Source: Nannocystales bacterium (lineage in GTDB: Bacteria; Myxococcota_A; Polyangia; Nannocystales; Nannocystaceae). Taken from it: a DNA stretch of 42,026 bases. The notes beneath the pieces are model-generated. The model was not told the origin of the DNA. It did not search any database and was given only the letters and a program-made list of their open reading frames with translations. Below, one piece after another: positions 1 through 42,026 of this stretch (position 1 is its first letter; each line of letters starts with the position of its first letter). Both the position numbers and the translations under genes were made by a program. Location of the stretch: positions 1-42,026 of the forward strand of contig JBOEGF010000050.1 in NCBI GenBank assembly GCA_050633305.1, written 5' to 3'.

Positions 1-329
1 GCTGCGACAACGTCGTGTACGTCACCCGCACCGCACTCGAGGTGGGAGGGTTCGCCGACGGAGTCGCAACGCTCTTGGGCATGGACGACGAGACCCGCAC
101 CAAGCTCTACGACCTCGACGCGGACAGCTCCATCGCGAACTCCATCGAAGATGCAGACGCCGTGTGGTGCACCAACTGGAACGACGTCCCTGCGACCGAC
201 GTCGTCGCCGTCTCCGACGACAGCTACAACGCGACGCTGATCACCGAGGACCCCAGCTTCACCATGGGTGCTCAGGCGTACGAGAACATCGACCCCGAGT
301 ACAAAGCCGAAGGCTGCTCGGTTCAGTAG
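1..329 (+). CDS. 3' end of hypothetical protein (starts before window)
   Basis: Frame is open from the window edge to TAG at 327-329, with GC3-rich codons. Confidence 0.7.
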   Translation, partial: CDNVVYVTRTALEVGGFADGVATLLGMDDETRTKLYDLDADSSIANSIEDADAVWCTNWNDVPATDVVAVSDDSYNATLITEDPSFTMGAQAYENIDPEYKAEGCSVQ

Positions 330-396
330 GCGATTCGCACCCGCTCGAGGGACGAGCCCGGCTGCAACGCAGTCGGGCTCTCTTGCGTTCGTGGAC

Positions 397-2127
397 TCAC
401 GGCATGAGCTTGGCGAGGTATCCGTCGGACCCCCCGAAGCCGCCGCCCGACACGAGATCACCATCGCCAAAGTCGATCACGCCGTAGAACGACCCGCCGA
501 CATAGACGTGGCCGGACGCGTCCGTCCCCACACCAAGGCCCTGCTGAAGGTTGGCTTGTTGGTTGTCGTCGGAGATTAGCCGGGCCCAGTTCAAGGCCCC
601 GGTCTGAGCGTTGTACTTGGCGAGGAATCCATCGCTCGACGCGGAGGAAAGGGGGCCGTCTCCGAAGTCGACCGTGCCCTCGAGGTTGCCAACCACCAGA
701 AGTCCGTCCCCGGTATCCCGGGCCATGTCGAGCACGCCTCGTAGGCCTGTCATGGAGCGGTCCCACTGTGCATTGCCGTCTGGATCGAGGCGCACCAGAT
801 GAAAGAAGCCCTCGCTCGGGCCAAGTCCGAAGTCCACCTCGATGTTGTCCGCGGAGCCCGAGTAGGTGCCCAAGTAGATCGCATCGGAGGTCGCCAGAAG
901 TCGAGGGAATGCCGCCGTCGCACCCGGCGCGAGGTCATACTGCTGACTCCAGACTTCCTCGCCGTCGTCCGCCCCGAGTCGTGCGACGACCATCGACGAC
1001 AACCCCGTTGTCGTGTGAGAAGCGTCCCCCCCAAACTCCACCGTCCCCCAGTTTCGCCCCGAGACGACAACGTCGCCGCCTTGCGTGAACCCAACGCCGT
1101 AGCTGACCTGCGTCGCGTCATCGCCAAACCGGCGACTCCAAAGATGGGCGGCGCTTGGGTCGAAGACGGCGACGAACATGTCGGGTCCGTTGCCTTGAGC
1201 GGACATCTGGTTGCCGCCAAAGTTGATACCGCCACGGAATTCCCCACCCACGGCGACCCGACCATCATCATCGATCGCCACCGCATGCGCGGAGTTGGAC
1301 TGGTTCGAGTACTCGAAGACTTGGCCCGACGCCAGGCTTCCATCGGCGTCGAATCGCAGGACAGGTGTGTTCCAGTTGCCGTTGCCCTCGAACGTCTGGC
1401 CCTGGACCGTCAGGTTCCCGATCACCGCACCGACGATCACCGAGTTGCCGTTGTCGTCGACCGCGCTGCCGCGAAGTTCGAGGTTGTGCGTCCCACCGGA
1501 GCTGAACAGCCCATGCACCCACAGCAGCTCGCCGTCAGGGCCGACCCGCGCAACGAACCCCGCGCCCTCCCCCTCCACCGTACCAAGGTCGCCAAAATCC
1601 GCCACGCCATGCACGCGGCCCGCGACGACTGTGTTGCCCGCCGGGTCGGTCGCAAGGGTCCGGACGCTCTCGCTCGAGACAGGTGGCGCGCTGTTGCCAT
1701 AACGTCTGCTCCACACGACATCCCCCGTGCAATCGATGACCTCGCAGTCGGGTCCCACCGGGTCGCCCGTCTCGCCCGAGCTACCCGAACTGGCTCCTTC
1801 AGTCGTGGTGCCTTCGGTGCCTTCACTGCTCTCGGCATCCGAGTCGACTCCCTCCGAGCCTCCATCGGTAGCCGTCGCCGTGCTCGACGCATCAGCCCCT
1901 TCGGATGCCCCGCCTGCGGTCGTCCCACCGCCCTCTGTCTCACTCGCTCCCGCATCGTCGCTCGCCGCCGACGCGCCTGTGTCCGCTTCACCGCTCCCAC
2001 TGCTGTTGGGTGCATCGGAGAAACAGCCGAGCGTCATCACCGAGGTGGCGAACAGGATCCAGCGTCGAGAAGACACGCGGGCATAGTCAGCAAGGCGCGT
2101 ACCAACGCCCGCCCGTAGAGAAGTCAT
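397..2127 (-). CDS. Lipoprotein with Ser/Gly/Thr/Glu linker and beta-propeller (SBBP-like) repeats
   Basis: Lipobox-like MTLGC, low-complexity linker, repeated D.FVA.F...G..LWSRRFG and G..DFG motifs; start moved to ATG 2127. Confidence 0.8.
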   Translation of the reverse strand: MTSLRAGVGTRLADYARVSSRRWILFATSVMTLGCFSDAPNSSGSGEADTGASAASDDAGASETEGGGTTAGGASEGADASSTATATDGGSEGVDSDAESSEGTEGTTTEGASSGSSGETGDPVGPDCEVIDCTGDVVWSRRYGNSAPPVSSESVRTLATDPAGNTVVAGRVHGVADFGDLGTVEGEGAGFVARVGPDGELLWVHGLFSSGGTHNLELRGSAVDDNGNSVIVGAVIGNLTVQGQTFEGNGNWNTPVLRFDADGSLASGQVFEYSNQSNSAHAVAIDDDGRVAVGGEFRGGINFGGNQMSAQGNGPDMFVAVFDPSAAHLWSRRFGDDATQVSYGVGFTQGGDVVVSGRNWGTVEFGGDASHTTTGLSSMVVARLGADDGEEVWSQQYDLAPGATAAFPRLLATSDAIYLGTYSGSADNIEVDFGLGPSEGFFHLVRLDPDGNAQWDRSMTGLRGVLDMARDTGDGLLVVGNLEGTVDFGDGPLSSASSDGFLAKYNAQTGALNWARLISDDNQQANLQQGLGVGTDASGHVYVGGSFYGVIDFGDGDLVSGGGFGGSDGYLAKLMP

Positions 2128-2301
2128 AGCGTCGGGCCGAGGAAGGGATCGATTCGGGAACCTCAGCGCCGAGCGGCGCGCCCGATCCGGGTCGCCGTTC
2201 ACGTTGCGCGACTCGAGCCTTCGGCCAGAACGGAGCACGGCCCGAATCGTTGCCGATCCGAGCCGTTGTGTGCGGGGTTTGCTGCCGAAGTGCGTTACGC
2301 G

Positions 2302-2889
<588 letters not shown>

Positions 2890-3349
2890 GGGTACGGTTC
2901 CTTCGCGTAGGCCACGGGCTCATCGCGACCTTCACTTCCTTGTGCCCGCTGCCGACGACCCGTTACACGCTCACCGCCTGTTTTGTTCGGCGATTGAGAA
3001 CGGCTTGCCACCGCCATCGACACGTGGCGGAACGCGGTGGCAACACTCCGCTCCGCTGCTCCTCACCGAACTTCGGCTCCGCACATCCCGACTCCGCGAC
3101 CGGTCGACTTCAGGGCTGAGCTTCGGGCGATGGGCTCCGGCAACTCCAGGAGCGGCTCTCCAACCGCCGCGTCGAGTGCTCGAAATCGCCCGGCGACATC
3201 CATCTGACATCAAAAAAGTCACCGAGGCGCAGGACATGTAGGCAGATCAGCGATAACCTGCTCCGGAGTTCACCGCGATGGTTGGGAGCCGCCGCCCCTG
3301 AACTCTGGGATTGGGGAACAAGATGAAGCGCAGCGCCATGGAGAACTCA

Positions 3350-5050
3350 ATGATTCGGATCGGTTGGACAACAACGTCTCTGCTGGCAGTGATGCTCGGT
3401 ACAGGCTGCGCTACATCCGAAGAGCCCGACCTCAACGGTACGGGAACCGAAACCGGCTCCGTGACCAAGGGCGACGACCCCGACGATCCCAGCGATGGCG
3501 AAGGTTCCACGGGTGGAGCGAGCGACTCCGACGAGACGGCTGGCGACAGCTCGACCGGCGACGACTCCGAGGGCGGCGAGTCCTCCGGCGAGCCCACGAC
3601 CGACAACGGCATCGACGACTACATCATCGGCCTGGGGACCCTGGAAACTCCAGCCGCCGACGTCGATGAGGGTGTCGCCAGCGCTCCCTTCATCGATGGT
3701 GACTACGCCTGCACCACCACGAACCTGCTCGAGACCAAGCAGTTCGACAAGATCGTGGCCTTCGCAGCCAACTCCGGAACCCTCTACCCCGGAGCCACCA
3801 TCGGCGGCACCACGCTCTCCGACGGCACCCTCACCCCCAAGGTGTTCGACCGAGCGCCCCTGACCTTCTCCGCATCGCTCGAAGGCGTCCTCGACGGTGA
3901 CGTCTCCGCCACCATGGAGAGCCCCACGCTCAGCGAGTTCCGCGAAGCGATGGCCGGCATCCTCGACGCCAACGTCATCGGCAACACCCCTGCCAACATC
4001 GCCTACGAGATGAGCGAGGTTCACAGCTCCGAGCAGCTCAGCCTCGCCCTCGGCCTCGACGTCTCGTGGATGAGCGGCGACGTCTCGGCCAGCATGGAGT
4101 TCGACCAGCAGGATCGAAACAGCCGCTACCTCGTCAACTTCACCCAGGCCTACTACACCGTCGACATCGACGCCCCTGCACGACCCAGCGACTTCCTCGA
4201 CCCCTCCGTCACCCTCGAGGACGTCGAGCAAACTCTGCAAGGCGAACCTCCTGCATACGTCTCCTCGGTGACCTACGGCCGCATCGTCTACTTCGCCGTC
4301 ACCTCGAACTTCTCCAGTGAGGAGCTCAAGGCCGCACTCGACTTTGGCTTCTCCACCGGAGCCGTCGACGTCGACGGCAGCGTCTCCCTGACCCACTCCG
4401 AGGTCCTCTCCGAGTCGCACATCACCGCCTTCATCCTCGGCGGTGACGGCAACGTCGCCGTTCAAGCCATCCAGGGCGCCGAGGGCATCGCCGACTTCCT
4501 GCAGAGTGGCGGCACCTACTCCCCCGAGTCGCCCGGAGCTCCCATCGCCTACAAGATGGCGTACCTCGCCGACAACAGCCCAGCCGGCTTCTCGCTGACC
4601 ACCGACTACGAAGTCCGCGAGTGCACTCGCGTCACCCAGAACGTCCAACTCACCCTGCAGAACATCTACGTCGTCAACGACGGAGGTGACTCTGGCGACG
4701 ACCTCGAGGTCTACGGCTGGATTCGCGGCTGGGACGAGCAATCCAACGCCTACCCGCTCATGGAGCGCGACGACGACCAGTACGTGACCATCGGCATGAG
4801 TCAGCAGTGGCCCCAAACCGGCACCATCGAGACGCAGATCCTCCCGGTGGTTCCCCAGCCCGACCACAGCTTCACGATTTCGATCAACCTCCGCGAATCC
4901 GATGGGTTCCTCAATGGTGATGACAACCTTGGGGACCACGAGGTCGTGATCGACTACGAGGATGGGTGGCGCGACGATGCCTTTGTCTACAACCTGGCGG
5001 ACGGGGACCAGCAGGTTGAGGTTCGGATGGCGTTTACGCCTGTGCCGTAG
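3350..5050 (+). CDS. Thiol-activated cytolysin family (CDC-like) lipoprotein
   Basis: Motifs LYPGA, RAPLTFS, FTQAYYTVDID.P..PSDF, PAYVSSVTYGR and YSPESPGAPIAY match perfringolysin-type domains 1-3; GGAG RBS before ATG 3350; LGTGC lipobox. Confidence 0.85.
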   Translation: MIRIGWTTTSLLAVMLGTGCATSEEPDLNGTGTETGSVTKGDDPDDPSDGEGSTGGASDSDETAGDSSTGDDSEGGESSGEPTTDNGIDDYIIGLGTLETPAADVDEGVASAPFIDGDYACTTTNLLETKQFDKIVAFAANSGTLYPGATIGGTTLSDGTLTPKVFDRAPLTFSASLEGVLDGDVSATMESPTLSEFREAMAGILDANVIGNTPANIAYEMSEVHSSEQLSLALGLDVSWMSGDVSASMEFDQQDRNSRYLVNFTQAYYTVDIDAPARPSDFLDPSVTLEDVEQTLQGEPPAYVSSVTYGRIVYFAVTSNFSSEELKAALDFGFSTGAVDVDGSVSLTHSEVLSESHITAFILGGDGNVAVQAIQGAEGIADFLQSGGTYSPESPGAPIAYKMAYLADNSPAGFSLTTDYEVRECTRVTQNVQLTLQNIYVVNDGGDSGDDLEVYGWIRGWDEQSNAYPLMERDDDQYVTIGMSQQWPQTGTIETQILPVVPQPDHSFTISINLRESDGFLNGDDNLGDHEVVIDYEDGWRDDAFVYNLADGDQQVEVRMAFTPVP

Positions 5051-5074
5051 GGCCTGGTAGAACGCTTTCAAGGG

Positions 5075-5105
5075 ACGCCCGGCTCATCGCGAGTCGGGCG
5101 TTTTT
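5075..5105 (+). terminator. Rho-independent terminator
   Basis: ACGCCCGGCTC-ATCGC-GAGTCGGGCGT stem-loop plus T-run, 25 bp after the cytolysin stop. Confidence 0.8.
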
Positions 5106-5247
5106 GCGTCTTCGCTCGCGCGTAGGGCTCGCTGTCGGAGGGACACAGCCGAAGCTGCCGAGCTGTGGCCCACTGATGCCCTTGGCCGGCCCGCACTTGG
5201 GCCACGTGGCGACCCACCCGCTGCGCAAGCGCTTTCGCGCGTGGCGT

Positions 5248-5382
5248 TGCGCGAGTGGCCCGGCATGCGCATCAGCAGCGCCGTGCAGTGGCCAGCTGTC
5301 ATGCTCAGGCGCGCTACGTTCCGCGGACCACCCAGGACAGCGACGCCCTCGCCCTGGTGCGCGAGCACTAGCCTGCGTTCCG
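5248..5382 (+). mobile_element. Fragment of the IS91-family transposase 5' end
   Basis: Near-identical to 12215-12350; encodes VARHAHQQRRAVASCHAQARYVPRTTQDSDALALVREH* (TGG changed to TAG). Confidence 0.9.
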
Positions 5383-5590
5383 CCTCGCACCGTGACGGCA
5401 CGAACGGCTCGCGATCCCACCGGCACCGCTCGAGGCACATCTCGACTTGCGTCGGACAGGGCGGCTCGTCCTCGGGCGCTTCGATCAGCGCAAGGCCCAA
5501 CCCTGCGCCTGCGTGAATCACCACGGTCGTCGCGATGGCGACCGCGACTGCGAGCCAAGGCGACGGTCTGCTGCTTCGATCCGTGCGCAT
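5383..5590 (-). pseudogene. Membrane-anchored Cys-containing protein, 3'-truncated by the IS fragment
   Basis: MRTDRSS...TM helix...CPTQVEMCLERC runs into antisense IS sequence at 5382. Confidence 0.5.
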
Positions 5591-5784
5591 CGCGACCCGT
5601 CGACGATACGCGCGGTCGGCCACGGAGCGCCACCGACGACCAGCCTCCCCAGCCCGCCCCGCCTTGGCGATCTAAGGCTTGCTGTCGCTCGGCGTCCCAT
5701 GAAAGCGACATCGTTTCGGATCGTGTGGGCAGGGAACCCCTTGCTCCAGCAGCCTGGTTGACCCGGGCGTGTGCGAGCGTGCCA

Positions 5785-5815
5785 AGAGCCGAGAACAGCG
5801 GGAGCTGTCCGGGCG
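5785..5815 (-). mobile_element. Short relic of the IS91-type transposase C-terminus (PGQLPLFSAL)
   Basis: 28/31 nt identity to cgcccggacaactcctgctcttctcggctct of the main element. Confidence 0.55.
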
Positions 5816-5873
5816 TAGCCTCGACATATGCGAGGACCACTTCGCCCATCGTTCGGTCCACTGAGGCGAGGCA

Positions 5874-6623
5874 TCAGTCGACGCGCCGGTCGCAGCCCAG
5901 AGTCCGCCACAGGATCATATTCTTGTACTCGTCGTAGTCGTGTAGCTTCAACGAGACGGTCGAGTCGCCGCTACCCGGATAGACGTCGAACTCGACGACG
6001 CCTGAGAGCCCGGCACCTGGGAGCTGGGTCAGCTGCGTGGTGTTGTCGATGGTGAGTTCGAACTGCGGAGGTTCGTCTTCTGGGTTGAACTCGAGAGCGC
6101 ATCGGACTTTCGCGACCCTTCCGGCAGGAGGCCGCGTCACCGCGAACGTGACACCGACCTCGGAGCTCAGATACACGCTGCCGGGATACCAGCTGTGGAC
6201 CGCGCCGCCCGCGAGGTGAATGGCAGCCGTGGGATCGGCCAGCTTCGACGGCGGGACGAACTCGAACTCGAGCGGCCCGGTGCTCGTTGGCGGGGACTGC
6301 ACCGGACCCACTCCCTTTGGCCGCGCAACCCCTGGCACCGTGGCTGATTTCCCGCCGGCCGACCCCCTGCGACTCTTCTTGTCGAGCCTGCCGAGGCCGG
6401 AGACGGAGCTCGGAGCTGGCCTCGGCGTGTCGAGGAGGTAGCGTGGGATCCGGCTCTTCCGGAGGCGCTTTCGGCGGCCTGAGAAATGCGTCTTCGAGCG
6501 CGCACGCGCACTTGGGCCGTCCGCACGCTTTCCCGCGCGCGGTCGGGCGCGGGACTCGGATGCCCACCCAACGCTCAGGCCTCCGAGGACCAACGCGATG
6601 ATCGGTACCAAGCGCCTCATCAC
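5874..6623 (-). CDS. Secreted hypothetical protein
   Basis: Signal peptide; GTGA overlap with upstream gene; GGAGG RBS. Confidence 0.7.
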   Translation of the reverse strand: MMRRLVPIIALVLGGLSVGWASESRARPRAGKRADGPSARARSKTHFSGRRKRLRKSRIPRYLLDTPRPAPSSVSGLGRLDKKSRRGSAGGKSATVPGVARPKGVGPVQSPPTSTGPLEFEFVPPSKLADPTAAIHLAGGAVHSWYPGSVYLSSEVGVTFAVTRPPAGRVAKVRCALEFNPEDEPPQFELTIDNTTQLTQLPGAGLSGVVEFDVYPGSGDSTVSLKLHDYDEYKNMILWRTLGCDRRVD

Positions 6624-7084
6624 GCACCTCCGGTCTTGGTGATGGTGCAGTCTTCAACAAGGAAAGCGGCGCCGAGGGCTTGGCTGTTCGGAAAGGCGAA
6701 CACGTACTCGTGCCTCCCGTACGGCGCCGGGTCCACGCTGAAGTCCACGATTCCGCTGCCATCGGGCTCGATCGTCGTCTTCTTCCCGGCCCAGTGCTTG
6801 CCGTGAATGACCTCGGTGAGGTTGAGGGTGTGCTGGTGCTCGATCCTGCAGCGAACCCAGACGGACTCTTTGAGATCGCCGAGGTCGAGGGTCATGGAAC
6901 GTGCCGCGACCCCCGCTGGCCCCAGCTCTGCGTAGCCGATGAGCATACGGTACGGACCCGACTCGAGCCCTTGGCGCCCCACTGTCACCACGCTCGGAGT
7001 GGTCGCAGCACGGGCCGAGGCAGCGAGGCCAGCACCAAGCGCGAGCGTCGTCACCCCGGCAAGCCAGTATCGTGTTGTCTTCAC
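6620..7084 (-). CDS. Secreted hypothetical protein
   Basis: Signal peptide ending ARA; translationally coupled to the next gene. Confidence 0.7.
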   Translation of the reverse strand: MKTTRYWLAGVTTLALGAGLAASARAATTPSVVTVGRQGLESGPYRMLIGYAELGPAGVAARSMTLDLGDLKESVWVRCRIEHQHTLNLTEVIHGKHWAGKKTTIEPDGSGIVDFSVDPAPYGRHEYVFAFPNSQALGAAFLVEDCTITKTGGA

Positions 7085-7160
7085 ATCCTACCGAACGCGC
7101 AAGACCCCGCTTTGCCTCACCTCGTAGGGGCCGTCCCCAGATGCAGTGCAGCGGGCGAGC

Positions 7161-7928
7161 CTACTCCAGCTTGTCCAGGCACGCCTCGTAGGAGGCTGCG
7201 CATTGTCGCTCGCAAGAGTCGCATTGTTTGGTCGGGCTTTCTCCCGGCTTGCAGCACGAGAGCATGCACTTACCCATCGAGCGTATGCAGCCGCGCCCGG
7301 GGCGGGGAGGCTGCACTCCGCGAAGGTCGTCGTCATAACACTGGCTCGTCCCGTGGCTGAACTCTGCGCCGATCTTCCATGCACCGTCGACAGATGTCAT
7401 GACCACCCATTTCCGCTGAAACCTCGGGTACGCGTGCCGCTTTCCGATCCCATCTCGATGGACGCCCCAGTGGACGAGGACGACTTGGTCTGGACTGATC
7501 AGGACCGGATGGATCGCCATGGTCGAAAGCGGTCCGGTGCCCTCGTTCGTCGAGCCGAAGTACGGCCCTCGGAGTTCCTCAAGCGTACTGCGAGGATAGT
7601 CCGGCTCACCGTAGAAACAGGTCATCGGGTCCGCGAACGCGCCAAAGTAAGCTGCGGTGTCCTTCGCAGCGTAGGCCTCGATCGCGGCGACGTACGCTCG
7701 GCCCGCTTCCGCATCTGGTGGCCCCGCAATCGCCTCTGCCGCGGGCGCTGCCGGGTCCTCTGGGTCTGCGTCTCGTCGGACTTGGGGCGGGGCCGTTTCA
7801 AGCTCCTCGGGCACGGCCGAGTGCTTCGCAGCCTGCGGAGGCCCAGCCGGCGCCGCAGGAGCCGGACTCGTGCACCCCACGGCCGAAGAGACAACGAGAC
7901 CGATGAGCGCGCGACGCATCCACGACAT
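7161..7928 (-). CDS. Lipoprotein with NTF2/SnoaL-like region and Cys-rich tail
   Basis: AVGC lipobox; YVAAIEAYAAKDTAAYFGAF...DGAWKI pattern. Confidence 0.6.
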   Translation of the reverse strand: MSWMRRALIGLVVSSAVGCTSPAPAAPAGPPQAAKHSAVPEELETAPPQVRRDADPEDPAAPAAEAIAGPPDAEAGRAYVAAIEAYAAKDTAAYFGAFADPMTCFYGEPDYPRSTLEELRGPYFGSTNEGTGPLSTMAIHPVLISPDQVVLVHWGVHRDGIGKRHAYPRFQRKWVVMTSVDGAWKIGAEFSHGTSQCYDDDLRGVQPPRPGRGCIRSMGKCMLSCCKPGESPTKQCDSCERQCAASYEACLDKLE

Positions 7929-8471
7929 CGTAGCCTCGCAGAACTTCAACAGCATCCAGCGCCGCCGAACAACGTGTAGGACGCCGCGAGGGACGAAGAA
8001 CTCCCGTGCTTGCTGTCTTCCAAGCAGTCGCACCACCGAGGGGAACGCATCGCCGAACTTCATTCCACCGCTTTAGACGCTCTCCACCTGCAGGAGCCCC
8101 TCCGAGCCCGAGTTCGTTAGTCGTCGATTCCGTTCCCAAGACATTGATGGTGCCGCTCTGCGAGGTACAGGACCACGGGGAATTCTCCGAGACGACCTCC
8201 TGTGCTCTGCAGCGACCGTGCGAGTGAGTGTCGCCCTCCAAGAGACCGGCAAAGCAGGCGCCCGCGGTGGAGCAGGACCAGCGAGAGCTGGCAAAAGCCC
8301 GCCAAAGGCGAGCACAGCCTGCTCATGGCGCCGACGGGCGGCGGTATGCGGCTTCCTTCCCGCCAGGCTTCGAACGCCTCGGCCAACGGCGGTTGCCCTG
8401 CGCTGACTCGATTCGTGCGACGGCTGCAACCGCTTCGTCTTAGTTGCGTCTCTGAGTATGGACCGACCGCG

Positions 8472-8759
8472 ATGTCCAGCACCGTTCAGCTACTGCAAGC
8501 CCAAGCCCGCGCTGCGCCGGCTTGGTTGCGCCGCACCATCATCGCCCTCCCATTCTTTCTTCCCCTGGTCTGGATCGTCGGCGACGACACGCCCTTCGAT
8601 TGGGTGCTCGCTATCGTCACCGACCTCGCAGGGAAGGACGCCGATCTTCGGCATCTCACCGCCTATCTACTGTGCGTGTTGGTCCTGCTCATCCCCGGGG
8701 GGCTGCTGTTGCAGGTCGTCGGTCGGGCTCGGCTGAAGCGGAGCGCGGAGCGGGCCTGA
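8472..8759 (+). CDS. Small membrane protein
   Basis: Two hydrophobic helices. Confidence 0.55.
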   Translation: MSSTVQLLQAQARAAPAWLRRTIIALPFFLPLVWIVGDDTPFDWVLAIVTDLAGKDADLRHLTAYLLCVLVLLIPGGLLLQVVGRARLKRSAERA

Positions 8760-9180
8760 AGGGGTCGCCCCAAGGCGCTCGGTCGCCGGTTCATCCCCTG
8801 AGGCTAGTGTCGTGGAACAGGAATCCGTTGCAAGTGAACACCGCCCCCGAACCCGGTGGCGACGTTCCTCATCGGTCGACTACGCCCAGTAGACTCCTTC
8901 TTCGCGCCTTGCCACCGCGTCCGGGGACGGCGTTCCTTTTGCTACGGATTCCTGTTCCACGACACTAGCTCAGCGGCGATGACGAGTCAGCTGTCCTGGC
9001 TCTCGTCTTCTTCGGTGGGCACGAGCTGGCCCGTGCCCACGCCGCCCTCGTCGGTGTGGTACCGGCGACGCATGACATCGGCTTGCCCGAGGCCTGGGTG
9101 AGGCTGCGAACTGGAGACGATCAGACATCGAGGACGACTGCTCGATCGAATGCGGACCGTGTTCCCGGCGTCGAACAACC

Positions 9181-9567
9181 ATGGATATGCGTCGCATGGT
9201 CTCAGCGGGTCGCTCTTGGAACCTGTGCGCGACTCTGCTGATGATGCTCATCGTTCCCGCGTGTGGGCACGTGGATGTGTGGTCACGCGATGACAACGGT
9301 GGGTTGCTCCAGGCCCGAGGAAACGAAGAGCGGGCTCAACAGGATGCGAAAAGGGCCATGGCCGAGCACTGTGGGCCAGGGCGCTATCGAGTCGTCCCGC
9401 TCGAACCGGGGGGTGTTCCACAGGGAGCCGCCAGCGGCGTGGAACTCCGGGTTGGGCCTACGGGCCCCAGCGTGCGCGAGGTGAGTGCGGAGGAGGTCAA
9501 GGCGAAGTCCTACATCCGCTACCGATGCGCGACGCCGACCCCGCCCCCGCAGACGACGCCCGTCTGA
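9181..9567 (+). CDS. Lipoprotein
   Basis: IVPAC lipobox. Confidence 0.65.
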   Translation: MDMRRMVSAGRSWNLCATLLMMLIVPACGHVDVWSRDDNGGLLQARGNEERAQQDAKRAMAEHCGPGRYRVVPLEPGGVPQGAASGVELRVGPTGPSVREVSAEEVKAKSYIRYRCATPTPPPQTTPV

Positions 9568-9890
9568 CGCAGTCCGGCTCAGCCGGGTAGGCGGTCGCGA
9601 ACGCTGCGATGATGAGCTCTCATTGCAGCTCGTCTTCCAAGCGCTCGGACCGACGAGGGAACGCACCGCCCGAACTCGTTCGTGCGGAAGGATCCGTCGT
9701 AACCCAGGGTGCCCACAAGCGCGGTTCGAGGTGCAGAAGAGTGTTCGGCCCAGGAGGCTCAGTCCGATGAACCGTTGCATTGCTCCGCTTCGGGACTCGA
9801 GTCTCTCCGGGGCAGGTGGCGAGGATAGGGCGTGCCCCGCTCAGCCGCTGTCGGGGGAACTTCGCGTGCTCGCGGGGTATTGTTGTCGAC

Positions 9891-10193
9891 ATGAAGCGAC
9901 GGCACACAGTCTTTGCCCTCAGCGCGGTGTTTGCCCTCGCACTGGGCGGCCGGAGTTGCTGCTCGTGTGAGAGGCGAGACCCGGGGGATACCGATGGCGT
10001 GGCCCCGGGCGACTCGTGCCGCGGCATCGACCCCAACGACGGCCTCATGACCTGTGACGACGCGCTTGAGAACGTCCTGTTTTGTTCGTCGGTGACGAAG
10101 TACCGGTGGGTCGTGCTCCTAGAGTGCGACGCCGACGAGACTTGCTGGCACAACGACGACGAAAGCGTCTACACCTGCATGCCCGACGACTGA
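9891..10193 (+). CDS. Small secreted Cys-rich protein
   Basis: Signal peptide and multiple Cys. Confidence 0.6.
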   Translation: MKRRHTVFALSAVFALALGGRSCCSCERRDPGDTDGVAPGDSCRGIDPNDGLMTCDDALENVLFCSSVTKYRWVVLLECDADETCWHNDDESVYTCMPDD

Positions 10194-10229
10194 CGGGACG
10201 CAGGGCAACGGCACGATCATTCCCAGTGC

Positions 10230-10730
10230 CGCTCGCAGGATTGCTCCGACGGCGTATAGGGCGGAGCGGCTGGGAACCGAGCGCCGAAGCAGAGCCCAGC
10301 GGCGGATGGTTGGCGAGTTCGTCGCAGGCGTCCCAGTCTTGGGGTTCACCCCCCGGGTCACTCTCGACGCAGGCCGAGCCGGTGAGGTCGCTGCCCTCGA
10401 CCGCGTCAATCCGCAGAAAGAACGGCATGGGTTCGCCGAGGCAGACCCACTCTCCCAGGACATTGGGCGGTGGCACGGCCGGTCCGGTCGATTCGCTCGA
10501 CCCGGTCTCAAGGCCAGATCCGGTCGACTCGCTCGAGCCGTCGCTTGCTGTGGATGTGGACGCACCATCCCGAGATGTCGACCCGGATGGAGTTGCGGTA
10601 CTGCCTTCGGAGTCGGTGCCGTCGGCCCCGGACGCTCCGCTCGTCGAGCAGCGCGAACATCAGCTCAGAGAGCTTCATCCAAAAAAATCTAGCGCGGTTC
10701 GCAGCGCCGAAACACCCGCCCGGGGGTACA
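10230..10730 (-). pseudogene. Degraded lipoprotein-like gene
   Basis: Ser/Thr/Gly linker followed by a GEWVCLG domain, but stops in the signal region. Confidence 0.4.
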
Positions 10731-10793
10731 TCGATTTCAGCTCGAGAGACTCGGGAGGCGTGCAGATGTGCCCGCGACGCGACGAAGTCTTCG

Positions 10794-11348
10794 TCAGTCG
10801 TCCCAAAACACAGGACCGTTCGTCGCCGCAAACGCCTCCGCGTATCGACGAGACCGAAACTTGATGGTCAGCTGAGCGGTCTCGAGGTTCCAGTCGAGCC
10901 TAGCGGGCTCGTGTCCATCCGAAGCGTGTTGATTGCAGACGGGCACGTTGGCCTCGTAGCGCCGCTTGCTGACCATGTTGAACGTCCCGAGGGTCGCGGC
11001 GCGAACCATGAGGTCTTGCGCGATCGGAGCGTCTTCGTCGAGCGTCAGACTCACAACCACCGCCTGCTCGACGGTCCCGGCGCACACGCAGCACCCCGAC
11101 GGCCACTGAATCGCACGCGGACACTCGGCCGCAAACACGGGTTCGGGCTCGATGGCGTCGACTCCCGTCTCGACGCAGACGCCTGCTTTGGTCCGGAAGT
11201 ACGCTCCGCAGCCCTGGCAGTGCAGCGACCGGTTGTTGCGCAGTCGAACCCCCGAGCGAAGGAAACCGCACTGTGGACACGGCGCCTTGCCCAGGCCCCA
11301 AGCCGCAACACCCGCGGCGACAGCGAGGACTCCCACGAGGATCCACAC
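10794..11348 (-). CDS. Membrane-anchored Zn-ribbon protein
   Basis: N-terminal TM segment plus CPQC, CQGC, CCVC and CNQH motifs. Confidence 0.7.
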   Translation of the reverse strand: MWILVGVLAVAAGVAAWGLGKAPCPQCGFLRSGVRLRNNRSLHCQGCGAYFRTKAGVCVETGVDAIEPEPVFAAECPRAIQWPSGCCVCAGTVEQAVVVSLTLDEDAPIAQDLMVRAATLGTFNMVSKRRYEANVPVCNQHASDGHEPARLDWNLETAQLTIKFRSRRYAEAFAATNGPVFWDD

Positions 11349-11502
11349 CCGTGGGTCCGTTCCAGAGCGCAGCCCGACCCCAAGCCTCGCCAGTGCCAGC
11401 GCGCCAGCCCCCGCGAGACGTAGAGTATCGATTCGAACGGTCGGAACCTAGGTCATTGCACGGGCACAACCCGGGCGAGCAGCCCAAGTCGCATCCAAGA
11501 CC

Positions 11503-12100
11503 TTAGAGTTTCCGACGGAGTTCCTCGATCTCGGAGCGCGCGGGGTGGGACACACCAAACAAAGCCGTGAACGCCACATCTGCCGCATCGCACGTCGTCC
11601 CAGCCCGAACGCCATCGCCCGCGTTGACGTGCACCCGACATCGTTCCAACACCGCTCGGGCAACGATATCCGCTCGGCCAACCCCCTCGGCCAGCACCAC
11701 CGATCGGTCCAGCAGCCGTAATGCCGCCTCTGGTTTGTCCTGCCAACTGCGAATCCTCGCGAGGTTCATGAAGACGTCCGTCAGATCGATGTCGACGTTT
11801 TCGGACGCCTCGAGGATCGCTTGGGCGCGTTGGAGGTCGGCTTCGGCGAGCGCGAAGTTGCGGAGGATCGCGTGCATCCCTCCCCGAGTCTTCAGTGCCC
11901 GAGCGACTCGGAGTCCCCCCTCGCCGTGCGCTCGCACCAGCACACGAACCGCGCGGTCGGCATGCGTAAGAGCCGTTTCGAGCTCCCCCGCCCCACTCGC
12001 CACGTGCATCAGGATCCTCAGCGGCTCGGCCAACTCCGGAGCGCTCACCGGGTGCTCGGAAGTTCGGCGTGCCTCATCCGCCCGGGTCACCCCGGCCCTC
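11503..12100 (-). pseudogene. 5'-truncated TPR region (kinase-TPR C-terminus type)
   Basis: TPR-like helices (AEADLQRAQAILE, LFGVSHP); upstream runs into the IS with no native start. Confidence 0.6.
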
Positions 12101-12214
12101 GCGGACACCCGACCCTCCACCTGGAGGCGAGGACCGAAGCCCTCGGCGCACGAACAACCAACACGAACGGACGAGCAAACGCTCGCCTTCCGCAGACTCC
12201 GGACTTTCCCCCGA

Positions 12215-13942
12215 TGCGCGAGTGGCCCGGTTTGCGCATCAGCAGCGCCGTGCAGTGGCCAGCTGTCATGCTCAGGCGCGCTACGTTCCCCGGACCCACC
12301 CAGGACAGCGACGCCCTCGCCCTGGTGCGCGAGCACTGGCCTGCATTCCGTGAGCGCCTCGAGGAGCGAGCCGGCTCGCTGCCTCGGTTTGTGCGGGACG
12401 AGCTCGAAGGGTTCATCACTTGCGGAGACTTCGAGCACGGCTTCTTGTTGGCGCAGTGCCGCCGCTGCGGCGACAGCCTGCGTGTCCCGTTTGCCTGCAA
12501 AAGCCGCGACATCTGCCCCTCGTGCATGGGCCGGCGCATGGCCGAGACCGCCGCGCTCCTGGTCGAGCATCGTCTGCCGGCGGTGCCGTGGCGGCAATGG
12601 GTGCTGAGCTTCGAGGGCCCGATGGCGGTCCGGCTGGGCTACAACCGGCGGCTGCTCGGGCGGTGTGTCAGTGGTTTGCCAAGCGGGTGATGCAGACGCT
12701 TCGGCAGCAGAGCAAACGGGAGCATCGCTTGCGCAGCAGCAGCAAGCTGCACCCCGGAGTGCTCATCGTGGTTCAACGTTTTCGCAGCGACCTGGGCTTG
12801 TTCGTGCATCTGCATGCGCTGGTCACCGACGGCTGCTTCGAGGCGCCGGCGGTGGCGGACGAGGCGGCGGTGTTCAGGCCGGCCGATGGCCTGTGCGAGC
12901 AGGACCTGTTGCGGACGCTGCAGCGCTTGCACGGCGACCTCGGTGAGCACCTCGACGACGCCGGCGATGGCGAACCTCTCGACGAAGCGCTCGTGGCCTG
13001 CGTCCAGCTCGGCTTGCCCCTGCGTGCTCTCGGACCGCCGCCCTGCGAGCCCCGGCCCGCCTCGCCGATGCTCGTCCGCGGCTTCGGCATGCAGCTGCAT
13101 GCCGCCGTCACCGTCGACGGCCGAGACCGCAAGCGCCTCGAGCGAGTGTGCCGTTATCTCCTCCGGCCGCCGTTTGCCTTCGACGCCGTGCAGCGGACCG
13201 CCGACGGACAGGTTCGGGTCCACTTCAAGAAGCCCAACCGCTTCGGGGCCACCTACGCCCAGATGACCCCGCACACCTTCCTCGCCCGGCTGTGTGCGCT
13301 CGTCCCCCCGCCCAGGGCCCACACGGTTCTGTACTACGGGGTCTTGTCGGCCCACCACACACTGCGTTCGGCGGTGGTGCCTCGCGCTGAGGAACCTGCG
13401 CTCCAGCCCAAGCAGCTCGCGCTGTTTGTCCCTCGCGGACACGTCGAGTTCCCGGGCACCACAACCTTGCTCGAGCCCCAGCTGCGTGATGCTGCTCCGT
13501 CTCGCCTGTCCTGGATGACGCTTCTCGCCCGCGTCTTTCGCTTCGACATCTCCGCGTGCGCTCGCTGTCGCGGGCCCATACGGGTCACTCGCTTCGTCAC
13601 CACCCCCGAGGACATCGCCGCCGAACTTCACGGTGCTCCGCCACCCCCGTGTCCGCCTGCGCCCGGACAACTCCTGCTCTTCTCGGCTCTGCCCTCAACG
13701 CGCTTGGCTCTGCTCCTGGATGCGCGCCCCTTCGCCCCGCGCTCGTACCGGCGTGCCTGCAGTTTGGCCCCGCTCGCTCCCCGCTCCCCTTCGGGCCCGC
13801 TTTCCCCCCCGACGCCTCCGCTCTCCCAGGCTCACCCCCAATCCACACCCGGCCCCAGCCCCGCTCCGCAGCGACCGCCCTCGCCGCCGGCCAAACCTAC
13901 TCCTCCAATCCTGCTTCTTCCCTGTTCATTTCGCTTAAACGC
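12215..13942 (+). mobile_element. IS91/ISCR-family rolling-circle element (copy 1); left end undefined, right end is putative oriIS
   Basis: Transposase plus ~245 bp pyrimidine-rich 3' region ending TTCATTTCGCTTAAACGC; right boundary defined by six other copies. Confidence 0.9.
12222..13697 (+). pseudogene. IS91-family Y2 HUH transposase with two compensating frameshifts and a lost stop codon
   Basis: Zn-binding CRRC...CKSRDICPSC, HUH motif HLHALVTDG, RLERVCRYLLRPP, YYGVLS; +1 near 12296 (vs 5248 copy), -1 near 12663 (vs 24080 relic); TCA at 13695 where copies 3, 5 and 7 have TGA. Confidence 0.9.
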
Positions 13943-15530
13943 GCGCACCAGCGTCTTTGCCCTGTCGATCTGCCTCCTCCTGTGCGGATGCCGTGACGAA
14001 CCCAGCGACGAGACCGCCGAGGACGAAGCCGGCCTCGATCTCAGCATCCTCGACGCGCCGCCCGACCCACGTTGGCTCGACGCGCCCGCGGACGTTGTGG
14101 CCGGCGGCGTCGAGTTCATCGACCCGGATGGTGCGCTCGAAGGTCTCGAACTGAGCATCACCTCTCGGCCCGTCGAGGGCCTCGTCGGGGGCGTCGCGGG
14201 CTGGTCGATCGAGCCCTCTGGCGAGCTCGACGACATCATCTACGCCCGCTTTCCCCTACCCGACGCTCGGAACCCCGGCGAACCCCTCGTCTTGTGGACG
14301 CAGGCCGACGACGGCTGGTGGACGCAGTCCGTCGGCATCGTTTCCGATGATGGCCAGTCGGCCGTCGCCGCGAGGATCCACTTCTCCGACCAAGCGCTCG
14401 TCAGCCGAGACGCCGCCCGCGAGGCGTTCGTCTCCGGCACCTATTGCAACGGTGAGCAAGCCACCGGCGACGTCTTCAAGGACAATGAGAAGAACCGGAG
14501 TGACCTCAGCGAGTCCGCAATCAACATGCCCATCGCACCTCCAGACGACCGGCCGACGCATGCGTCGATGACCGAGGATCTCACCAACATCTCGCTGACC
14601 CCTGCGGCCGAGTGGGTCGTCTTCAAGAACGAGGAGCGTGCCGGGCCCAGCGAGGCGTGCTGCTGGGAGGGCAACGCATGCTCCTACTCCGGAGAGGCCG
14701 GCTATGAGGACGAAGACTACTTCGGTGATCCTGCGATCGCCGAGCCGCTTCGCCGCCTGGGTGAGCGCGTCCGACCCCTCAGTTGCGGCTCGCTGAAGTT
14801 GGGGGTCTCGGAGATGTTCGACACCGGAACCGCGAAGCGACCCGGCGGTGAGCACTCCGCCAACTCCCTCCACTACGAGGGCCGCGCCATCGACCTCTTC
14901 CTGCTTACAACCGACCCCACCTCCTGGTCGACCCAGTGCGGAGACGATGACCTACGCCGGGGCCGATACGCGCTTGGCCTCAGCCGCCTCGCGCAACTCA
15001 CCGCCGAATCCCGCGACGACCCGACCGCCGACTCTGGATTTGGCTTCGTGAAGTACGAGGTCTTCTCCAAAAACCGCGCCAACAACCACATCCACGCCAG
15101 CGTCCCCAAGACCCACGTCGAGCCTCTCCCCCCCAACACCTTCGAGGCCAGCGTCGAGCTCCGCGGCGAGTCGCTCTCCATGTCTTCCACCGACATGATT
15201 CGAGGCGAGCGCCCCGACGGGACCATGACCCTCACCAGCACCGACTTCGTCGACGACGCCTGGCTCACCGTCACCCTCGTCCTGCCCAACCCCGAAGCCA
15301 ACAGCGTCTTCGAGCTCAGCGGTATGGAGGCCCCCACCCTCGAGGTCGCGCGCGGCGGCGAGACCTCCTACGCCGCGAGCGGAACGCTGGTGTTCGCCCA
15401 GGTCCTGCCGTTTGCCAACAAGAACTACCTCACCACCACCGACGGCACGTTCAACGCCGAGCTCGAGGACGGTGCGGGAAGCGTGACCGGCCGCTTCAGC
15501 GTGGACGACTTGGTCTTCTGGGACCTGTAG
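13943..15530 (+). CDS. Hedgehog-N (Hh/DD-peptidase) domain lipoprotein lacking its own start, fused in frame to the transposase
   Basis: LLCGC lipobox; VFKNEE, LKLGVSEMFD, HSANSLHYEGRAIDL, GFGFVKYE and HIHASV parallel Shh IFKDEE, VKLRVTEGWD, HSEESLHYEGRAVDI, GFDWVYYE and HIHCSV. Confidence 0.85.
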
Positions 15531-15542
15531 CGGTCCTACCGC

Positions 15543-16166
15543 TCAACGCGTCTCGCGGTACTCGGTGCAGGTCCCGGCTTCTTGCGCCTGCTTCATCAGC
15601 GGGCCGAGTCGTTCTGCCCAACGATCGGGATCGGCGACGTAGGCCGCCGTCTTGCCGTCACCCGAGACGCTGATCGTGTAGTCGAGCCAGCGGTCTTGCG
15701 CCGCCGCATCTTCGAGGGAGCGGCCCGGCGGCGGCTGGCCGAGCGTGGCGGCGTCTTCCACCTGCCGCAAGAACCGCTCTGCATCCTTGGCCGGCAACCG
15801 CCCCACGCAATCCGAGCCTTGAACCTCCGAACCGCCCGTCGATCCCTCGGCGTTGATCAGGAACCCGCCGTCCGTCGCGATCTCGTACGTCGTCCAGAAG
15901 CCCTCATCGGCCGCAAGGTCTTGCGCCGCGATCGTGAGCCTCGGCCAACCCAGGTCCGGTGTTGGTCGGCGAGCAGGAGTCGGCTCAGCTGGCGACGCGG
16001 ACGAAGACAGCTCAGTCGAACTGCGAGCGGGCTCGCTTGGACCCGCCACAGCCGGGCGACTCGGTGCCTCGGCGAACTGCGGCTCCGACCGCGCCGCGCA
16101 GGCGACGAGCAGGGCGGCCGTGAATCCGAGTGCCCAACGCCAGCGCGAATGGACAAGCGGAGTCAC
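15543..16166 (-). CDS. Lipoprotein
   Basis: LVAC lipobox. Confidence 0.65.
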   Translation of the reverse strand: MTPLVHSRWRWALGFTAALLVACAARSEPQFAEAPSRPAVAGPSEPARSSTELSSSASPAEPTPARRPTPDLGWPRLTIAAQDLAADEGFWTTYEIATDGGFLINAEGSTGGSEVQGSDCVGRLPAKDAERFLRQVEDAATLGQPPPGRSLEDAAAQDRWLDYTISVSGDGKTAAYVADPDRWAERLGPLMKQAQEAGTCTEYRETR

Positions 16167-16170
16167 GACC

Positions 16171-17271
16171 TTAGCGTACTCGACCGTCTGTCAGAGGTCT
16201 CAAACAGCCCCTCCCGGGATTGCCACGGCCGGTCTCAACCGGCTCCTCGGGAATACGCCACTGCTGGGCACCCTTGACCGCTTGGGCGAACCAGACCGCG
16301 GGGACCACGACGACGGTCCCGCAGCTTTTGACGCGGTGCGAGACGTCGCACCCGTCGGTGCACTCCGTGTGTCGGTAACAGCCATCCTTGACCTCGACGG
16401 GATAGCGGGTCTGCCGATCTCCTTTCACGATGCCAACGAGAGTGTCACCCGCCCTTGAGAAAATGGGGGCGCCGCTCGAGTGGTTGAAGACCGTCGCCTT
16501 AAACCGCATGCGATCGTCGTCGTCCGGGTGTTCGCAAAGTTCGCCGAGTCCGTGCTTCAGAGGAAGACCAAGCGGGTGGTGTGAGATCTGATACTCATGG
16601 CCTGGCTTGAACTTTCTGGATGGGACGAGTTTTCCCCGGTACGGATGAGCATCCTCCGGCGGAGGGGTCTTCAGCACGACCCAGTCCGCTGCGCCGGCCC
16701 CAACCGCGTAGACGTAGAGTGGCCGCACCTGCACGTCCTCGGCGGTCGGTGGGCGCCCAGACTGCATCTGGTAGCCGAGTACCACCGATGCGTCCGTTTG
16801 GTGTCCTCTCTCGCACGACGCCTGGTCACATTCCTGTATGCAGTGCCGCGCAGTTACGACAACGCCGTCCGGGAGGAGGACGCCCCCGCAAAATGACACC
16901 GCGGGCTGTTCGGCAAGCTGACGCAGCACATCGCCTTCGCAGATCTTCTTGTCGCCCAGGCGATCCTGCAGAGTAGGCCATGGGTCGTCTTCGTTCGTGG
17001 GCGGAACCACTCGTATGGAGACGGTCGCGTACAGCGGATCAGGTTCCATCAGCGGCAACTGGTCGAACGAAATTCCCGAGGCCTCCGCCCGATGGAATGT
17101 GATCAGCTCGGGGTCGTCTGGTGGAGGTGCTCTTCTCGGTGGGTCCGGGCAGGCGGGTGGGGTTGACCCGGTCCTCCGCAGGGCCCGGCGAGCGTTACGG
17201 GCTTGCCCAGCCGCCGGTGAACATCCGAAAACACAGATCAACCCGGCGAGTGCTAAGGGCCCTGTACGCAT
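16171..17271 (-). CDS. Trypsin-like serine protease lipoprotein
   Basis: VFGC lipobox; FCGGVLL..VVVTARHC, ADWVVL and HSSGAPIF triad motifs. Confidence 0.8.
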   Translation of the reverse strand: MRTGPLALAGLICVFGCSPAAGQARNARRALRRTGSTPPACPDPPRRAPPPDDPELITFHRAEASGISFDQLPLMEPDPLYATVSIRVVPPTNEDDPWPTLQDRLGDKKICEGDVLRQLAEQPAVSFCGGVLLPDGVVVTARHCIQECDQASCERGHQTDASVVLGYQMQSGRPPTAEDVQVRPLYVYAVGAGAADWVVLKTPPPEDAHPYRGKLVPSRKFKPGHEYQISHHPLGLPLKHGLGELCEHPDDDDRMRFKATVFNHSSGAPIFSRAGDTLVGIVKGDRQTRYPVEVKDGCYRHTECTDGCDVSHRVKSCGTVVVVPAVWFAQAVKGAQQWRIPEEPVETGRGNPGRGCLRPLTDGRVR

Positions 17272-17690
17272 GGCTCCGTGCAGGGAGTAAGGTCGCCCAC
17301 AGCCGCCCGCCTCGTCACCTTCACCCGTAGCGTCCACCCGGGAAATTCCCCGGTCGTGTCGATGTAGTGGTCGTGAGACTCGTCGTTGGTCTCCGGGATC
17401 TTGTAGCCCAAGACCAAGTCCTCGACGTTGTGGCCTGGGTACGGGTCCTTGATCTTGACGTAGACCTTTAGCTTCGCGCCGGGGTCGTTGATTTCGATGA
17501 CGAGGCAAGACACCGTCCCTGCGGCACTGGAAGAATGCACCAGCCGATCCGTGGCTCCGCTCGCGCGCTTCACCTGAAGCTTGACGAAGATATTGTCTCC
17601 CCCGGTTGGGGCGTTGAGCACTTTCGGGACGCAGTCATCAGGCAGGTTGGTCCCATAGTGAAATCCGACTTTTCCGATCTGTGTAGACAT
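17253..17690 (-). CDS. Hypothetical protein
   Basis: AGGAG RBS; lies between the sigma factor and protease genes. Confidence 0.6.
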   Translation of the reverse strand: MSTQIGKVGFHYGTNLPDDCVPKVLNAPTGGDNIFVKLQVKRASGATDRLVHSSSAAGTVSCLVIEINDPGAKLKVYVKIKDPYPGHNVEDLVLGYKIPETNDESHDHYIDTTGEFPGWTLRVKVTRRAAVGDLTPCTEPCVQGP

Positions 17691-17732
17691 TCGTTTCTCC
17701 TGACTTCGTAGTGACCCTGCCGGCCGAAACCG

Positions 17733-18344
17733 TCAGCGTAATTCGACGCGAATTTTCTCCGCCCACCCATCGAGGTCTCCTGCGGTGCTTTCCACGACCC
17801 CCGGCTCGTCGGCGACTTCCACGATCGCAGCCTTGAGCCGTGCCTTCCCGCTCCGGATGCGGCTGCGAGCGGTGTCCTCGGGGATTTCCATGACCTCACC
17901 GATCTGGCCGGCCGTCAGCTTCTCCCAGTAGTACAGCTCCAGGATGACCTGGTCCTTCATGGGGATTCTCCTCAGCGCCCTCAGCAGCACCTGCTGCTCG
18001 CGTTTCGCCTGAAGAATGGTCGAAGGCCCCGCGCCGAGGTCCTCGATCGAGAACGCGCCGAGGTCCTCGTTTCGGCGATCTTTCACCTTCGCGCGATAAT
18101 GCTCGCGCAACAGGTTGTGGGCGATCGCGAAGAGGAATGTCCGAAAACTCGAGCGACCCTCAAAACGCTCGGCAGCGTCTAGACAGCGCACAAACGTGTT
18201 TTGGACCAGTTCTGCGACGTCGCCGTCCGTCTTGTTGACGAAGAATCTACCGACCGGTTCGAAGTGCCGCTGGAAGAGTTCGTCGCCGGCCCGCCGATCT
18301 CCTGTTTTCCACGATTCGAGGAGCTCCTCGTCGCTGTTGACCAC
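17733..18344 (-). CDS. ECF RNA polymerase sigma factor (myxobacterial type)
   Basis: DEELL..W..GD..AGDELF, RFEGRSSFRTFLFAIAHN, LELYYWE, TARSRIR. Confidence 0.9.
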   Translation of the reverse strand: MVNSDEELLESWKTGDRRAGDELFQRHFEPVGRFFVNKTDGDVAELVQNTFVRCLDAAERFEGRSSFRTFLFAIAHNLLREHYRAKVKDRRNEDLGAFSIEDLGAGPSTILQAKREQQVLLRALRRIPMKDQVILELYYWEKLTAGQIGEVMEIPEDTARSRIRSGKARLKAAIVEVADEPGVVESTAGDLDGWAEKIRVELR

Positions 18345-18352
18345 CACGTCGC

Positions 18353-21118
18353 GTGGCACTATGCCATGCGGCTGGCCAGCTTGCGCGGAAAACCGCGGCC
18401 TGGGATGACGGTTTGAACGATCCGGAACACCAACCCATTGCGGTGAAACAGGACAGCACGCGTTCGGACTCTGGCTTGTCGCCGGAGGCTCCGCCACAGG
18501 ACGTCGGCTCCGAAGCGATGAAGGCTGCGATCGCCAGCGATCTGTTCGGAGACATTGCCGCGCCTCTTCGCGTGGGCCGATACGACGTCCGCGAGGTGCT
18601 TGGTCAGGGCGGCATGGGAGTCGTCTACTCGGCCTGGGATGAATCGCTCGGACGAGCGGTTGCGCTCAAACTCCTCTCGGCCACATCCGGCACTTCCGAC
18701 CGGCGTCGCGCACGAATGATGCGGGAGGCTCAAGCGCTCGCGAAGCTGTCGCACCCCAACGTGGTGCAGATCTACGAGGTCGGCACCCACGACGATGACG
18801 TGTTCGTTGCGATGGAACTCGTCGATGGGCTGACACTGCGGGAGTGGGCGCGGCAGTCCGACCGCTCGACGCGGGAGATTGAAGGCGTGTTCACGCAGGC
18901 CGCAAGTGGCCTCAGTGCGGCGCACCAGCGCGACTTGGTTCACCGCGACTTCAAACCCAGCAACGTGATCGTGGGCTCGGACGGGCGGGTTCGCGTTGTC
19001 GATTTTGGCCTGGCGTACGGCCCGGGGCTCGGGACCGAGTCGGCAGAGCCCAGCGGTACGTCGAGCACCTCTGCCAAGCTCACCCACACGGGCGCGGTCC
19101 TGGGAACTCCCGCATACATGGCACCGGAACAGTTCCGGGGCGAGGTGGCGGACGCACGCGCTGACCAATTCTCCTTTTGCGTTTCGCTGTTCGAGGCGCT
19201 GACCGGGGGTCGGCCCTATCGATACGCGGACCTGCGCGACGACCCCGCGGCCGCGAAGGTCGACGGCTGGGCCTCGGTCCCGCGGATGTGGCGGAGTGCG
19301 CTTCGCCGCGGCCTGAGCATCGGCCCGGCCGAGCGATGGCCAACGGTCGATGCGCTGGTCGACGCGATGAACCGCGGACGAGCTCGCTGGCGACGGGGGC
19401 CCTGGCTCGCCGCTGGAGGAGTCGGGCTCGTGCTCTGGGCGCCCTGGTCGGGTGGGCCGAGCGATCCGTGCGAGGCCGTTCCGGTGGCGCCCGCCGGCTG
19501 GAACGAGGAGCGAGCGAGCAGCCTCGCCGCGTCGTTTACCGCCACCGGAGCACCGTTCGCGGCGGACGTGTGGGCCACGGCGCGCAGCAACATCGAGTCT
19601 TTCGCTGCTGAGTGGACCGAGACGCGAAATGAGGTCTGCCGCGTCCAGCCCTCCGCGGACACGCTTGCGTGCCTTGACCGGGCACAGACCGTTCTCTCCG
19701 CCGTGCTGGCCGAGTACCAGCAAGTCAACGCTACGACGGTTGGCAGCATCCATCCGCTCTCCGCACTGCTTGAGTCACCCGCGTCGTGTTTGGATCCCGA
19801 GAAGGGAGCCTTCTCCTCGGAGGTCAACCCCGATCAGCTTGCCCTCCTCGCTCGCGCAAGGGCGGAACTCGCTGCGACCAGGCCCGACGCTGCCCTTGCA
19901 ACGCTCGATCGCCTCGCCGAGGACCCCGATCTGAAAGACACAGACGCGATCGCGGAGGTGTTCCGCCTCCGAAGCCAGGGACACGCGACCCGGGCCGACA
20001 CCGATGCAGCGCTTGCCGACCTGGCCCGCAGTCTCCAGGAGGCGAGCAGCCCCGTAGTCCGGTCGCGTAGTCTCGTCGCGTGGGTTCGCCTGCTCGCCGA
20101 CCAAGAGCGGACGGAGTCCGCCGTCGATGGGCTCAGGCTGCTGGAGCCCGCAGTCTCGGCTGAGAGCCCGGCAAGCCTTCGTGCCGACGTTCTCGAGCTT
20201 CGAGCGCGGCTTCATGCTTCGACGCTAAACCAAACGATGACTCTCCTGGAGGATGCGCTTCGACTCCGCATTTCGGCCGGCGACGAGCGACGAGCGACGC
20301 AGACTCGGTTGGCCATCGCGAACGGACTCTCCCAAGCCGAGGATCCGGATTCCATTGCTCGGGGGGAGGCATTGCTCCGAGATGTCATGGCTGAGCGGCG
20401 GCTCTCCCTTGGCGACCAACACCCCGAATACGCCGTCTCGCTCTCCAACCTCGGTGCGTACGTCGCGGACGTTCGCCTCGACTGGGACGAGGCCCAACAA
20501 CTCCTGGCGCAGGCCGATCGAATCGCGGGTCGCTCCCTCGGCACCGACGCCCCTGCCCGCGCGCGCACGCGCCTCAAGCTCGGCGAGGTTCTGATTCGCC
20601 TCGGCCGTCTGGACGAGGCGGAAACCATGCTCGACTCCGCCTGGGCACGCCTGCAGTCCCTGCCCGAGACCCACACCGATCACATTGCGGGCCGTACCCT
20701 CCTCGCGTCGTTCACCCTCAACCGGGGGGACTTCGCGACGTCGCTCGAGCACCACCGGGTCCTCGAAACGCTGGCCCCCGACGACGTCTTCATCCAGCAG
20801 AACATCGCCTACCTCAGCGGCCAGCTGGGGAACGCGACGGATGCGGAGACCGCGGTAGCGCGGGCGCGCGCCCTGGCCACCGTGTCACCCGACCTTGACC
20901 CGCCGACACGCGCGCTGCTGGAACTCTACTTCCGGACCATCGACGCACAGGTGGCGCGACTGCGAGACCAGAGCGACGCGGCCCGCACGATCCTCAAGGA
21001 GATCGAAGCCGCCGCGGCAGCATACGAGGTCCCCGATGACCGGCCTGACCTCGCCGCGCAACTCGAGCTGCTTCAGCCGGAGATCGAGACCGTTCGGGAT
21101 GAACTGTCCGCCCCCTAG
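18353..21118 (+). CDS. Ser/Thr protein kinase with TM segment and TPR repeats (true start may be later, e.g. 18518)
   Basis: GQGGMGVVY, VALK, HRDFKPSN, DFGLA, GTPAYMAPE. Confidence 0.9.
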   Translation: MALCHAAGQLARKTAAWDDGLNDPEHQPIAVKQDSTRSDSGLSPEAPPQDVGSEAMKAAIASDLFGDIAAPLRVGRYDVREVLGQGGMGVVYSAWDESLGRAVALKLLSATSGTSDRRRARMMREAQALAKLSHPNVVQIYEVGTHDDDVFVAMELVDGLTLREWARQSDRSTREIEGVFTQAASGLSAAHQRDLVHRDFKPSNVIVGSDGRVRVVDFGLAYGPGLGTESAEPSGTSSTSAKLTHTGAVLGTPAYMAPEQFRGEVADARADQFSFCVSLFEALTGGRPYRYADLRDDPAAAKVDGWASVPRMWRSALRRGLSIGPAERWPTVDALVDAMNRGRARWRRGPWLAAGGVGLVLWAPWSGGPSDPCEAVPVAPAGWNEERASSLAASFTATGAPFAADVWATARSNIESFAAEWTETRNEVCRVQPSADTLACLDRAQTVLSAVLAEYQQVNATTVGSIHPLSALLESPASCLDPEKGAFSSEVNPDQLALLARARAELAATRPDAALATLDRLAEDPDLKDTDAIAEVFRLRSQGHATRADTDAALADLARSLQEASSPVVRSRSLVAWVRLLADQERTESAVDGLRLLEPAVSAESPASLRADVLELRARLHASTLNQTMTLLEDALRLRISAGDERRATQTRLAIANGLSQAEDPDSIARGEALLRDVMAERRLSLGDQHPEYAVSLSNLGAYVADVRLDWDEAQQLLAQADRIAGRSLGTDAPARARTRLKLGEVLIRLGRLDEAETMLDSAWARLQSLPETHTDHIAGRTLLASFTLNRGDFATSLEHHRVLETLAPDDVFIQQNIAYLSGQLGNATDAETAVARARALATVSPDLDPPTRALLELYFRTIDAQVARLRDQSDAARTILKEIEAAAAAYEVPDDRPDLAAQLELLQPEIETVRDELSAP

Positions 21119-21985
21119 ACCGCGTCGAGTTCGTACGCACAGACCGCGGCGACGCCCGGGACGCAGAACCCGCCCTCGCAGGTGAGGCCGGCAGAGCATG
21201 TCACGCCGCAGGGGTCTCCGGCGACGGCGCCTGCTTGGCACACGCCGTTGGCGCAGGCGCTTCCGGGGGCGCAGGTGCGGCCGTCTTGGGACGCAATGGC
21301 GGTGCAGGCCTGGCCGGCTTCGGGCAGCGCTGTGCACGAGCCGGCGATGCTGCAATAGGGCCCGGGGCCGCAGTCGCCGCTGAGGCTGCACGAGAAGCTG
21401 GTCGCGGGCTGGGCCCGACACCGCAGGCGGTCGTCGGGATCCTCGGTGGACGCGAGGCACCGGAACGCCTGCTGGCAGTCGGCGTCGGCTTCGCACGCGT
21501 CTTCGAATCCGCCGGCACCTGCCGCCACGCACACGCCGGCCTCGCAAAAGCTGTCGAGTCCGCAGCTGTCCCCGAGGCCACCGTCCAAGCGCTCGCACGC
21601 ATCGCCGACGCTGGCCGTACCGCGGAACAACCGGCACTCGCGGAGTTGCTCGGAGGCGGCGAACAGCGGTCCACTGAGGGCGGCCTCGTCTTCGGTCTCG
21701 CACGCATACTCGGCGAGCGCGGTGGCGACCCGGTCGGTGCAGTCGCCGTTGAAGCTCAGGCCGACGTCGTCGAGCGCTCGGTCGACGAGTTGGGCCTCGA
21801 TGCCTTCGACACACGCGGCTTCGTCATCGTAGTCGTCAGTGAAGGCGTTTCGGCAGCCACACGCGAACGCCCCCGCGCACGCGGCCTCGGCCAGATGGCC
21901 GCTTGGTCGCGCACGGTGACGGCCTCGGGACCGCTCTTGCATGCGGGGACGAGCAGGACGAGGAGTGCGAGGGCGATCTGTCGCA

Positions 21986-21986
<1 letters not shown>
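21115..21986 (-). pseudogene. Cys-rich lipoprotein with one frameshift near 21895
   Basis: MRQIALALLVLLVPAC start overlaps the gyrB stop (TAATG); the Cys-rich body is in another frame. Confidence 0.7.
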
Positions 21987-24047
<2,061 letters not shown>

Positions 24048-24079
24048 GGGCGCGAGCCGTCGGTTGGATCCGGGGCAGG

Positions 24080-24515
24080 GCCGCTTGGGATACGACCGTG
24101 CCCTGCTCAGCCGGGTGTGTCAGCGGTTCGCCATGCGGGTCATGCCGACGCTTCGGCGTCAGGTCAAGCGCGAGCATGGCCTGGCGACGAGTGCGTTCCC
24201 GCACCCTGCTTCGAGGCCTCGGATGAGGAAGATCCTCGCTTCCGGCCCGTCGAAGGACTCTCCGAGGGGGCACTGGGTCCGCACGCAGCAGCGGCTGCAT
24301 GCCGACATCGCCACGGATCCTGACCAGGACGACGCCTGCGCAGACGAGGCGATAGCCGCGTGTGTCCTGCTTGCTCTACCCTTTCGCGCTTCGGCTTCGA
24401 CTCGCCGTGTCACTCCCCAGCCCCGCGAGCGGCCTCAGTCCGAGCCGGTCGCCCTCTTCGTGCCCCATGGACCCTTGGAGCTTCCCGCCATCGCCATCAC
24501 CACAATGCTCCAGGC
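24080..24515 (+). pseudogene. Diverged, internally deleted IS91-family transposase relic
   Basis: RLGYDRALLSRVCQRFAMRVM, FRPVEGLSE, DEAIAACV and ALFVPHGPLELP are collinear with the main transposase. Confidence 0.8.
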
Positions 24516-26892
24516 CCAGCTCTTCCTCAACCGCCTCGGCCAAGGCCTGGAACGGCGGCATCGGGTCCTGGAAGTCGCTCGGGATGAGCCCCACGACGGA
24601 GTAGTCCACGAAGAAGGGATTGGAGCCCGCTACGTGGGACTGTCCGTCCGGGTCACAGAGCATCCCCACCAGCACGTCGTTGTTCGGTGTGGAGTAGGCC
24701 TTGAGACCCTCGATCCAGTCTGCCGTCATCGTCCGGGACTGCTTCGACCCGTCGATGGGCTTGATGAAGTAGACCTGCGAGACGTAGGACTGCAGGTCGC
24801 TGTCCCCGAGGTTGCCGTCCATGTCGACGGCGGCGCCCAGACGGAAGGTCTCGGCCGATCCGTCCTCGATCTCCTCCGCGTACTCGTAGGCAAGGGCGAG
24901 CTCGGCGAAGACCTCCACCGAAGCAGACGCAATGCCGGCCTTGATGCTCTTGCCCCAGAAGGTACGTACGGTGGAACTGACGCTCCAGGCGTTCCGGCTG
25001 ATGTTCCGCCTGCTTTCCTCGAACGCGACGTCCACGTTCACATCGTTGCCCGAGCTCTCGTTCCACGATAGCTGGGGCCGGCTACCCCCCACGAAGGGCA
25101 AGGTGGGAAGCGCGTCCAGGGCGGAGATGTGCTCGGGTGTGGCGTAGGTCGACAGCACGCCGGGAATGGGCCCCTTGTCGATGTCGAAGCTCAGGCTCTG
25201 GATGTACGGATTGGTGGCGGTGTAGTCGTACAGGACGGCCGCATCCGCCGAGAGGCCGGTCTGGAGGTCGAGGTTGGCCGGATCATCCACATGCGGACCG
25301 GCGAAGTAGTAGGCGTAGCCGATGATGTCTGCCTTCAGGAGGTAGGCGGTGCCCGACGGACGGATCCAATACGGGCCGTCCGGTCCCTGCGGGATTGGCT
25401 TGGACGACGGGCTGATGTGATTGGTGACCGACACCGACTCGTAGGTCTGGATCACGCTCTGGTAGGCGTACTGGGACGACAACCTGATGCTGACCCCCCC
25501 GTTCTTCTCGACGTATAGGTTGTCGGTACCGACTTTCGCGCCGACCGTCACCGTTCCGCCCACGGTCAACGACGCGCTGTAGGCTGTGGTGGCGGTACTG
25601 CCCCGAGTCGCCGTCTGGGTCGTTTCGATGGATGTCGTCGAGGAGACGGACGTCCCCGACTCGCCCATCGATTGCAGGACGCCGTTCGACAAGGGCGGTC
25701 CTCCCCGCGCCACGCCCAGAAGGACGGGGGGCACGTTGATCGCGGGAATGGGATCCATCCGCCGTCGGCAGACGTGGCCAAAGGCCTTCGAGGCGATCGA
25801 CAGCCCGCCGGTGCCGTAGACGACACTGATCTTCTCGGCCACGGGGACCTGCACGCTGCCGGGTCCCGGCGTGCCGTTCGAGCCCTGGTCGACGATGCCG
25901 CTGTCGTCGGACGCCGGCAGGAACGCCAGGGTGGGTGACCTCCAGAGCTGGATGGGCCGGCTGCCTTCCGGGGTGAGGTCGGCGTGGACCTTCTCGTCGT
26001 ACTCCCACGCCACGACCTGTCCGTACGTGCCGGTTCCCTTGCGCACGAACTGACTCATGTAGGTCTCGCCGTCGTTGTGCTCGTAAAAGGAGACGTACAC
26101 TCGACCGTCGACGGCCGTCTGCGCCACCGGAAATTTCGTTTTGATGCTGGTGCTTGCGTCAACCCGCATGGGCTCGTTGGACACCAGCGTGGGCTCGTAG
26201 TTCCTGCCCAAGGTGTACTCCAGGACTTGGATTCCGGTGGCAGGGCTTTGGGAGGTGTCCTTCATGGTGACCACCAGACGGACACCGGTAACGTAGGGCA
26301 CCTCGTCGGCATTGTTCCCCGGGTTGGGCTCGACGCTGTTGACGATCGTCGCCATGCTGCGGCTCAGATCGAGTGACGCGGTCACCCCCTCCGTGCTCAG
26401 GGCATACCAGTAGCTGGCGACCCGCGGGTTTGTGTCGGGCCCCTGCAAATTCTCGTTCGAGAAGAAGCACAGGATGTTCTCGTCCTTCGAAGCTCCCCGG
26501 GTGACGGTGAGGACGCCACCGGGCACGGGCGTGACACTCACGCCATTGGTGTACAGGGTCGACGTCGTCTCGTCGTCCAGCCGGTAGCGTAGCTGCACGG
26601 CCGACCAGCGGCTGGCCTTCTTGGCGATGTCGAAGCTGACGCGCCCCATGTACAGCCGTGAAGCGTCGTCGCTCGCGTAGAACACGTCGATCTGGTTTGC
26701 CCCGTGCGGCGTGGGACGCAGCACCGGCGCGGTCTTGTGGCAAGACGAACCCGTGGAGCAGTCCAGAACCGGAGAATCCACGGAGTCACCCTCATGAAGG
26801 ACCGCATAGATATCTCCGTCTCTCCGGTAGGCCTGCCACCGGTAGCCGTATGGACTGTTGTAAAGAGCTGTTGCACCTGATTCGATCGCCAT
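24376..26892 (-). CDS. Large hypothetical protein with two Ser/Thr-rich amphipathic beta segments; C-terminus runs into the IS relic
   Basis: Long ORF with GC3-rich codons; last ~45 codons overlap the transposase relic in antisense. Confidence 0.75.
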   Translation of the reverse strand: MAIESGATALYNSPYGYRWQAYRRDGDIYAVLHEGDSVDSPVLDCSTGSSCHKTAPVLRPTPHGANQIDVFYASDDASRLYMGRVSFDIAKKASRWSAVQLRYRLDDETTSTLYTNGVSVTPVPGGVLTVTRGASKDENILCFFSNENLQGPDTNPRVASYWYALSTEGVTASLDLSRSMATIVNSVEPNPGNNADEVPYVTGVRLVVTMKDTSQSPATGIQVLEYTLGRNYEPTLVSNEPMRVDASTSIKTKFPVAQTAVDGRVYVSFYEHNDGETYMSQFVRKGTGTYGQVVAWEYDEKVHADLTPEGSRPIQLWRSPTLAFLPASDDSGIVDQGSNGTPGPGSVQVPVAEKISVVYGTGGLSIASKAFGHVCRRRMDPIPAINVPPVLLGVARGGPPLSNGVLQSMGESGTSVSSTTSIETTQTATRGSTATTAYSASLTVGGTVTVGAKVGTDNLYVEKNGGVSIRLSSQYAYQSVIQTYESVSVTNHISPSSKPIPQGPDGPYWIRPSGTAYLLKADIIGYAYYFAGPHVDDPANLDLQTGLSADAAVLYDYTATNPYIQSLSFDIDKGPIPGVLSTYATPEHISALDALPTLPFVGGSRPQLSWNESSGNDVNVDVAFEESRRNISRNAWSVSSTVRTFWGKSIKAGIASASVEVFAELALAYEYAEEIEDGSAETFRLGAAVDMDGNLGDSDLQSYVSQVYFIKPIDGSKQSRTMTADWIEGLKAYSTPNNDVLVGMLCDPDGQSHVAGSNPFFVDYSVVGLIPSDFQDPMPPFQALAEAVEEELGLEHCGDGDGGKLQGSMGHEEGDRLGLRPLAGLGSDTASRSRSAKG

Positions 26893-27156
26893 CTTTTTTG
26901 CTTCCCTGGTTGGATGACACCGCCACCGACATCGCGTCATCGTCGTGTCGGTGGGACGTCACGTTGTTCGCGGATCGGTTCCGCACCAGACGGTTCCCGC
27001 GAGCATCGCGAGCGCCGTCGCATTCGATGGGTGGTGACCGTCGAGCGCGATCGGATTGCGGACGACGACGACTTTCTTGCTCAGCCCGTCGCGTCGACAC
27101 GAGCGACCGGGGTCGAGACAGTCCCGTCCCGAAGCTCCCCGCGACTCACGGAACGG

Positions 27157-27595
27157 CTAGCGAGCACCCACCTGGGGTAGCGCTCGGATCCACTCCTCGA
27201 AGCCGCCCAGGGTGCTGGTCAGCTCCTGGGGAGTCTCGGCGAGGTCGGTGCTCCTCTCCTGCAGCAACTGGCGACCGCGACGGATCCGGGTCTTGATCGT
27301 ACCCACGGGTACGCCCGTCACCTCGGCGATCTGCGTGGCGCTCAGCTGTTCCCAGTAGTGCAGCTCGAGCGCCACCTGATAGTCGAGCGGGATGTTTCGC
27401 AGCGCTCGCGCGAGCAGGCGTTGCTCTTGCTTGCGCCCCAACGCCGTCGCGGGGCCGGGCGCGAGCTCGGCGATCGAGACGGCCCCGGAGTCGAACGGTT
27501 GCTCGGACCGATGTCTGCCTCGCAAGTGATGCCGCAGGATGTTGTGGGCGATGCTGAACAAGAAGGTGCGCACGCTCGCGTCACCGCGAAAGCGA
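27157..27595 (-). pseudogene. 5'-truncated ECF sigma factor
   Basis: RFRGDASVRTFLFSIAHN...LELHYWE...GTIKTRIRRG; paralog of 17733-18344. Confidence 0.9.
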
Positions 27596-27996
27596 TGCGC
27601 TCGCTGTCGCGGGCCCATGCGGGTCACTCGCTTCGTCACCACCCCCGAGGACATCGCCGCCGAACTTCACGGTGCTCGGCCACCCCCGCGTCCGCCTGCG
27701 CCCGGACAACTCCTGCTCTTCTCCGCTCTGCCCTGAACGCGCTTGGCTCTGCTCCTGGATGCGCGCCCCTTCGCCCCGCGCTCGTACCGGCGTGCCTGCA
27801 GATTGGCCCCGCTCGCTCCCCGCTCCCCTTCGGGCCCGCTTTCCCCCCGACGCCTCCGCTCTCCCTGGCTCAGCCCCAATCCACACCCGGCCCCAGGCCC
27901 GCTCCGCAGCGACCGCCCTCGCCCCCGGCCAACCCTACTCCTCCAATCCTGCTTTTTCCCAGTTCTGCTTTTTCCCAGTTCATTTCGCTTAAACGC
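27596..27996 (+). repeat. IS91 3'-end copy 3 (~401 bp) with a 16-bp tandem duplication
   Basis: Matches ~13557-13942; ctgctttttcccagtt at 27949-27964 and 27965-27980. Confidence 0.95.
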
Positions 27997-28262
27997 CTCG
28001 ATGCGCGGCGGTGTGGAGCAGTTTCCACGCCAAATGCGTCCGGCGCTGACGCATTTCAAATACGACATACTGTCGCATCTTGATCGATTTCGCGCATCTG
28101 AAACGCAGCGTCGAGGCTCTGCGGGATAGTCGAGCGGCGGGGAACGCCGTCGTAGGATCCTTGAGTCTCTGCCATGACGGCTAGGTGCACCCCCTGCCGG
28201 CGGCGTCGGGCGCTCCTCGGCATCGAGCGGAGCGCCCAGCAACGCGAGGGCTTCGTCTCCGG

Positions 28263-29351
28263 CTATGCGGTCTCTGTGAGTCGAGCGAGCCGTCCGACGT
28301 GAAACGCCAGCTGCAAGCCCCCATGACCCTCTATCCAGGCTCGGAGAACGGGACGTCGGCGAAACTGAGCCGCGCACGTCTGCGGCACGATGTCGTGGGC
28401 GAGGCAGGCCTTGAGGAATCGTCGGTGCACACGCACCAAGAGGAGCGGACGGCCCTCCTTCGACCATGCGAAACAGGCCACCGCGACGATCAAGAGTACG
28501 CGCGGCCATCCGTGCTTCGCGAAGAGCAGGTAAACCGAGAGCGGCCCGACGACGGCACCCGCCACAAGCCACCACCACAAACGCCTGAGCACTTGCCCCG
28601 GCTCGAGGACGCCGGGGCCTGGCGGAGGCGCAGGCATCAGCTCGGGGTCGAGCTTGCGGACGAGCTCGAGGAGGAAGGGCCCAAGGTTGCGGTACCGGTT
28701 CCACAGACTCGAGAGGTAGGCTTGGGCCACGATGGGGTCGCGCTCGAACCAGCGCGAAAGGTCCCGGCCGAGCGCGGCGCGGTGGCGAGGGTCCAGCGAG
28801 ATCAGGCTCTGCGTCATGAACGCGCGGACGGCCTCCGGAGGCTCGTCATTCGCGAGGTGTTCTTGCCACTCGGGGCTGATGCTCAACAAGTACGGAAACG
28901 TCGGGTCGTTCCGGTCGAAGACCTCGGGGCATTGAACGACGAGGACTTCGTACTCCGCGCGGTCATGGAGCACGAGTGCCAGCCCGACACGGTGGGTTGT
29001 GCGAGCCACCCGGGGACTTCCCTCGAGGATCGCCGCGCGCCACCCATCCTGCTGAACCTGTTTGAGTGCCTCTGCGAACGCCCCACGGTCGAGCGCGGCA
29101 TGGACCGTCGCGAGACTCAGGTCTTCGGGGCTCTCGCTCGGCGGCGCAGGCTCAGCGTGGAATGCTTCGACCATCGCACGGCTCTGAACGATCGCGGTGA
29201 CGAGCTCGTATGCGTAGCGTAGTCGGCGAAACCCCTCGGGATCCCTCTCCGGCTTATGGACGCGCAGTAGCTTGTGATAAGCGCGCTTGATGGTGCGCTC
29301 GTCGGCATCGAGCGGAACGCCCAGCAGCGCGAAGGCTTCGTCTTCGGTCAT
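28263..29351 (-). CDS. J-domain membrane protein (DjlB/DjlC-like)
   Basis: AFALLGV...IKRAYHKLLRVHKPERDPEGFRRLRYAYE; C-terminal TM segments. Confidence 0.8.
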   Translation of the reverse strand: MTEDEAFALLGVPLDADERTIKRAYHKLLRVHKPERDPEGFRRLRYAYELVTAIVQSRAMVEAFHAEPAPPSESPEDLSLATVHAALDRGAFAEALKQVQQDGWRAAILEGSPRVARTTHRVGLALVLHDRAEYEVLVVQCPEVFDRNDPTFPYLLSISPEWQEHLANDEPPEAVRAFMTQSLISLDPRHRAALGRDLSRWFERDPIVAQAYLSSLWNRYRNLGPFLLELVRKLDPELMPAPPPGPGVLEPGQVLRRLWWWLVAGAVVGPLSVYLLFAKHGWPRVLLIVAVACFAWSKEGRPLLLVRVHRRFLKACLAHDIVPQTCAAQFRRRPVLRAWIEGHGGLQLAFHVGRLARLTETA

Positions 29352-29360
29352 GCGGCCTCG

Positions 29361-29504
29361 CTACTGCGGCTGGAGCCGCTCCAGCCGCTCGCCCATCCGG
29401 TTGGGGATGATGACCGCCTGCCCGTCCATCGGGACCGCGGCCAGGGAGTGGGTGGTGCTCAGATCGATGCCGATGCGAACGCCCGCGTCCTTGGGTCGAG
29501 TCAC
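29361..29504 (-). pseudogene. Hsp70 (HscC-like) remnant with most of the gene deleted
   Basis: IGIDLSTTHSLAAV...AVIIPNRMGERL followed immediately by ERLQPQ*; directly upstream of the J-domain gene. Confidence 0.75.
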
Positions 29505-29939
29505 CCCGCGAGTATAGACATATCCGGACGCCACGACCCCACGTCGCCCGAGCGGTACAGCCACCACTCGTCCGCCGGCAGGAACAGGCTGCGCTTGGTG
29601 AAGTCGACCGGTCTGCCCGAGGTCGGCGCGAAAGGTGACTTGGGCTTGACCCACATCTCGCCGACGGGTGGTCGAGCACCGCCAGCCGGACGAAGCGGCG
29701 CGCTCGACAGTGGCGACGAGCTCGGCTTCCCACGCGGCGGCGTCGGCTCAGAGTGGAGACCATCCGGGAGGGTGGTGCGCGTCAGGAAGTCGACGTGTAG
29801 CGTGTCGCGAACCTACCCGCTTTCGCGCGGCCCGGGATCGGCGGTCCTGTCGCGGCGAGTGGGTCATTGCCCCTACGCCGTCGGCACGATACCCGCCCGA
29901 GTAGCGCCTGGAGCAGCTTCGGTGACGAGCTCAGCTATC

Positions 29940-30129
29940 CTAGCTCAGGGACGCCATCGCCCAGCCCGCGACCACCAGCGCGAGGACGAGCAACGCAACG
30001 CCCAGGATCGAAACGATGCCGACGATGCGCCAGTAGAGCAGCTGGTGGCCGAGGGTGTCTTCGAGGTCGAGCAGTTGACCGCGTTCGCCGACCCGTTTTG
30101 CCGCTTTGGCAGCATTGCGCAGGTGGAGT
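29940..30129 (-). pseudogene. 3' fragment of a membrane protein gene
   Basis: Manual translation [62 protein letters not shown]; no start codon. Confidence 0.6.
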
Positions 30130-30276
30130 CCGCTTCCCCCCCCGACGCCTCCGCTCTCCCAGGCTCAGCCCCAATCCACACCCGGCCCCCAGGCCCGCTC
30201 CGCAGCGACCCCGCACGCCGCCGGCCAACCCTACTCCTCCAATCCTGCTTTTTCCCAGTTCATTTCGCTTAAACGC
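30130..30276 (+). repeat. IS91 3'-end copy 4 (~147 bp)
   Basis: Matches ~13797-13942. Confidence 0.95.
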
Positions 30277-31021
30277 AAGGGTGACGAAGTCTTGGTGGGT
30301 CAGGGTGTCGGCAGTCTCACCAGCCCGAGCAATGCCGAAGTCCGTCACCCGGGCCCGCTCGTCCTCCCCCATGAGAACGTTGGCCGGCTTGAAGTCACGA
30401 TGAACCAGCCCCGCCGCATGGGCGGCGACGAGGCCCTCTCCGGCCTCCAAGAACACATCGAGGATCGCGTCCCGGCTCCGCTCGGCGGCCGCGAGCCACT
30501 GGCCGAGAGTTCCCCCCACGACCAACTCCATCGCCATGAACACGTTGCCCTCGAACTCCCCCACATCGAGAACAACCACGACGTTGGGGTGAGCCAACCG
30601 GGCCGTCGCCCGAGCTTCTCGAACCATCCGAGCGTTTCGTTCGGAGTCGCCAGTCCGCTCGCGGAGTAGTTTCAGCGCGCCGCGGCGATCGAGTTCGGGG
30701 TCGTAGGCAGCAAACACGACGCCCATCGCCCCCGTACCGAGGGAGGTCCAACATCACGTAGCGGCCGACTTTCGAGCCGCGTAGCAACTCCGGCGGGAGC
30801 AAACCCAGCGCTGGCTCGGACGCATCCGTCTCGTCCTGTGAGACCTCCTCCGGCTCCGGCATCGATGAAGCCTGCAGCTCGAACACCCGCGCCAGCTCGA
30901 TCAGCACCGCGCGGCACGCGTTGCAGGTATCGATGTGCGCCTCCGCCCGAGCCGCCTCATCCGGCTCCAGGTTTCGCATCACGAAATCGACGATTTCGTT
31001 CTCTGAGAGGCACTCCGACAT
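30277..31021 (-). pseudogene. Zn-finger Ser/Thr kinase, 3'-truncated by the IS end, frameshift near 30745
   Basis: [37 protein letters not shown]; ends before the APE motif. Confidence 0.9.
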
Positions 31022-31157
31022 GGTCCAGGACCGTCCGCACGGCCTTACCACGCCGGCGGAGCCGGACGGACGCGGATGGAGCTGCAAAACTTCATTCCAC
31101 AGCCGCGTCGAGCCCGCCGTCGCGCGTTTGTCGGGCTACGATCGTAATCCGCAGCCC

Positions 31158-31583
31158 GTGAACTCAGCGACCCCAAACCTTCGGGTGCTCCATCTCCTGG
31201 ACCGCGCGCAACTGTCGATGGTTCGGACGTCGGACGGGGGTGTTCGCGTTTGGAGCTGCGCGGCACTCGGATTGCGCCTGACGGGGCCGGCCGCCGAGGC
31301 GCGTCGCCTCAGAGGTCACTTCTTGCGAGAACTCTTCAGCATTGTGAGCGAGGGAGACCATCCGTCAGGTTTCCTCACCGAAGAGGAGGAGGACTGCGTT
31401 CACGCGCTACGCGCGTTGGACGGATTCGCGCTGGAACTCATCGGCCGCAGTCGCTTCCCGGAAGCCGCGATGCTGGCCCTGTCCATCTGTCGAAGTCGTG
31501 GAGAGCTCGGCCGCACGGTCTTTCCACCATCGCGGACCTCATCACCCCTGCTCGACGACTTTCTCCTCGCACTGCGAGGCTAG
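31158..31583 (+). CDS. Hypothetical protein
   Basis: Open frame; start uncertain. Confidence 0.4.
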   Translation: MNSATPNLRVLHLLDRAQLSMVRTSDGGVRVWSCAALGLRLTGPAAEARRLRGHFLRELFSIVSEGDHPSGFLTEEEEDCVHALRALDGFALELIGRSRFPEAAMLALSICRSRGELGRTVFPPSRTSSPLLDDFLLALRG

Positions 31584-31589
31584 TCGCCC

Positions 31590-31964
31590 CTACACGCGGC
31601 GAAGAATCGCGCTGTCGCGAACGCCAGCTCGCGCAAACCCGCCGTCGAACGAGTGCGTACTCTCGCTCTCTCCGACCGCTAGGAAACCGCCGGGCAACAG
31701 CGCCTGATGCATGCTCGCCAGCGCGCGTGGATGAACCTCGGGGCGCAGGTAGATCATCACGTTGCGGAACAAGACCAAGTCGCGGTCCTCGGGGGGAGGG
31801 TCGGCCAGCACGTCTTGCACAGAGAAGCGCACACAGCTGCGCAGGAGCGGGCCCACGTTCCACTGGCCATCGACGATCGTGCCGTAGCGGTTTTGATACT
31901 CAGCGGGAATGTTGGCGACCCGCGCCAGCGCGTAGGATCCCGCCGCCGCGTACTCGATGGCGTC
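31590..31964 (-). pseudogene. cheR: C-terminal fragment of a CheR-type methyltransferase
   Basis: A..GSY, VRFSVQDVL, DLVLFRNVMIYL, LLPGGFLAVGESE. Confidence 0.85.
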
Positions 31965-32730
31965 CCGTTTGCCCTCGACGCCGTGCAGCGCACCGCCGAC
32001 GGACAGGTTCGGGTCCACTTCAAGAAGCCCAACCGCTTCGGGGCCACCTACGCCCAGATGACCCTGCACACCTTCCTCGCCCCGCTGTGTGCCCTCGTCC
32101 CTCCGCCCAGGGCCCACACGGTTCTGTACTACGGGGTCTTGTCGGGCCACCACACACTGCGTTCGGCGGTGGTGCCTCGCGCTGAGGAGCCTGCGCCCGA
32201 GCCCAAGCAGCTCGCGCTGTTTGTCCCTCGCGGACACGTCGAGTTCCCGGGCACCACAACCTTGCTCGAGCCCCAGCTGCGTGATGCTGCTCCGTCTCGC
32301 CTGTCCTGGATGACGCTCCTCGCCCGCGTCTTTCGCTTCGACATCTCCGCGTGCGCTCGCTGTCGCGGGCCCATGCGGGTCACTCGCTTCGTCACCAACC
32401 CCGAGGACATCGCCGCCGAACTTCACGGTGCTCGGCCACCCCCGCGTCCGCCTGCGCCCGGACAACTCCTGCTCTTCTCGGCTCTGCCCTGAGCGCGCTT
32501 GGCTCTGCTCCTGGATGCGCGCCCCTTCGCCCCGCGCTCGTACCGGCGTGCCTGCAGTTTGGCCCCGCTCGCCCCCGCTCCCCTTCGGGCCCGCTTTCCC
32601 CCCCGACGCCTCCGCTCTCCCAGGCTCACCCCCAATCCACACCCGGCCCCAGCCCCGCTCCGCAGCGACCCCGCTCGCCCAACCCTACTCCTCCAATCCT
32701 GCTTTTTCCCAGTTCATTTCGCTTAAACGC
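31965..32730 (+). repeat. IS91 3'-end copy 5 (~766 bp, includes transposase C-terminus with TGA)
   Basis: Matches ~13170-13942. Confidence 0.95.
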
Positions 32731-33440
32731 CCGTTCCTCGAGAGCCGCGGGCGGATGCTCGAGCGTGCGCGGGGCGGGCAGGCCGGCACGGTCGCGCCTT
32801 CGACCGCGCCCGTCGCTACGCCTCCGGCCGCCACCGTGCCCGTCGTTGCGAAAGCCCCGGCGACCCCGAAGCCTCTCGCGCCCACACCCGCCCCGGCTGC
32901 GCCGTCTGTCGCTGCGGCGAAGCCCCCAACCGTTGCGGCCAAGCCGACGCCCTCGGCCAAACCCGCGCTGCCGAAGCCCGCGGTCTCCACCAGTGCCGCG
33001 CCCACTCCGGTTGGCCCCACGCTGACCCGCGAGCAGCTCGAGATCGACGCATCGGGCAAGATCTCCGAAATCTTCGGCCCGCTGTTCGAGCAGCAAGACG
33101 GCTACGCCCGGCAGGTCCGCATGCCCGAGCCGCCGCTCCTGCTCGCCGACCGCGTCACCGGCATCGACGCCGAACCCGGTGTGCTCGGCAAGGGCACGAT
33201 CTGGACCGAGACCGACGTCTGCTCGGACAGCTGGTACCTGCACCGCGGCCGCATGCCCGGCGGCATCTTCATCGAGAGCGGCCAGGCCGACCTCATGCTC
33301 ATCAGCTGGATGGGGGCCGATTTCCTCAACAAAGGCGAGCGCGTCTACCGACTGCTTGGCTGCACGCATTCACGTCGACGGCCACGCGCAACACGACGCG
33401 GTGCGGCTGTTCTTCTTCCACTACGGCTGCCGGATTGGCG
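32731..33440 (+). pseudogene. Internal fragment of Pfa-type PUFA synthase (Pro/Ala linker plus FabA-like dehydratase)
   Basis: RQVRMPEPPLLLADRVTGI, GRMPGGIFIESGQAD, ERVYRLLGC, then after a deletion IHVDGHA...RLFFFHY. Confidence 0.8.
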
Positions 33441-33534
33441 AGGCATACGAACTTCTCGTCCGCGTTGACTCGCAAGGCAACACAACCGAGATCGACCGTC
33501 GAAGGGTGGAAGTCTCGCTCGAGGAGCACACTGA

Positions 33535-33612
33535 TGCCTGCGCCGGGCCGTAATGTGGGACGACCGACTGTCACACCCGAGCGCGGCACGTGCCGAGCTC
33601 CACGGCGCACGC
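33535..33612 (+). mobile_element. Possible diverged relic of the IS91 transposase C-terminus
   Basis: Encodes AELHGARP, identical to the transposase tail, preceded by C.GP and VTPE-like remnants. Confidence 0.4.
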
Positions 33613-33639
33613 CCTGTCACCGGGAAATTGTGGCACGGG

Positions 33640-34173
33640 ATGCAACAACCTTCTCTGGCGAACGTCGTTGCCGATATGAGCGAAGAAATGACGGTGGAGT
33701 TCCGGCGTCTCCTCATCATGGCGTCGGGGATCGCGACAACCCTCTGCGTGCTCGTGCTCGTCGCGACCACGAGCTTTGGCGAGATGTTGTACGCCTATCA
33801 CCGCATCGGTGTCTGGCTGCCCACCGGGGCGTTCAGCCTCGGTGTCCTGGCGGGGAGCGGGTACGGCGTGGCCGGATGGTTCCTCACTCGACTGCGGTTT
33901 ACGCCCGCCATGCTCAAGGCGATCTTCGCCTCGATGGTGGTGGCGTACGTTGGTACTGCGTTGATCGAGTACGCGCACGCAGCCCCGAACGGGATGCGCT
34001 TCTTCGACTACTTCGATCGGTCTACGCGTTCGTCCTCGTGGGGTGAGGGAAGCGTCTTTGGAGCCGAGGGATACAGCTATCGCGTTCTGGAATTGTTGGG
34101 ACTCTCGGTCGGCGGAATGGGAGGGCTGTTCGTGGTCCCAGCGCTTCGCCAGCGTGGCGTCACAAGACCGTAG
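33640..34173 (+). CDS. Membrane protein
   Basis: Four hydrophobic segments; start uncertain. Confidence 0.6.
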   Translation: MQQPSLANVVADMSEEMTVEFRRLLIMASGIATTLCVLVLVATTSFGEMLYAYHRIGVWLPTGAFSLGVLAGSGYGVAGWFLTRLRFTPAMLKAIFASMVVAYVGTALIEYAHAAPNGMRFFDYFDRSTRSSSWGEGSVFGAEGYSYRVLELLGLSVGGMGGLFVVPALRQRGVTRP

Positions 34174-34292
34174 GCGCCCTTCGAAGGGAGGCCCGCTGTG
34201 TCGGAAGCCGCGCGGACTCGCGACGGGGGCTGGGCCCACCGGAGCCGGGTGCGGACGGGACAAGGACGCGAAGCTGGCGTGGAGAGGGCCAG

Positions 34293-34622
34293 ATGCGAAT
34301 CCACGGGCAAGGCGTGCACCGTCTCCACCACCGTCGTCATCGAGGAGGTTCGCCATGGAGCCCGCGCATTGGGCGGAAGGCCGAGCGCGACCCGGCCGCA
34401 CTGACCGAGCGCGCCGTGGCGGAGATCATCAGGGACCAACCCGCCGACACGATCTTCACCCTGGGGGTCGAAAATACGATTGAGGACGAACACGGCGACC
34501 CGTACGGGAATGAGGTCGTCACGCTTCATCACATCGTCGCAGCGATATCCCAAGGCGGTGTCCAGACCCCCGCGAAGCTTGTGACGCGGGAGGCCTGGAA
34601 GACCATCTGGGAACCGCGCTGA
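34293..34622 (+). CDS. Hypothetical protein, possibly frameshifted
   Basis: C-terminal half has GC3-rich codons. Confidence 0.35.
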   Translation: MRIHGQGVHRLHHRRHRGGSPWSPRIGRKAERDPAALTERAVAEIIRDQPADTIFTLGVENTIEDEHGDPYGNEVVTLHHIVAAISQGGVQTPAKLVTREAWKTIWEPR

Positions 34623-35288
34623 CTAGCTCCCGGGCCTCACGACTGGGATCACTCCCCTTTGCCGCCGCCGACGAACCCGCCCACGCCGATCCCTCCCCCG
34701 TCGAACGTGCCGATCGGCGTCCCACTCTCGTCCCAGAACGTGATCTCGATGCCGACCCCCGCGCTGGCTGTTGTGGCTCGGGCTAAGTGATCCACGTCAG
34801 CTCGGCAGAACAGGCCCATGGGGAACAACGGGAATGGATCCGGCGCTAAGCGGCGCGACGTCCGCTAAACGTCGGTGCCCTTGAAGGGAAACCGAGGATT
34901 GGCCTCCTCCGCAAGAAGCCCTACTGGTCGAATCCTGTGTTCTGGCTTGCCCGGTGGCCCATGGAGTCCGGATAAGCTCACGCCCCATCATGGGCGCCAG
35001 CGGGACGTGGTGACCAGCGCGGCGCAAGAAACTCCCGTGTCGGGGACACGCGACCCAGCACCCAGCTCTGCATCCGACGACCATGAACCCGTTCATCCAG
35101 CTCAACCACGAGGCCAGGCGCATCGCCGCAGAATCGACGGCGGTACGTGAGTCAGAGGGAACTTCATGCGGGTGAGACAGGGCGAAGCCGCGCACATCCA
35201 CTGGCACAGCCCAGAGGTGTTAAGCTGAGAACAGCACGAGTTGTCCGCCTTCGAACCATAGATCTCGCGGCCCGCGGACATCTCGACA

Positions 35289-42026: not shown

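Follow-up and report, generated by a model that had tools for sequence, protein, structure and literature searches.

Bacterial homologues of the animal Hedgehog signalling domain, to which the initial annotation of our sequence had pointed, have been known since 2018 (Roelink 2018, PMC6027127). These BacHh proteins are described as matching ShhN at an identity above 50% and as ending in the Hh domain, which in the rhizobial ones comes after three transmembrane segments. Peptidoglycan-enzyme neighbours have been reported for the rhizobial BacHh (Jägers and Roelink 2021, PMC8052667). Whether the Hedgehog N domain is an enzyme, and from which source animals obtained it, are presented as open questions in these accounts (PMC6027127, PMC8052667).

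The second group of systems relevant here consists of β-sandwich domains that cut their own chain. In bacteria, cleavage of MAIN domains at H-F|S was established by Edman degradation, and nearly all MAIN proteins are described as having a signal peptide, the cargo, the MAIN domain, and then a wall anchor at the C-terminus, with an enrichment in Bacillota (Brogan and Rudner, bioRxiv 10.64898/2026.05.12.724683). In eukaryotes, PIDD cleaves at HF|S and NLRP1 and CARD8 at SF|S, in each case where the ZU5 part ends, after which the cleaved pieces stay together (PMC3210808).

Here we describe a gene that appears to bring the two together. It lies in a stretch of 42,026 nucleotides (contig JBOEGF010000050.1 of the Nannocystales bacterium assembly GCA_050633305.1), hereafter the window, and its product of 531 residues has three domains (Table 1; residue 1 is the codon at 13935). 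The reading that we favour, with moderate confidence, is that a peptidase modulated by calcium, and probably acting on peptidoglycan, is held and released by a self-cleaving tether with a lipid anchor, and that the copy found here has lost its start. As part of this whole explanation (anchor, self-cleaving tether, peptidase, and barrel), the product would be a cell-envelope lipoprotein of a rare three-domain family.

Table 1. Features of the Hedgehog-domain lipoprotein locus and of the adjoining insertion element (window coordinates)
Feature	Position	Strand	Basis and remarks
IS91-family insertion element (Y2, HUH-type transposase), full copy	12212..13942	+	Pfam Y2_Tnp, E 2.4e-20
Hedgehog-domain lipoprotein gene	13943..15530	+	Sequence and translation; stop TAG 15528-15530; 13943 is the final base of the lost start codon
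Signal peptide remainder	13944..13991	+	Lipobox L-C-G-C, Cys19 at 13989-13991
Acidic linker, low-confidence, residues 20-50	13992..14084	+	pLDDT <50 for residues 1-32
N-domain, ZU5/GAIN-B-like β-sandwich, residues 51-158	14085..14408	+	Predicted structure; domain-only model pLDDT 92.8
His149-Phe150-Ser151, predicted self-cleavage site Phe|Ser	14379..14387	+	Conservation and structural alignment ends
Hedgehog-N-type LAS zinc-peptidase domain, residues 178-393	14466..15113	+	Structure comparison, profile against PDB, alignment A2
Catalytic set: H307 14853, H313 14871, D320 14892, E375 15057, H385 15087, H387 15093	14853..15095	+	Alignment A2
Calcium-site acidic residues E233, E234, D261, E293, D296	14631..14822	+	Equivalent to Shh E90, E91, D96, E127, D130 (A2)
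C-domain, soluble 8-stranded up-and-down β-barrel, residues 398-531	15126..15527	+	Predicted structure, VIA-align

The protein had been annotated as a lipoprotein, and this was borne out by a signal peptide with a lipobox Cys (C19) that is invariant in all eight sequences of alignment A1. Membrane anchoring through this Cys, with a flexible acidic linker behind it, is thus clearly indicated on the sequence level. The three-domain architecture is rare (about 10 sequences), and the earlier suspicion that it may be undescribed held, as no description of it was found in the literature.

The middle domain is of the Hedgehog-N type and is a true, if divergent, relative of the signalling domain in animal Hedgehogs. 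On its own, the window protein matched Pfam HH_signal (PF01085) with E 0.0028 and 17.8 bits, below the cut-off of 22.1, and its 22 matches in the PDB were all Hedgehog N domains (best E 0.041). With a profile of the 8-member family, all 25 PDB matches were Hedgehog chains (best E 3.6e-15), and M15 chains were absent up to E 10. The profile check proposed in the initial annotation gave HH_signal in all eight family members (best E 5.6e-12) and Peptidase_M15_4 in a single one (E 0.04). Coherently, the predicted fold superposed on Shh-N with a VIA-align Z of 18.1 and an rmsd of 1.7 Å over 147 of the 150 Shh-N residues, and ranks 1-35 of the Foldseek search were all Hedgehog (TM 0.67-0.82 normalised to the target, E 3.3e-7). 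The identity to Shh-N was about 29% in the structural alignment, and that to animal sequences 32-33% in A2. No Hint domain was matched in the window protein at E <= 1, while two animal controls (P0142 and P0075) showed both HH_signal and Hint. The earlier span of 14613-15107 (residues 227-391) covers the catalytic core correctly but falls short of the full domain, which by structure begins near residue 178 and ends near 393; about 138 residues follow it on the C-terminal side.

The Hedgehog motifs lie in the + frame, collinear and in the order first reported: F230-K-N-E233-E234 at 14622-14636, S-E-M-F-D (E293, D296) at 14811-14822, H-Y-E-G-R-A-I-D (H313, D320) at 14871-14894, K-Y-E with E375 at 15057-15059, and H385-I-H387 at 15087-15095. 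The residues H307, H313, D320, E375, H385, and H387 correspond to mouse Shh H135, H141, D148, E177, H181, and H183, whose roles we took from the published descriptions (PMC6027127, PMC8052667). All six are invariant in the 18 sequences of A2, animal Hedgehogs included, so that the zinc ligands and the putative catalytic Glu named by the initial annotation are all retained. As regards the calcium site, for which six Shh/BacHh ligands are listed in PMC8052667, five are kept, among them those in the annotated motifs F-K-N-E-E and S-E-M-F-D; the sixth, D132, is replaced by Gly304, beside a 6-residue insertion (A2). The domain contains five insertions (235-256, 298-303, 322-343, 359-366, and 377-384 in A2), and the Cys-containing insertions noted earlier were found at 235-256 and 322-343; the 22-residue Cys-rich insertion was modelled with pLDDT below 50.

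Like BacHh, the window protein has the Hedgehog-N fold, the zinc motif H-x6-D ... H-x-H together with the catalytic Glu and the stacking His pair, and the acidic calcium motifs, and the two also agree in their secreted or periplasmic location and patchy distribution. It differs in its lower identity (about 29-33%), in the five insertions and the lost calcium ligand, in belonging to a separate clade, and in being a lipoprotein whose Hh domain is central, flanked by an H-F-S β-sandwich on one side and a β-barrel on the other.

The N-domain resembles ZU5 and GAIN-B domains in its predicted structure. Neither this domain, nor the C-terminal barrel, nor the loss of the start to the IS91-like element figured in the initial annotation. 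Its VIA-align matches included ankyrin ZU5 (Z 7.4), CD97 GAIN (6.9 and 6.6), CELSR1 GAIN (6.3), CARD8 (5.9), and NLRP1 FIIND (5.3 and 4.3); entries of the ZU5, GAIN, and FIIND types made up 7 of the top 10 rows, all with Z below 8 (7.4 to 5.9). The best Foldseek match was likewise an ankyrin ZU5 (E 5.7e-3), with none at E <= 0.001. On the sequence side, Pfam ZU5 (PF00791) had no match in the window at E <= 10, and the N-domain profile gave chance-level matches in the PDB (E 0.48-0.95), with no ZU5 or GAIN chain among them. A weak hint came from the ESM Atlas, where ZU5 was found in 30% of a cluster scoring 0.82.

Within the N-domain, conservation is highest for H-F-S, which we found in 22 of the 24 aligned N-domains (H-x-S in 23 of 24) across differing cargo architectures, and which is nearly invariant in A3. 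It sits in the turn preceding the last β-strand, as H-x-(S/T) does in GAIN-B, MAIN, and ZU5 domains. The family member P0009 carries D-F-A at this position, and the motif is absent from the corresponding position in the relatives of about 550 residues (A2). Judged from alignment range ends only, Phe150 is matched to the residues with which the cleaved N-fragments end, F1212 in NLRP1 and L382 in GPR56. Indeed, 8 of the 50 listed alignment rows stop at model residue 115, which is Phe150, and the two cleaved N-fragments are among them. The placement of CD97 S531 by the same range ends fell on residue 151 in the whole-protein comparison and about 2 residues off in the domain-only one, and it was dropped from the chain-end argument. 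Taken together, the N-domain looks built for self-cleavage between Phe150 and Ser151, as predicted from its model and conservation.

This N-domain also precedes other cargos, namely DUF922, PD40, and DUF4215. A lipobox was detected by regular expression in 17 of the 24 N-domain proteins, and five more have, by eye, a hydrophobic stretch ending in Cys. A search with the N-domain for longer proteins yielded six among the matches listed, all of them already in the set.

The C-domain had no Pfam match. By VIA-align its closest structures were an LpqH orthologue (Z 9.5), the HtaA CR domain (7.6), and the TbpB C-lobe (7.2), followed by further 8-stranded barrels at Z 6-8. With the barrels of LpqH, TbpB C-lobe, HtaA CR, NHBA, and HpuA it shares the fold (Z 5.4-9.5) and the lipoprotein setting, but the identities are 3-17%, and at such Z values perhaps the topology alone is shared. 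In the ESM Atlas, DUF6252 occurred in 28% of a cluster scoring 0.85, again a weak hint.

The Hedgehog domain profile gave 596 matches at E <= 0.001 among 1.84 billion representatives. The scan of genome contigs found 28 loci, one of them full-length, and among the 80 loci kept from metagenome contigs one was full-length, on only 5.4 kb. At class level, 8 of 400 genomes matched, with full-length genes in G000 and G180 only. In the Hh-domain tree, the family and seven proteins of about 800 residues that share its N-domain form one clade (SH-aLRT 95), apart from the BacHh-like clade. Among the 83 relatives scanned, Hh domains were fused to Amidase_2, Glucosaminidase, and PG_binding_1 (P0020), YkuD_2 (P0068), Phage_lysozyme (P0085), and Pesticin (P0088). 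These peptidoglycan-enzyme fusions belong to the BacHh-like clade, not to that of the window protein. The window protein itself has no peptidoglycan-binding domain. NCBIfam returned no family match for any of the six proteins tried.

Comparing window positions 5001-26000 with 19.9 kb around the orthologue in G180, the one relative with long flanks, by tblastx, we found synteny for the gene itself only. The G180 flanks encode a radical SAM protein, an OmpA-like protein, and a Na/H exchanger, and the window flanks a trypsin-like protease, an ECF sigma factor, and a Ser/Thr kinase. Since the flanking genes differ and synteny is absent, no operon was inferred.

Directly upstream of the gene lies an element of the IS91 family. 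With its right end, ...TTCATTTCGCTTAAACGC, it reaches 13942, the second base of the start codon, and abuts codon 2. The closest homologue (P0003, 77% identical) begins with M-R-T where the window has (G)CGC ACC, which encodes R-T. As the end of the element replaces the start, this copy has no canonical start codon and is probably silent or poorly translated. An 84%-identical copy of the element is found on contig C40, spanning query positions 813-2547 of window 11400-14100, and in 14 aligned right-end junctions the flanks diverge directly after AAACGC. In the whole genome, 43 places match the element, with a right end that the copies have in common. In the Logan contigs of the best DNA run (X1, word depth about 2-5), positions 13943-13965 are unbridged: past 13942 one contig runs on into the flank of another copy of the element, a second begins at 13966, and the junction is neither confirmed nor contradicted. 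No RNA run was listed among the sequencing runs carrying the sequence.

We weighed four alternatives. The Hedgehog likeness could reflect the LAS fold alone, the domain being an ordinary M15 peptidase (VanX, VanY, or DD-carboxypeptidase). LAS enzymes do appear among the lower-scoring structures (VanX with Z 8.6, MepA 7.3, LdcB 6.6, and the Streptomyces DD-peptidase 1lbu 6.1), and the M15 profile reached one family member. However, Hedgehog structures score about twice as high (Z 16.9-18.1), and the superposition suggested at the outset set Shh-N at 18.1 against VanX at 8.6. The sequence searches match Hedgehog chains only, and the protein has F-K-N-E-E and E-x-x-D, calcium motifs that are specific to Hedgehog. 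The outcome against which the annotation had been hedged, ordinary M15 enzymes as the best profile and structure matches, did not come true, and we give this alternative next to no credence. The peptidoglycan peptidases of the LAS group (VanX, MepA, VanY/LdcB, Streptomyces albus DD-peptidase, and the phage endolysin LysB4; Z 5.5-8.6) do share the core fold and the zinc ligands, and their chemistry is probably the same, but they score far below Hedgehog and lack its calcium site. The domain could also be catalytically silent, a binding module ("ligand") that grips a partner or glycan without cleaving it. No direct demonstration of peptidase activity in a Hedgehog-type domain, animal or bacterial, figures in the accounts of PMC6027127 and PMC8052667, and the five insertions are consistent with a silent module as well. 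On the other side, the invariance of the zinc ligands, the general-base Glu, and both stacking His across bacteria and animals (A2) would be hard to explain without catalysis in bacteria that have neither Patched nor Smoothened, an argument also made in PMC6027127, and we consider silence improbable.

The remaining alternatives concern the tether and this particular copy. The N-domain may be a structural or adhesive β-sandwich only, with His-Phe-Ser as a folding motif, in which case the lipid-anchored Hedgehog-type peptidase would stay intact. The structural likeness is moderate (Z 4.3-7.4, and the Foldseek value given above), the sequence link to ZU5 or GAIN is lacking, and P0009 has D-F-A. 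Moreover, the top matches are ankyrin ZU5 domains, which, like that of UNC5b, also among the best matches, are not known to self-cleave. Against an uncut sandwich stand the conservation of H-F-S across cargos, the alignment of Phe150 with the chain ends of cleaved NLRP1 and GPR56 fragments, and the fact that H-F-S is a proven cleavage site in PIDD and, according to the preprint, in MAIN domains; we judge it rather unlikely. We assign an even chance to the idea that the locus makes no protein, being a captured, dead piece of a gene and one of several such pieces between IS91-like ends. Besides the end of the element at 13942, this idea is favoured by the absence of in-frame ATG, GTG, or TTG between 13764 and 14098, and by the contig's content of this element, a full copy and six right-end fragments on the same strand. 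The contig's gyrB also lacks its ATPase part and starts at a fragment of the element, a 95%-identical full copy being on contig C15. A scan of 13500-15700 found no promoter and no terminator, a result that is uninformative in such GC-rich DNA. Nevertheless, the 530 leftover codons are open, align end to end with the homologues, and retain every invariant residue. The frame is also open upstream into the element, so that translation may begin at the rare starts CTG/ATC (13908-13913) or run through from the element's frame. In any case, a dead fragment would concern this copy alone and not the family.

Returning to the self-cleaving tether, we propose the following for an intact family member. 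The lipobox Cys would fix the protein to the membrane, with the flexible acidic linker next. The ZU5/GAIN-B-like sandwich would then cleave itself by an N-O acyl shift, in the manner of GAIN, FIIND/ZU5, and MAIN domains, with the break falling between Phe150 and Ser151. The β-strand 151-157 would keep the two pieces non-covalently joined until unfolding or pulling frees the C-terminal one. The freed piece would consist of the Hedgehog-N-type LAS zinc peptidase and the 8-stranded β-barrel, the former with zinc bound by H313, D320, and H387, E375 as general base, and H307 and H385 as stacking pair, and with the Hedgehog calcium site largely retained. The barrel may bind the substrate or a ligand, and the likeliest substrate would be a peptide bond of peptidoglycan, in the cell's own wall or in that of prey or competitors.

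Such a protein would have parallels in each of the systems described above. Animal Hedgehog (Shh/Ihh/Dhh-N, PF01085) is the best structural and sequence match and is likewise lipid-tethered, and if our proposal holds, both mature through self-cleavage by an N-O or N-S acyl shift. The window protein differs in having neither the Hint domain nor the N-terminal Patched-binding peptide; its predicted self-cleaving domain is of another fold and stands before rather than after the Hh domain, and its lipid, the acyl-glyceryl Cys of a bacterial lipoprotein, is on the other fragment. The ZU5 and ZU5-UPA (FIIND) domains of PIDD, NLRP1, and CARD8 share the β-sandwich fold with the N-domain at the Z values given, but those proteins are cytosolic and eukaryotic, and the window protein has no Pfam ZU5 match, UPA, or death-fold domain. 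With the MAIN proteins, as the preprint describes them, the common points are the GAIN-B-like β-sandwich, the conserved H-F-S, the anchoring of secreted proteins with enzymatic cargo in the envelope, and the proposed release of that cargo. The comparison rests on fold, motif, and description, and the order is reversed here, with an N-terminal lipid anchor, then the N-domain, and then the cargo; the preprint's main text contains none of the words lipoprotein, hedgehog, and peptidase (bioRxiv 10.64898/2026.05.12.724683). We tentatively suggest, with less than even confidence, that anchor, H-F-S sandwich, and cargo form a general bacterial release module, the mirror image of MAIN/GAIN in that its N-terminal fragment bears the anchor; in this clade the module would deliver a Hedgehog-type calcium/zinc peptidase. 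As the same N-domain stands before other cargos too, there may be a whole family of envelope enzymes in Gram-negative bacteria that shear or contact sets free.

The bacterial relatives are the simplest testing ground for the enzyme activity and the origin of Hedgehog, and, as this family shows, their Hedgehog-type domains vary much more widely than the initial set of a dozen near-identical BacHh. A soluble three-domain protein of this family is a candidate for a first structure and a first activity assay; an intact orthologue (P0003, for instance) would serve better than the present copy, whose start codon was lost to the IS91-like element. If the N-domain does cut itself, tethers of the GAIN/MAIN type would also be at work, with their polarity reversed, in lipoproteins of Gram-negative-type bacteria, and would constitute a new way to hold and release lytic enzymes. 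On the wider reading as a release module, bacteria would already join a Hedgehog-N domain, acyl-shift self-cleavage, and a lipid tether, the three hallmarks of how the animal protein matures, by means of a different self-cleaving fold.

In the translation and in an alignment of 18 Hedgehog (Hh)-domain sequences, we found all the Hedgehog motifs of the initial annotation, at residues 227-391 and in the order claimed, and the likeness held in the family profile, Pfam, Foldseek, and VIA-align. Alone, the window protein matched Pfam HH_signal at E 0.0028 (17.8 bits, under the 22.1 cut-off), while its 22 matches among PDB sequences up to E 10 were all Hedgehog N domains (best E 0.041). The family search on 5.8 billion clustered proteins found eight proteins, including the window's own truncated gene call; six of the eight had a precomputed PF01085 match, and the alignment of all eight showed a mean column identity of 46% across the whole length. 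The family profile against the PDB, up to E 10, returned 25 matches, all to Hedgehog (Shh E 3.6e-15). HH_signal was matched by all eight members (best E 5.6e-12) and Peptidase_M15_4 by one (E 0.04).

The AlphaFold model built on the family alignment (mean pLDDT 79.1, pTM 0.67) gave 37 Foldseek matches at E <= 0.001. Every listed PDB match to rank 35 was a Hedgehog N domain (TM normalised to target 0.67-0.82, best E 3.3e-7), and MepA first appeared at rank 45 (E 0.025). Coherently, VIA-align on 48,161 chains placed model residues 178-393 on Shh-N with Z 18.1 (rmsd 1.7 Å, 147/150 residues, 29% identity), versus 8.6 for VanX, 7.3 for MepA, 6.6 for LdcB, 6.1 for the Streptomyces albus DD-peptidase, and 5.5 for LysB4. 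Hedgehog leads in sequence profile and structure; therefore, the reading that would have undone the initial annotation, an ordinary M15 peptidase as best match, is contradicted. The middle domain is almost certainly a Hedgehog-type LAS domain.

The 18-sequence alignment comprises the window family, larger relatives, BacHh-like proteins, and three animal-type Hedgehogs, of which P0142 and P0075 also carry a Hint domain. Its invariant columns include H307, H313, D320, E375, H385, and H387, which fall, against the animal sequences, on the catalytic and zinc positions of mouse Shh: the stacking pair H135 and H181, the zinc ligands H141, D148, and H183, and the general base E177 (PMC6027127, PMC8052667). 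The zinc ligands and putative catalytic Glu proposed initially are thus present and invariant. The proposed calcium site was retained in part: the Shh ligands are E90, E91, D96, E127, D130, and D132 (PMC8052667), and five of six positions are kept (E233, E234, D261, E293, and D296), but the D132 column holds G304. Compared with Hedgehog, the domain carries five insertions (235-256, 298-303, 322-343, 359-366, and 377-384), of which 235-256 is Cys-rich with pLDDT < 50. The complete catalytic set suggests that the domain is probably an active zinc peptidase.

At the N-terminus lies a lipobox signal peptide whose Cys19 is invariant in the family alignment, which bears out the lipoprotein assignment. 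An acidic low-confidence linker follows, and then a β-sandwich at residues 51-158. A local HMM found this N-domain in 24 of the proteins gathered (E <= 5e-20; six weaker matches and one fragment left out). A lipobox was recognised by regex in 17 of the 24, and five more have, by eye, a hydrophobic stretch ending in Cys. Among very few nearly invariant motifs is His-Phe-Ser (residues 149-151), kept in 22/24 aligned N-domains (P0025 has H-L-S and P0009 D-F-A); in the 18-sequence alignment it is absent from the relatives of about 550 residues with a weak N-domain match. Other cargos behind the H-F-S N-domain are PD40 (P0022), DUF922 (P0025), and DUF4215 (P0026).

Modelled alone (pLDDT 92.8), the N-domain had as nearest solved folds by VIA-align the ankyrin ZU5 domains (Z 7.4, 7.1, and 6.7), with GAIN domains (CD97 6.9 and 6.6, CELSR1 6.3, BAI3 5.3) and the ZU5 parts of CARD8 (5.9) and NLRP1 (5.3 and 4.3) also scoring. 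These scores are moderate, none reaching 8; the best Foldseek match was ankyrin ZU5 at E 5.7e-3, with none at E <= 0.001. Pfam ZU5 had no match in the window at E <= 10, and the N-domain profile gave only chance-level matches in the PDB. In these searches the N-domain showed no sequence-level link to ZU5 or GAIN, and its likeness to them is structural.

Eight of 50 listed structural alignments stop at N-domain model residue 115, which is Phe150. Among them are the NLRP1 N-fragment (chain range 1105-1212), NLRP1 cleaving itself just before Ser1213 (PMC3210808), and the GPR56 N-fragment 249-382, GPR56 being cleaved between L382 and T383 (human numbering, the structure being mouse; bioRxiv 10.1101/2022.08.11.503187). 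As these cleaved-fragment ends coincide with Phe150, this residue appears, from alignment range ends, to sit at the P1 position of self-cleaving domains. In PIDD, each ZU5 domain is followed by an HF|S self-cleavage site (PMC3210808), and the bacterial GAIN-like MAIN domains are cut at the Phe-Ser bond of a conserved H-F-S, their fragments staying together (bioRxiv 10.64898/2026.05.12.724683). From motif, fold, and position, we lean slightly towards an N-domain that would cut its own chain at Phe150|Ser151, with strand 151-157 holding the two fragments together and allowing their release.

Residues 398-531 form an 8-stranded β-barrel in the model, with no Pfam match; its best VIA-align matches were an LpqH orthologue (Z 9.5), HtaA (7.6), the TbpB C-lobe (7.2), and many generic 8-stranded barrels, and it is probably a binding module.

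Searched with the Hh profile, 1.84 billion representatives yielded 596 matches at E <= 0.001, of which 129 were at or below 1e-10 and 13 at or below 1e-30. The Pfam scan covered 83 of 147 newly listed relatives and found HH_signal in most. Some join it to peptidoglycan enzymes: P0020 (two HH_signal, Amidase_2, Glucosaminidase, PG_binding_1, and DUF2272), P0068 (YkuD_2), P0085 (Phage_lysozyme), and P0088 (Pesticin). By analogy with sister-clade fusions and LAS enzymes generally, the chances that the substrate would be peptidoglycan seem even. A quick maximum-likelihood tree of the 91 of 148 Hh-domain matches spanning the core (the filter left out animal Hint-bearing proteins) joined ten family sequences and seven N-domain proteins of about 800 residues in one clade (SH-aLRT 95), with BacHh-like sequences in a separate 35-row clade. 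The sister proteins P0013-P0019 (794-887 residues) have the lipobox, H-F-S domain, and Hh domain, with a long Gly-rich C-terminal region instead of the barrel.

The full lipobox/N-domain/Hh/barrel architecture is rare, with a single copy in its own 11.0-Mb genome and one each in the genome-contig and metagenome-contig scans. At class level, 8/400 genomes had any match, full-length only in its own genome and one of the same genus. Comparison with the orthologue locus of another genome, G180, found no conserved neighbourhood.

The gene lies within a single open frame of 1036 codons combining two unrelated parts, its first 505 residues matching Y2 transposases of the IS91 type (Pfam Y2_Tnp, E 2.4e-20). 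From 13935 (residue 1 in our numbering) the frame reads L-N-A-R-T-S-V-F-A-L-S-I-C-L-L-L-C-G-C and then 512 more residues. Sequence inspection found no in-frame ATG, GTG, or TTG between 13764 and 14098, and the public gene call (P0002) begins at Val55. The IS91-like element is matched at 43 places across the genome; 14 aligned right-end junctions share ...TTCATTTCGCTTAAACGC, directly after which the flanks diverge, placing the right end in the window at 13942. The next bases, G CGC ACC, encode x-Arg-Thr, against Met-Arg-Thr at the N-terminus of the closest homologue, P0003. Therefore, the element substitutes for all upstream DNA and the first two bases of the start codon. Logan contigs of the best-matching DNA run do not span this junction, as they end at 13942 or begin at 13966. 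Expression of this copy is somewhat doubtful.

Features of the window contig
Feature	Position	Strand
Thiol_cytolysin (cholesterol-dependent cytolysin family) frame, E 3e-49	3311-5050	+
IS left-end piece, 139 bp	5245-5382	
Full IS91-like element	12212-13942	+
Open frame, 1036 codons	12420-15530	+
Hh lipoprotein, 531 residues	from 13935, stop TAG 15528-15530	+
Hedgehog motifs	14613-15107	+
Predicted lipoprotein, 207 residues, no Pfam match	15543-16166	-
Trypsin-like protease, 445 residues (Trypsin_2, E 6.7e-7)	16171-17508	-
ECF-type sigma factor	17733-18497	-
Ser/Thr protein kinase with TPR repeats, 921 residues	18353-21118	+
gyrB frame, 577 residues	21986-23719	-
Six truncated IS copies	23711-24047, 27596-27965, 30130-30276, 31965-32730, 38148-38287, 39768-40105	+
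Frame with CheR methyltransferase domain	31590-32642	-
DUF4215 + Kelch motif frame	35289-36725	+

The window is an entire contig, with one full IS copy and six right-end fragments on the same strand; 6/7 exact genome copies of the 18-base right end sit in it. The six truncated copies have a common right terminus and differing internal start points, and the copies possibly represent an ISCR/IS91-style rolling-circle capture array. The gyrB frame lacks the N-terminal ATPase domain and begins at an IS right-end fragment; a full-length gyrB (834-residue frame), 95% identical, lies on another contig of the genome (C15), and therefore the window gyrB is either a truncated second copy or a fragment from a close strain. 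Thus, the contig resembles a mosaic whose IS ends divide segments of other DNA, among them at least one truncated gene copy. The CheR domain is confined to the C-terminal third (residues 220-334) of its frame, just left of an IS fragment to which the remaining frame is antisense, so this too may be a gene cut short at an IS boundary. The cytolysin frame immediately precedes the IS left-end piece. The predicted lipoprotein and protease genes, convergent with the Hh gene, begin 12 bases past its stop and are absent beside the G180 orthologue. The sigma factor and kinase form a divergent pair, and DUF4215 also occurs in the H-F-S protein P0026.

Bacterial Hedgehog domains have been described since 2018 (Roelink, PMC6027127), and our full-text literature search on bacterial Hh, HH_signal, PF01085, and DD-peptidase found only Roelink's papers on topic. 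The accessible main text of the MAIN preprint, as distinct from its supplementary domain tables, where such proteins may be listed, does not contain "lipoprotein", "hedgehog", or "peptidase". Those tables aside, the literature search found in print neither a lipid anchor joined to an H-F-S sandwich, a Hedgehog peptidase, and a barrel nor the polarity of the proposed tether, which is reversed relative to MAIN proteins. Within the limits of this search, the lipoprotein is a variation on known kinds, in which the four-part combination and the reversed polarity of the proposed tether appear to be new.
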